Assembly: GCA_907165135.1 (NCBI GenBank)
Contig: OU015567.1
Coordinates: forward strand, 8,804,001-8,868,000
Length of the DNA stretch: 64,000 bases
From: Oikopleura dioica
Lineage: Eukaryota; Animalia; Chordata
Direction: 5' to 3'
The translations under genes were made by a program, and so were the position numbers. The notes beneath the pieces are model-generated. The model saw only the letters and a program-made list of their open reading frames with translations, was not told the origin of the DNA and did not search any database. Shown here piece by piece: positions 1-64,000 of the stretch. Every line of letters begins with the position of its first letter. Position 1 is the first letter of the stretch.

Positions 1-951
1 GCTTTCGATCATACTGTCGATGAAGTTTCGCGCCTGGCCGGGCATGAATGATTCTTTGTGAATCTGGATTTGTTGGAGAATGTAGGGAAGAAGGCCTTTT
101 ACCAGGGCGTCGTTGAATCTTTTCTCACCAGGGTTGATCCAGTCGATCAGTCGAGACATGAAGGGGAGCTTGAGAATGCTCATTGGGAGGATGTAATGAA
201 TCACTTTCGTCAAAACTCGATGCTGGACGTTTCCGAGGATCGTTTTGATGTTGTCAGCGAGAGATTCGAATTCAGGGTCGTTGATGTCAAGTCGTTTGCC
301 AAGAGCGACTTCGGTCAAACTGTTCAAAGTGGCGTTCATGAAAAGAACTCGTGGATCAAAAGCTTTTCCATTTCCCTCGCCAGATTGAGCCAGAATAGCG
401 CTGCAGAGATCATCCGCATTTATGCTGAGCATTTCTTCCATTTGCTCGCTGCCTTTGATGAAGGACTTGAAAAACCGCGACGAATGGATTTATGGAAGTC
501 ATCGTAGTGGCCTGTAGAAAGACCTTCGGTTCCAGTATCGCCGTTTTTGAAGAAGGGGCAGTTTTCCCCGAGAATAGCTTTGGCGACCGCAGCCAGTCCT
601 TGCTGGGCTCGCATGATGAGCGAAGCCTGGACGAGCTTTTTATTGACGAATCGGCTAGAGAGCTCGACTTTGTTGAATGCGTCTTTCATGATTTCATAGT
701 CAGTGATGACATAAATGCCAAGATTGGATTTGTAGACTTTAGGAAGACGATTTGCAGCGGCTTCTTCCTTGATGTAAGCGAAGTTTTCGCTCTTTTTTGT
801 CGGAAATTTTGGCTTGTAGCGTCTAAGATAGGGTTAGTCTTTGTTCGGAAATATGGATAAAGTACCTTTTTGTTGTTGCTCGCCATTTGTTGCAAACGTC
901 TTTTATGATAAGTTCAAGGGAGGATTCGAGGAGATCGTTTAGGCAGATCAT
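1..951 (-). CDS. Cytochrome P450, CYP2-clan-like; 5' part, runs off the window start
   Basis: Spliced manual translation: MICLNDLLESS...RRYKPKFP...VITDYEIMKDAFNKVELSSRF...GHYDDFHKSIRRG(F)FKSF...GKAFDPRVLFMNATLNSLTEVALGKRLDINDPEF...HKESFMPGQARNFIDSMIE, resembling CYP2 helices B-G. One short GT-AG intron near 823-865; a 1-nt frameshift in the A5 run at about 470-474. The heme-binding motif lies outside the window. Confidence 0.8.
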
Positions 952-1707
952 TATTTTTTACTTTAGTTTTTTATTCTAGCTTCTTTTGCTGATGATTCTA
1001 CAACGCACCTCAGCCGGTTAAATACAACCATAAGCAGCGCCATCTCTATATCACCTGCCTCTTCCCATGATCTTCGGGAACATCCGATTCTTTATCAAAG
1101 AGTTGCTGTTTTTAAGTTTCAACTGTTCTCATGTACACTTGAGGGAGAGTGAACCTGAGAGTTCCTGCCTTACGTGCCAAGCAAACTTTTCACACTTTTA
1201 CAGCCAAGTGCTTGAATGAACCATTTGACTCAAGATGACTTTTTTATAAGTTTGCTGACACGTAAAGACCCTAGTTATCAATGAAAGCATACAAGAATAG
1301 GGTAGCACATTCAATTATTTGCAATCAAGGAAGAAACCTGAAAGTCTTCAATCTTCGTAATCATTATAGACGCTTATCATTTTATTCAGCTAAGAAATAA
1401 AACAAATAGACGGAAAACGACTTGGCGCGATGTTTATCTATTCCAGCTAACCATTTGAACTTTTTAGAATTCGTTCCCAGGGTTCATCGCGACTGCTTAT
1501 TTCGCCATCTTTTCGACTCCGAACATTTTCGCAATTTTCAATTGATGATTTCAATTATTGTTGATAATAGACAAGAGTTTATTGCGAACGCTCCTACCAT
1601 TACGGTGTCGGCAGATTCTTTTTCAGGGCACAAGTAAATAAATAAATATCTGCTAAACAGTGTCTTCAATGTTTTACATTTGTTTGCATTTGAAAACTTA
1701 ATCGAAA

Positions 1708-3562
1708 CTAAGCATCTTCTGTTGAGCATTTTATATGGCTTCGATAATACCAAAGTTCTTCTAGGTAAGTTTCATATCCTAAAAATATTAAAATCAACAA
1801 TATTCCATAAATAGAAACCTTGTTCGAGCGATTTCCACCGCGCAGCCATGTAATTATTCTGAGTATTTCTTGGCGTGCAATTCGGTTTATGCAAAATCAT
1901 CGACTTCGAGCACCAGGCGATTCGTAAGTGCCCAATCGAGTCGACGAAAAATTCACGATGTCCTTTGTTTGTGAATTCAGGATCTAAAAATAACGATGAT
2001 TCGTTTTTAAGAGCTTGGTGCAAGACTTGCCATATCTTATTTTGCCTGATGTAGTTGTTCGGGCGAGGAAGAAGTTTGAAATGACATCGACGACTTTGCA
2101 TTCATTTTCGAAACCCGGAAGTGCGAAATTTTTATAAGCCTGTCGGCTGAAACAGAAGCCATTTTCTGATGGGCGGAGGTCAAGATGACTTTCCCTAGCC
2201 CAACCACTTTGATATCTCCTTAACATAATTCATTTAAAATGCTAGAACAGTTCGATTGCTTACTTGTTCAGAGCACCACCAATGATGTCGAATCCGCTTT
2301 CTTCCGCAACATCGACCATGTGTTGAAGATCTGTTTCTTCGTTCAAAACAAAGTCGTCATCGACCCAAAGATAAAACTGCGTTCGAACTTGTGATGCTCC
2401 AAGCGCTCGGCCTGCGAACCAACCCTCTGCTTCTGGCATTTTGTATTGCTTCACCGTGATTGATTTGCTCCTAAGTGTTTTGAAATTGCTATCTGGGTTG
2501 TCGTCGGCGACGATGATTGTTATTCCAGGATAGAATTTTTCGACGGACTTGATTAATCGCTCAACACATGGATATCTAAGGATTTTTAGTCAAATATTCG
2601 ATATACTTGATAACCTGAGAAAAGTTTTTGTAACAATGGTGACTCTCTTCGCGATGTCCAAAGTTGGACGATGGTTCAGAACTGGCATTTTCATCCGCTC
2701 GATTGTTACTGGAAAGGAAATCTCAAAATCCAACTCGGATCCGCTAATTTTCAGCTGAACAAGATCTTCGAGTTTTCTGGCGTCGTAAGTGTTTGGAATG
2801 TATCTGAGCATTGCGCCGTTGAACCCAGCTACTGTCATTTCCATCGTTCGAGATTGTATCGGGGCTGAGTAAGAGTCAGAAGGAATGATGTCGCCATAAC
2901 GAGTTGAAAAAGTGCAAAAAATCTTGATGTCATCTTCCGCGTCGATTCGAATTTTGAGCAAAACGGATTCGTCTGGTTCCACTTTGTATCCGCTGCTAAC
3001 AAATTCGACAGGGAGAAATGATTTTGTAAGAATAGCTTCTGGCTTGACAATATCGTAGTAATTATCACGCTTCCAATTTTCAAAGTCTTTTAGATGCTCT
3101 TCTTTGTTCGAGACGATTTTTGAATAATCGTACTTTCCACAAGCGCAGGTATTATCTTTGAAGAGATTTTCTGGCGGAGTCAGAAGTGGCGGGATTTTTC
3201 TTGACCAAGGACGTAAATTCCTAGTTCCATGGCGCTGGTAGTCTATAATTTTGTTTACGATGGAGAGGTTAAACTTGATTGAAGACCTAGTTTTCCAAAA
3301 GAAGTTTGCGGTTGTTCTGAATCTCCTGTTGCTTCAATAAACTTCGGGTGTCTGACAAAACTGTACGGCTCCAAGTATATTTCAGATGTTTCGGAAGTGA
3401 GGACAAAGGCTTTCTTTGGTTGAAAATTTTTGTTAATTTTTGTATCTACTCAAATAAAACTCAAAATGATTGAACCAAAACTGCCAAAATAACGCCGAAA
3501 AAGAATGAAAGTGCTGGTAAAAGAAACTTGTTAATCCTGATCATCTTGTTTTCTCTAAACAT
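1708..3562 (-). CDS. B4GALNT: Beta-1,4-N-acetylgalactosaminyltransferase (B4GALNT1/2-like, GT-A fold), multi-exon
   Basis: N-terminal TM (KFLLPALSFFFGVILAVLV); VTIVTKTFLR; GWFAGRALGASQVRTQFYLWVDDDFV; VVDVISNFFLART; GHREFFVDSIGHLRIAWCS; C-terminus WYYRSHIKCSTEDA*. A GC-AG intron at 1984-2030 restores KIRYDPEF. Start codon is approximate. Confidence 0.88.
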
Positions 3563-4122
3563 AGTCTCTGTGAAACTGTCGTTTCGGTGCATTTTCTTCA
3601 AAAAACTGGTCGTTGAGTTTTGCACTCTCATGGAGTAAAACAAAAAGGCACGTAATTACAGAGTGCTTTATCCTGACTTTTGTTCGAAAATTCATGAATG
3701 AACCGAAAGTGATGAACTGAATTCGCGATCACAACAAAATTTTATCTGATTTATGAGCGCTCGCGAATTTCGTGGAAAAGGGATCTTGCAAAAAAGAAGT
3801 AATATAAAAAAAAGAAGAAAAGATATCCAATATGCACCAAAATTTGCCTTGTTTTTTCGATTCAGACTTTACCTTTAGTCAGTAAATATATCTACTTGGA
3901 GACATAGAAGATCTAGGATACTTTCGAGGTCTTCTAGAGATAATAGGAAATAGGTATACTGTGTCTTGAGCAGATACCTGCTGAGCTCATTTCCGAGGAC
4001 ATGTCAGATGACAAACGATAAATGATGAAAATGAAAAGAATGTATTTTAAATCATTGATTTGAAACATTTATTCGAGTTTATTTCAATTCATAAATGGCA
4101 GGAAGACAAGAGTTCTCGTTTT

Positions 4123-4561
4123 TTAGATCTCTTCGTTCGGAAAGTAGTCGTCTACCTCATCGAGAACTTCATCTTCCTCGTCGGAGTCTTCGAAGTCTTC
4201 AAAGACGTCGTAATCTTCGATTTCCTCGTTGTCATCGCTGTCATCGTAGGAGTCGTCAAAATCGAGATCATCATCGGAATCGTCTTCTCCATCATCTTCA
4301 TCGTCCATTGGAAGCATATCGAGCGAGTCGAAGTCGGCAATGTCAAAAATGTCAACATCGTAGTCATCATCATCATCATCAGAGTCTTCGTCGTAATTAT
4401 CAAGGTCACGGCGAATACGATCTTTCTGAGCAGCAATGCCAGTTTCTTGGTTCCGATTTTGAGTTTTCAAGGAATAAAGACACAATACCTTTGATATTGT
4501 GAAGGCTGAGTCCGTTGGCAAGGCCCATGAAAGCAACAAGGATGGAAATGAGCAACTTCAT
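4123..4561 (-). CDS. Small secreted precursor with hyperacidic Asp/Glu-rich C-terminal peptide (unknown family)
   Basis: Exon 1 4561-4489 (MKLLISILVAFMGLANGLSLHNIK, signal peptide), 43-nt GT-AG intron 4488-4446, exon 2 4445-4123 (ETGIAAQKDRIRR-DLDNYDEDSDDDDDD...NEEI*). Confidence 0.75.
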
Positions 4562-5717
4562 ACTAATTTCGAGATAAAAAAAAGCAATTTTCAGCTGTTT
4601 CTCAGTTATTTTACTCTACCTTCAGATTGTATTATTTACTGAAATCTGGAATGGAACGAACTTTGAGCAAAAAACATAAGACTGTTTCTAGAGACTGTAA
4701 GTTAAAAGTAATCTGTCGTGGGAATTGGGAATTCTTGAGTTAGTAATTTATGTCTCGCGGTTCGAGTGTCCGAATGATTTATCGCACTCTTGTTTTACAA
4801 GTTCCAAAAATGTCCTGTCTAGTCATCTCACTAGAATTGTCGCGTTTTATGCCAAAAAACATTTCCTCAATGCAGTTAGTGCACCCACAGGTCACGAAAG
4901 TCAACCCTCTTAGCCGCGGTAGCGCGCTTATTCGACTCGATGCGCCTAATCATCCAACATTCCGCAGCTCAAGAAAAGAAAAATAAAGAAAGGGGATCAT
5001 TATATTTGCGAGGGAAATTTACGTCTGACCACAGAGTTATGTCGTCCAGGCAGCTTTTGATTGATTTTTGCTTGACAATCGAGAGATTCAAGGGCTTTGG
5101 ATGAGAACCAAGGAGTCTTTCATTGCAACTTTGATCTAATCATACATTTTTTATAAGTTTTACTATGGGAAAATTTCTTGTACGCGCTATAAATGCTCGT
5201 AAATACCATCAATAGCGTCTGAATCATCGTGTTTTCAGTTTTTCGGAAAAGGCTCCTCCGAAAGGACCTGGTTGAGAACGCAAATCTGGTCGGAAACCGC
5301 ACCTAAATAATGCCTAACAAATCTAGTCACATCTTCATCCCTCGAAGCAGCATCAACATTAAGGACTTAAAATTCGTGCTTCTAACGAAACAACGAGCGC
5401 CTTGGTGTCTCGGCCAGATTCTGGTGGAGTTAGTCACCACCGCTTGAGGCATTTCTTTCTGTCATTTGCGCTTTTCAAAATGCTAACACTAGATAACCAG
5501 CCGAATAATACACGTTTTTATCTCCCTACTGAAGTAAGGAGCAAACCAGGTCATTACAATTCTGACGACACAGCAATTGACAATTGTTGTGCGTTTCAGA
5601 TCCCTGCACTTTAAAGATATAAATTAACGAGCGGCGAGAAAATTCGCCACAGAGTCTAGTGACACAAGAGACAGTTCGAATTTCGAGAGCTTGTGACAAG
5701 AAGAAAGGGTGACTTTG

Positions 5718-8038
5718 ATGGAGAACAAAACAATGGAGACAGATTCAAGTGAAACGAAGAAGGTCAAAAAGAGGTGGGTTTTAGATTTTTTTCTTTAGTG
5801 TCAACTAAATTCTGTCTCTTGAAATAAATTTAGTAAAGTAATTTAATAGTTTATTAATTACTTTAAGTAATTTGATTTCAGTTTGAAATATTTGAGAAGG
5901 AATTTTAAATTTTTTTATTTGAATATCGTAGGAATTTTCGTTGAGTCAAGAGTCCAAATCTGTCCACTTACTGCGGCTAAATAAACATAATGAGCTTGAA
6001 ATTTCGAATATTTCGCGCGAATTAGGAGTGAATCATCACTACTGACTTTTGGAAATTCACTTGTCCGGATTTTCCACGGTCCCCGCCCTTGTTAATTCGA
6101 TCTGGCAGGAATTTACAAATTGCTTCAGCTTTCTGGTCGATGAAAATCCATTTGACGAATTGTTTAAAGTGCTCGATTCTACAACGAGTACTCCGTCAAG
6201 CACACTAAGAAAGTTCTCCTCGAGAAATTTGCCGGATAGTTTTCATCGGCAGCGAGTTTTCAATCCAAAGCGCGAGGAGAGGATCCGCCAGGCTCAGCGA
6301 GGCCACTTCAAATCTCTTCGAAATCGTCACGATACTCACGTCAGGTCAGGGGCTAATCATAAATTTTCAAAAGAGCGCACCTGAAATCACGCAAATCTGA
6401 TTTACTGTAGCACTTGAATTTGCCAAAATAATCGAAACAAGCCCATAAAAAGATCGAAATCGGAGCCAATAAAAGTTGTCACTGGGCCGCAAAATGCAGG
6501 CATCAAGTCAAGAATTCCCGAAGCAAGAGCATCACTGAAGAAAATTGTCTCAGATTCGACAAATCAGGCTTATGCTCGACGATTGAGCTTCAAAACTCAA
6601 GGAAAGTTCATCCAAGATCTAAATGAGCCTAGTCTCTTCCCAAGATTGTCGGGAAAAGACCTGAATCTTTGCCGAATAATTTGGATTCTCGGATTTGGCA
6701 GAGCAATATTTTTCGGGCAAAACTAGCTTTTCTCTCTTCCAAATCCCTTGCTGAACCAAAATAGACATTCCACTGGACCGAATTCCTCTCCCAAAACACT
6801 GGCTCAAGAAAGTACTCGTTATCGATGATGTCGTTGAGATTTACTTTCACAACACTCAAAGGAACGGATAAAACTTCTACCACCATGATTCACATAGTCC
6901 ATTGATGACTAGAGGCGATTCCAAAGCCCACTTGTTGATAAAACATCCACGTGGATGATCGCTTACAGCTGCGGCTTTCATTTATTATTATATCGCCGGA
7001 AGTCCCAATCATTTTTAATTTCCATGGGAAATTTGTACTGTTATCCGATTGAAAGCAATCTCAACACGCGAAACGACCCTCGAGTGCCGATCAAAGAGCA
7101 TTTGGAGGAGCTACACGTGACCCTGACTGCGCAAATGATCTCGATGATAAACAACTCGTTGGGAGCGGAAAAAGAGTCGGGGAGGAATAAGCAAGCCGAC
7201 CTTCCGCATGGCTGTCGATGGCAGATCACCGAGAAGGGGGAAGTGTTTTTCGCTAACGACCTCTCTCGCAAAACGAGCTGGTTGCATCCGCGCGTCGAGA
7301 GTCAGCTCTTGCACCAAAAAGTAAATCAATATCCCACGATAATATATAATGGCGCCAGGACGATTATCGCCCGGTATTCTTTTTCAAACTCGTTTGCGGT
7401 AGAAATACTTCGACGATTTAAAATAGACACTACGGAAGTTCAACTTATTTAGCCTCTTCGAATGTTGCTTGTCTAAGCTGGTGGTTTCCAGAGAGACAAC
7501 AAGCATCGATTTTTTTATCACCATTATTCACCCGATCTAACATTATTTCTTATCAGCTCCCGCCGCTTGTGCAAACAAGCTCTGCTTTTCCAAGTTCGGA
7601 TAAAGTGGCAGATACGACGAACCGCCAAGTTTCCAAAAGCCTTCCCATCGTCTCAACTGTGTCAACAACTATCAATTCTAATTCCGGTAATTTATGACTA
7701 ACTTAGTTTAGACCTTTAGCTCTGGTCTTTTTTTAGGGTCGGGCCAAATCCCTGCGCATTTCAAACAGTTCTCAATGGATTCCGGAGTTGGATCAACTTG
7801 TTCCGTTCATCCGACTGGCATTTACGTCAAAAATATTCCTCTGGAGACAAATCAGACAACGACGATTCTTCCAGCGCGATCAGCAGAAGTTGTGACGCCT
7901 AGTAAAGAAATAATGGAGACGGACTTTGGTCCGAGTCTCTTAAAATCACCAGGCATGCAATCGATGCAGTCGCAGTCCCAGGAATATGTTGTGTTAGAAG
8001 AAATTCCAACAACAAGCACTTTGACCGTCAAAACGTAA
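5718..8038 (+). CDS. YAP1: YAP/TAZ/Yorkie-like transcriptional co-activator (TEAD-binding region, two WW domains, phosphodegron)
   Basis: Exon from 6129 encodes ENPFDELFKVL...SRNLPDSF (cf. YAP DLEALFNAV...RKLPDSFF). WW1 is IPLPKHW...IYFHNTQ|SNLNTRNDPR across GA-AG intron 6862-7055. WW2 is LPHGCRWQITEKGEVFFANDLSRKTSWLHPR (about 7198-7293). The last exon has HFKQFSMDSGVGS. Internal exon structure at 6350-6760 is not resolved. Confidence 0.75.
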
Positions 8039-8060
8039 CTCGTCCCATTCTTGCTCATTC

Positions 8061-8514
8061 CAGAGTTGCAAATTTGCTGAGCTTAGTGAGCTGAGCTGGC
8101 TGAGTGAGCTGAGCAGTCGCTCAGCTCAGCTCAGCTCACTGATTTTCGAAAATGAATTTATCTGCTCAGCTCAGCTCAGCTCAGAACATAATCACTCAGC
8201 TCAGCTCAGCTCAGTTCAATTATTCTCGAACATGATCTGTTCTGCTCAGCTCAGCTCAGCTCAGACAAGTATCATTCAGCTCAGCTCAGCTCAGCTCAAT
8301 GATTTTAACACGATTTCAATACTAAAAAGCAGTAAAAAACAGCTCATCTCAGCTCACTCAGCTCAGCTCAGCTCTGTTTATGCCATAAACTTTATGGTCT
8401 GCTCAGCTCAGCTCAGCTCAACTACCTTAAAATAGGTCTGCTCAGCTCAGAGAATTTCTCACTCAGGGCAGCTCAGCTCAGCTCAGTGAAAATATAGCCA
8501 AATTTGCAACTCTG
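8061..8514. mobile_element. hAT-type non-autonomous MITE filled with (GCTCA)n pentamer repeats
   Basis: Perfect 16-bp TIRs CAGAGTTGCAAATTTG (8061-8076) / CAAATTTGCAACTCTG (8499-8514); 8-bp TSD GCTCATTC (8053-8060, 8515-8522); no ORF. Confidence 0.9.
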
Positions 8515-8786
8515 GCTCATTCTAATTACCGAATTTCTAGCCTGGAGCCTGCAGAAAGCCAAATAACAAAAGAAGTGAAAAATGTTTCCTTGGCAAATGA
8601 TCTCGATTTCCTCGACGAGTTCGACACCTGTTTGAAAAACAATGGCACCGATGATGATGTTTTGTCGAACAACGACTCGTTTATAAATAGCTTGCTCAAT
8701 GATAAATTTCTCTTTTTGTAGCTTTATTTCATTATCAATGATTCTGTATCTAGTTTTCAATAAATACGATTCTTCTGACTTTTCTT

Positions 8787-11340
8787 TTACACGAAAACTA
8801 ATCCAAAAGTAAATAGGGAAACTGACAAGAGAGCTGCATTGGAAGTCGTTGTTGTTGTCGTCGTTGTTGTTGTTTCTGAAATCTCAGAAGCAAAAAGTCG
8901 GTCGAAATCTCCGAAAGAAGTCATTTTCGTTCGTTCTTGAACATCGACGACTGGATCATCTTGGCCAATATTGATGCCGAAGGTTGTTAGTCGTTCTACC
9001 TCCAAGATTCTAGCAATGATTTCAGTAAAATTCAGCATTTTTTTCATTACCTTGACGAATGAAGCTCTAGTTGTTCCTCCCACCAGGGTTTCCAGGATGT
9101 TTCCCAGTCTAGCCCAAGTTTGTTCAACTGGCAATTGAAGTCGGCAACATAAGTTTGTCGAACTTCATCATCGTTCACCACATTGCACGGAGTGTACCTA
9201 TGCATATCGGCCAATCTCCATGGAATGAGGGCGGAGAAAATTTCATTCGATTTTGATTTGATGACGATGTAATAATGGGAAGGGAGCCATTGAACTTGAG
9301 TCTCTGAAACTTTTCTGTGGCACCATTTGTTGTCAGTTCTCCCTGTCCACTCTCTAAAAATGCAATAAAATGAGCCTGCAGCTTTTCATACTTACTTTGG
9401 ATCTTGATAAACTCCGCCACCAGTCACATCAAAAGCTGCGCCCATTTGAATCCATTGAATTCCGCTTTCAAAGAAAAACGGAAGCAGTTGACTTTCAAAG
9501 CTTCCCCACCAAAATGGCTTATCGAAATCTTCATTGTACCAGGGCTCACAGCCTTCCATCTTATCACAGTAGTACCAGACTGAGTGACCAGATTCGTCAG
9601 TTTTGTGCGTCATCGCCGCCTGGTTCCAAGTTCGAGCCTCTGGGAGATTTGTAGGATTTTTCATGACAGTATAGAATTGACCAACGGGAGAAATTTGACG
9701 ATCGAAATGTTCTGACATGAGTTTATCCGAGTCAGCGGGAATCTGCAACGTTTCCATTAGCAACTTATAAATATCAACATTTTGAAGCGACGGCAGCTCC
9801 ACTCCTTTCTTGAATGCTGGTCCGTAGAGTGTAAGAGGAACCTTCATGCCGTCATATTTCGAATCCCAGCCATGTGTACCCATGTAGCCTTCATTGTTAC
9901 AACTACTTCGGGGGTTGAAAGTTGATTTGTTGAAGCGATCGTTTAGAAGCAAAATGGATTCAATTGACGTCGACTCATCGTAGTGAAGGCGTTTTGGAAA
10001 GTTATATTTGTCAAACACGCGAAAGTTATTTTCCTCCTATCAAGAATTTATTTCCTTTTCTATTTACCATCGGATTAAATTCCAAACCTGTGTGCATTCG
10101 ATTGAATCTATCGTCCTTGCGATGTCAAAATCGCTTCCTTGACCAGTTCCGCGCTTATTGCCGATTTGAGTCGTTGTTGATTTCACTTGAACATACGTTT
10201 CGTCAAGAATTGTTCCGTCGTAGTTTCTGATGATGGGTGCCATAGCAATTTCATCTTCACAAAGTCCCTGTTCCATTCCATGATCAGTTGCAAGGACGAT
10301 GTTGACGCATTTGTCCAAATTGTACATTTTCAACCCATCCATAAGTTGCTTTTATCTGTTTTACTCCTGTTTTTTCAGAATTCTAGCAACAAGATGTAAA
10401 CCATTCCTGAAGATGAATGTCCACTCGTTTTAAAGCACTATCCAATGCACCTGTTTCATCGTAGGGTCCATGAGAGTGACCAGTTTTGTCAGGCTCATCA
10501 AAGTAGAGCGTAAGAAACTGCGGTCTAAAACCTTCTTTTGGGCCTGAACCAGAGTAAGCAGGCAAATTTAGCCAGTCAAGAATTTGAAGGATTCTATGCC
10601 CGAATGGTTTTTCGCCCCAAACAGCGTAGTCCCAGTGGTAAGTGGCGATTTCTCCATTGATTGGATTTTCGTTGCCTGGCCAAAGACAACAGGCGGAGAT
10701 CAAGTTATGCCTTTCAGCCATATTCCAGATTGGATCACCTCCGTAGTAACCATCTTCGACAACGTTACAGGGATGTTTTCCATCGTTGATGTTAAAAACA
10801 CTGCATTGAGCATCTTTCTCCCAGTCGTACCAGGCATTACCAACGATACCATGCTGGCTTGGGAAAAGACCAGTAACGAGAGTGTAGTGATTGGGAAATG
10901 TTTTCGAAGGATAGGAAGGCTCCATGAATTCGGCAGTGGATCCGCACTCGCGCAATCGATTGATTGTAGGAATAAACTCGGAACGAGTCAGGTAATCTTT
11001 GCGGAAGCCATCAGTTGATATAAGAAGGGTAGTTTCTAAATATTTGTCGAGTCAAAAGCTTTCACTTGAAAGCTTTCTTACTTTCGTAAGTAGAGTCTGG
11101 GCACTGATGGCCTTCTTCGGCGAAACATTCTTGGTCGATAAAACTAGGCTCGTCGTGACAAGATGTCATGTAATCAGGGCAGCAGTCTTTTCGTTCCAAA
11201 CACTTATCATCACATTGGCATTGGTTTTCATCATCGGACGGGAACGCTTCTCCGCATCGGTTCCATTCTTGATCTGGGTACCAAGGGCTTTGTTGTCGGT
11301 CACAATAATTATACGCAAGACAAAGTTTTCCTCTTTTAGT
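8787..11340 (-). CDS. ENPP: Ectonucleotide pyrophosphatase/phosphodiesterase (ENPP family) with somatomedin-B domain and GPI-like C-terminus
   Basis: SMB pattern [34 protein letters not shown] near 11150-11260; catalytic [28 protein letters not shown]; [15 protein letters not shown]; IVLATDHGM; GTHGWD; ends [28 protein letters not shown]. Start codon not pinned down. Confidence 0.9.
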
Positions 11341-11543
11341 GTTGAATAAATATCAAATGCATCTGCAGAATCTGACCGAATATTTTAAGAGGAAACGAGA
11401 TAATGTGGTCAGAAAGTGAAGAATCGAAATGCTGTGACCTTTCCTGTACTGATCTTTCTTATTCCTACATAAAAAGATGCTTGGTGGATCCGCCAGATCA
11501 GATCTTGGTTTCAGCACTTTTCGCAATATTTGCTAAAGATGCT

Positions 11544-12440
11544 TCAACATGACAGATACTTTTTTCTTTCTACCTGATGTTTGTTTATGTAATCCGAAAA
11601 TGAAAAGCTTTCAGTAAAACTGAACTCGGAGTCAAAGGTGAGTGGAGAGCCGAACTCATCAAAGAATGATTTGAGTGTGTATGGCCGTTCTTGGGCGTTT
11701 TGGCGGAGATCAAGGTAGAGACCCGTTTTTTCGCCGGTTTCAAGAGTGAAGAAATATTTCATTCCAGTGGCGACATTATTCCGGTAAACAGGAATCATGG
11801 CAATATTGAGCGACTTGCTCGAGCGGAGCATCTGTGGAACAGCTAAGGTTAGGAAAAAGTTGTGAGCATTTGTTTCCGAGCGAAAAAGTTCGTTGAACTT
11901 CTGGCGCGAACAGATGAAGCTTCTGAATCTCCCAATTCAGGAAGAAAAAGAGGTTGGAGGCCATCTGATTTCATTCTTGGCGTTCTAGGGTCCTGAAACT
12001 CACATTTACGGCAAATCCTTATGCAACTGCACCTGGATCTTATCGAATGTGCGCAACGAAATGTCACGAAAGTCGGATACAGTCGCGAAGACTGAGTGAA
12101 CCCGGCCATGTTTCGTGTCATAGACGGAGATGTACTCCTTGTTTTGGAATAACAGATAGTCTTCTGCATTTTCTGTCACTGTTTTTGACAGAATAAGCTG
12201 ATGTTGATGCTCTAGTTTTTCAAAATCTTCTATTTCAACTTGAAATGTTGCGTCTAATCGTGTTTCTGCTTCTCTTATCCATGGGCTATTTGGGACTTTC
12301 TTCGTCAAAGAAGAAAAAGAAGAAGATATTAGAAAAATAAAAACTTCCAACGCATATTTGCCGTTTTTGAGGAGAGCCCCCAAGTAAATGAAAACGCACT
12401 GCTTTATTTGGCAGCTTGATTCCTTGTATATATAGAACAA
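11544..12440 (-). CDS. Uncharacterised multi-exon protein
   Basis: Open frames 12006-12440 and 11544-11831 with plausible splice sites between them; no recognisable motif; boundaries uncertain. Confidence 0.4.
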
Positions 12441-12494
12441 TTACACAAGAACTTTTTTATGGCGGCAAAGTGGGACGGAAAGTGGATCTTTTAA

Positions 12495-13141
12495 GGGGTG
12501 GTGGTCGAGAAAATTTTTTCGACTTTTTAAAATGTTGATATTATTTTTAGATTCCTTGATTAAAAAGGAGCATTTTTGTTCCCTAGCTTTTGATTGGACC
12601 AACTTTATTTAAGAAAATTTTCGATTTTATGTTGTGAAATCGCCACTTTCGAAAATTTTAAAACGCAATTTTTCGAACTAATACCAACTCAAAATTGATT
12701 TTTATTGTAAGATAATGTTTATTCATCATACTGCAATCATTAAATTCTTAAAAATTACTATTATTGTGTTTTTTCGAAAATTTGATCGAAAAATGAGTAA
12801 AAATGACGATTTATTAGAAAACAACATGTTTTCATTTAATATCTATTTTTTTTTTCTAACAAGGTAAACTTTGTTAAACATAGCCGCCCACACGCTAAAG
12901 GGTTTAAACTTTCCTCACAGTAAGTTTTATTTTGAAAAAAATGATAAGGGGATAGAGTTTTTAGGTCAAGAGATGGGTCCACTTTGTAGGAATTTTTCAC
13001 CATATTTCCCAAAAATATTTTTTCAAGCATAGTCGCCCACATAAATTAGACCCTTTTAACTTATTTTCATTAAGAGAAAAAAATTTTCTTGAAAAATTTG
13101 AGTTTTTGGTTGAAAAAGTCTTAGTCTCGACCACCACCCCC
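12495..13141. mobile_element. TTAA-targeting MITE (Kolobok/T2-like termini)
   Basis: TTAA (12491-12494) GGGGTGGTGGTCGAGA ... TCTCGACCACCACCCCC TTAA (13142-13145); AT-rich non-coding interior. Confidence 0.8.
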
Positions 13142-13607
13142 TTAAGCACTTCTATTTGATGTTTCGAAAGCAAAAACATTTCCTTTCCACATCCGGCGGA
13201 GTCTAGCAATTATCCGTTCAGCTCATTTGACTTAAAAAGGGATGAAATGTAAGTAAACCGTTTTTCCGAGTCCACCTGGAGGGAGCCCAAAAGGTTTCCG
13301 CGCGTTCCGGTATTTTTCTAGTTTCAAGTTCACTTTGCTGGACAAATCTACCAGATTTTGCTGATACAATTAGATGGTATAATACTGAGTCAACGTTTCC
13401 TCCCTCTTTCCTCAACATCTTTCCTTGTTTTCGTGTTCGACAGAACTGATAAGCGCCAAATAAAAACGTTGCTCGAGAGTGGAGTTAGTCTCTATCTGGC
13501 GCTATTTTCGACAACCTTTATCTTTACCACAGAAAAAAACGATTCGCCACTTTTGCGCTTGTTGACCAATTTTTGTGATTTTGAAGAAGAAAAAACATTG
13601 AGAAAAT

Positions 13608-15317
13608 ATGAAGGTTATAAATGCAATTCTTCCCATTGTTGCGTACACTCAGGAAGAGATTTGAAATTTTCTACAACTTCTGGTTTCGATAATAAATTTT
13701 CTTGCAGGGCACTGATTGGTCGAGCTAAAGAAATAGTTTTTTCAAAATTGATCAATCAAAGAGGTATGTATCTTTGACGATTTTCAATAAGGAATTCTGA
13801 GTGAAATCCTTACCCCCTTTGTTATTAGCTCATTTGAAAGAGCGTAAAAAGTTATGCCAGATTCCACCAAAAAGGATGAAATTTTTGAAATTATGACGTC
13901 ATAGCACGTGATTGAAGTTCCAAAAGTACCTTTTCTTCCGGACATCGGCATTTCCGACTACTCTTAGGTACGCAGGCATGCGATACATAAAAATGATCGT
14001 CTTGTCGAGCTCTACATCGGCATCAAAGTCTCAAACTTTTTCATCCCTTTTTCTCGAAATCAATATTTTCAGCAAACATCTGATTTTAAAAAGGGATGAA
14101 AGAATAAATTACAAGGGTTGAAACCAAGATGCCGATGTAGAGCTCGACAAGACGATCATTTTCATGTATCGCATGCCTGCTCAGCCTAGAGGACTTTAAA
14201 ATGCCGATGTCCGAAAGAAATGGTACTTTTGGAACTTCAGTCACGTGGCACGAGGTCAATATTTTGAAAATCTCTGGATTTTTCCAGTGTTTTTAGTGTA
14301 ACTTTTTACGCTCTTTCTAACAAGCCAATAAAAGAGGGGGGTAAGGATTTCACTCAGAAATCCTTATTGAAAATCGTCTTTAGAGGCCTCTGAAGCTGTT
14401 AATTGCTATCTCTAAAAAGGAAAGATGTGGGACTATAAAACTCGGCGAAAAAGGCCAATTCGCGCCAGTTAGTCTTTCCAGTTATCCCGGCTCCGGAAAC
14501 ACATGGGTTCGATACATGATTGAAGAGTTCACTGGATATTACACTGGCAGCGTTTTCCACGATGGAAAGCTTTACCGCGGAGGTTTCAAGGGAGAGTATG
14601 AAGATTACACAGATGGTAAGGTTATTGTAACGAAAGCGCATACATTCAGATCGGAGAGGCCACTCACAGACGCCATTATGCTCATCAGAAATCCCTACGA
14701 CGCGTTTTTGTCCGAGTTCAATAGAGTCAACGGCGTTGGCGTCACTGGAAACGATCACACAGGAACTGGCTTCGAACACAGATTTTGAAATTCTTTTTGA
14801 CGAATATTTTTCTAAACCAAGCAAAGGCAAAGCATCACTGGATGATTTTCTCTCGCCGAAGTGGACAGATATGAATTTCGGAAAATACGCTGTCCGGTGG
14901 TATCGGCTTTACTCCGGTCTTCTTGAAAGCGGCCACAAGATGCTGCCAATAATTTACGAAGGTAAAACTATGTTCTAGGAAAACTTAGCAAAAACGAGTT
15001 TTAGAAATGAAAGCAGACCCAAAACAAGAAATGGAGAAAATCGTCAATTTCCTTGATACACGAACAGACTACGAGTCCAAGTATGAGTGCCTCTTTGGAG
15101 ACAACTCAAAGAGATTCAAGCGGTCCAGTGAGCGAGAATTTGACCCTTATGATTTTATCGATAACGGTAAGAAAAAACGTATGATTTTGTATATCCTCAT
15201 CCTTTTACAACAGAAAAACTCGAGGCAGTGAATGAAGTGATCATCAAAATCAGCGAAACACTCAACCGAACCCACGGAATCACACTGCCAGAAACATATC
15301 TTCGAAATCTTCACTAA
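13608..15317 (+). CDS. WSCD1/2-like sulfotransferase-domain protein, copy 1 (no WSC domain seen)
   Basis: MKVINAILPIVAYTQ|ERCG (GA-AG intron 13653-14419); LSSYPGSGNTWVRYMIEEFTGYYTGS (PAPS-binding loop); KAHTF; AIMLIRNPYDAFLSEFNR; GA-AG intron 14763-14826; ends ITLPETYLRNLH*. Confidence 0.85.
13776..14378. mobile_element. Foldback/MITE-like element with about 250-bp imperfect inverted arms, inside intron 1 of sulfotransferase copy 1
   Basis: Arm 13776-14024 is the reverse complement of 14128-14378 (e.g. GACGATTTTCAATAAGGA..TGAGTGAAATCCTTACCCCCT vs AGGGGGTAAGGATTTCACTCAG..TCCTTATTGAAAATCGTC); spacer about 100 bp; TSD not evident. Confidence 0.8.
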
Positions 15318-17563
15318 CCATGTAAAAAGAGAAAACTGATTGTTTCCACCAAAGCTGCCATCACTAGAATACTGTAAATTGATTAATTTAACACCCACGT
15401 TCGCTTTGATAACTTTGTCGAGCAAAGTTTTCAGCCACCTTTTTCTTGCTTTGAGGATTTGTACAAAAAATCGAATAAAAATTGATGCTCTGTTTTTCTG
15501 GTCTGATTTTCTTGAGCACTAAATTTCGGCGAGACAATTTTAGTGCTACGTTGTCGATGTCTAGTTGACAACTTTTGGCAGGGGCATCTGTTGACCAACC
15601 GAGTTTTCTTTTCGCGTTGAAATTTTAATCCAATGAATTTGGCGTTTTGGCAAGCTATTTTTGACTCTGCTCTGCAACCGGGTTATGGTTAATCAAAGAC
15701 AATTACCCGTTGAAACGGTGATTTCGAAATTAGCCTTCAAAAAGATGCAAGTAAACATTATTTCAAGTGCGTGGAAAAATGGTTTAGCTGGTATTTAAAA
15801 GAACACGTTTCGACCACAAGAGAAAGAGGCAAAGTTCACATTTCAAAATGCTTTGGTAGATTAGAGGACTTTTTGCTTTTTAAAAATCAGGAAGTGGAGG
15901 ATCCGTAAAACCTCAATTTTTAGCATTTTTTGCAAGGTGAAGGGCTCGTGCCAGATAAATTCGTATCAATTAATGTTCTACAATCGGAATCTTGGAAAGC
16001 GGACAAGATAAAAAAGCAGAGTTGCAATTGGCACGGCCGGTTTTCCCATTTGATCTCCGAAGGTTTCTTTTATCTGCTATCTACTAGGTCATGTGAAAAT
16101 TAGCATCGAGTGGGTGCAAAATCTTGAGTGTCCGGCGACGGAGAAATTCAACAAAATTGAGGAGTAGGAAGAGATTCGCAACACTTGGACTTAGAGAGGC
16201 TAAGTATGCCACGTGAAGATGGCTAAATTGACAGCTTGAAGAAAATCCTCCTTCTGAAACATTTTTTATTCTATTTTCTAAAGACTCGCAGTTTGAAATA
16301 GTTTTTTTTCTAATTTGCGAAGTAACCCAGTACTTCGAGAAAAAGAGCTAATCTGATCTAAGACATGCCATCGGATAATATTCGAGGAACGGCCTTGCTA
16401 ACAAATTGAGCAAGATGAAGTACTAAGCCAGCGAATCCGATTTTATAAGACTCTTGCTCATTTTCTTTGAAATTCTAAAGAAGGACTTTCGCGATTCAGA
16501 ATCGCCGATTCTCAAAATCTGACGATCGGAAACGGGTTGCTGTTAGTTTCTTATCGGAAACCTGATTCTATTGGCAGCATTTGTCTGTTCTAGCGAAAAC
16601 CAAATCATTTCGACGATTTAAATTTTAATCACTGAACTTTCTCTTTGATCCATCGTTTTTTTCGGTGGGCAAAATATTAAATCTGAGTTATTTCAATTAG
16701 CTTAGTCACGGTCTCCCCTAAGACCAGATTGAAGTTAGTCTTATCCGTTTTTTTCAGACTTTTGGTCGAATGACCCTTCTATGCTTGTTTTAGTTTCAAT
16801 GAACTTCCGAGATTAGAAGCATTACCTGAAGTGATTATGTATTATAAGCACCGGTGAAAACACGGCACATGGGTTTGCCACATGTAGCCTGTCGTTAAAT
16901 CAAAGGAAAAACAAAAGATGGGTTTTGTAATGCTTCTAAACAAAGAACATGCAGGATGGATTAGCGTAGCCCTCTCGATTTCATTTTTCAAAGGGGCACT
17001 CTATTCGACCTGATACGTTTATTTGGCTTTGCCTCTGTCTGCTGGTATCAAGAAGTTAACTCAAGAAATTCAACAGTATAAAGCTCGAAAAAAGGATGTT
17101 CGTAAAACTTCATTTGTTAAATTCATTTTGATTTGAATAAACTTTTCTCTAATTAGATTCAGAAACCACTAGGCATCAAAAAAACTTAGTCTCCCTAATT
17201 TTCTTGTTTTCCGTTGGAAAACCGAAATATAACCGCACATTTCTCACGCCACTTTATGAAAATACTTGAAATCGCCATGAACCGCTACCCAAAGATAACA
17301 TCCAGAAAATGAGCATTAGTTTTATTTTCTAACGAATTTTTGGTTGAACCTTGAAAATGATCGTTTCAAAGCCGGAAATTAGCCATTTTGATTTGCTTTC
17401 GGCAAGAAATATTGGACACCATAACGTATAATTTTTCACTTCGAGTTTGCATTTATATTTGGCAATCAAGCTGGAATAATATTTTCTCTCTTAATGACAT
17501 TTGATAAGGAAGAAAAATTATTCCGAGTTTGATTGAATTATAGAAATGAATCGTGGCTAACAG

Positions 17564-17804
17564 ATGAGAGTTGGCATCAATCGACAAAGATGCGACAATT
17601 TCGACCAAAGTTTTGGTCGAATTTCGTATAAATTGTATGCCCTCATTCCCATGCAACAAAGCGATTAACAAATGCGTTCCGATAGAATGCAGAGATGAGC
17701 CTCAAAGTCCAAGCGACAAGAAATGCAACAAGTTCTACCATAGATGCGCGTGTCTAGAGTGCGAATTGAGCCAGTGCCTAGAAAGGTACAAAGACTACCA
17801 ATAA
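17564..17804 (+). CDS. Putative small cysteine-rich protein
   Basis: MRVGINRQRCDNFDQSF|AINKCVPIECRDEPQSPSDKKCNKFYHRCACLECELSQCLERYKDYQ* using a 46-nt GT-AG intron (17616-17661); an upstream exon is possible. Confidence 0.4.
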
Positions 17805-18248
17805 CTCTCGGTTGAATTTCTGAGTAACAAAGACTGTGGTGAGCAAGCAAATTCAAGTGTTTAGTAAAGTCAAAAATCCCCGAAGTTCGGGGCCCGAACA
17901 ATGAAATATTTCTGCAACAAATAATATAGCAGTCGACTAGTTCCAAACAGACCATGTTAGCGATTCTCAATACTTATTCTTCCGCTGAATCAGAGAGTCC
18001 AGCGCGCTATCAGTGAGCTCCAGCGCGCCATCCCCCCGGAACGCGACGTTTATCGGTAAGCCGGACATTGTAGATCGTCTTCAATCTTCCTTCGAGTCGT
18101 CTTTATCTTCTTCCAAAATCAACCCGTATTTCTTTTTTTTTAACTTTTACGAATTTTTTTTTCAATCAAGAGAAATAAAGAAAATGGTCGGAAATTCAAC
18201 ATAAATTCGCTGTTTAGAAGAAAAATTTTCCAACCTTTGATCAGAGAA

Positions 18249-19706
18249 ATGAAGCTTTCAATTTTCCTCTCAATTGCTGGATTCGGATCACAAGCACAAG
18301 AACGATGTGGTCACATTCAATTCGGAAGACCCTCTCAGTTTGCACCAGTCAGTCTTTCCAGGTTTTTCCGTCATTTTTTCGGTTGAGAGATAAGAAATTT
18401 AAGTTATCCTGGATCTGGCAATACCTGGGTTAGGTATTTGATCGAAGAATATACAGGTTGTGGTTCCCATAAAAAATTCTTTTCTAAGGGCCTCCCCAAC
18501 GATACTAGAGAGGCCCTCCAATATGATTCGAAAAAAAATAGACAAGAACCCGAATTTAAGGCTACTACACAGGAAGTGTTTACCACGACGGCAAATTGTA
18601 TCGAGGCGGCTTCAAGGTAAAATTCTTGCGTTTAGAACATCGCCGGCTGGCCTCAGCTGCTTGTCTCTGATGCTCATTACCTACTGTAGTTCATAGTTTA
18701 AAGCGCCACTCACAAATTTAATCTAAGTTCGTTTTAGGGCGAGAAAGAAGACTGGAGCGAAGGTAGGGTAGTGATAACAAAGACACATACTTTTAGGCCA
18801 GAAGACAATCCGCTTACAGATGCTGTCATGCTCATTAGAAACCCATACGATTGCTTCCTTTCGGAATTTAACAGAGTAACGAGTGGAAGTGATCATACTG
18901 GGATAGCATCAAATGCTGGTAAGATTTATTTTCTAGCGTACTTTTTTGAATGTCAACTTATCAGAGCGCTAAGCCTAGAATTAATAAACAAGATCGAATT
19001 GCTAGAATCAGTCGTCTCTAACAAAGCTAGTCAAATCTGTGAGTTGCGGTCACATGACACCTATTTCGAAAATGTTGTTTTAATTAAATCGGCCAAGTGT
19101 AAATGTCAAAAACAAACTCTAAGTTGCGTTTTCACTATTTTAGATTTCATGGACTCGAAATGGGTAGAGCGAGATTTTCCAAAGCTGGCTTCTCGATGGC
19201 TTCGGCTGTACACAAATCTTCTCAGCAGTGGCAACGAAATTTTACCGATTATTTACGAAGGTAAAATCGTGAATCCGCATTTCCTAACTTTTTCAAAGAA
19301 ATGAAGGCTGATCCAAAGACAGAAATGAAGAAGATCGTCGATTTTCTGGACGTTCACACGGACTACGAGTCCAAATACGACTGCCTCTTTGGGGATAATT
19401 CGATGAGATTCAAGCGTTCTAGCGACCGGGAATACGACCCTTACTTATACATCGACCAAGGTAACGTTTTCAGTAACAGTACCCACATTTCGTCATTAAT
19501 CTAAACGCACTTGAAAGGTGATATTTTATCGGGCTAAAATGAGACTAGCTCAATAATCTACCTAAATCATGTATAAAAATCGTTGGTGACTCAATTTTTT
19601 AGATCGACTTAAGCCAGTAAATCAAGCAATCATGGAGCTTTCCAATTTGCTCAACAGTACCCATGGCATTGAACTCCCGATGACATATCTAAGGGACATC
19701 TACTAA
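18249..19706 (+). CDS. WSCD1/2-like sulfotransferase-domain protein, copy 2
   Basis: MKLSIFLSIAGFGSQAQERCG...LS|SYPGSGNTWVRYLIEEYT|GYYTGSVYHDGKLYRGGFK|GE...KTHTF...LIRNPYDCFLSEFNR...ELPMTYLRDIY*; collinear with copy 1; six GT-AG introns. Confidence 0.85.
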
Positions 19707-20065
19707 CTTTCTTTCTTCATCCCTTACTGAAGTTATTCCGGAATTGCCAAAAGCTCCCACTCCGTCACACAAAATGTCACTATCACTACATGCTCTTCAT
19801 GACTGACCTTGTACATTATTATAATCGACTTGTCAAGCCCTGCTGATGCTTGATTCAATTCATATTCCTTTACCAACTATGCAAAATTCTGCTCCTACCA
19901 CTTGATGTAAAGAACCACTCGATCCAGATTCATTAGATCTATCTAATAAACATTTGTTGAAATTTGAAAAAAACTATCCGTTTATTATTTTTATTGAAGA
20001 TTATTTCAAAAAACGTGGCAGAGGATTTAATTTGTCAAAGGAGAATGAACGTGGACGCGGTTGAC

Positions 20066-22241
20066 TCAGACAAAGAATCTTATATTGGAGCAGAGGCAAT
20101 CTCCCGTTTCACGTTTTGCAAAGTCGTTAGCATTAGTGAGAAAGTACCAAGACTTCAGCGAGTAATTGATAAAGCGGTCTTTGAAAGTCTGCCAATTCGG
20201 GGAGGAGAGGAAGTTTTCTTGCTGCGTTCGCTCCCACATTTCTAAAGAGGGATTTTATTAACACGATCGATTAAAAAACCAGCTTACCGGATAAAGCAAG
20301 ACTTCTTTTTATATTCGCCCAGGATAGAGTGCCAGTAACGTCCGTAACGTAATTATTATGCGTTCCAGAAATCTTCATCTTCTTATGATCCAATGCGCTA
20401 TTCAAGTACTCCTCGCTCATGACCTCTTTTGACATCTTTTTAATTTTATCAAGGTTGGCTTTGAATTTTTCGAATCCCTCCTCGTCAGCGAAAAAGCAAT
20501 CGTCCCGGACTGGATCGTCAAACAGCTTTTTAGAGGTTCTGTTTTGGCATAACTTTGTTTTGTTTCAACATGTTTTGTTAAATTATTTGGAATTGGCAAT
20601 TAGAAGAGATAGCAAGGTGATTGAATGAGAACCGTTGGCTGAACGACAATCGAGTCATTGATAGAGATGGTGCCACTCAGAATATTGCTATCGTCTTCTT
20701 CGTCAGAATTCTCGTGGTGAAACATAATATCTTTAGCCAGTTGGATTAGTTCCTAAATCAGATGTTATAACAAAAAACGTGACGATAACCAGTTCCTCTC
20801 GCAATCGGACAGATCAGAACATCGTTTTTTATTAATTCAATATGCAACTAATTTCACCAAGCTCAAAATTTTCACCTTTCTTTTACTATTTCCGAAATTC
20901 CAAATGTCCTACATCAATTAATAAATGGCGTAAAATGATGAAATCAACAAGGGGAACATCGAAAATAAATCCCTACCTCATCAGACTCCGGATTTTCTTC
21001 GAGCAACCTGACCATAGCAACACCTCTAGCTCCGTAAGAATGAATCAGTTGCCTATTAAAGTCGTCTTTTTCAAGCATCATCAGAGCTCTATACTTTGAC
21101 TCTTGAAATAAACGGTTTCTGAGAAACATTTTTGAGAAAACATACCCATGATATAACTTTGGAAATATAAGATAAGCATCGAAATGTTGTGCAAAAGCTC
21201 GACGATGCCGAATGCCCAAACGCATAAACTTGCTCGTTTGCCGATGTAAAGTACTCTTCTCGCAGCCATCTTTAGAGATGTAAGAAACGGGACAGAATAA
21301 GAAAGAGCGGAGAAAAAGTAGAAGCCGAACGTAGACCAGAAGAAAGTTTCAACAGCTGGTACCCTGAATATTGCTGATTACTTACAGGGTAGTTAGCTGT
21401 CTATGACAGGTGCATTTATGAAAAAATGGGGCTTTTCAGAAGATGTTAAGTGTAAAATATATTACCAAATATCTTTAATAACTTGCACAGCATCTTCGCT
21501 CTCCTTCACGCTCTCAAAAAGCTCTTTCTCCAGCGCCAATCTCGTCTCCGCCAGCTCCTCCTCCGTCGTCCTCGGTTTCGTCCCCGAGAATCTGATCGTT
21601 ATTCTTTCAAGCTCTTCTGCCGACTCACGACGTTTGAAAAAATCGAGCAGCGCGGGTGATGATGATTTTCCAAGAGTAGCACTTAAAATTTCATCAAGCG
21701 GATTCGACGACTCAAGCATTGGAATCTCGACGATTTTGTTGCACGAAACAGACGATTCTGGATCAGTAAACATCGTCACCAGCGGCGGTAGTAGAAGAAG
21801 AACATAAAAACCGACCCAGAAAATGAATCGCGTGAAAATTTGAGAAGTTGTCTTTTCCATGTCTTTTTCGATCTCTGAAATCGCTCGAACAATCAACGGA
21901 TTCGCCAGGTAAGGTTTTTCTTTGAGCAGAGCATTCAGCGAGTCTACGTGTTTGTTACTGAAGCTTTCCTCCATTTGGGCGATTTGTTCTTTTGATTTTT
22001 GCTCGAACTTGGGAAGCCAATCTTCCAAATTCGAGCTCTGAAACTGCCTCTTTGAAGCAGCAGATAATTCTTCATAATTGAAGCCCAATTTCGCGTATTT
22101 CTGGCGCACGGAATCGCCTAGAATTATCATTTCACAGTTGTTTACTCTGCTTACAGTACCTCCAATGACGCTATGAAACTGCCTGAGATTCTTGCTTACT
22201 CTCAGGCGAAGAATCTCTTTAGAAACTCGAAGCTGATTCAT
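20066..22241 (-). CDS. Uncharacterised multi-exon membrane protein with a mitochondrial-presequence-like N-terminus
   Basis: Large first exon 22241-21465 (Arg-rich N-terminus, TM FIFWVGFYVLLLLPPLV). Phase-compatible GT-AG junctions join further exons (DIW|VPAVETFFW; YIM|ALMMLEK; ESDE|ELIQL; QPT|LFDDP; ALS|EMWER). The 3' end is uncertain. Confidence 0.6.
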
Positions 22242-22570
22242 TTTAACTGTAATTTCGACTGACAGTAACTCCGGCTCCTTTCATCACCCAAATTTTCAAC
22301 TTCGAGAGACCGATTTCTCTCTTGATTGTTCTCTCTAAATAACAGAGATTAATTATCTTTTTTTTATAAAAAAGGTTTTTGTTTATTGATTTTTTAAACA
22401 GTTGAGAAGAAAAAACGAAAAATAGAAAAAAGAAATAATCTGAAATATTGCAATTAGCCAGCGATTCGATTTTAGCGCGTTTCGGTTTTCAAAACTTCTT
22501 CTTGTGAAATGCGAGTCAGGTGATTTTGAGAGCTCCTCCATACAGAACAGACAGGAAAGGAGTTGATCTT

Positions 22571-23614
22571 TTAGAACTTTTTGAAGAACTTGGGAAGAAT
22601 GCCGCGTTTCCTGCAGAAGAGGACCGTTCTTCTACAGAGAAACAGGTAGAAAAGATAGCGCAAGGGCTTTGCTAGCTCCCATATCAGGAATGTAGTGATA
22701 AACATATTTGCCGTTCGACCTTCGTACTTTATTTGACCCTAGAAAACTGTCAGCGCTTGCAAATAGGACTTGGACTTACTGTGACTCGATTGTTCATTAA
22801 TTCGAAGTCATCATTGTTGTGAATTCTCTCAATAACTTTCTGCGTGTCTACTTTGAAGACTTTCGTCCAGTCCATCCATCCTCTTTCATCGAGCCATTCT
22901 ACTGTTGGAACAATTTCCATGCCCAGACGAAAGGGAATCGTGAACACCATGAAAAGAGGCACAAACGTACTAAATAAGTCGTTCTTCACAAGACTGGATG
23001 GAGAAAATCTTACGCCCAATAAATGATGAACCAAAGAACTCCGTATTGTTTGATCGCTTCTTTCGTCTTTGTCCAAGCCCGACCAAGGCGACTTTCTTTG
23101 AAAGAAAATGATCTTCTGCTTGGATCGCTCAATCGCTGGTACTTGAATGAAGATGAATGAAGCTTTTCCTCCGAAGCGGCTATAAAATAGGGTTTTAGAT
23201 TGTCAGTGAATATGGCGAAAACTTTTCGCCGAAAAGAACGAGGATGAGTTTATGACATGAACTTTGTGGTCTCGCTTGAGAACTAGAGAAATAAAAGTTA
23301 ATGTGCGTGACGATTTTCGATATATAAAGAGGAGAATCACATCCTAAAAATAAAAGATAAATAAATTCCTCTTTAAGAATATCATAAAATGATATGCATC
23401 AACAACTATTCCAAGGTGCGTGTAATCGACAATGTGAAAGCATACTTTTGTTTGGAGTTGAAGAGAAATTCCTGATGAGATTTGTCGGCAAAATTGGAAC
23501 GCGCTCGTACTGCGCTCCAGAAGCAGCGCTACTCCTGTGAATGCCGTTTCCGAACATGACGCTCTTGCGGAGCGCGCGCCTGACCGGGATCAAAAGCTGA
23601 CTGCTCAAAATCAT
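22571..23614 (-). CDS. FAM210/DUF1279-like mitochondrial membrane protein
   Basis: Presequence-like first exon (RRALRKS...LIRNFSSTP); KEAIKQYGVLWFIIYW|ATFVPLF...; FITTFLIWELAKPLRYLFYLFLCRRTVLFCRKRGILPKFFKKF* resembles the DUF1279 pattern (kelfkkYG...aKalxPxR). Confidence 0.6.
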
Positions 23615-23817
23615 CTGAAAAACATTTCTCAGCATCGCTGCTATTCTCCAAATCTGCCATAGAAACCAAAAATAAACAATTAATTTAGATTGATTCTAGT
23701 GACTTTTGATTCAAAGACCACTCAACCCTTTTATGATTATTCAATTATTACGCAATATTAGCAAAAATTGTTAGAAGTAGAAAATGACTGGGAATCTCAG
23801 AATTTTCTGGAGCCTGC

Positions 23818-24011
23818 CTCGTCAACCTGTGTCCAAAACCTGAATCAGGACCTAAAAGAGCTTGAATGAAAAGTTACGCAGCGGCTTTTATGAAAACGAA
23901 GCCGCAAAGCCGCTTCGCCAAATTACCATCTCAATATATTCTTCATTCTACGTGGCTTTTCATCTAGGCTATCTCAGTACCTGACTCAAGTTTTGGACAC
24001 AGGTTGGCGAG
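23818..24011. mobile_element. Short hairpin-forming MITE-like element
   Basis: CTCGTCAACCTGTGTCCAAAACCTGAATCAGG (from 23818) is an inverted copy of CCTGACTCAAGTTTTGGACACAGGTTGGCGAG (to 24011), 3 mismatches; weaker symmetry extends to about 65 bp; no clear TSD. Confidence 0.65.
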
Positions 24012-25098
24012 CTCAGTTTACAGCACCAAATTTCACCTGTACTCAATCTTTCTTTACATAAAAGCTGAATAAAAGCGCTCTACCATTTTCTTTCTGCGGG
24101 TATTTTATATCTAAGAATGTCTTTTAAATTGAGAGACGAGAAAATTGAGCATAAGAATCATTTACAATTTCAAGAGAAATAATTCTTATATCATTTTTGA
24201 TAGCAATAGGGAGGGTGTATTTGAACTTGGAAGAAAATATCAGCAGTGACAGTAGACTATACCTTGAAGTTGACTTTAAAAAATCAAACAATTTGCCTAG
24301 AACTCGCGAAACTGCGAGATTTTTAAGACACAGATGGAGGATCAAAGTATTCAAATTTCAAGTAAAAAGATTCTCCAGTGATGTCTTCTCAAATTAGCCG
24401 CCAATAATAACCGGTACTGGTTTCTTCGTCTGCCGTATTTTCGGACATGTACCTTGCTCAGAGACGAAATCGGGGCGGCGATTTCGATTAAATAACAGAA
24501 TCTAAAAAGAAATTTCAGTAACCAAAAAATTTCCATTTTATCTTACCATCAGTTTCAGGCCATATCTTCGTAATTAAGAATAAAGCACATTTTCAACGAT
24601 TCAAAACCATTTTGAGAAAGTGGTTTCTTCTGAAAAACTCGACTTTTAATAAAAAATATGAAAATAACTGAAAAGAAATAAGTGAACTGGATCCAGCTGA
24701 AAAGTTTCAAGACTCTTGAAAAAACCAAAGAAAATGTAACAGAATTCGAAAATTCCAGAGAAAACTATCTGAAAGTCTTTCTTTTTCTAGTTTATCTTCA
24801 TTTCAGGTGTTTTTTTGTGTCTTTGTAAGTGTCTCTCGGTTTACAACAGATTTTGAATAATTCACAGTTTCTCTGAGTCGTCGGATTCAAAGGAAACTAC
24901 GCGGAGTGGCCTAACCCGAGCGCGCCAATTGGCCAATTTTGAAACCGCGCGCGTTCAAATTTAAAACTGTCGCGAGCTCTCTACCCTCCTCAAATGCTTT
25001 AGCCTTTAGCACTAGAATTATCACCAACCTTTTCCTTTTTTCGAAATTGACGAAGATTTATTAGTAAGAGAAAATAAAGAAGTAAAAAATAAGAATAA

Positions 25099-28000
25099 AT
25101 GGACGACAGTTTTGACGATTTCAAGACGCCGACGGGCTCTCCTGTCAAAGAAAATCCTTCAGGAAAGTGTCATCAATAAAAATTAACAATAATGGCGAAA
25201 AAAACCGGGAAGGGTGCTCCTGTGGCACTGTCTCTCTTGTGGCACTTTCTCTCCTGTGGCACTTGCGCCCGCTGTGGTATACCACAGGAGAGACGGTGCC
25301 ACAAGAGAGACAGTGCCACAAGAGAGACATTTTCAACTATCAGATTCTCGAAATGATAATTTTAGGGAGTCCACCGACCTATCTCCATGTGCGCGCCTCG
25401 CTGTTTTCCTTAGATAATTTTTTTCGATTTACATGAATTTTTTGGGTGGACGAAACTTTCAATAGACGATTGAGTTATGTTACAATGTAACAGTTTCATA
25501 AGTTCTGTATCCTTGATATCAAGAATCCAAATTTTCGGAAAAGCTCACCGTTAGTACCAGATATGATTAGTTGACGAAATGACAATGAAAGGTCAAGGAA
25601 AGTTTCGTCCACGTAGAAAAATAAATTTTAATCAGAAAAAGTTCTAACGGCAAAGATAGAAACTAAAAAACTGCGAGCCACGCGCGTGGAGCTCGGCCGG
25701 CGGATTCCCTAGGAAGAATACCATTTTGAAAATCTGATAGGGAACGCTTTTGAAAATGTCTCTCTTATGGCACTGTCTCTCTTGTGGCACTGTCTTTCCT
25801 GTGGTATACCACAACAGGCGCAAGTGCCACATGAGAGACAGTGCCACAGGAGGCAAATATGACGAAAGTGCCACAAGAGCACCCTCTCCAAAAAAACCGG
25901 CATCTCTTTATCTAAAATGATGTGAGGCGAAATCGCTGATTATAATTATTCTCATATCTTCAATAATTATTCCCCCGATGAGTGATCATCTGTTTATCCC
26001 TTTTCTCTGATTTTTTTTCTTTCTGGTTTCGATTTTGAAGTGAATCAAACGAGGGAAAAAATGATGTGTAACTATGGCAATGTCTAACACTCTGAAAAGC
26101 ACTGGAGCAAATCGTATTCGATGGAATAGAACAAAATGCTACGAAAGAGGCGAAAAAACGAGCTGAACTTGACGGTAAAAACTGAACTTGAACCTTTTTC
26201 AGATAACACTAACTCATTTATCGATCTTCCTCTTTTTCTTCTATTTCTTACCAAGCAGCTTATTTTGAAGAGAAAGAGATAAATATGTAGATAGTTCTAA
26301 TTAAATGCAATCATTTGATAATCACCGTTGAAGTCAGATAATTTTGAACCAGTTAGGGTTATTTTCAATGCCCAGAGGGATCAAAACTCGTGGCATTTTA
26401 AAAGAAATGTTCATTGATGCATTTTTCACTTTGATACTTGAATTTACTTTACGGCGGATTAGTAGCTACTTCCTTGAAATGTCCAGTCAGTAATAAAAAT
26501 GTCGGAAAGTCGGTTGATCTTGAATTCTAGAGCTCCGTGCCGCTGGAGTCGAACTTTCCGACGATGATATGTACGATTCGGACAACGAAGCTCCTCAAAC
26601 TGGCCCGATGGTCGAAGACGATCCAGATGGAGTCGATTTTGACTCTGACGACAACGAGTCCAACATGCTAGGTAAGAAAAACACCCCCCGCTGTCTGTGC
26701 GAACCCAGTTTGGATATTTTCAACGGAATAATTTTGAAATTCGAATTCTGATTTGAATCTTGAAAACAAGATCGATTATTTTTGTTTTTAGCGAAGCAAA
26801 TGCAGTTCACTCCGGCAGACAGCACGATGGTGTTTGAGCTCAACGAGAAGCGAATTATGGAAGAAGCTATAATGCGAGAGAAGGAGAACAAGAGCCCGGA
26901 TGGAGATGAAACTGCCTTGTTAGAGGGAACAATGTGTGACAATACGGTCAATATGAATGATACCGATTTGTTAGACCAGGTAAACTTCCATTTGGGCTAA
27001 GGTATTTAATTGCCAATAAATTATTAGGTTTTTTGGGCTACCCAGAATACCTTAATCCCAAGATGGAGACTTCAGTCTCTGCTCAAGCAATTTGTGAATT
27101 CATGTCTTTTTAGACAACAACTGGGAATGAGTTCAAGCAGCCGCCAAACCCAGCGGACATGACCGTTATTGACGAGGACGACGAAATCTGCATCAAAATC
27201 AAGTCATCCGCGAAAAAGTTCCGCACCCCCGCGTCGACCAGTTCCGATCGCGCGGAAGATAAAACAATTGAAGTTGGAAAACCGAACCTTGAAGAAACTG
27301 ATCTTGGTTTGAGTGAAACGATCGCGGGAAAGACGGTCTTGGAGGTGACCTCTGGGGAGTTTGAAAAGACTGAAATGGGGTTTGAAAATGAAGAAGCAGT
27401 AACTGTCGAAGAAGCTGCTCCGGAAGAATCTAACTATGCTACAGCTCTCACAACGCCTGTTGTAGAGGCGTCTCCATTACACGAAGTTACTGAAAAGCCC
27501 AAAGAAGAAGCTCCAGTTGAAACTTCCGCGTTTCCAGCAGCCGAAGAAGCTCCAGAGCCGCCAAAACCGGAAGAAGATGAAGAAATTCCTCCTCCAGCAA
27601 AAGGTACTTACACAATGGACTTCGACAAATTCGACGATCCCAATTTCAACCCCTTCGCCACGTCTAAAACCGCTATGCGCAATTCTCCCGAGCCACAAGA
27701 AGACATTCCAGTGCCTAAAGGAAGTTATTCCGTCGATTACGATAAGTTTGACGACCCTAATTTCAATCCCTTTGAAAGTAAAAAAGCGATGCAGAATTCA
27801 CCAACACCTGAGAATCAACCTAATACCTCAATTTCAACAGGTAAGCCCTCTTTTTCTTCTCATTTAGAAAAAAAAATCATTCAAGAAGCAAACAAAACGA
27901 TTGAAATCACTGCCAAGCCCGAAGAAGTCACACCCGCCAAAAGTGAAAGCGAAAAAGAAAACAATCACAGTTCAGAAGATTTGCCAAGTTCAGAGAATGT

Positions 28001-31000
28001 AAATACAACAGTCACTATCGCCCAAGCTGACGAAATCGAAACACAATCCCAAGAGTTCAAATTAGAATCGGCTTCGACTGAAACTCAAGAAGAACCTGAG
28101 TCCCTTCCTCAACCATTAACGCGGACGCTTTCTTTGGGAGACAAAACACAGGAAGATCAATCGTTGCATTCTGTCATTGAACCAGCTACCGAGTCGGTGA
28201 TGGAAACCTCCGCGATGAGCGTAGACGAGGAAGTTGCGAACATTTCTCAAGAAGCCGAAGCAATGGACGTTGACAACGATGAACTACAACTTCCAAAGGG
28301 CGCTTATTCCATGGACTTTGACAAGATAGACGACCCTAACTTCAATCCATTCGAGAGCAAAAAGGCGATGCAAAACTCTCCGACGCCAGATGAGACTCCT
28401 CTTCCTCCTAAAGGCGCGTACACTGTTGATTTGGATAAGTTTGACGATCCAAACTTCAATCCTTTCGAATCCAAACGCGCCATGGCCAACTCTCCCGTTG
28501 AAAAAGCACCTGTCAAAGAAACCGAACCTGCTCAGGAATCAGTCTCAGAACCTCAAGCGGCTCCAGTCGAAGCAGCGATTCCGGATCCTGCTTTGAACAG
28601 GACATCAACTCCTGATAATACAGAAGATCCAGCTGTTCTGAAGGAGATGGACAAAACATTCTCTCCAGTCAAAGAAGCGCCAACAGCGGAAGCTCTTTCT
28701 ACAGAAGATCTTGATGAGCTAAATCAAACTTTTACGCCTCCAAAGGAACTGGTTACTTTTTTTATCTCTTTCTGATTCTCTTCAATCGCCTGAGACACCC
28801 TTTAATCTTAGGACACATTGGAGTAGACAATAAACTAGTGATTGATTATGACGGTCCGAACCCTCTTTGTCTCATAAATCGAGAAACAAAGCAAGACTCA
28901 ATTTAGGACTTAAGCTTATTAAAAAAGTAACCCTAATGAAGCGAGCTCCGCCAAAACTCGGCCAGCGCAAAAAAACTACTCCGGTTAAAAAAGTCTCCTC
29001 CGAAACCGAAACCAAAAGAGCCAACTCCCGAACCTCCAGCAACTGAGGATGACGCTCCACTTCCGGCCAAAGGCGCCTACAGTATTGGTAATCAATTCTG
29101 AAAAAATAGCTTGATCAAGTTTCTTTTAGACTTCGACAAATTTGACGATCCAAATTTCAACCCCTTTGAGAGCAAAAAAGCCATGTCAAACTCGCCTACT
29201 CCCGCGGAGGATGAAATCAAGCCGAAATCCGGCGCTTATACAATGGATTTCGACAAGTTCGACGATCCGAATTTCAATCCGTTCGAATCCAAAGGGCCAA
29301 AAATGGCCAACTCGCCCCCGCCCAGCGAAGCCAAAAAGGAGGAAAAAGAGAGTGAAGCTGCACCCGCGAATGATGAGGAGGAGGTATTAAACGTTACCTT
29401 TGAGGCCCCCAAGGAATAGTTTTCATTTATAATTTAACGCTAGGGCATAATATTTTGGCTGCGTTTCAGAAAGAGAAATAAATCTGACAGAGAAAAAAGG
29501 GGAAAATACTTCAATTTTTATCTCTTTTACCTTTCTTTTTATCTTAAAAATTCAAATGGAAACCATTCGAAAGCGCGCACCGCCAAAACTCGGTCAAAAT
29601 CGTAAAAAGGTCTCTCCGAAGGTGATCAAACCAAAAGCTCTCAAGCCAAAAGTACAGGCCGAACCAGAGCCTAAGCCCGAAGAAGAGGAAACGCCACTTC
29701 CTGCCAAGGGCGCCTACAACATCGATTTTGATAAATTCGATGATCCAAATTTCAACCCCTTCGAGACGAAGAAAGCGATGCGCAATTCACCAGAGTTGGA
29801 TAAGACAAGTAAGAAACTCTTATTGAAAAGTCTCTAGAATCAAGTTAAATGCGATTAACGCAGGTGGCATCGAATTAATTTTGGGTTTTCGAGATTTGCA
29901 GATTTTAAATCAGCGTTTTTTCAGTTGAGCCAGAGCCAGAAAAAGAGCCTGAATTGGAAAAACTCGACGAGCAAATGGCAGATCCGGATTACAATCCCTT
30001 CGAAACAAAATCTGGAGTGCGCAACTCTCCTTCTCCAGTTTTGGCCAAGCCGAAAACTTCTGGCTATACAATGGGTAAGAAAAATTAGAAATGTGAAAAA
30101 CAATGGCTAAAAACCGCTTCAGATTTCGATAAATTCGACGATCCAAACTTCAACCCCTTCGAAACCAAAAAGGGATTGTCGAATGTCGAAGTCTCTCCAG
30201 AAGAAGTTTCGCCGCAAAATTTGACGAAGACGATTTCAAAGAGTGATCTCAACACGACTACGGGAAGCGACGACTTCCACTCAGGTAAAAATAAAGCTTT
30301 GTAATAGTCAATTTTGAATTTCAATTCTGTTAGCTTCGGGGCTAAAACCAGGCCGTATTCCATATTTGTCAAAATACGCGACTTTTACTAAAAAGTCAAG
30401 GGCAAAAAAGAGAACTGGTAAGACAAAAGTAACGTTAAATTAGCTAGTAAAATATAGATTTGATTTTACTAGCAGACTGCTAGTAGCAGTACTTGAAAGC
30501 ACAAGAATCTCTCTCTTGATCTCACAAAAATATAAAAACATGTTTTTTAAACAACTGAAATAACTTGTCAATCATTTTGAAATCCCGATGAATCATCAGC
30601 ATACTGAATTTAATTCCCTCTAATTCTGTCACGTGATAACTGGCCCGTGAATAAATGCAGGGTGTCAAATCGCGGGGAGCGAGAAGGGATCGCGCTTAAA
30701 CGCTCACGCTCGATCCCACGAGCGAAGGGATCGCTCGGGCGCCCCTTTGAACGAGAAGGGATCGCGGCAAAAGCAAGCCAAAGGCCGTGGGCTAGCGCCA
30801 GAGTTCATGCGCGAGATTTGCTACAACCAAGCTCGCGCCGCTTTTTAAATCTTCATCATTGTCTCAAATTTGACGAACTTTCCAAATCTTATGTAGTTTT
30901 TCCTCCTCTTTTTTCTCGAACAACAAAATCTTACTCAAATTTCTTTTGAAATTAAATGAATACATAATATGTAAGCTTGGAAAGATAAAATTTTGACTAA

Positions 31001-32431
31001 TTTGCCCATAATGATAGTCACTCTCCCTTAGTATAATTTCAAAAAATTAGTCACATCATAGTTATCAGTTTCGCTTAGTTTTCGAGCTCGAAGACTACTG
31101 AAAACACTAGCGGCCAATTTACGGCCAAGATAACCTCCAGGAGTGACAGTTGCTAGAGCTCACTTTTTAGGACTAAATGAATTATATGTCGTTAATGACT
31201 CAAAATATTTTTACATATTCGGAAAAAGTTCCATGTGGATCCTATATTTCACTGAGATGGACTATATTTAGGCTTCCCGCACCTTTTTCTATTTTCCAGG
31301 TTCTCTGGCCGAATCTAACCAAACTTGCTGGACATATGCATCAAGACAAGCTATGAAAAACTGTACTAGCCGATTTTTCGAATTGAGTCTCTTTGACACC
31401 TTTGTCTATATTGAAACATTTTGAATTTTTACAAAGTTCGCTCGTTCTCGTAAAATTTTGATCCCTTGCGCGAAGGGATATCCCACGCGCGAAGGGATCG
31501 GGGCGATCCCTTTGTTTTTGTGAGCGCTCCCTTCTCGTTGCTTCTCGCTGCTGGGCGATCCCTTACACTCTGGGAGCGAAATGGCGCTGCGGCGCGCGAT
31601 CCCTTTTCGTTCCCCGCGATTCGACACCCTGAATAAATGAATATTTACAGCGGACGAAGGAAATGATGAAAATGAAGATCCGAATCGTACTTTCGAAGTC
31701 CCACAAAAGGCAACTGAAAAAGGCGATTCAATTTCAACCTCTTTCGCAAAGGAAAAGTCGTTTATGTCAACTCAGTCGACCGTGTCACAAGAAAATTACA
31801 TCAGAGGTAGAAATGGCATCAAACACATATATAAAAGTGTTCTTCTAGCGCTGGAGCAGCTTTTATTCGAAGTCGATGCTTCTTATAAAAAGAAACTGGC
31901 GGCTTCCGAGACGCTAATCTGCCGAAAAACGATTGAAAACGAGCAGTTGAAGGCTGATCTCGCAGCTGTTGAACAGGTAGTCCAACAAGTTAGCGCGTTG
32001 AATTCTATCATCTTCAGGCGTCGGCGGATCAACTTCAGCGACACATGCGAGTCAAAGAAAAGTGCATTCTCCAAGCTCAAAACGAAGAGAAACTTCGAAA
32101 GAACAACGACGACCTGCACGCTCGTCATCAAGAAGATCTCGACCGATTCGATGCTCTTCATGAGCGATCGAACAGGCTCGTGGCCAAAGCGAACGAAGAG
32201 ATTGAAAAGATCGAGCAGGAAACGACCGTGAAGATTCGATGCTTGGAGGTCGATAACAAAAAGAAAGATGTAAGTGAGATAAACATAGAACTTCTAGTAA
32301 GAGATTTCCGTCTTTCAACCTTTTTCTAGCTCGAAATGAACAGCATGCGCGAGCAAATCGCCCGCCTGGAGAAAGAAAAAGCAGAACTTCTCACCCTCTG
32401 CGACGAACTCGTCAACAACGTCCCAAGATAA
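25099..32431 (+). CDS. TACC: TACC-family protein (transforming acidic coiled-coil)
   Basis: Nine xGxYxxDFDKFDDPNFNPF-type repeats as in the TACC1/2 central region; C-terminal coiled coil ending LEKEKAELLTLCDELVNNVPR*. The first exon (MDDSFDDFKTPTGSP, 25099) is tentative. Apparent frameshift in the A6 run at 28987-28992. Confidence 0.85.
25207..25889. mobile_element. Foldback/Mutator-like non-autonomous element with modular long TIRs
   Basis: About 230-bp inverted arms beginning GGGAAGGGTGCTC / ending GAGCACCCTCTCC; 9-bp TSD AAAAAAACC (25198-25206, 25890-25898); arms built from 17-bp TGTGGCACTGTCTCTCT units around the palindrome TGTGGTATACCACA. Confidence 0.85.
30658..31631. mobile_element. 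hAT-type non-autonomous element in a TACC intron
   Basis: 38-bp TIRs starting CAGGGTGTC (3 mismatches); 8-bp TSD AATAAATG (30650-30657, 31632-31639); subterminal AAGGGATCG/CGATCCCTT repeats; no transposase ORF. Confidence 0.9.
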
Positions 32432-33570
32432 GCCTATCAGCCCGCGTCACACTTCTCCTCTCAATCACCCTGCCCAGTTCTACGATCACTTAAAAATTTC
32501 AAATTGTGTATTTCTAATAATATTTAAACAAAACATTCACCGACATTTCTGTTCACAACGCACTACCTTCAGTTTATCAAAAAATTTTTGCTACGAAGAA
32601 AATAATAAAACACAGCTACACCTAGAAAGGTTTTGTTCTATAAGAATTTGCATGAGAGTGTCTCAAGATCACTTCTTTATTTTGTCAGGAAAAGTGAGTT
32701 ATTGAATGATTCCAAGATGCTTCATCTTCCTTTTGCTTCACTCTCTCAATTCTCAATAGTTAGTATTAGCAATTCACGAAAGAAAAATATCGCTTCTATC
32801 AACAAGTGTCCAGATGAATTCTTGATGGGTAACATTGTTAGAGCTTTGTCTTAGATGCCTCCGTTCAATCGGAAACTTCCAAAAAGCAAGCAAAATCAAA
32901 AGAGAATTTGAGACTTGGCACAAGCATAACACGAGGTAGTAAGTTCTTGATTTAGCAATTACTCTGGTTTTCAAAAATACAAATTGAGGTCTCAATAGAA
33001 TTTTATTCATATCCGCGTGAATTAAAAGGTTCTAAAGTGAAGCTTATTAAACGCATAATTACGGCTGAAAAGTTCATTTTTGATACGCCCTAAAGTGCCA
33101 TATAAACCCAGATAAAAGGCCTCGATGCCACTCATTAGGAAATTGAGGGTAATCCCCTTTATCCCTTCTTTTTCCCAATTTTCCGGCCATCTGCGGGGTT
33201 CTTCATCAAAAAGAGAGAGTGTGGCTTCAGATCTGACATTGATAAACGCTCAAACTCGTTTTATTCAACTCATAGCCCGGTAAACATGGTAAAACCTTGA
33301 AAGAAAGAGAGGGAGATCCTTGGCCATTAATCAGAAGAGTTGACTTCAAAGAGATTTTATTACGTCGATCATTTGGAGAAGTACCGCTCGCGCACGCTAC
33401 GGAAATTGTCCTCTTCTTCTGATCTTTGCTCAAACAAAACGTCTGTAGTGATACTGACACAAAGAGAAGTACTTTTTCGCCACAGGAGCGTCTTATTAAC
33501 AGGTACGAATGCTACTGTAGGATGAATAGAGGGTAGGAAAACATGTGATCATCGAATTCTGCAAGAGTAG

Positions 33571-34006
33571 TGTTAGTGTCCGCATAACCGGGGAGCTAGA
33601 ATATTGTGCCGTTACCGGGTAGAGCTACTCGCCCTTTGCCGAGGAATATAAAACTAGCATCACTAACATTAATGACCGTCCCTAAAACCGGTCTCTTTTT
33701 ACTCAATAATAACATAGTAGGGTTCTAGCCCGAGTCTCTATTTTATTATGCACAGCTTCTGTAGTAGGTCTCTAAGTGCAGTGGCATTTCGCCGATAAAA
33801 ATGCAGGGAGCTCCGCTTCTTGCGAAGGTGCGTGGATGAGTGAAGAAATCGGCGTCGCTGGCAGTGGGTATCTTGAGAGCGTAGGCGGGCGGGGGCCAAT
33901 CCGCGGTCAAGGAAGATTCACGCGGCAGGCTCGGTGTGAGAGAGTCGGAGGACTCGGAAATGATAGGTGGAGGACTTTCACACAGGTGGAAATCCGGACA
34001 CTAATA
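33571..34006 (-). repeat. 3' LTR (436 bp)
   Basis: TGTTAGTGTCCG...CGGACACTAATA on the plus strand (12-bp terminal inverted repeat, 1 mismatch); identical to 41401-41836 by eye; minus-strand AATAAA at 33742-33747. Confidence 0.97.
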
Positions 34007-34009
34007 TAG

Positions 34010-34020
34010 TCCCCTCTATC
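34010..34020 (-). promoter_or_regulatory. Polypurine tract
   Basis: Minus-strand GATAGAGGGGA, 3 nt before the 3' LTR. Confidence 0.8.
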
Positions 34021-34156
34021 ATTTTCGAGAGCTGCTACTGTCGGGCAGTGTTCTTCGCGGTTTCGAGCTTGTTCTTCTTGGCAGTGTAGCTCTGGTCAAG
34101 GCTGGAGACGAAGTTATGGTACAGCGACATGTATGGGCCAACGGAGAGCCTCTTCA

Positions 34157-34943
34157 TCAAAGTTCGTAGTGGGAGCGATTTTTCAGTCGACCAGAATACT
34201 TTGGAGTGGAGTCGATTTTGGTACCATGGTGTTTGATCAGCTTGAGGAGCTGGGTAATTCGTCGGTGGCATTCCAGAGCAGCTTCCGGCGTGCGCTGGAT
34301 TCGTCGAACATCCTGGCCTTCGATTGCGGAGCCAAGGATTTTTGCGTTTATTTTCTTTCGCCGGAGGTGAGCTCGTCGGGCCGCTCGTCGTTTTCGCCGC
34401 TCTTCTTGTCGAAGATAGTCAGCGATGACTTTGGGGATTTCATCTTCGTCGGACTCTGGGTCGCTTTCAACGACGCGCGTTACTTCGATTTCGTCTGGTC
34501 GCGGTTCACGGGGCGCTTCAACCTTTTTTGGTGGAGGTGGAGGCGGCGGAAGATTTTCTTTCGCTGGAAGAACCGGAGTTGGCGCAGATTCGTCGATGAC
34601 TAGTCGTGGAGTGTAACTGCCGGGCGACCAGGTTGGAGATAATCCATCGTCGGACGAGATATCGATGTCTGACTCATCTGGTGGTGATTTCGATCGTGGG
34701 GAGTCTTTCGTCGCGGTGTTTCGGATCGTCGTGGCGGAGTCTTTCGGCGTGGAGTTTTGGATCGTCGGGCTCGGCTCGGTGGTCGATCTCGAGGGCGGTT
34801 TCGTCGATCAGTTCGGGAGCGCTCCGACCGTAAGTTTCCGGACCTTTCGGTCTTTCGCGAACGGGACTTCCGTGTAACTTCGAGAATGACGCTTTTCAGC
34901 CGAACCATTCTAGAAATCACGGAGATCACTTTTTGTCAGCCAT
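34157..34943 (-). CDS. Retrotransposon ORF3 at the env position; disordered RS/Pro-rich, acidic, then basic; two 1-nt frameshifts
   Basis: Joining frames at the A5 run (34930-34934) and the C4 run (about 34698-34701) gives about 262 aa: MADKKVISV...SRSRKTERS...KTPRRKTPPRRSETPRRKTP(P)RSKSPPDESDIDISSDD...PPPPPPP...DYLRQEERRKRRAARRAHLRRKK...SHYEL*. Confidence 0.6.
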
Positions 34944-35378
34944 AAAATGCCTGACAGGGTATTTTTACGGGGGCTTTTCGCCAACACTCGTTCGTAGTTT
35001 TTTACAGTATTTTTCGATTTTTTTTTGTAATATTTTTTAAATTTTTTATTTTGGAGGGCAGAAAATTGGTCCGAGTAAATAAATGGGTTAACATGCGGTA
35101 GGTTAACGGGGCTACTTTAACAAGAAAAAGGATTTAGAAAATAGTGAGTAGAGTAAGACAAAAAAAAAAATTTTGGTAATTTTACGTCGATTGGTTAAAA
35201 TTAAGAAATTCTAGATAAAATTGGTGACATAAAGAACTCGTAAAATTTAGTAAGGGATAATTTGAACAGGTAAAAGGGCCGTAAACGGCGCTTATTGAAC
35301 AGAGAAAAATGGGCTCAAAGAGCGCGAAAAATTTCATTTAAACGGCTAAAATGGCCGGGGAAGGGTCGAGCGGGAATT

Positions 35379-38300
35379 TTATTTTGGGGGTTTGCGGTTT
35401 CTTGATGATCTTCTAAGTTGAAAGGGGGCGAGATTCTTGAGTAGTTCTTGTGTCTTCTTGTCCTCTCCTCTTTGAATTCTTGATCGGCTTCTCGTTTTCA
35501 TCGGACCTGGTGACATAGACCGTCTCGCAATCCTCACAGGTGAGGTTGACTGTGCCCTGGGAGGCGGAGAGCAATCCTTCACAGGTGAAGTTGGAGGAGT
35601 ATGGAACTCATCGGTTGTCAGGTCGAGATTTGGAGTCTCGGGCTCAGTGGGAGCCTTTTCCGCGGTTGTGCTGTCGAGAGAGTCCCCTGGACTAGGGTCA
35701 CGCATCTCGACTCTTTCAGGTTCGTTGAGCTGTATTTTTGGCGGCTCGTGATGGTATTGCGTTGCTCTGAGAGGGATTCTGAAGTCCGGGAACCACGGTA
35801 GCGGGCCTAAAGCCGGTTTTCGTTCTTCGACTTTCTGGACTTGTGTTCGGTGGACCCAATCTTCGGCGCCTTCAACGTCTTTGATACGGACGACGGAGCC
35901 GTTACTGGCAGTAACTTCGAACGGACCGAGCCATGTGACTTTGGTCCTTTTGGCGGTAGCAGAGTTGGGTCGATGAAGGAGAACAGAATCGCCTTCGACA
36001 ATTTCAGGAGCCGGAACCTTCGGCTGCGTTTGTTTTCGTAACGCGGCATCTGCTTCTGCTTGAAACTTCATGATTTTCTCGTGAAGCGTTCTTTTCGCTT
36101 CGTATCGTCTCTTCGTATATTCGTCGACCGTCAGATCTTCTGTTTGCGTGACTAAATCGTATTCACACAATCGCGGTTTTTCCAAGTATACGACCTCGAA
36201 AGGTGAGATCTTGGTGGAGCAGTTCGGAAGTCGGTTGATGGTAGAGACGACGTGCTGGAGACAATCAGTCCACTCAGCTTGAGTTTCGTGGACCATCACA
36301 AAGAGTGCGTCTTTTATGGTTCGATGTTGAACCTCGAGGAGGCCAGTACTTTGTGGTCTGTAACTCGTGTGATATCGCCAGGTGATGTTATGTAGCTTGG
36401 CGAATTGTTGATTCATCTCCGCGACAAAATGTCTTCCTCTGTCGCTAGAAATTGATACTACCCGCGGAAATCGATGGAGCACGTGGTCTCTGATGCCTTT
36501 AACTGCGTCGACTGCGCGGTGGTTTCTGCATGGTACTGCGATCAAAAATCGCGAGTATGTGTCGATGACAGTGAGGATGTATTTGAAACCAAGTTTGGTG
36601 ACCGGCATGTCGACGAAATCGCATAGAATGTGTTCGAAGATGCGCGTTCCTTTCGGAATGCTTTGCGGTTCAGGTTGTCGAGATTGACCTCGTCCACCTT
36701 TTCGATGCTGGCAGTTGATGCAACTCCTGCTGAAGTTGACTATATCGTCGGCTTTCTCGGGCCAAGTTAGATGGATCATCGCACTTTTCATGCGCGCGGC
36801 GCCCATGTGGTTGTTGTCGTTATGATATCGACTGAGTACATCAGGGCGGAGGGCTCTGGGAACGTAGATTTTACCGTCGACGAGAAGTGCGCCAGTTTCT
36901 TCGCACCTGGTGAGTTTATTTCGGTGGCGGCGGAGCCAGCTTACTTCATCGTCTTCCTTAGCGACGGACAACTGCGGGAACTCGAAGTTGTGTTCAACTG
37001 ATTCCAAAATCTTCTTGATGTTTTCATCAGCATATTGCTCGCTGCTGATTCTGGTTTTAACGCTGTCGTCCATGATCGGTTCGTTTTTGCTCACCAGAGC
37101 GACGATTGATTCCGGGCAAGTTAGATCATCGCCGTTGAGTTTGATCTTGTCGACACTTTCTGTGTCGGCCCAGGACGGGATGTAGACTTCGAATTTGCCG
37201 ATATTCACGAATCTACCGGCCGGTTCTGACGGGATATCCTTCGATGTGCGGCTCACCGGTTGTTCAGGATTTCTGCTGAGGAAGTCTGCGATGGAATTGT
37301 CTTTTCCGGGGAGGTAAGTAACTATGAAGTTGAACTGGGAGACGGTGTTTAGCCATCGCGCTAATTTATCATTCCGCGGTAGTTTGCAGTCCAAAAAGGT
37401 AAGTGCTCGGTGATCGACTCGAACAACGAATTTTCGGCCGCGGAGGAATACTTTCGCATCCATAATCGCCCATACAACTGCTAAACTTTCTCGTTCAGTA
37501 GCTGAGTATCGTGTCTGAGCGTCGTTGAGCGTTTTTGAATTAACGCGGATGATTCTCCATTTCTGTCCCTCTACACATTGGGTCAGGCAGTAACCCATTG
37601 CGTATTTTGAAGCATCCGTGGTAAGTGTAAATGGAAGCGACCAGTCTGGGTGGTAAATCATCATCGGGGAGCAGAGTCGTTCCTTGATGATTTCGAGGGC
37701 TTTGTCGGCTTCGCGAGTCCAGGTAAGCTTCTTTCCGGGTTTATTCGTTTTCAGCAGATTGGAAATGGGTTTGATGATGGCAGAGAATGACATCTTTGCT
37801 ACATTTTGATCTTCGCGTGCCGCGGCGTATTGTCTAAGCCAGTTCATGGCGCCCAAGAGGCTTTGGAGCCCTTTGTACGTTTTAGGAGGGGCCATTTTCC
37901 TGAATGCGTTTGCGTTTCCAGGATCAGCAATCGATCCAAGCGGGGTGATCATCCGGCCGAGCCACTTGACGCGGTCGTAGAGAGCGTGAACTTTGTTTCC
38001 AGCGACAACCCAGCCGAATTTGTTGAGACAGCCAAATATTTCGTCCACGGTTTGGTAGAAGACGTCGAAATTTTCGGCAAAGATGAGGATATCATCTATG
38101 TAGCATATGAAGTTTTCCTTGTGAGTGACGCTTTCGAGAGAGTGGGCCAGGGCACGACTGAAAATCGAGCCACTGGTCTTAAGACCGAACGGTAAGCGCG
38201 TAAACATCAGGTTTTGCGACTTCCACATGATGGAAAGCTTGTGTTGGTCGCATTCTTCGACGGGCACGTTCCAGTATCCAGCTCTAACGTCGAGCGTGAG

Positions 38301-39317
38301 GAGGTACTTCTGATAGGGCGGGATGATCGACTCTGTTCCGAGGTCTGGCACGCAGAAGGAGTCTTCTTCGCACAAGATCTTGTTGAGGGTTGCCTTGAAA
38401 TTCATGACGAGTCTAGTAGATCCGTCGGGCTTCGCAACAGGGAGGATCGGGGTGTTAAATCCCTTATTGTTTTTGCATTTTGCGAGGACGGTGATTTTCT
38501 TTAGCCGTTCCACCTCGTTGTCCATCGGTTCGTCGTAGGCAGTCGCGGTTTTATACTGGTGTGCACTGGCAGTTCTGCCTTCGATGGTGGGGATTCTGGC
38601 CTTGTATGATGTAAATTGACCGATTGGGCGGTCTTCCATCGCAAAAACTCTTTTATGTTTCTCCATAAGTCCGCCAATTTTGACGGCTTCTGGGGCATTG
38701 TCGTTTGTACAGTTGATATCTGGGCCGAGTCGTGATTTTATTCCTTCGATGTATTTGTAGGGGTCCTCTGAGCTGCTGATCGCGTAGAACTTGTGCTGTT
38801 CCGTTTTCTCGTTAAAGGCGTCTCGGGAGGGCGCACCAATGTACGGCACGCGGGCCCATCCGGCTTTGTTTTTGAAGAATAATGTACGGTTGACGGTGTT
38901 GTACGCGATTTCTGAGCATCTCAGATTCATTGGATTTCGACCGAAGATCGCATCGAGTTGTATCATATCGTTGTTGACAACGTAGAACTTGACTCGAGGC
39001 CACAGAGTGTTTTTTCCTACTTTGATGTCGCAGGTGACTTCACCGAGGCATTGCTTATTATTGGAGCCGACGCCAGAGATTGTCTGCGTAGTTGGTTTGA
39101 CGTCAAGTTGAAAGTGTTGTACGACAGATTCTCGTAGCAGGCTTCCGAAAGAGCCAGGGTCGAATAGTGAGTTGATAAATGTATCGGGGTAGGGGCTTTC
39201 TGGGAAGAAAACCGGGATGAATTGAGGGGAGCAGCTGCGCTGGACTCGCCTTGACAGGATAAGGGGACCACTTGCGTTTTCTATACCGGACGGTGGTCCT
39301 TCACCGGTGAAGTTTAG
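35379..39317 (-). CDS. pol: Pol polyprotein (aspartic protease, RT, RNase H, integrase) in the -1 frame relative to gag
   Basis: Frame open from 39317: protease NSLFDPGSFGSLL; RT LDVRAGYWNV, LPFGL, YIDDIL; RNase H TTDASKYAMG, YSATERESLAVVWA; IN HNDNNH...CINC, CDFVD, SSDRGRHF, GLLEVQH, WLGPFEV. Confidence 0.97.
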   Translation of the reverse strand, partial: LNFTGEGPPSGIENASGPLILSRRVQRSCSPQFIPVFFPESPYPDTFINSLFDPGSFGSLLRESVVQHFQLDVKPTTQTISGVGSNNKQCLGEVTCDIKVGKNTLWPRVKFYVVNNDMIQLDAIFGRNPMNLRCSEIAYNTVNRTLFFKNKAGWARVPYIGAPSRDAFNEKTEQHKFYAISSSEDPYKYIEGIKSRLGPDINCTNDNAPEAVKIGGLMEKHKRVFAMEDRPIGQFTSYKARIPTIEGRTASAHQYKTATAYDEPMDNEVERLKKITVLAKCKNNKGFNTPILPVAKPDGSTRLVMNFKATLNKILCEEDSFCVPDLGTESIIPPYQKYLLTLDVRAGYWNVPVEECDQHKLSIMWKSQNLMFTRLPFGLKTSGSIFSRALAHSLESVTHKENFICYIDDILIFAENFDVFYQTVDEIFGCLNKFGWVVAGNKVHALYDRVKWLGRMITPLGSIADPGNANAFRKMAPPKTYKGLQSLLGAMNWLRQYAAAREDQNVAKMSFSAIIKPISNLLKTNKPGKKLTWTREADKALEIIKERLCSPMMIYHPDWSLPFTLTTDASKYAMGYCLTQCVEGQKWRIIRVNSKTLNDAQTRYSATERESLAVVWAIMDAKVFLRGRKFVVRVDHRALTFLDCKLPRNDKLARWLNTVSQFNFIVTYLPGKDNSIADFLSRNPEQPVSRTSKDIPSEPAGRFVNIGKFEVYIPSWADTESVDKIKLNGDDLTCPESIVALVSKNEPIMDDSVKTRISSEQYADENIKKILESVEHNFEFPQLSVAKEDDEVSWLRRHRNKLTRCEETGALLVDGKIYVPRALRPDVLSRYHNDNNHMGAARMKSAMIHLTWPEKADDIVNFSRSCINCQHRKGGRGQSRQPEPQSIPKGTRIFEHILCDFVDMPVTKLGFKYILTVIDTYSRFLIAVPCRNHRAVDAVKGIRDHVLHRFPRVVSISSDRGRHFVAEMNQQFAKLHNITWRYHTSYRPQSTGLLEVQHRTIKDALFVMVHETQAEWTDCLQHVVSTINRLPNCSTKISPFEVVYLEKPRLCEYDLVTQTEDLTVDEYTKRRYEAKRTLHEKIMKFQAEADAALRKQTQPKVPAPEIVEGDSVLLHRPNSATAKRTKVTWLGPFEVTASNGSVVRIKDVEGAEDWVHRTQVQKVEERKPALGPLPWFPDFRIPLRATQYHHEPPKIQLNEPERVEMRDPSPGDSLDSTTAEKAPTEPETPNLDLTTDEFHTPPTSPVKDCSPPPRAQSTSPVRIARRSMSPGPMKTRSRSRIQRGEDKKTQELLKNLAPFQLRRSSRNRKPPK

Positions 39318-39323
39318 TTTTTT
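39265..39323 (-). promoter_or_regulatory. -1 programmed ribosomal frameshift signal (A AAA AAC slippery site plus candidate H-type pseudoknot)
   Basis: Heptamer 39323-39317 directly before the gag UAA; 8-nt spacer; stem 1 ACCGG/CCGGU; stem 2 GGACCAC/GUGGUCC. Confidence 0.8.
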
Positions 39324-40273
39324 GACGTAGCATCGGAGTACGCAGAAGCCTCGGATGCGTCAGAGAAGTATTCATCTTCTACTTGAGTAGGGTCTCGGAG
39401 CTGGTAGCTTCCGTCCTCTTCGTCGGAGGGAATTTCTTGGTTGCAGCTTGAGTAGTGGGCGCCATACTGCTGCTGGGATTTCGATGGCTTGGAGCCGACG
39501 TGGCTTCTGCGGCTGCCATTTGATTTTTTGTCTTTATCGCCACGCTTTTTGGAATTGTTGGCGTTTTTGTCGTCTTTGTCGCCCTTATCTGCGTTTTTGT
39601 TCTTCTTTCTGCGGTCGCTGCTGCCGGGACGGCTGTTTCGAGGACTATCTCGAGGACTACCGCGGTGAGCTGCATTGAATCCGCTGTTGGAATGAACTTG
39701 CTGTCGAATTTGCTCAGCACGTGTCGCCAACTGGGCAGGGGAGGTAATTGAGGTGAGTTCGATTGAGATCGCTCTGAAGAGGGACTCGTCTTGTGTGCGC
39801 ACTTCAGTCAGGATCTTCAGGAAATTTATTAATTCTAGGCAATCATCGTAAGAAGGAGCGAAAACCTTTTGCTCCTCGCTACCATTTCGTGAAAGTGAAG
39901 CTCGACGCCTCAACCACTCCTTATGAATAGTAGCGATAGAGGTGAGCGATGCTTCAAGCTCAGATTGGTATTGAGGGAAGCTGGTTTTGTAGCTCTTTCT
40001 CTTGGAGAAAAATTCTTCTAATCGTTGGAAGATGTTGGAATGGCTTCCATATGTCGCGGTTATTGCTTGTTTTAACTCGTCGCTAGTCGTGATGGTTTTA
40101 CCAGCGAGTGTTCGGATGATGGAAGCGGGCAAGCACGGTTGCACGGCATTCCAAATTTCCATGAAGGAGATTGAAGGGCAAGCTCGGCTAATAGCCTTGA
40201 TTTTGGTGAGGAGATTGCTGCAGTCCTCATCAGAGCGTCCGCTGAACTTCAAGCTTGTAATGTAGCTTGTCAT
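39314..40273 (-). CDS. gag: Gag-like protein (319 aa), no CCHC zinc knuckle
   Basis: Position before pol; LKFSGRSDEDCSNLLTKI resembles the start of a gypsy capsid domain; basic low-complexity C-terminal third. Confidence 0.8.
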   Translation of the reverse strand: MTSYITSLKFSGRSDEDCSNLLTKIKAISRACPSISFMEIWNAVQPCLPASIIRTLAGKTITTSDELKQAITATYGSHSNIFQRLEEFFSKRKSYKTSFPQYQSELEASLTSIATIHKEWLRRRASLSRNGSEEQKVFAPSYDDCLELINFLKILTEVRTQDESLFRAISIELTSITSPAQLATRAEQIRQQVHSNSGFNAAHRGSPRDSPRNSRPGSSDRRKKNKNADKGDKDDKNANNSKKRGDKDKKSNGSRRSHVGSKPSKSQQQYGAHYSSCNQEIPSDEEDGSYQLRDPTQVEDEYFSDASEASAYSDATSKN

Positions 40274-40599
40274 GAGGAGGCCTCCCGAAATGCGTTTTCG
40301 TTGGACATGGGAGCGTGGACAATTTCGGGCTTGACGTCCGCGGTGGGGTTAGCCAGGTTATATTCGATCACTGCATCTTCGGCAGCTTTCAGATCGTTTT
40401 TGAGCGCTTGATAGTGCGCGTGTTGCGGATCGGATTCTTCGGGTGCGACGGTGAAGCGCTGAATCTGCGTCCGGAGAAGTTTGACTTCGCACAATTTCAT
40501 TCGAAATTCTTCTGCGGTTGTAGTAGTAGTAGACATCGTAGAAGTAGACAGCAGAGAGGGTACCAGAGGTGTCGACTTTGACTCTGTGTACGGGCTCAT
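40270..40599 (-). CDS. Retrotransposon ORF0 (109 aa) upstream of gag; its stop overlaps the gag start (ATGA)
   Basis: ORF track 40270-40599; Ser/Thr-rich start then two predicted amphipathic helices; TGA at 40272-40270, gag ATG at 40273-40271. Confidence 0.6.
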   Translation of the reverse strand: MSPYTESKSTPLVPSLLSTSTMSTTTTTAEEFRMKLCEVKLLRTQIQRFTVAPEESDPQHAHYQALKNDLKAAEDAVIEYNLANPTADVKPEIVHAPMSNENAFREASS

Positions 40600-41388
40600 T
40601 TTTATCTATTCTAGTAGAAGCTTTTCACGTGAGTCTCCATTGGTCCGAAAAATTTTCGTCCCCCAGAACGTATTAATATTTTGTCCCCCAGCGGGTAAAT
40701 CCGTTTAAAATTGGGCATATCTAGGTATAATCGGGCAACTGTAACGTAGAATAGCTTTCACTGCCTTCAGCAGGAATATTTTTATTCCGAATCCGCGGAA
40801 AATAGGCGTGTTTGCGTGTACCGAGGGCTTATGTCAATGTTTACTAGAAAAGAATTGTTAAATTTAGATTTATTGAGAAAAATCCCTTTCCTCAAATTAA
40901 TTTTGAAAAATTTCGAAAAATTTAAGCTCGTGTCGATTATTCGCGGTTATTTCGCCTTTTCGGCTTGATTCTGGGCTGTTAAGCATGAAAATAGGCATTT
41001 CTAGCTTAGTTGGGGATTACCGGGTCGTGATTGGCTAATTTGGAAATACTGGTCGCTGATTGGACGAGAGGGAAATTCACGTGCGGCTAGGGGTCCTAAT
41101 CGCCTGAGTATTTCGCCAGTGTTCGCTAACCGCATAACACTACTAGCTAGCTCGCACGTGGGGGCAGTGTCTTTCAGGCGTTCTGATTGGTTGGACTGGG
41201 GCCGCGGGTGTAATTTCATTTTTTGGAAAAAAAATTTCGTTCTGGATGGACTTACCTTTGGAGAGCTCACGTGGTGCGTTTCCTATGGGCTGAACTTCCG
41301 GTACTAGGTTACTGTGAGTTAAGAGTAGATTAAGGGTAGGGTCAGTCGAGGAAACTTCCAAATCCGGAGATTTGAAAATGACCAGGTA

Positions 41389-41398
41389 TCTGACACCA
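41389..41398 (-). promoter_or_regulatory. Primer-binding site, tRNA-Leu-like
   Basis: Minus-strand TGGTGTCAGA, 2 nt after the 5' LTR; complementary to the 3' end ...UCUGACACCA of eukaryotic tRNA-Leu(CAA)-type tRNAs. Confidence 0.75.
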
Positions 41399-41400
41399 TT

Positions 41401-41836
41401 TGTTAGTGTCCGCATAACCGGGGAGCTAGAATATTGTGCCGTTACCGGGTAGAGCTACTCGCCCTTTGCCGAGGAATATAAAACTAGCATCACTAACATT
41501 AATGACCGTCCCTAAAACCGGTCTCTTTTTACTCAATAATAACATAGTAGGGTTCTAGCCCGAGTCTCTATTTTATTATGCACAGCTTCTGTAGTAGGTC
41601 TCTAAGTGCAGTGGCATTTCGCCGATAAAAATGCAGGGAGCTCCGCTTCTTGCGAAGGTGCGTGGATGAGTGAAGAAATCGGCGTCGCTGGCAGTGGGTA
41701 TCTTGAGAGCGTAGGCGGGCGGGGGCCAATCCGCGGTCAAGGAAGATTCACGCGGCAGGCTCGGTGTGAGAGAGTCGGAGGACTCGGAAATGATAGGTGG
41801 AGGACTTTCACACAGGTGGAAATCCGGACACTAATA
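41401..41836 (-). repeat. 5' LTR (436 bp)
   Basis: Direct repeat of 33571-34006 with no differences seen. Confidence 0.97.
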
Positions 41837-42009
41837 GTAGAGAAATTATTGGCAAATTGTTATTCAAAATCGCCGTTGATTCGGGCCTAGATATCCGATA
41901 TAACAATATTAGTTACGCACTAAATCTTGAAAACATCTTTTGAAATCTTATCTTTTAGACTATTATTTCTAGCAAAATGAATTTGTCGATTTTCGGACGA
42001 TTTCTAATC

Positions 42010-42560
42010 CATTTGGTTTGAGGAACTCTGAATAGAGTGACGCCAAGGCCGGAAGCGATCTGGATACGTGAGATCCCCTTCCTTGTCAAGATCTGTTTCC
42101 GGAGTGAGCATCATAAAGTCCTTTACTAAAATGGAGATTGAGAAGAGAGAGATCACGTAAAAGGCCAGTGGTTCAAGTTTCAGGTTAGAAAAACTCTTTT
42201 ACCCGGAAAGATACACAGTAAATGCTTCCTTTGAGCATCGTCGAACTAGTCAGAAGTACCAAAGAGTGTATTTTACGAGATTTTTACATTATTTGTCGAT
42301 TTAATAACTTCCCGCTCAGCTGAAAGACCAACATTTAATAGCCCACCCAAGCTTGTTGATGGTTGAAATTTGATTGAGAGAATGCTCTGATTCAGAGTTC
42401 TTTGAATACGATTTTAATCGGTAAATTTTACCGGTTTTGTTTATCAATCATTTTAGGGCGGTTGAAAGGGGTTGCCGTGATTGTATTTCGAATGATGTGA
42501 CCCGTATCGGCCGAGACTCGGAAGTTGGGGTCAGTTATTTGGTCGATTATAAGAGGGCGT
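42010..42560 (-). pseudogene. Possible spliced coding remnant or unknown gene fragment
   Basis: Three short GT-AG introns join phase-compatible exons (ITDPNFRVSADTGH...QNR|TLNQSIL...STNN|FDDAQRKHLLCIFP|VKDFMML...), but there is no start codon and stops lie upstream. Confidence 0.3.
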
Positions 42561-44625
42561 AGTCAGCAGCTCGTTTAGGTTCGTTGATTTAGAGATTTGA
42601 GGTAGTAAGCCAGTGCGAAGTGATGAAAAACCCTGCGGGTTGTCTAACTACTCATACTCAGCAAACCCGTACTACAGACAACGTCAAATATCGAGAAATA
42701 CAGATTTTAATTCAATCAAGAGATTCTTTCATCCAGAAGCCCCGCGAAGCTAAGACGGTAATTTCATTTACTCTGGTGAAAGAAAAGAGGCACTTTTGTC
42801 AAAAAAAGTTCAAGAAGAATGTCATAGCTTAGCCCCTTCATTTTTTGACAAGGAAATACGTAGGGGTTTGAACGCAAGGTGCAAAACACCGGCTTGTCTT
42901 GGCATTTACTATGGTATCCTCGCCATAAATACTAATTGTCGGTTTTATTTTTATTGCAGCTCCTCAGATTTTGTAGCGGCCGGTTCAGCTTAAACTCAAC
43001 TTCAAAAGTTGAGAGAAGAGACTTGATGATTTGCAACTAAACATAGACGGTTAGAATTCCAACATTCCAAACATTCTTAATTTTTTTATTTTTTCGACCT
43101 CAAATATCTTAAAACTCGGCATGGTCCTTAGAAGGCTCTTTCAGACAATGCCCTTATGAGTCAGTTTTGGTACCATAAAAATATTCGCGTAGCGCTTCTT
43201 GCACCGCTCTATTACAAATATTGAGCCCCAAGGAATTTCTTTGCAAATTGCAATAGAAATATTTTTCGGCAAAATAACTTACTGAGCGATAATTCCTTCA
43301 AAAAAGAGACTTTCGCTACTCCCTTGAGCCTTTTTTCTGATGGACACATAGCTTGATATACGAGGCTACCTACCACAGAGTCCTTCAAAAGAGAACGAAA
43401 GAGAGAGGTACATTTTACCACCAGCTATTTGATAGAAAGCCATCTTTTTAATTTTAGGTAGGATTAAGGATGTCATAAGTGATTAATTATTCTTGAAAGA
43501 TCAATAAAAAATTCTGCATTTTATTTCCGTTATTGGCATTTTGTCACAAGCGAAATGTTTTACTGACCATTATCTATGATTTTATAATGTCTTAAACTTG
43601 TGACGTCGATTTGCAATTGCAGGAATTTATAGATGTCTTCCACAGATCCTTGCATCGACAGTCCGAGACGATAGGAATGTCTTATTTTTGTCAACCATAT
43701 GATCGAGTTGATAGGAGAAACTGAGAAGAGAGTTCGTATTTTGATGATTAAAGCGATTTACAGCTCAATATTAATATATTCACTAGGGTATATAAGTACG
43801 TTTTCAATAGCGATTTGTTTATGTATAAAGTATCTTAATACTTTTGAAATAAACTATGACAAAATGCATTTTATTATTATCAAGATTTTCAGAATCCTAA
43901 ATTTTCCCACACATGTACCATGGTAGTAGAATCATATTCTATAATGGGCTGCAAGAAAATAAGTAAATCTCATAAATTCTCGATAAACAGAAAAACTTGG
44001 ATTTGAAGTACCCTTCAGTAGTGCAAATCTTCCTCGTGGGTGCTCCCCTTGGCAAAGTTTTCAAGTATTTGCCGTGTCACCTGTCGCCACATTTTTTCAG
44101 CGTTATTATTTGCATTTTCATTTCATCTCATCATCAATTCAATTTTTATTTTTTTTCCTTTCCGATGCTTCTAGATTGACCTGCCTTGCATTTGGTAGAG
44201 AACAGAGGTTATTGAAAATGCAAACAGTTACTGCATTGTAAATTATTATCCGCGATAGTATCCCAAGGGGCCCTCTACGGAGAGGATTACGGCTTTGCTG
44301 ACATTGCTCGAGCGCCGTTTTCGGGTTTTTGAAAAGACTTAGACCAGATCTTAAAATTATTTTTTGTTGAAAAAGGTAGAGACATTAATGAAATGGTTTT
44401 TCCCCAATGACGTGTATTTGATGTCCTGTCTTTTTCTGGACCTTATCGTAGACAATTCACTCACTTTTCCCTCTTTCAAGACGTATATCAGCCCGATAGT
44501 TGGCGTAATTGCAACAAATAAAGTGTAGCTCCATATTTAACCAATTTGGTTTTATTTTTAATAGATCCATTTCAGGAAACGCTACAAAAAATCGACAAAA
44601 GCGCCCAAAATTTTAATAAAAGAAG

Positions 44626-47237
44626 ATGAAGTCAGCAGTGTTACTGACACTCCTACAAGCGGGCGTGGACTCGCATAGAAAACAGAGAAATAGCAACTGC
44701 CAGTTCGCAGTCAGGATAGAAGATGAGACGACGGCAGATGCAATAGCAGATTTGCTCAATTTGAGAAATGAAGGCATGGGCACACATCAAGGATTTAATT
44801 TGAAGGTCTTTCTATGAGGGGAATCGGCACCAGAATTTAAATTGAAGCTTCTGAAAACGTTTTGTGAATATCATTTTTATTCCATTTTGTGTCCCAAGAA
44901 ATGGTCCAATACTTGAAAACTACTGGCACTTTGTCTGCCACAGTCATCAAAAGCGACTCAGGCGCCGGTCGACAAGTTCAACTTCCATCAATCAATTGGA
45001 AGATTTCAAAAAGGTATCATCCCTTTGGTTTCCTCAAAAATAGTCTTACTCTCATCTATTCAGTTGTCACTGATCGCCGACTTCAGTAGACAAAAAGTCC
45101 TGAAAAGGGTAAAACGGGATCATCGGGAAGAAGAGACTCGAAAAAGCAGTAATAAATCTTCGAGGAGAAGAAACTTTGGCCATGAACTCGCTCGACATAG
45201 GCGGAATAGAGTCTTCTTCGGTGTTCACGGGCCGAGTGACATCCTCTACGATGCGATGTGGTACATCAAGGAAGACTTCAAAAACCGCCAACACACGACA
45301 AATATTCTTCAGTACAACAAGGACAAACACCTGCGGCATATGAACGTTGAGGCAGCGTGGGACCGGGGCTACTCGGGCGCCGGAGTAGTTGTCACGATTT
45401 TGGATGATGGAATTGAAACGGATCATCCGGACCTAAAACGTAATTACGACAAAGATGCCAGTTGGGACATGAATGATGGTGATGACGATCCAATGCTGAG
45501 GTATACTCCTGGAAACACAAACCGGTACAATTATGATAAATTTACAAAATCACCAACAAAAATAGACATGGTACCAGATGCGCTGGAGAAGTCGCTGCAA
45601 CCGCAGATAATGGAATTTGTGTCCCAGGAATCGCCTTCAATGCGAAGATCGGAGGTTCGATTTTGCCTTTTCATCTTTTATTCAAGAATCTAATTAGGAA
45701 TTCGTATGTTGGACGGGGAGGTAACAGATGCTATCGAAGCTCGCTCGCTCAAGTACAGAAATGACTACATCGATATTTATTCGGTCAGCTGGGGCCCCGA
45801 GGATGATGGAAAAACTGTCGATGGTCCGGCTGACTTGACACGATCGGCGTTTAAAAACGGAATTAATCAGGTAATATTTTTAAACAAAACTGGATTGTTG
45901 ATAAATAAGCTCAGGGAAGAAATGGAAAAGGTTCTATCTTCGTCTGGGCATCTGGTAACGGCGGAAAAGACAAGGACAATTGTAATTGCGATGGATACAC
46001 TAACCTACCGTATACTATCGCTGTTTCTTCGACGACGGAGACAGAGAATATTCCTTGGTATTCTGAGCCCTGCGCTTCAACACTGACGACGACTTACAGT
46101 TCGGGGACGAACAGTGAGAAGCAAGTTATAACAACCGACATCAACAAAAGTTGTACAGAGCATCACACGGGTAAATTGACGTCAATTCACTTTAGTAATA
46201 GCTATGTAAATGATTAAGGTACTTCCGGTTCTGCCCCAATCGCAGCTGGAATAATCGCCTTGACTCTGGAAGCCAATCCGAATTTGGGATGGCGAGACGT
46301 TCAGCATATTATTGTGCAGACTTCAAAACCTCAACTTCTCACTGCTCCGGATTGGCGAACAAATGGTGTTGGCAGAGAGGTAAGAGTCGATATTTACAGT
46401 TTCGAATTGTAATTCTGCTCTTTCAAGTATTCTCACCGATATGGTTTTGGGCTGATGAACGCTGGCGCAATGGTCGAATTAGCGGAAACATGGAGAAATG
46501 TTCCTCCCCAGCGCAATTGCATCCGCCAGATTGTCATCAACTCTAAGGGTTCTTCGCTCTATCCAGAAATCACGGAAGCCGACACAAACATTCCCTTCGA
46601 CCGCCCGCTAGAAATCGAATTCAACTTCGACTGTCCCGAAATTGACATGATCGAGCATGTCATGCCCGAAATTTCGCTCAAGTTCAAAATGCGCGGACTG
46701 CTCGCCATGCATCTCATTTCTCCGTCGGGAACGAATTCAACGATTCTGGGGCGAAGAGAGCACGATCAAAATCAACGAGGATTCAGTTCTTTTCAATTTC
46801 TGTCGGTCCATTTTTGGGATGAGGACCCTAATGGGACTTGGAAATTGCAAATTTTCAATACGGAACCAAGAACAAAATTCACAGGTTTTTATTCTCAGAG
46901 AAATTCTGTTCAGGCCAAGAACTTAGACAAAACCTCTTGAAGACATAGAAGAGTACACAACTCACTCTATTTTAACATTCCAATTTTAGGTCAACTAAGA
47001 AAATTCTCATTTCACGTGACAGGCACCTCATCATCACAAGAAAGAGAACCAATGATCCCCCAGAATCAAGATAACGGAGAAAGAACAGTTCAACTGAGAA
47101 ACTCGAAACTTGAATCTGACGATTCGCAAAACACGAAGACCAGTCAAACATCGAGGATAATGACGATGTCTTCCACTTATGCCATTTCATCATCAATAAT
47201 TCTACTCATCCTAAGCTTACTGTCGCTTTTCCTGTAA
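44626..47237 (+). CDS. Furin/PCSK5/6-like proprotein convertase (S8 protease + P domain)
   Basis: Signal peptide; prodomain cleavage KRVKR; catalytic motifs ILDDGIE, NR|[24 protein letters not shown]|GTSGSAP; P domain with WKLQI; hydrophobic extreme C-terminus. Confidence 0.93.
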
Positions 47238-47577
47238 CAGCCTGTCAGAAAAAGTTCTATCAGAAAGTCGTGATATGAACGATTTGTATACTCCTGTAAA
47301 TAACTGTACAATACATAACTTGGACGTACCTGGCTACCTCAGCAGAAAGAAAAAATAACAACACTGTAACAAATCAATTGTAAATAAATTGTCAAATAGA
47401 AAAACTTGTCTCCGCGATTAAAATCAAAACTGAGGGAAAGAGTCTGAAAAACAGGCGAAAAGTAACGGCTAGTTGCGCGATTGAAATCTTAGCCGGAGCG
47501 CGAAACCACATCACAATACGCATCACTCCGTAGTTTTGTCACTTCACCGAAAGAGCACCTATTATTCCACTTTCACG

Positions 47578-48313
47578 ATGGCTAGCAAGTTGAAGGAGCG
47601 CCAGTTTAGCTGGCAACCGACTTTGATTGAGGACTGGGGATTGGAAGAAGCGGATGAAGCGAGACCACTAGAGACTACAGAGAGCCCAGATAAGAGCAAC
47701 GAACCGAGCGGAAACGTTAGAAAGAAGAAACTCTCCAATCAATTTGCCTTTGACATGGTAAAATATTCGACTAATAAAGAAAATAAATATTCGTAAAGGA
47801 CATTTCTGAAATTGCGCGACCAGCCGAAGACCCGGAGGAAATCTTCGTCTTCTATGGACCATTGGACGAGTCGGAGTTTGAAACCGGCAGGTCGCTAACT
47901 GCTTGCTCGACTCCACGACCAGCGTCAACCGACGTTGACTGGCCCCCAGCGCCTGCGAGATGGTCTGATAGTAGCAGCCCTCAAGGTAATTTTCCCTCGA
48001 TTTTACCCCGTTTTCAAGATTTTTAGAGCCTACCGGCCTCTCCGCTCCACCTAATAGCTCTGTGTCGAGTTCTGAGATCAACACTGCGGACCTTTTTGCG
48101 TCGTCGCAAGAATCATCGTCGATGGAAGATGAGTCCAACTCGGCCCCCCTCTTTGGAATCAGTGACGTCTCAACGCCAGAAAGTGAGTCCAACTCTGGCC
48201 CCATCGTTGGAATTACTGAGCTCACAACGCCAGAAAGTGAACCAACTAGCGACAATGTTTTCCACCAGAGCAGCCCTGCCCAGAATCAAAAATCGCCCTC
48301 ATACTTTCAGTAA
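47578..48313 (+). CDS. Uncharacterised acidic, disordered protein with a 2x54-bp internal repeat
   Basis: Three exons joined by phase-compatible GT-AG introns; repeat ESNSAPLFGISDVSTPES / ESNSGPIVGITELTTPES at about 48130-48240. Confidence 0.6.
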
Positions 48314-48547
48314 ATCGCGATCATCCCTTCCACTATTATCAGTTAGTTTCTTATTCCTGCCGTCACATTCTTTATTAATACACTTTCGAAATTCTCGCAA
48401 CTTTGATAGTTTATTAGTACTTTGAAGATAGGAAAAACTTAGTGAACAAGGAGTGGTGTTAATGGAAGCTCGGAGATTTTTTCAATAGTAATAATGGTCA
48501 TGATAAAGTCGAAAATGCAGGATATATGTACAGGAATTTTAAAGACA

Positions 48548-51500
48548 CTATGCATGTTTTTGAAGAATTTTAAGAGCATAATCCGGATCGAAGTTTGCTC
48601 GCTGAAGTGCTTTTTGGCAGATGTTTTCGGGAAAGACTTGATATAGTCGTTGAGTCTAAATGAGTCTGTAGTTGTAGAAAAATGACGGAAGAAACCTACC
48701 TTTAATTGTTTAATTGCCTTAAGGGGGTAGAAACAGCTTTTTTCCGAAAAAGGCGATTTTTGACCGGCGCTTCAGACAAGAGAATCTTACATTTTCAAAT
48801 TTTCTCTTCAGGTTTAGATAGATACATCTTAGATCTAGGAACATCTCTCTCGAAATTTGTTTTAGTCATCAAGTTTTTGAGTAAGCGGGCTCAAAAGCAG
48901 CTCAACTCTCCGAAATTCTCGATTTTCGCAAATTTTTAAACACGTATATCTCGAGTCCCTTGATAGTTAAATATATTTCATTCATGTTTTTGTGAAGCTC
49001 AACCCTTTTTCTAGGAGCATTTATAAGGAGATTTCGTGAACATAAATAAATCTCAGGTTTTCTTTTATGTAGCTGCAGTCCAAAATCGAGAAAGCTGTTT
49101 CTACCCCCTTAAGGGTGTCCATATTTGTCCGTTCTAGGGCTTGTTTGATAGCAGCTTCGCTGGTAAATGGGCACTTTGCTGCAACACTGTCGATTTTCAG
49201 CCTCATCGCTTTTTGCTCAGTGATTGATTCTCGCTTTCGTCCTCTAGCAAAGATATCCCTTTCTTCCTCCCTTTCGGGAATGCTCTTCGGTTGTGAGTTT
49301 TCTTTCACTTCGGAAGTTGCGAAGGCGGAAACTGGCTGGTATTTCTGTCTTAATGCACTAACTGCATCAGAGGCTGACATAAATGCTAGTTTCGACATGT
49401 CGTTATTGATGGATTTCTCATTTTCTTTGGCTTTTTGATTGGGAATTCCTATTGATGTCTGACGGGAGGGTGGAATTACTTGAGCTGTTTTCTGTGGGCT
49501 GATCATTGAGTTGGCTCTTTTTGGAAGCGACGATCGCTTTTCTTGGTTTTCAAGGTCGAGGCGATGAGATGGAAAAGTGTTCATGCTTGATTGAGCTTTT
49601 CTCTCCAGCGTTCTAGAATAAAATTGTAGGTGCTTGATCTAATGTAAGGAAAACTTACGCTTCTCTCGGTGAAATGATAGTTGAGTTTGTTTCTTGATTA
49701 TTTTTGACAGGGAAATTTCGTGGCGGCTTTGAAGGAATGATTTTTTCTTCGGAGATTTCTTCCCTTGACTCTGTCTCTGGTGGTGGAAAGCTTGGGACTT
49801 TATCTTGCGTTGGCGAGGAGAAATCAACCCAATCACGAGTTAAATTGTCATTTCTGACATTTTGTGGATTCTTTGTTTTTACGATCTCTAACGGAAGTTT
49901 CAGTGGAGACGATTCTTCGTTGATTGTTTCTCCAGGACTCTCTTTTCGTACTTCTTCGACTGGTATTGTAACTGGCTCAGAATCAGGCTTTGTGTTCTTT
50001 TTATTGAACCAGCTAAACGCATCCTCGAGGTTTATTTCTGGCTTCATTGATTTTTCCTCGTTTCTGGGAGAATACTTTGGCGCGAAGGGATTCGTATCTG
50101 AATTCAACCAGTTTGGCTGTTTTGTGGGAGACTGAGGCTCCGGAGTTTTACTTCTTTCTGCTATTGCGGGATATGAAGGTCGTATCGGTTGAGGCGTGAT
50201 CGATCGATTTTCAGTGATGGGATTGAGGGGTCGAATGGAAGGGGTCAACACTGGAAAGGACACAGGAAAGTGATTCGATGAATCAGGCTTTTGAATGGGA
50301 ACTAATGCTGAATCAGCAGTTGGGAATGACAATGAGAAATCAACAGGAAAGTGGTTGCTTCCAACGATATTTTGATTACCATTCTGCAGAAACTCTGGAT
50401 TGTGGTTGAAAATATCTCGTGTCATTTGCCCTCCATCGGTAATGGTCAAGTTTGATGCTCTGTTGATCAATTCTAGCTCTTTTCCAAGCGCATCCATTTC
50501 GTCACTATCTTCGTCCGTTTCTGGAGTTACTTGGTAGACTTCGTTATAGTTGCTTGCGCTTTCTCTTGAGTTGGTTTCTGTGAGGTTTTGCGATGAATAA
50601 ACCTCATTGTAGTAATTTTGATTTTGCGCCATTCTGCTGCCACTTCTCGTTACGTCGATACTCGATCCTCTATAGAAAGAGGCATCAGATTCAAAACTGT
50701 CGACCCTCTCTGAAGAGTAAATTCGAGGTTGCTTGTTTTCATCGTCAGACGAAGATTCGAATGAATCGTAGGTCCTGGTGATTTCAGGCTGAGGAGCTAC
50801 TTTATTGCTTGATGCTCTGATTTGCCTTCCTATTTCTCTATGCATATCCTGGAATGATTTCGGTGGCGCTTTCGGAGTTGGTTGTTCTTTATAAACAGGT
50901 CTTTCCGCTAGCTCCTCGGAGAGAGAGCCGAGAAGATCCATCCCCTGCGCCGTAGGATTCACTTGATTTTGATTCGGCTCGGGTTGTTTTACCGAAACTG
51001 GGCCACTAACGGGCCTTGGTGGTGGCCGCCGTTTGGAGACAGTTTTCTTTGGAACAATCGGATTCTCCAATATGCTCGGGTCAATTTGATCCGCTTTGCC
51101 CCACGATGTTCCTCCCTTTCCATCTCCGTGAGCTGCATGGATGAAACTGTCCGGGACTGGCGCTGAAATGTCGCTTTTGCTGACTCGCGCTCGCCCCAAG
51201 GATCCTGCTTTGCTCCCTTTGGTCCCAACTGGTCCCAGGAGCGTCATAGAAATAGGACCGATGGCGAGGCTCGAAGAATTCTGAGCAAGAGCGATTCCTT
51301 CGCGAGTCTTGATAATGTGAACAGTATCACCAGCGTTGACCTTCAATCGATTAGGATCGCTGCATTGAGCGTTTACTTCTGCTTCTTTTGGCATTAGCTC
51401 GCTCAGAATCTTGTAAAGATCGCTGAAACTAGGCCGTAGTCGCGCATCGCTCAACCAGCATTTCTGAGCAACCACCCAAAAATCACTAGTGATTTTTCCT

Positions 51501-52646
51501 GGCTCGGCGAGTCGCTCGCCAATTTTCAGTTTTCGGACAATTTCGACCGCCTTTACGCCAGACCAAGGGGAGAGACCGTAGTTGAACATTTCCCATACAG
51601 TCACTCCAAAGGACCAGACATCGGATTTCTCCGAAAACGTTCTCTTCGTCAGCGATTCAAGGGAGCTCCAAGCGATTGGGATTTTGCGATCTTCCGACAT
51701 AAGATATTCCCCGTTTTCATTCACTCTTCTCATTAATCCAAAATCGCCGACCTTGACTTCATTTTGGTTGTAAATCAAAATGTTGCGCAACGCAAGATCG
51801 CGATGGACAAACTTCTTTGAGGCCAAATAATCCATGCCTTTTGCAATTTGAACGGAAAACTCACACAATCGGAGGACGCTGAAATCACGCTGCTTTCTCA
51901 GTCGGGTTTGGAGAGATCCTCCTGGCGCGAGTTTCATCACCATCTTCAGCGGTTGGGAAAGGACGATTCCGTAAAGAGGGAGGAGATAACGATGGTCCAG
52001 CTCCGCCATGACACTGATTTCTTCGAAAAAGTCGTAAATTGCGTTCTTGTCCGCTTCATCGCCGAGCTAATCGAAAAATAATTAAATTCTTCTTGACGAT
52101 TCACCAAAGATAGGAATTCAAGGAATTCGGAAAAGTACCTTGAGCGTTTTAATAGCGACATCGATTTTGCCGCCTGGGGAAGTCCATACGCCCTCGACGA
52201 CGATTCCAAAAGTTCCATCTCCGAGTTTCTTTCCTTCCGCTAAGGAGGATGGGTTAATCAAGGCGCCTCTCTGGTCGATGGTTTTAACAGAGTTGCTGTG
52301 GTAATTCAGTGTTGGTAGATTCTTTCCATACTGAAAAATGACATTTAAAACAATAATTTCAGCTGGCTTCTAGTGGGACCTGTTTCAGATGTTTCTTATT
52401 CCGTTTCTTTTCTTTTTTCACCGCTGCAAGAAGCCGTCTTTGAGCAGGTTCAGATAATCCAATCGAGCTCAAGAAATTTGGAGTTACATGGTCGAAATGT
52501 TCCGGAAGAGTGATATCCGCATCCTGAATGAGTTTTTTAGTTTTTTATTGATTCTTTTGAAAAGCCAATTTTACCTTGAACTTGAGAAAGTAGTTTTCCA
52601 AGCGGACAGAGACCAATAAGTCACGCAGCCAAATACTATCCGTCAT
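48548..52646 (-). CDS. TNK2: ACK1/TNK2 non-receptor tyrosine kinase (SAM, kinase, SH3, CRIB, Pro-rich, UBA)
   Basis: SAM-like MTDSIWLRDLLVSVRLENY; kinase FVHRDLALRNIL, VGDFGLMR, IPIAWSSLESL, SDVWSFGVTVWEM; CRIB ISAPVPDSFIHAAHGD; UBA AIKQALERTNMDTLK|AIKQLK|TQRLYQVFPENICQKALQRANFD. Confidence 0.93.
48723..49108. mobile_element. TTAA-targeting MITE (Kolobok/T2-like) inserted in an ACK1 coding exon; probable intron
   Basis: Perfect 18-bp TIRs GGGGGTAGAAACAGCTTT / AAAGCTGTTTCTACCCCC; TTAA TSD at 48719-48722 and 49109-49112. Confidence 0.92.
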
Positions 52647-53097
52647 TCTTCTCTTTTTGCACTACTCATAACTTAGACTCCTAGTTTTAGAAAAAAGGTG
52701 TTGTTGCTTTCGCCCGATTTATTGTCTCTCCAAATATATGACCTTTCGCGTCATCTCTCGCTTTTCTGAAAAGAACAGCAACAATTAGCTCAATTATTTT
52801 TAATGAAGCCGTTGAAGGCCTCGATTAAAAAAGTACTCGTCAAAAAGTGACAAATCTGATGGATAGTGAGTCGTTTATGAATTCATGCCAGGAAGATTGA
52901 GTGTCTTTATTTTGAATGAGTAATTAGTTTATTGAAAGTTAAACAAGAAATCGAAAGGAATTTTCAATACTGGAACTTCGAAAAACATCAGTTTTACTTT
53001 TGGAACGGCTGTTTTACAGTGTTATTGAACAGTTAGTTGACTTAGAAACAGGTAGACTGAGTTGGAAAAAGGACTTCGGATTTCTTCTTCTTCGTTT

Positions 53098-53429
53098 TTA
53101 GCAAGAAGGAATGTTGTAGTGACCTTCGCTAGAAAGAAGTCGATGAGTTCGCAAGTGTTTCTCAGTGGTGCAAGCTGCAGGTGGAGTAGCTGGGACGCAA
53201 ATTCCTTGCCAAGTGCCGTAGTCTTTAGTTCCAGTGCATTCGTCGAGGTATGGAAGGTCCAGATAGCCAGGAGCGTGAGATCCTCGGCTTTGGCCGATAA
53301 GCATAGGAGAGGCCTAAAAATTAATTCGATAAAACATTCAAAGGCGAAGAATCTTAATTTTTCTACAAAAATCAACTTAGACTTTGATTTTACCTGAAGA
53401 AGACCAACAAGGGCAGCAAAGATCTTCAT
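53098..53429 (-). CDS. Small secreted protein (83 aa, 4 Cys), unknown family
   Basis: MKIFAALVGLLQ|ASPMLIGQ...ECTGTKDYGTWQGICVPATPPAACTTEK...NIPSC*; GT-AG intron 53393-53314. Confidence 0.65.
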
Positions 53430-53688
53430 TCTTTCTATCTCTATATTTTCTGAATTCTGAACCCGTCGTGTTTCTTGACTTCTCAAAGGCGCTAAAAGAT
53501 CACAAGACCCTCTTCAATCAATGATTCATCCGATTTCAATCGCCGCTGGCTACTTTCAGGCGCCTACGTCATCTTCCCACACGGCGCGTCATTTGTGAAA
53601 AACGCCCACGCCAGTTTTTCTTCAAGGCGCATTTTTTTCCTTTTTTTGAACGAGATTTTTCGATGAGAAAATGATAGTTTATCGAGTG

Positions 53689-55477
53689 ATGAAATTGTTG
53701 TGTTTTCTTTTCGTAAATCTGGCGAGAGCAAAGGATGAGTTCTTCTCTTCTTTCGCTCACATGGAGAAATTAATGGAAGAAGAGGAGATTTTAATCGAAG
53801 AAATTTCAGGTAAAATGAGACTTCAAATGTATTTTTTATTCAACAAAAAAGATTTGAAAGTCAAAATAGGATTCTTACTCTTCAATTTTCGCTTTTAGAT
53901 TATCTTTCTTCGGAAATCCATCGACTGGACAAGCTCAAAACTGTGATTTCGACAATACAATCAGAACGCGGGTCATCCTCCTACCAAGACCACCTTTCCC
54001 ATCCAGTCAATCAATATCGCCTGATCCGTCGTTTCACGAAAGAATGGGTAGATATCAACCGCCTCCTGGAGAACCCCGAAAATCCTCCCGAGTTCGAAGA
54101 ATTGCTGCTCAACCACGACGAAATCACTGGGGCTGCTCAAGCGTTGTCCCGCCTTTCCGACGTCTACCAAATCGAACCAATTCATTTTGCGACGGGGAAT
54201 GCCACCAGAAACGCTCCGCAGCTCTCGTTCGAAGATAGTTTCAAAATTGGTAACGCGCTTTACAACAAACAGGAGTACTATCACTGTACAAAGTGGATGC
54301 GAGCAGCGAGAGCGCTTATCCCCCAGCCGGACAATACTGTTTTCCCGAAATACAGTGACTTACTCGACTACGAAGCCTTCTGCTCCTCGCATAGTGGAAA
54401 CACGCCGCGCGCGCTGGCCCTGACGGAAGAAATTTTAAAACGAAACGATCACAGCGAGCCAGAACGAATCGAAAGCAACTGGCGATATTACCAGAGCAAA
54501 ATTTCAGACTTTGACAGCTTTCCAAACGATTATCTCGAGCGACCCAGCCATTATAACCCAGAAGAAAGACAAAGATACGAAGAACTTTGCCAGTTGGGCT
54601 ATGATAACGAAAACATCCTCCGAGACAACAACGATGATGAACTTTCATGTTACTTTTTCAAAGGTCATGAAAATGACTTCTTCTCTCGATTGGGGCCATG
54701 GAAAGTGGAGGAAATCGCCAAGAAGCCTTATGTTGTTCGTTTCTATGAAATTCTTTACGAAGATGAAATTGATGCCCTCGAACGGTAAATTATCTCCTTT
54801 TTACACTTCGTTTCAACCTCGATTTCAAACACTGAAAATTCAGTCTTGGAGAAGAAAAACTCGCGCGAGCGACTGTATTCGATCCAGCAACACATAAACT
54901 CGTCAATGCCGACTACCGTGTTTCGAAATCAGCTTGGCTCAAAGACGAAGACTCCAAGATCGTCGCCACTTATAATCGACGTATTTCGCGACTGACAGGG
55001 CTCGATTTGGAGTACGCCGAGCAGCTGCAAATGTCAAACTACGGTATTGGCGGACAATACGAGCCGCATTTTGACTATTCTCGACGAGAATGGGACATTT
55101 ACAACAACCGGCGAATCGCTACTTGGGTATGTTTTTCTTGATTGAAAACAACAATCGCTAACTGAAATTTAGCTTTCATATTTGACGACAGTCGAACAAG
55201 GCGGAGGAACAGTCTTCACAGAGCTCGGTCTCCATATTCGATCGATCAAGGGCTCGGCGGTTTTCTGGTACAATTTATTGCCAAATGGCTCTGGCGATGA
55301 AAGAACCCGGCACGCCGCTTGTCCCGTTTTAAGGTACACTCAGGGTTTTACGAGCAGATTAAACAATGATTTAACAGGGGCAACAAGTGGGTCTCGAATA
55401 AATGGATCCATGAATTCGGCAACGAATGGAATCGACGATGCCGCCTCGACGAGGAAGCTGACAATCTTTTCCTATAA
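53689..55477 (+). CDS. P4HA: Prolyl 4-hydroxylase alpha subunit
   Basis: Signal peptide; HLSHPVNQYRLIRRF; TPR region; YRVSKSAWL; LQMSNYGIGGQYEPHFDY; RIATW; VEQGGGTVF; GSAVFWYNL; RTRHAACPVL; GNKWVSNKWIHE. Confidence 0.95.
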
Positions 55478-55833
55478 AAAGACCAAGTTTTAGAATATTT
55501 AAATCGCAATCTTTGAAACCCTTATTGACCTATCTTCCAAACCAAGCAACTTACAATCTGTTACACATGTCTACTTTCCCTCTACTGACTTACACAACTT
55601 GATATCTTGCCTTATCTTTGCTTCAACAACATAATTTCTTCAAGCCATATTAGTCCCAATCCTTCATTTTCTACTTTTAGACAGAGAAATCCGTAAATTC
55701 TTCCCGAACTCATCGATAAAACTCGGTAGGTAAAATTGCATGCACCCTCCTCATGTCATGAACATCACTGTTAGTTATCAATTTGTGTTGTCGTTTGTTC
55801 GACCATTCTTCTTTTAACAGTTAATTTTCATAG

Positions 55834-56059
55834 CGAAAAAGAGAGAGAGAGTCCTCGTGAGTCCCCAGAAGCTATGAAAAACAGTGAGAAAACAGAAACC
55901 AGAACTAGAAAAATAAGAAATAGAAAAAGCCGCCGAAGAAGCGCAGAAATCGCAAAGTCATCTTTTGAGAATACAGAAAACATGAATTTTTGATTGACTG
56001 AGTGAGAAACCCAGAAAATGAAGAAAGCTAAAGAAACTAGAAACATGAAAATTGAAAGA
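55834..56059 (+). promoter_or_regulatory. Candidate AGAA-rich autoregulatory cassette exon in the tra2 5' intron
   Basis: About 16 AGAA tetramers in about 200 nt; acceptors at 55820, 55833 or 55868; GTGAG donor at 56060; contains a short uORF. Confidence 0.55.
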
Positions 56060-56163
56060 GTGAGGTCCGGAAGACGAAAAAGAAAAATACTTTTTACATG
56101 GCCATTTTGCACAATTACGTTTAAGAAGATAAAGATTTAGGAATAAATCAAGCAGCAAGAATC

Positions 56164-57076
56164 ATGGGTGGCTCCAGAGAACGTTCGCTAAGCCACGATT
56201 CCGACAGCAGGTAAAACTTCGTAGTCAATTATTTTCCTTACTAAAATCATAGAAGACGTTCCCGCTCGTACTCGCGAGGTCGCAGAAGCAGATCTCGATC
56301 GGGGCGACGAAGCCGATCCCCTGATCGACGAAGAAGATCTCGAAGTGACTCCCGGGGATCGCACCGCGGATCTCGACGAAGCCGATCTGCTTCTCCATCC
56401 AAGTACCGAAAGCAGCGACACTTTGGCGATCGAAACGATCCCAACAAATCTCGATGCTTAGGTAAACTCCCACTACCATACTTTTTCTCATCATTTTCAA
56501 AGGTGTTTTCAACCTTGGCCGAAGAACAACTGAAGACGAGTTCCGACGAACCTTCGAGCGATATGGAAAACTCGAGGTAAAAGTTCTTTTTTCAATGTCA
56601 TTCCTCCTTTTTCTAGAGTTGCAAACTCGTTTACGACCAGAAGCGAGAAGAATCCCGAGGCTTCGGCTTCGTCACTTTCGAAAATATTGAAGACGCGATC
56701 TACGCCAAGAAAGATGCCACAGGCATGGACATCAGCGGTCATGAGTACGAGTCTTTCTTTCACTTTCCCTTCTTAACTTCGTTTAGAATCCGAATCGATT
56801 ACAGTATCACCAAGCGAGCTCACAGCCCTACTCCTGGTTGCTACATGGGATCGAAGGGTGGCAGAGGCGATCGACGAGGTAAATAACGCCTTCTTTTTTT
56901 TCGTTACTCATTCTTTATTAGGTTACCGACGATCCCGCAGCCGTGACCGCTACTCTCGCCGATCTCGCTACAGCCGAAGCCGATCTCGGGAGCGAAGACG
57001 GTCTCCCTCGCCTTACCGCCGCCGATCGCCATCCCCTTACTACTCTTCCCGACGAAGCCGATCCCGCTCTCGCTAA
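56164..57076 (+). CDS. TRA2: Transformer-2 (TRA2A/B-like) SR-related splicing factor
   Basis: RS1 - RRM (SRCLGVFNL...[10 protein letters not shown]) - [22 protein letters not shown] linker - RS2. Confidence 0.95.
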
Positions 57077-57402
57077 AACACGATTTTGTCCATTGCCCTT
57101 CTTGTTAATTCTTGATCTTTTAGGCTAATCATTATTCTGAACTCCTGTCGCATCAAACTAAATCCCAAAAACACCCTCAAGTCTCCTGTCTCGCTCAATT
57201 ATTTTAACCCTGAATAGCAAGTAAACAGTAGGATCATCCTGTCAGTACTGATGTTTGAAAGTTACTTTTACTGAAGTTGGCGAGCATTAAAGCGTAGTTA
57301 CAGTAATTACAGCTCTATTTTTCCTTTTACGAACTTACACAGCCATTTAAAATTTCAATAAAATTGAGTCCATGAGGATTACCGTCGGATTTTTACTGTA
57401 GA

Positions 57403-58158
57403 ATGGATCCAGTTTCTTACAGCGGTGATGCGCAGACACGCAGAGAGCAAAAGAAAAAGTTCCTCGAACGAGCAACTCGCTCATCGTTAGAAATCATGGA
57501 GCTATCACTTTATTTGTACCTCTATTACAGAAGCATTTACGCAGAGGAGCTGTTTCGAAGCGTCCGCAGATTCAGGAAAAGGTCAGAAATCAAGGAAAAG
57601 CAGTTAAAACCCTCACTTTTTGTTGATCTTTGTAAAAGCGTGATCGTTAAAGAATGTATTTCGCCAGAAGTGCGGGACTACGTCAACCAAGCATTGAAAC
57701 CTGCGGAAGAACTCATTCAAAATGGACAATTGCGGGGAGTTCACTGCGTCATTTCGACATCTGATGGGATGGAAATAGAACGGCTCTGCTTTGATCTCAA
57801 GGATCCAAAAGATCTGGAAGGGCAAACAAGCAGCTTCTTTCAGCACGCCAGATCTCGTAAGAGCCCTTTTCAAACTAAAAATAACTTCTTTAACTTAGAT
57901 GAAATGGAGAAGTACTACCAAATATTTCTGAAAAAGATCCAAGGGGAGGAAGAAATCAGAAATGTCTACGCTGAAGCGAGTTATCATTTCACTCGTTTGT
58001 TGTCAACCCTTGCTTTGCTGAGAGATTTACCGGAGCAGCACAACTGGCATTTGGAATACAAAGTAAAGGGAAAAGATGATTATCTGAAGATTTCAGATGA
58101 GAGTGGCCGATCATTAGTACCAGTTGCTTCCAGGAATGGATTTGATCGCAAAAACTAG
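57403..58158 (+). CDS. MAD2L2: MAD2L2/REV7 HORMA-domain protein
   Basis: EIMELSLYLYLYYRSIYAEELF...PEVRDYVNQALKPAEELIQNGQL...IERLCFDL is collinear with REV7; likely in-frame stop-free introns 57576-57638 (GA-AG) and 57821-57898 (GG-AG). Confidence 0.8.
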   Translation: MDPVSYSGDAQTRREQKKKFLERATRSSLEIMELSLYLYLYYRSIYAEELFRSVRRFRKRSEIKEKQLKPSLFVDLCKSVIVKECISPEVRDYVNQALKPAEELIQNGQLRGVHCVISTSDGMEIERLCFDLKDPKDLEGQTSSFFQHARSRKSPFQTKNNFFNLDEMEKYYQIFLKKIQGEEEIRNVYAEASYHFTRLLSTLALLRDLPEQHNWHLEYKVKGKDDYLKISDESGRSLVPVASRNGFDRKN

Positions 58159-58403
58159 CTAAAATTAATAAAATTAGGTTCTTTTCCTTTGAAAGCCAGT
58201 CTTATCCAAGAATAGAAAACGCGAAAATGAAGCAATTAAACCGATTTCTTCAAACTTTTATGGATTTATTCAAATGGAGTCCTGTGTTTGTCTAAAACCC
58301 CTTATGTAAAACTCATTTTTCTCTTTCATTGCCAAAACAGATATTTTCATTTTCAACACCCAATACAGATTTTTGCTTTTTTATAATTTATTTTTTTTGC
58401 TTT

Positions 58404-58770
58404 TCAGTCGTACATTTCATTAGATGTAAGTTTTGTAACGGTTTTCTGTCTTCGTAACAGGGACGATGATTTGATTGTTGGTCTTGGGGATGATTCTTCG
58501 ATCTCGCAATTTGAAAATTTCAGATCGTCTTTGGCGGCTGATTTGCTGAGCTCGCGGGATCGAAGTTGTAGAAATGTTGCGTTTCTTGATATTTTTTCGA
58601 TCTCTTCTGATAGGGATATTCTTCTTTGCAAAGCGGCAAAACCTTTGCTTTGAAGGATAAGCGATTGGGATGAAGGTTCCAAAGTCGGATTTCGCGTCGA
58701 GCTCTTCTAGGGAGCTTGTTCTTGCTCTTTTTCGGGTCGTAGTAGGGAGGAAACAGCTTAGTAAGTTCAA
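58404..58770 (-). CDS. Possible small uncharacterised protein
   Basis: Overlapping ORFs 58420-58827 and 58404-58682; junction not resolved; no motif recognised. Confidence 0.3.
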
Positions 58771-59039
58771 CATTTTTATTGATTTATGAGTAAGGACTGA
58801 GATTTGTCCGGTTTTATAGCTGTTCAATTTCCGGCGCCCGATAGTGGCCGCAGCTGATTCTCAGCTTTGGAACTCCGGCAGCTGTGACTGCTCGATAAAG
58901 ATCTCCCCTTTGAGCAAAACGTAATTGATTTCTCGTGATCAGCATGGAACAGTAATATCCTGCCAAGATCTGATAAATCAATCAAGAAGGAAAATGAAAT
59001 GTGTGGTACAAACGCTAGAAAATTACTTCCTTTGAGGAA

Positions 59040-59415
59040 TGTCTTGGGAATCGAGCGGGATAACCCTTGATGAAATTGACGAAAATTTCCTTTTAGACGG
59101 TAAAAAGAATGTCTCGATCGGAATCACATGCACAGAATATTGACTTCGTCAGCAACAAGTGGGAAGCGGTCAATAATCATGTCATGGGCATCAGGTACAG
59201 AAGTCCTCCTCGATCCTGGGAGATATTTCTTTTTCAGACAAATCAAGACGCGGTTCGCTGGGAAACCCTACCGAGCAGTGTTCTACGATCCAAGAGAAGA
59301 CAACGAAAACATCAGCAAAGGTAGAAAACGCCATTTTCAAGCCCAAATAATGCGGGTTTTAGACTTTGTCCCATTCGATATTTCAAAACTGACGATGAAA
59401 TCAGATTCGTCCTGA
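59040..59415 (+). CDS. MCRIP1/2 (FAM195)-like protein, C-terminal exons
   Basis: SHAQNIDFVSNKWEAV...I|RQIK...NISK|DFVPFDISKL resembles FAM195 HEENVRFIYEAW...FxPxDL; start not resolved. Confidence 0.5.
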
Positions 59416-59790
59416 CTATAACCGTCAAAAAGATCTTTCGTTTTTTCTTTGTAATTTTTGCTCCTACTGTCGACTGCCCTCCCTCGTAGATGTTGAAACA
59501 ACCGGCAAATGCTCCCAGAATATCGAATTTCTGAATGTTCTATTTTCTTACTTTACTCCCTTTACCATCCATTATTTCAAATTTTTCCTGCTCGTAACTT
59601 TCTGTAGCCCCGTTTTACAGATTTTCTTCGACTTTTTTTCATTTTTTTTTCTTTGAATAGACATGTCACTGCGATAAATAAAACTAAAATTCTTTAAAGA
59701 AATGAACGAAATCGCATAAATGCGATATTCAATCGTTTTTTCGTCGAATCAGAATGTTGAGCAGCAATATTTTTTGTTTTGAAAAGTAGT

Positions 59791-62287
59791 CTAAGTTCCA
59801 AAATAGCGGTCTCCGAAATTTCCGAAGCCAGGAATGATTCGTCCGCTTTCAGCGTCGTATTCTGGGTCGAGGGTAGCAGTGATGATTTTTACTTTAGGGA
59901 AGGCGTAGCTTATCGCTTGTGCACCACAGTTGGCCATAAGCAACGATACTAATAAAATATTTTCTTCTTGAAAGTCGTGATCTAGCAAAACTCTGAAAAC
60001 CCGATCTTTTATTGAGTCCTACTTGATTATTCCGTGACCAAATTATTGAAATTATCGAAATGAGAGCGGTTCCTGATTGCCATCATAGCAGCATGACCAG
60101 TACTGATCGTTGCATCCATTAAAATGACAAAGTTTTTCCGCGAGCTTTGCGGAACTCGGCAGTAGTGGAGACAGGGCGAGCCGAACTCGTCATTTTGAAT
60201 TAGAATCTTTCCTATTCTGATGTCTTTTGTCACCTAAAGTGATGTTAAAAAAGTTTTCTTTCATTCAGATGCAAATGGTAGCTATCTTGAAATGATACCT
60301 TCATAAGAGCTTTTTCCATGGTTTCTCCAGCTCTAAGAATTGAAATGCCACAAAGGCCCTTTGTAAGTTTTCTAAGCCTTTCTTGAATCGATTAACATCT
60401 AAGCTGGTATTTTTCAAAACTTTCCTGACCGGCGAATCTTTTTCCTTGATAGGGAATCTTCTCCGTACTATCCCTCGGTTCGAGAGTTATTTCAACTTCC
60501 CTATGTGGCAGAAAATTAAGCGCATACTCGAATGTCAATCGCATAAGCCGCTCTGCGTAGAAAATAAAATCATCCCTCGTCGTTTCTTCGTTTCTCAACA
60601 ATGTTTGGATTGCTATGATTTGATTGTTGACGGGCAAAACGTATAGGTTGGAAGGCTTGTGGGCGCTTGTCATGCTCACGAGCTCATCGTAACTAGTTTT
60701 GATGTGTCTGGCTTCTAGTTGGCGTTTTATATGCTGAAAGTAGTTTTTGAGAAGTTTTTATATGATTGAGTCGCGAGTTCTGGGAATACCTGAATAATGA
60801 GATTGATGGCGATTTTATTTTCCCGTCCTCGAGGGATAACTACGTCAGCGTTAAGTATCGTTGGGCCAATATACTTGTCAAAGCCTGTATAAAAGAAGTA
60901 ATATTGATAATGAAACAAAGCACTAGCCTGGCTTGACAAATTTATCATATTGATGAAGAACATCTGGCAATTGTCGGCCACGTTCAGTTAAATCGCGCAT
61001 CAATCTTCTAGCGAGTCGAATGTCCGAATCTGTATTGACGAAAACTTTCAGGTCGAGTAACTCCAGGACTTTACTGTTGTGCAATGTGAAAATGCCATCA
61101 ATGAGGACAACACTGGCACTTAGCGAAGGATTTATAATAAAGACTAAACCCGGCTCAGCTCTTTAGCATTATGAATCCCAAGCCGTAAACCGTTTGAGTT
61201 TTGGATTCGATCCGGCGGTGTTCGATGAAAGAGTAATGAGGCACTTTTGTGGCTTTGCCCTGTTTTAATCTGTTGATTGTTTCTAGGAACAAATCCCAAT
61301 CAATTGCATCGGGGCAATCGAAGTTGTAATCACCGATTGCTGCAGCAGCTTTTCTTTGGTTTACAAAATGAGACTTTCTGTTTGGCAGTCGAGCATTTTA
61401 GTCGATATTTTTTGAATCTCACTAAAATGAACTTTTTAAGTGAAAACCGGCCTTTGTCCACTTCGGTAACGACACCCTTGAAGAAATTATCCATTGAGAG
61501 GAGGACAACATACGGGATATTGATTCCCTCTTTAATAGGGTCGATTAGCAACGGACTTAATGTCCGACGAGTTGAAAATTACCGCAGCTTGCGGTCCGCT
61601 GGGATAGCACCTTCTCTCAAAGAACTATCGACCGTGCCTATTATCTGACGGCTAACAGAAGTCTTTCCAGAAGCAGATCCTCCAGCAACACCAATTACAT
61701 AGCAATCGCTAACTCTGGTTCCAACAATTTTTTTGTGATTCTACATCGCTTCCTGTCGATAACGACCTACTCCAAGCATAGGTATAATGCGCTCTGATTG
61801 ATTTAGCTTTAAATTAAAGCCTTTAATGCTTGTTTTATGAACCAATAAGAGCGCTTTGAGAGAGAAGTCGTTATCGTAGGACCGCTCTGTAGTATTTTCA
61901 TGTTTGCAACCAATCTTGATTCTCCATCAATATTGAACCACAGTGGCTTCCCTTTTGTATAGAGCTCCCTTCTTTGCGAGTTAGACGAGATAATCGGCGG
62001 GATAGAATTCTGAACCAAGCTTTTTCTCCGAACAATGTTCGTTTTCATCATCATTTCAGCTTGAAAAGCGCTCATTTTTTACTCTTTTGTTACTAATAAT
62101 CACGTATTCTTTGAACGGAAATCTTGAATCGTCATCAAAACATGAAATTTGTCTACCGTAAAAAAAGATAAATAAAATGAACCTTGCCTTGATTCAATGA
62201 GCCGCTATTGGACTGGTTTGCCATTGACTCGAGGTGCTCTTCTTTTACGGAGCTCTTCCGCCGCCCGATCTGAAGCGGTTTTGACAT
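59791..62287 (-). CDS. UCKL1: Uridine-cytidine kinase-like 1 (UCK + UPRT domains)
   Basis: [15 protein letters not shown]-loop; LLSMDNF; [25 protein letters not shown]; IRIGKILIQ; [19 protein letters not shown]; [15 protein letters not shown]. The 5' exons are tentative. Confidence 0.93.
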
Positions 62288-63633
62288 CAGGAGCAAAAAA
62301 GAAAACTTATTCGAACCCTGATAGATCTGTTGGAAGTGAAAACAAATTCTAGGCGTATTTGAGCGCGTCCTCAGGGCAGGTGGATTCCGTAAATATCTGC
62401 CAACAGCGTCCCCCTCCTCCCTAACTTCTTTCAGATCACTTCAGAACATTTTCTATATGCTGATTGTTTGATCTCTTTTATCTGGAATCGAACATAAACC
62501 GCTCCTTTTCTATCAAATTTCGAATTAGATTTTTCTCCTAGCGTTTTTTCTCCAATAGCGTTGAGTAGATTCAGATCGATATTCTTTAGTCAAGCTCTTT
62601 TAAATTATTCGATGGCGAAATTTTCTCTTTCCGCTGTTATTTATGTAAGGGATCTTATAGGAACTTAGCCAGGATCGTTAATAACTGTGGGCATTATCAA
62701 TCACTGGAGCGGGTAATCTCGATTGAGCTTGAAAATTGAGCTACTGTTCAGTTGTAAGAGCTTTTAGTTGTCATCTCAGAGATGCTTGAAGACACCTTAC
62801 TACTTATGATCGTTATCAAAATTGAAGTTTTTATGATTTTTCGGCAACTTTGACCTAAAACACAGAAATATTAATGGATTTTTTTTTGCAAATCATCATC
62901 TTTGTCGAAGCATGAAATGATATTTTGTCGGCAAGTTTATATTTATGAATTGACAATTCGGGTTCATTAGAGTTAATTCAGCCGCGCTCCAAAGTAATTG
63001 CTCATTAGCAGTGACAAGGATACGCCTTGACGCCGATGGCGGTATCGACAGTGCAATGATTGACTGTTTTCTTGAGATGTGAGGGGCTGGAGACTTGTGA
63101 GTGTGGTTCAACTTGGGCTGAATTATCGCCCACGAGGGGCGAACACACTGCTGCCGGGGAGAGTTCGATGATGCGCGGCGCCCGTCAGCGACATGTGGCT
63201 GGGTGTGTGTCCTTGGGCACACTCTTACTACTCTTGCGCGAGACTTTAACTTTCCCCGCCCGGGCTATCCGCTCCAAATTGTTTCTTCCTTTTGTCATTC
63301 AGCGAAAAAGAGAGGCGTTAATTGAGCACGTGCGTGAGCGAAAAAAGGGATTAGATCACTGCCAGTGGCACCGAAAATAACGTATCTTTCATTCTTCGAC
63401 GTTTAACTTGCCCTTGGAGTCGGCGCATATTCGAAAATCGGAAAAATCAAAAGCCCTGAATTTATGATCGACAGAAGCTGAAACGTCGGATCATTGATTT
63501 TTATTGACGCATTCAAGAAGAGGGTCAAATTGGCAGAAAAGCAGACAACTGAAAAATCGCAGTTAAGAAGAATTAACGCGCAAAGAGAGAGTCTGTTTTG
63601 AAAACAACGAAGATACAAGTTATCACAAAAATC

Positions 63634-63669
63634 ATGGGAAACTGCTGCGCAAGACCCAATGGAACAAAG
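63634..63669 (+). CDS. Probable first coding exon of a downstream gene with an N-acylation motif
   Basis: ATG GGA AAC TGC TGC GCA AGA CCC AAT GGA ACA AAG|GT = MGNCCARPNGTK followed by a GT donor; the remainder is not identified. Confidence 0.4.
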
Positions 63670-64000
63670 GTAGCAAAACACTCGTCAACTCATTCATTTC
63701 GAACTTATTATTGTCGGACTAGAAAACAATAAGACAAAAAACGACCGCATTTTGGCCATCCAACGTCATAAATTTTTGAGGAGCCATGGCCCATGGGCTA
63801 GTGTCCGCAGTAATACATAAATCAAAATCGATAAAGTGGAATGGAAATTTTAAATATTAATTCTCATCCTTTCTATTAGCGTCCGTTTATCTGGACTACT
63901 CGATCTCTATTCAATTAGCTATTGTCGAGCTTGATTTAGAATTTAAATTTTAAACACTTAATAATCGTGGCCGTTAACTGATTTTTGCCGAAAAGAAGAG

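Follow-up and report, generated by a model that had tools for sequence, protein, structure and literature searches.

The origin of spliceosomal introns is a long-standing question, and by the time an intron born from a transposon is observed, its birth nearly always lies far in the past. Introners have reportedly been described by Huff (2016) and Gozashti (2022) in Micromonas, Aureococcus, dinoflagellates and others. Moreover, the 2019 work of Henriet et al. is said to deal with the MITE-derived non-canonical introns of Fritillaria borealis, and the 2010 genome paper of Denoeud et al. is said to be the source for the G*-AG and the transposon-derived introns of Oikopleura. Introners resemble the element in the ACK1 gene described here in being short DNA transposons, in deriving one splice site from the element and completing the second with the target-site duplication, and in a removal that is, or here would be, precise or nearly so. 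However, an introner family is defined by many spliced copies in genes, whereas the family described here has no visible gene enrichment, as judged from contig ends only, and its splicing is putative.

MITE-derived introns have been described in the larvacean Fritillaria, according to a review (PMC11282704). As presented there, the introns of F. borealis share with the ACK1 case a larvacean-type genome, a proposed MITE origin with inverted-repeat ends and a tolerant spliceosome that neutralises insertions, but they are mostly AG-AC or AG-AT, number in the thousands, are fixed and have been shown to be spliced, whereas the ACK1 case is one polymorphic insertion with putative GT-AG or GG-AG borders, known from DNA. 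With reference to Denoeud et al. (2010), Yenerall & Zhou (2012, PMC3443670) list the transposon-insertion model of intron gain for Oikopleura, and the route given there is the one considered here, in which a transposon lands in an exon and the splice sites lie at the duplication or within the transposon ends. In the classic form of the model the duplication is AGGT; in ACK1, TTAA plus a host G gives the acceptor only, and the candidate donor lies in the terminal inverted repeat. In the published Oikopleura dioica genomes, 11-12% of introns are non-GT/AG, many of them GA-AG (PMC8008620; PMC7072748). Kolobok transposons are defined by a TTAA target-site duplication and by termini 5'-RR and YY-3', which set them apart from piggyBac (PMC9587614).

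Here, we analysed a stretch of 64,000 nucleotides of O. dioica (the window), in which a short element interrupts the exon that encodes the C-terminal tail of an ACK1-like kinase. The best overall explanation, to which we give a probability of about 0.5, is a young, segregating Kolobok-type MITE in the ACK1 tail exon of a compact, larvacean-type (Oikopleura-like) genome, with two possible fates for the pre-mRNA. Within it, the part that states a young, still-segregating exonic insertion is close to certain. What is new here is that the insertion is polymorphic, that sister lineages have an uninterrupted exon, that the signature is that of Kolobok and not of piggyBac, and that the element exists in tens of copies. 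The features of the locus are as follows.

48548..52646, minus strand: complete coding region of the ACK1/TNK2-like gene, which starts with the ATG at 52646-52644 and whose introns are deduced from frame continuity
49659..52066, minus strand: large ACK1 exon, encoding the greater part of the tyrosine-kinase domain, the CRIB (GTPase-binding) domain and a low-complexity linker
49113..49612, minus strand: host coding exon upstream of the insertion, in which the ACK1 tail has its first UBA-like repeat; runs on into TTAA
49109..49112, no strand: high-coordinate copy of the TTAA target-site duplication; on the minus strand inside the codons CTT AA(G)
48723..49108, no strand: MITE body, 386 bp, non-coding, with no Rfam match
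49091..49108, minus strand: second terminal inverted repeat, an identical 18-mer, carrying the candidate donors GG (49107-49106) and GT (49104-49103)
49021..49023, minus strand: premature stop if the element is retained, after MDTLK and 29 junk residues
48723..48740, plus strand: terminal inverted repeat GGGGGTAGAAACAGCTTT, GG terminus
48719..48722, no strand: low-coordinate copy of the TTAA duplication; on the minus strand AA plus host G48718 gives the candidate AG acceptor
48700..48718, minus strand: host sequence G GCA ATT AAA CAA TTA AAG, from which splicing of the element would leave a putative 18-nt micro-exon (48717-48700, AIKQLK)
48656..48699, minus strand: conserved 44-nt intron GTAGGT...TTTAG, at the same position in all sister-lineage contigs and joined in sister-lineage RNA reads
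48548..48655, minus strand: last exon, which reads TQRLYQVFPENICQKALQRANFDPDYALKILQKHA and the stop codon; carries the second UBA-like repeat, with 35/35 and 33/35 identities to sister lineages

The host gene is, by its domain order of a tyrosine kinase (PF07714, E=2.6e-64) followed by an ACK-type CRIB domain (the ACK-specific GTPase_binding profile PF09027, E=1.2e-14), an ACK1/TNK2-type kinase. The Pfam UBA profile matches the last exon weakly (E=0.089). Exact removal of the element gives a tail that aligns with the very C-termini of two ACK1 proteins and shows no break where the insertion had been, with E=0.006-0.008 in a two-sequence search. The last exon is identical to those of the sister lineages at 35/35 and 33/35 residues, whereas the exon before it scores 141/155 and 86/155; the tail is thus, by comparison, strongly constrained, and its loss should be costly.

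Read on the minus strand, the host sequence is ...ATG GAC ACC CTT AAG up to the element and, beyond it, GCA ATT AAA CAA TTA AAG followed by GTAGGT. The element body is flanked by perfect 18-bp terminal inverted repeats, and the inverted repeat reaches 24 nt, with 100% complementarity, when TTAA and the CC/GG of the host are counted in. The repeat at 48723-48740 corresponds on the minus-strand RNA to AAAGCUGUUUCUACCCCC, a pyrimidine-rich tract directly 5' of the candidate acceptor. A copy of the MITE can be outlined as TTAA-GGGGGTAGAAAC...GTTTCTACCCCC-TTAA, and the insertion target is the palindrome CCTTAAGG. Within the window, the 22-mer formed by TTAA and the repeat is confined to the two ends of the element, also when 3 mismatches are tolerated; 100 shuffles gave 0. 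A TTAA-anchored scan for inverted repeats over the whole window found the ACK1 element as its sole match, with 0.27 expected. Neither Rfam RNA families nor tandem repeats were found inside the element, and a protein search with its longest internal reading frame gave no candidate. If the element is read through, the translation is ...MDTLKGVETAFSILDCSYIKENLRFIYVHEISL.

These results agree with a preliminary description of the locus. Its coordinates for the TTAA copies, the 18-bp repeats and the 386-bp body were re-derived from the sequence and are all correct, as is its placing of the insertion inside the putatively UBA-coding exon, where CTT-AAG-GCA is split on the minus strand in the C-terminal tail. 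Translation confirms the stop that it gave at 49021, and the peptide LKGVETAF, which it had noticed in ORFs of both strands, is found in the ORF translations of both since the element ends are palindromic. The splice geometry that it proposed (GG, GT, AG, the 18-nt micro-exon, the 44-nt intron and the last exon at 48655-48548) is right in coordinates and arithmetic. Its claim that this geometry holds in either orientation is likewise borne out, because the terminal 22 nt are identical.

The element has the properties generally expected of a MITE, being short, non-coding and multicopy, with terminal inverted repeats and a target-site duplication. TTAA is present on both sides of it and as a single copy in the empty allele. 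A piggyBac terminus is 5'-CCC...GGG-3', while the termini of the ACK1 element are 5'-GGGGG...CCCCC-3', of which the outermost GG...CC agrees with 5'-RR...YY-3'. A piggyBac-derived MITE was therefore considered and rejected: TTAA is common to both, but the GG..CC termini are the signature that distinguishes Kolobok (PMC9587614). Assigned by its end signature alone, the element is a non-autonomous DNA transposon of Kolobok type (TTAA duplication and GG..CC termini). It resembles the non-autonomous Kolobok MITEs in its TTAA-specific 4-bp duplication, 5'-RR...YY-3' termini, terminal inverted repeats, small size, lack of coding capacity and tens of copies; it differs in that an autonomous partner or a Kolobok DDD/E transposase was found neither in the window nor in the metagenome contigs or the protein collection scanned. 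Sequence bins of the DNA reads give the element a depth of ~30-70x that of its flanks, and many contigs split into differing flanks exactly at 48717-48719 and 49109-49113; the element belongs to a family of tens of copies. An exact scan of JGI metagenome contigs with TTAA and 15 nt of the repeat gave 0 matches.

The empty-site form, whose absence had been named beforehand as refuting the interpretation, exists, both in the DNA of two samples of the same lineage and as the uninterrupted exon of sister lineages. In the DNA runs X25 and X26, which carry the same species label and belong to the same lineage as the window, one contig each joins 48716 to 49107, skipping exactly 390 nt. The depth of this contig is about that of single-copy sequence (155 vs roughly 130-320 in X25; 19 vs roughly 15-22 in X26). 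In X25, where the empty contig has a depth of 155, window-type letters inside the element have a depth of ~130-137. Heterozygosity of X25 for the insertion was considered and found unprovable, because the depth of a contig adds up every copy and none of the contigs listed bridges a junction. The nearest sister lineage (L005/L006) has an uninterrupted exon, MDTLKAIKQLK, with CCTAAAGG at the site, and the exon is also uninterrupted in L003, L007 and L008, which have CTGAAAGC there. Furthermore, RNA reads of a sister lineage, with a loose end at 48657, read ...MDTLKAVKHLK joined directly to the last exon. The bulk RNA runs X5 and X6, which carry the species label, represent a diverged lineage (8-10 partial reads, 90-95% identity) and are uninformative on the element; it is in them that the unbroken sister-lineage mRNA is seen. 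Across the sites compared, the target TTAA is confined to the lineage of the window, where it is created by a synonymous Leu change from CTA/CTG to CTT.

An assembly artefact, that is, a repeat copy misplaced in the ACK1 exon, is very improbable. No contig shown bridges the host-element junction, and short-read contigs break at the repeat, which is as this explanation would have it; against it, the site carries a perfect TTAA duplication, and the element-free form differs by exactly the element and one TTAA (390 nt), as true transposition would leave it and mis-joining would not.

In the filled allele of the preferred reading, the pre-mRNA may meet one of two fates. The element may be removed in frame, with the acceptor AG (48719-48718) made from TTAA and the host G. 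The donor would be either the GT of the inverted repeat at 49104, with 387 nt out and one extra Gly (TLKGAIKQLK), or the GG at 49107, with 390 nt out and TLKAIKQLK restored exactly. The micro-exon might also be skipped, in which case 449 or 452 nt would be removed and AIKQLK lost. Alternatively, the element may be retained, so that translation would stop at 49021 with loss of the most conserved part of the tail; an intron lies downstream of this stop, and the mRNA may also be degraded.

The candidate splice sites were judged against five introns inferred in ACK1 itself, which start with GTAAAA, GTCCCA, GTACTT, GTAAGT and GTAGGT; a splice-site weight matrix built from the window's own introns (bridged ORFs) was far too noisy and was discarded. 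Both candidate donors match ~4/9 positions of CAG|GTAAGT and are weaker than all five of these natural donors, which themselves include poor ones (GTCCCA and GTACTT). The candidate acceptor is AAG, with A at -3. The candidate intron, of 387-390 nt against 44-72 nt for the other ACK1 introns, would leave an 18-nt micro-exon, and in the predicted RNA fold a perfect 24-bp stem pairs the element ends and covers both splice sites. The inverted repeat gives a pyrimidine tract before TTAAG, and acceptors of the TTAAG kind are probably in use, because the neighbouring conserved intron of L005/L006 can end only in ttattaag. In the protein collection, searches with the large exon and the read-through ORF for transcript-derived proteins of this lineage gave genomic ORFs only, none with a spliced tail. 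On sequence alone, removal of the element by splicing is possible, not compelling.

At least partial rescue by splicing comes a little short of an even chance and stands marginally above no useful splicing. If rescue holds, the ACK1 insertion would rank as a candidate for an intron at birth and not as an established one. The strongest competing explanation, marginally less probable than rescue, is a plain disruptive insertion. Here removal is nil or negligible, and the filled allele encodes ACK1 cut after MDTLK and the junk residues, or its mRNA is degraded because the last intron follows the premature stop; it would persist through youth, rarity and/or heterozygosity, or because the protein can do without its last ~41 residues. 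Within the lineage the empty allele is segregating, and a polymorphic allele can persist unspliced if it is recessive or mildly deleterious. The weak donors, the AAG acceptor and the terminal stem over both splice sites argue in the same direction. So do most of the other copies, whose AT-rich, non-coding-looking flanks are as expected if exonic copies are selected against. Furthermore, a very recent burst of DNA transposons has been reported in Oikopleura (PMC4350176), and young insertions that have not been purged are therefore expected. However, no other part of the C-terminal region is as conserved as the tail beyond the insertion, so that truncation should be costly, and the published O. 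dioica genomes are rich in non-canonical introns.

The wider suggestions of the preliminary description fare less well. It had proposed that any insertion of the family at TTAAG would be splice-competent, which is weakened: the AG needs a host G, which follows TTAA in ~1/3 of the flank-bearing contigs of other copies (5/14 and 4/11 in X25), little above the roughly 20-25% expected by chance, and the donors are weak. Its suggestion of an intron-generating family is not supported. Such a dedicated, introner-like family, with a repeat and TTAA(G) design selected for landing in genes and splicing out either way, and a genome-wide gain of introns, is improbable. The identical terminal 22 nt, which offer G|GTAG on one side and a pyrimidine tract with TTAA on the other, would suit it, as would the palindromic insertion target; however, besides the scarcity of the needed G, the consensus flanks of the other copies are AT-rich, of low complexity and not exon-like (from contig ends, not a genome census), and the gene-dense window holds no other copy and no TTAA-bounded intron. 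Moreover, chance would combine an in-frame GT early in a random repeat with a G after TTAA in a few percent of insertions, which is not rare. A sizeable share of TTAA elements would have the ACK1 geometry by chance, and the case is no evidence of a family specialised for making introns. A further idea, tentative yet likelier than a dedicated family, is an active Kolobok-like MITE family, in a chordate that can be cultured, whose exonic insertions are self-neutralising: TTAA with G and the G-rich repeat would let a permissive larvacean spliceosome remove G[T/G]-AG introns. The ACK1 alleles would then be an intron caught at birth and still segregating, and the family a possible source of the unusually frequent G*-AG introns of Oikopleura.

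If the element is not spliced, the ACK1 case comes down to a deleterious insertion allele of young age, whose only use would be to mark ongoing Kolobok-type activity. The exon with and the exon without the transposon are both present in one animal lineage, with a strongly conserved tail downstream, and the filled and empty alleles could show whether a fresh exonic insertion of a DNA transposon is already handled as an intron, and at which splice sites.

The exon that encodes the UBA tail of an ACK1/TNK2-type kinase gene, on the minus strand, is split by a TTAA-flanked MITE. The preliminary description of this element, its TTAA duplication and its terminal inverted repeat (TIR) matches the sequence exactly, and the donors, acceptor, micro-exon, 44-nt intron and last exon it proposed are all present at the positions below.

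Features of the element and its host gene (window positions).
52646 to 48548, minus: ACK1 coding region, from ATG to stop
48719-48722, + strand reading: low-coordinate copy of the TTAA duplication
48723-48740, plus: terminal inverted repeat GGGGGTAGAAACAGCTTT, directly after TTAA
ending at 49108, plus: reverse complement of GGGGGTAGAAACAGCTTT, followed by TTAA at 49109-49112
49107 and 49104, minus: candidate donors, GG and GT, respectively
48719-48718, minus: candidate acceptor AG
48717-48700, minus: micro-exon, 18 nt
48699-48656, minus: intron, 44 nt
48655-48548, minus: last exon

The element is 386 bp long (48723-49108) and contains no credible ORF, Rfam match or internal tandem repeat. Its inverted repeat is perfect over 24 nt once TTAA and the host CC/GG are counted in. 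The 22-mer formed by TTAA and the TIR has no further occurrence in the window at up to 3 mismatches and is absent from shuffles, and a whole-window scan for TTAA-bounded inverted repeats returned none besides this element. Read on the minus strand, the host sequence is ATG GAC ACC CTT AAG, followed by the element, GCA ATT AAA CAA TTA AAG and GTAGGT; read-through adds 29 foreign residues before a stop at 49021-49023.

The large ACK1 exon (49659-52066) encodes a tyrosine-kinase domain (PF07714, 2.6e-64) and an ACK-specific GTPase-binding domain (PF09027, 1.2e-14). When the element is removed exactly, the tail ...TSEAAIKQALERTNMDTLKAIKQLKTQRLYQVFPENICQKALQRANFDPDYALKILQKHA aligns unbroken with the extreme C-termini of two ACK1 proteins. 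On the last exon the Pfam UBA model stays below threshold (E=0.089), so the earlier label of an ACK1-type UBA tail, which seems reasonable for the spliced product, draws on this C-terminal alignment and not on the domain model. The genome is larvacean in look, with introns of 44-72 nt, very compact genes and relatives in marine plankton data only, and is taken here as Oikopleura-like. GC content in the window is about 0.40, except for a GC-rich block at 34000-41000 (0.45-0.49) with a strong skew of G over C and T over A. Within the large exon, RNA reads of X5 and X6, two bulk runs from a diverged lineage, skip 89 nt at 50026-50116 (3 reads each). The ends of this skip are GA..TG on the plus strand, with GT-AG on neither strand, and 89 is not divisible by three; lineage divergence in the low-complexity linker probably produced the skip as an alignment effect.

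The TTAA duplication and the 5'-GG...CC-3' termini of the element are the signature that distinguishes Kolobok from piggyBac (PMC9587614); an autonomous Kolobok partner was looked for in the window, in metagenome contigs and in a protein collection, and none was found. In X25 and X26, two DNA runs that carry the same species label, the terminal parts of the element have a depth of ~30-70x the flanks, and many contigs leave the element for unrelated sequence at precisely 48717-48719 and 49109-49113. The element is thus a member of a family of tens of copies, all ending at TTAA, where "tens" is the limit of precision, as summed contig depth is not copy number. The centre (48970-49036) reaches only ~6-16x the flanks and has ~10 positions at which nearly all other copies differ from the ACK1 copy. 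The family thus seems to fall into subfamilies with common ends, the ACK1 copy not being of the majority type. According to PMC4350176, DNA transposons underwent a very recent burst in Oikopleura.

The preliminary description had made the empty site a test of the insertion, and its outcome speaks for a true insertion. X25 and X26 each contain one contig, at about single-copy depth, that joins 48716 to 49107 and lacks exactly 390 nt, the element plus one TTAA. Flanking contigs of these runs differ from the window by 0-2%, and they therefore represent other haplotypes of the same lineage, in which the insertion is polymorphic. In the coding segment 49372-49591, each run has two haplotype contigs, one identical or near-identical to the window and the other with 18 differences in 220 nt (~8%), a very high allelic divergence for an exon. 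The exon is also uninterrupted in the sister-lineage contigs: L005 and L006 are 141/155 identical and encode MDTLKAIKQLK as in the window lineage, and L003, L007 and L008 encode MDTLKAVKHLK or near it. X5 reads, from an L003-like lineage, run ...GACACGCTGAAAGCAGTTAAACATCTCA(AG) straight into the last exon, which confirms the conserved downstream intron and a continuous message. The leucine codon at 49109-49113 is CTT in the window lineage only, and CTA or CTG in sister contigs (L005, L003, L007, L008); the synonymous change to CTT created the TTAA landing site, within the palindrome CCTTAAGG, in this lineage only.

Whether the filled allele could be rescued by splicing is a question on which the arguments from sequence cut both ways. 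In favour of splicing, removal would be in frame as 390 nt (exact), 387 nt (one Gly added) or, with the micro-exon skipped, 452/449 nt, and a pyrimidine-rich run from the TIR immediately precedes TTAAG. In the closest sister lineage, the intron homologous to 48656-48699 (within L005 1150-1500 and L006 630-980) would have to end in ttattaag, against ctcatttag in the window, for the conserved TQRLYQV to be retained, from which we infer that TTAAG acceptors are in natural use one intron from the insertion site. Against splicing, both candidate donors match CAG/GTAAGT at ~4/9 positions, below every natural ACK1 donor; in its favour, the short introns of ACK1, as deduced from frame continuity, themselves include weak donors (GTCCCA and GTACTT, beside GTAAAA, GTAAGT and GTAGGT). 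Also in favour, non-GT/AG introns make up 11-12% of those in O. dioica assemblies, GA-AG being unusually many (PMC8008620; PMC7072748). In GA-AG introns the GA is reported to be flanked by conserved bases, AG upstream and A downstream (PMC7072748); the GG candidate shares the upstream AG and lacks the downstream A. Further points against are that position -3 of the acceptor is A, the candidate intron would be 5-9x longer than its neighbours and leave an 18-nt exon, and the predicted RNA structure pairs the element ends in a perfect 24-bp stem over both splice sites, which co-transcriptional U1 binding could pre-empt. Identity is 35/35 and 33/35 in the tail behind the insertion and 141/155 and 86/155 in the exon before it, so an unrescued allele should be costly; the weightiest point against splicing is that a polymorphic allele requires no rescue to exist. 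On the side of splicing, PMC11282704 describes MITE-derived introns in the larvacean Fritillaria, and PMC3443670 lists transposon insertion among the sources of Oikopleura introns. We would give splicing of the ACK1 element a probability of about 0.45.

The wider proposal, that any insertion of the family would be splice-competent in either orientation, holds for orientation, which is independent by construction in the terminal 22 nt, but not for "any", since the AG acceptor requires a host G after TTAA. This G is found in 5/14 (left end) and 4/11 (right end) of the flank-bearing X25 contigs of other copies, little more than chance, and the flank consensus is AT-rich, of low complexity and not exon-like. 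Among insertions of any TTAA element, a few percent would by chance combine an in-frame GT in the first TIR bases with a G following TTAA. With a geometry so near chance, we saw no evidence of design for intron generation, and the suggestion of an intron-generating family is not supported.

The ACK1 element is a genuine insertion of a Kolobok-type MITE, young and segregating, in a coding exon that is conserved; its removal as a GT-AG or GG-AG intron is a sequence-level potential, unproven. The kind of event is already known from introners, the MITE introns of Fritillaria and the transposon-insertion model of intron gain. Here the filled and empty alleles are both at hand in a culturable animal, which makes the birth of an intron open to direct test.
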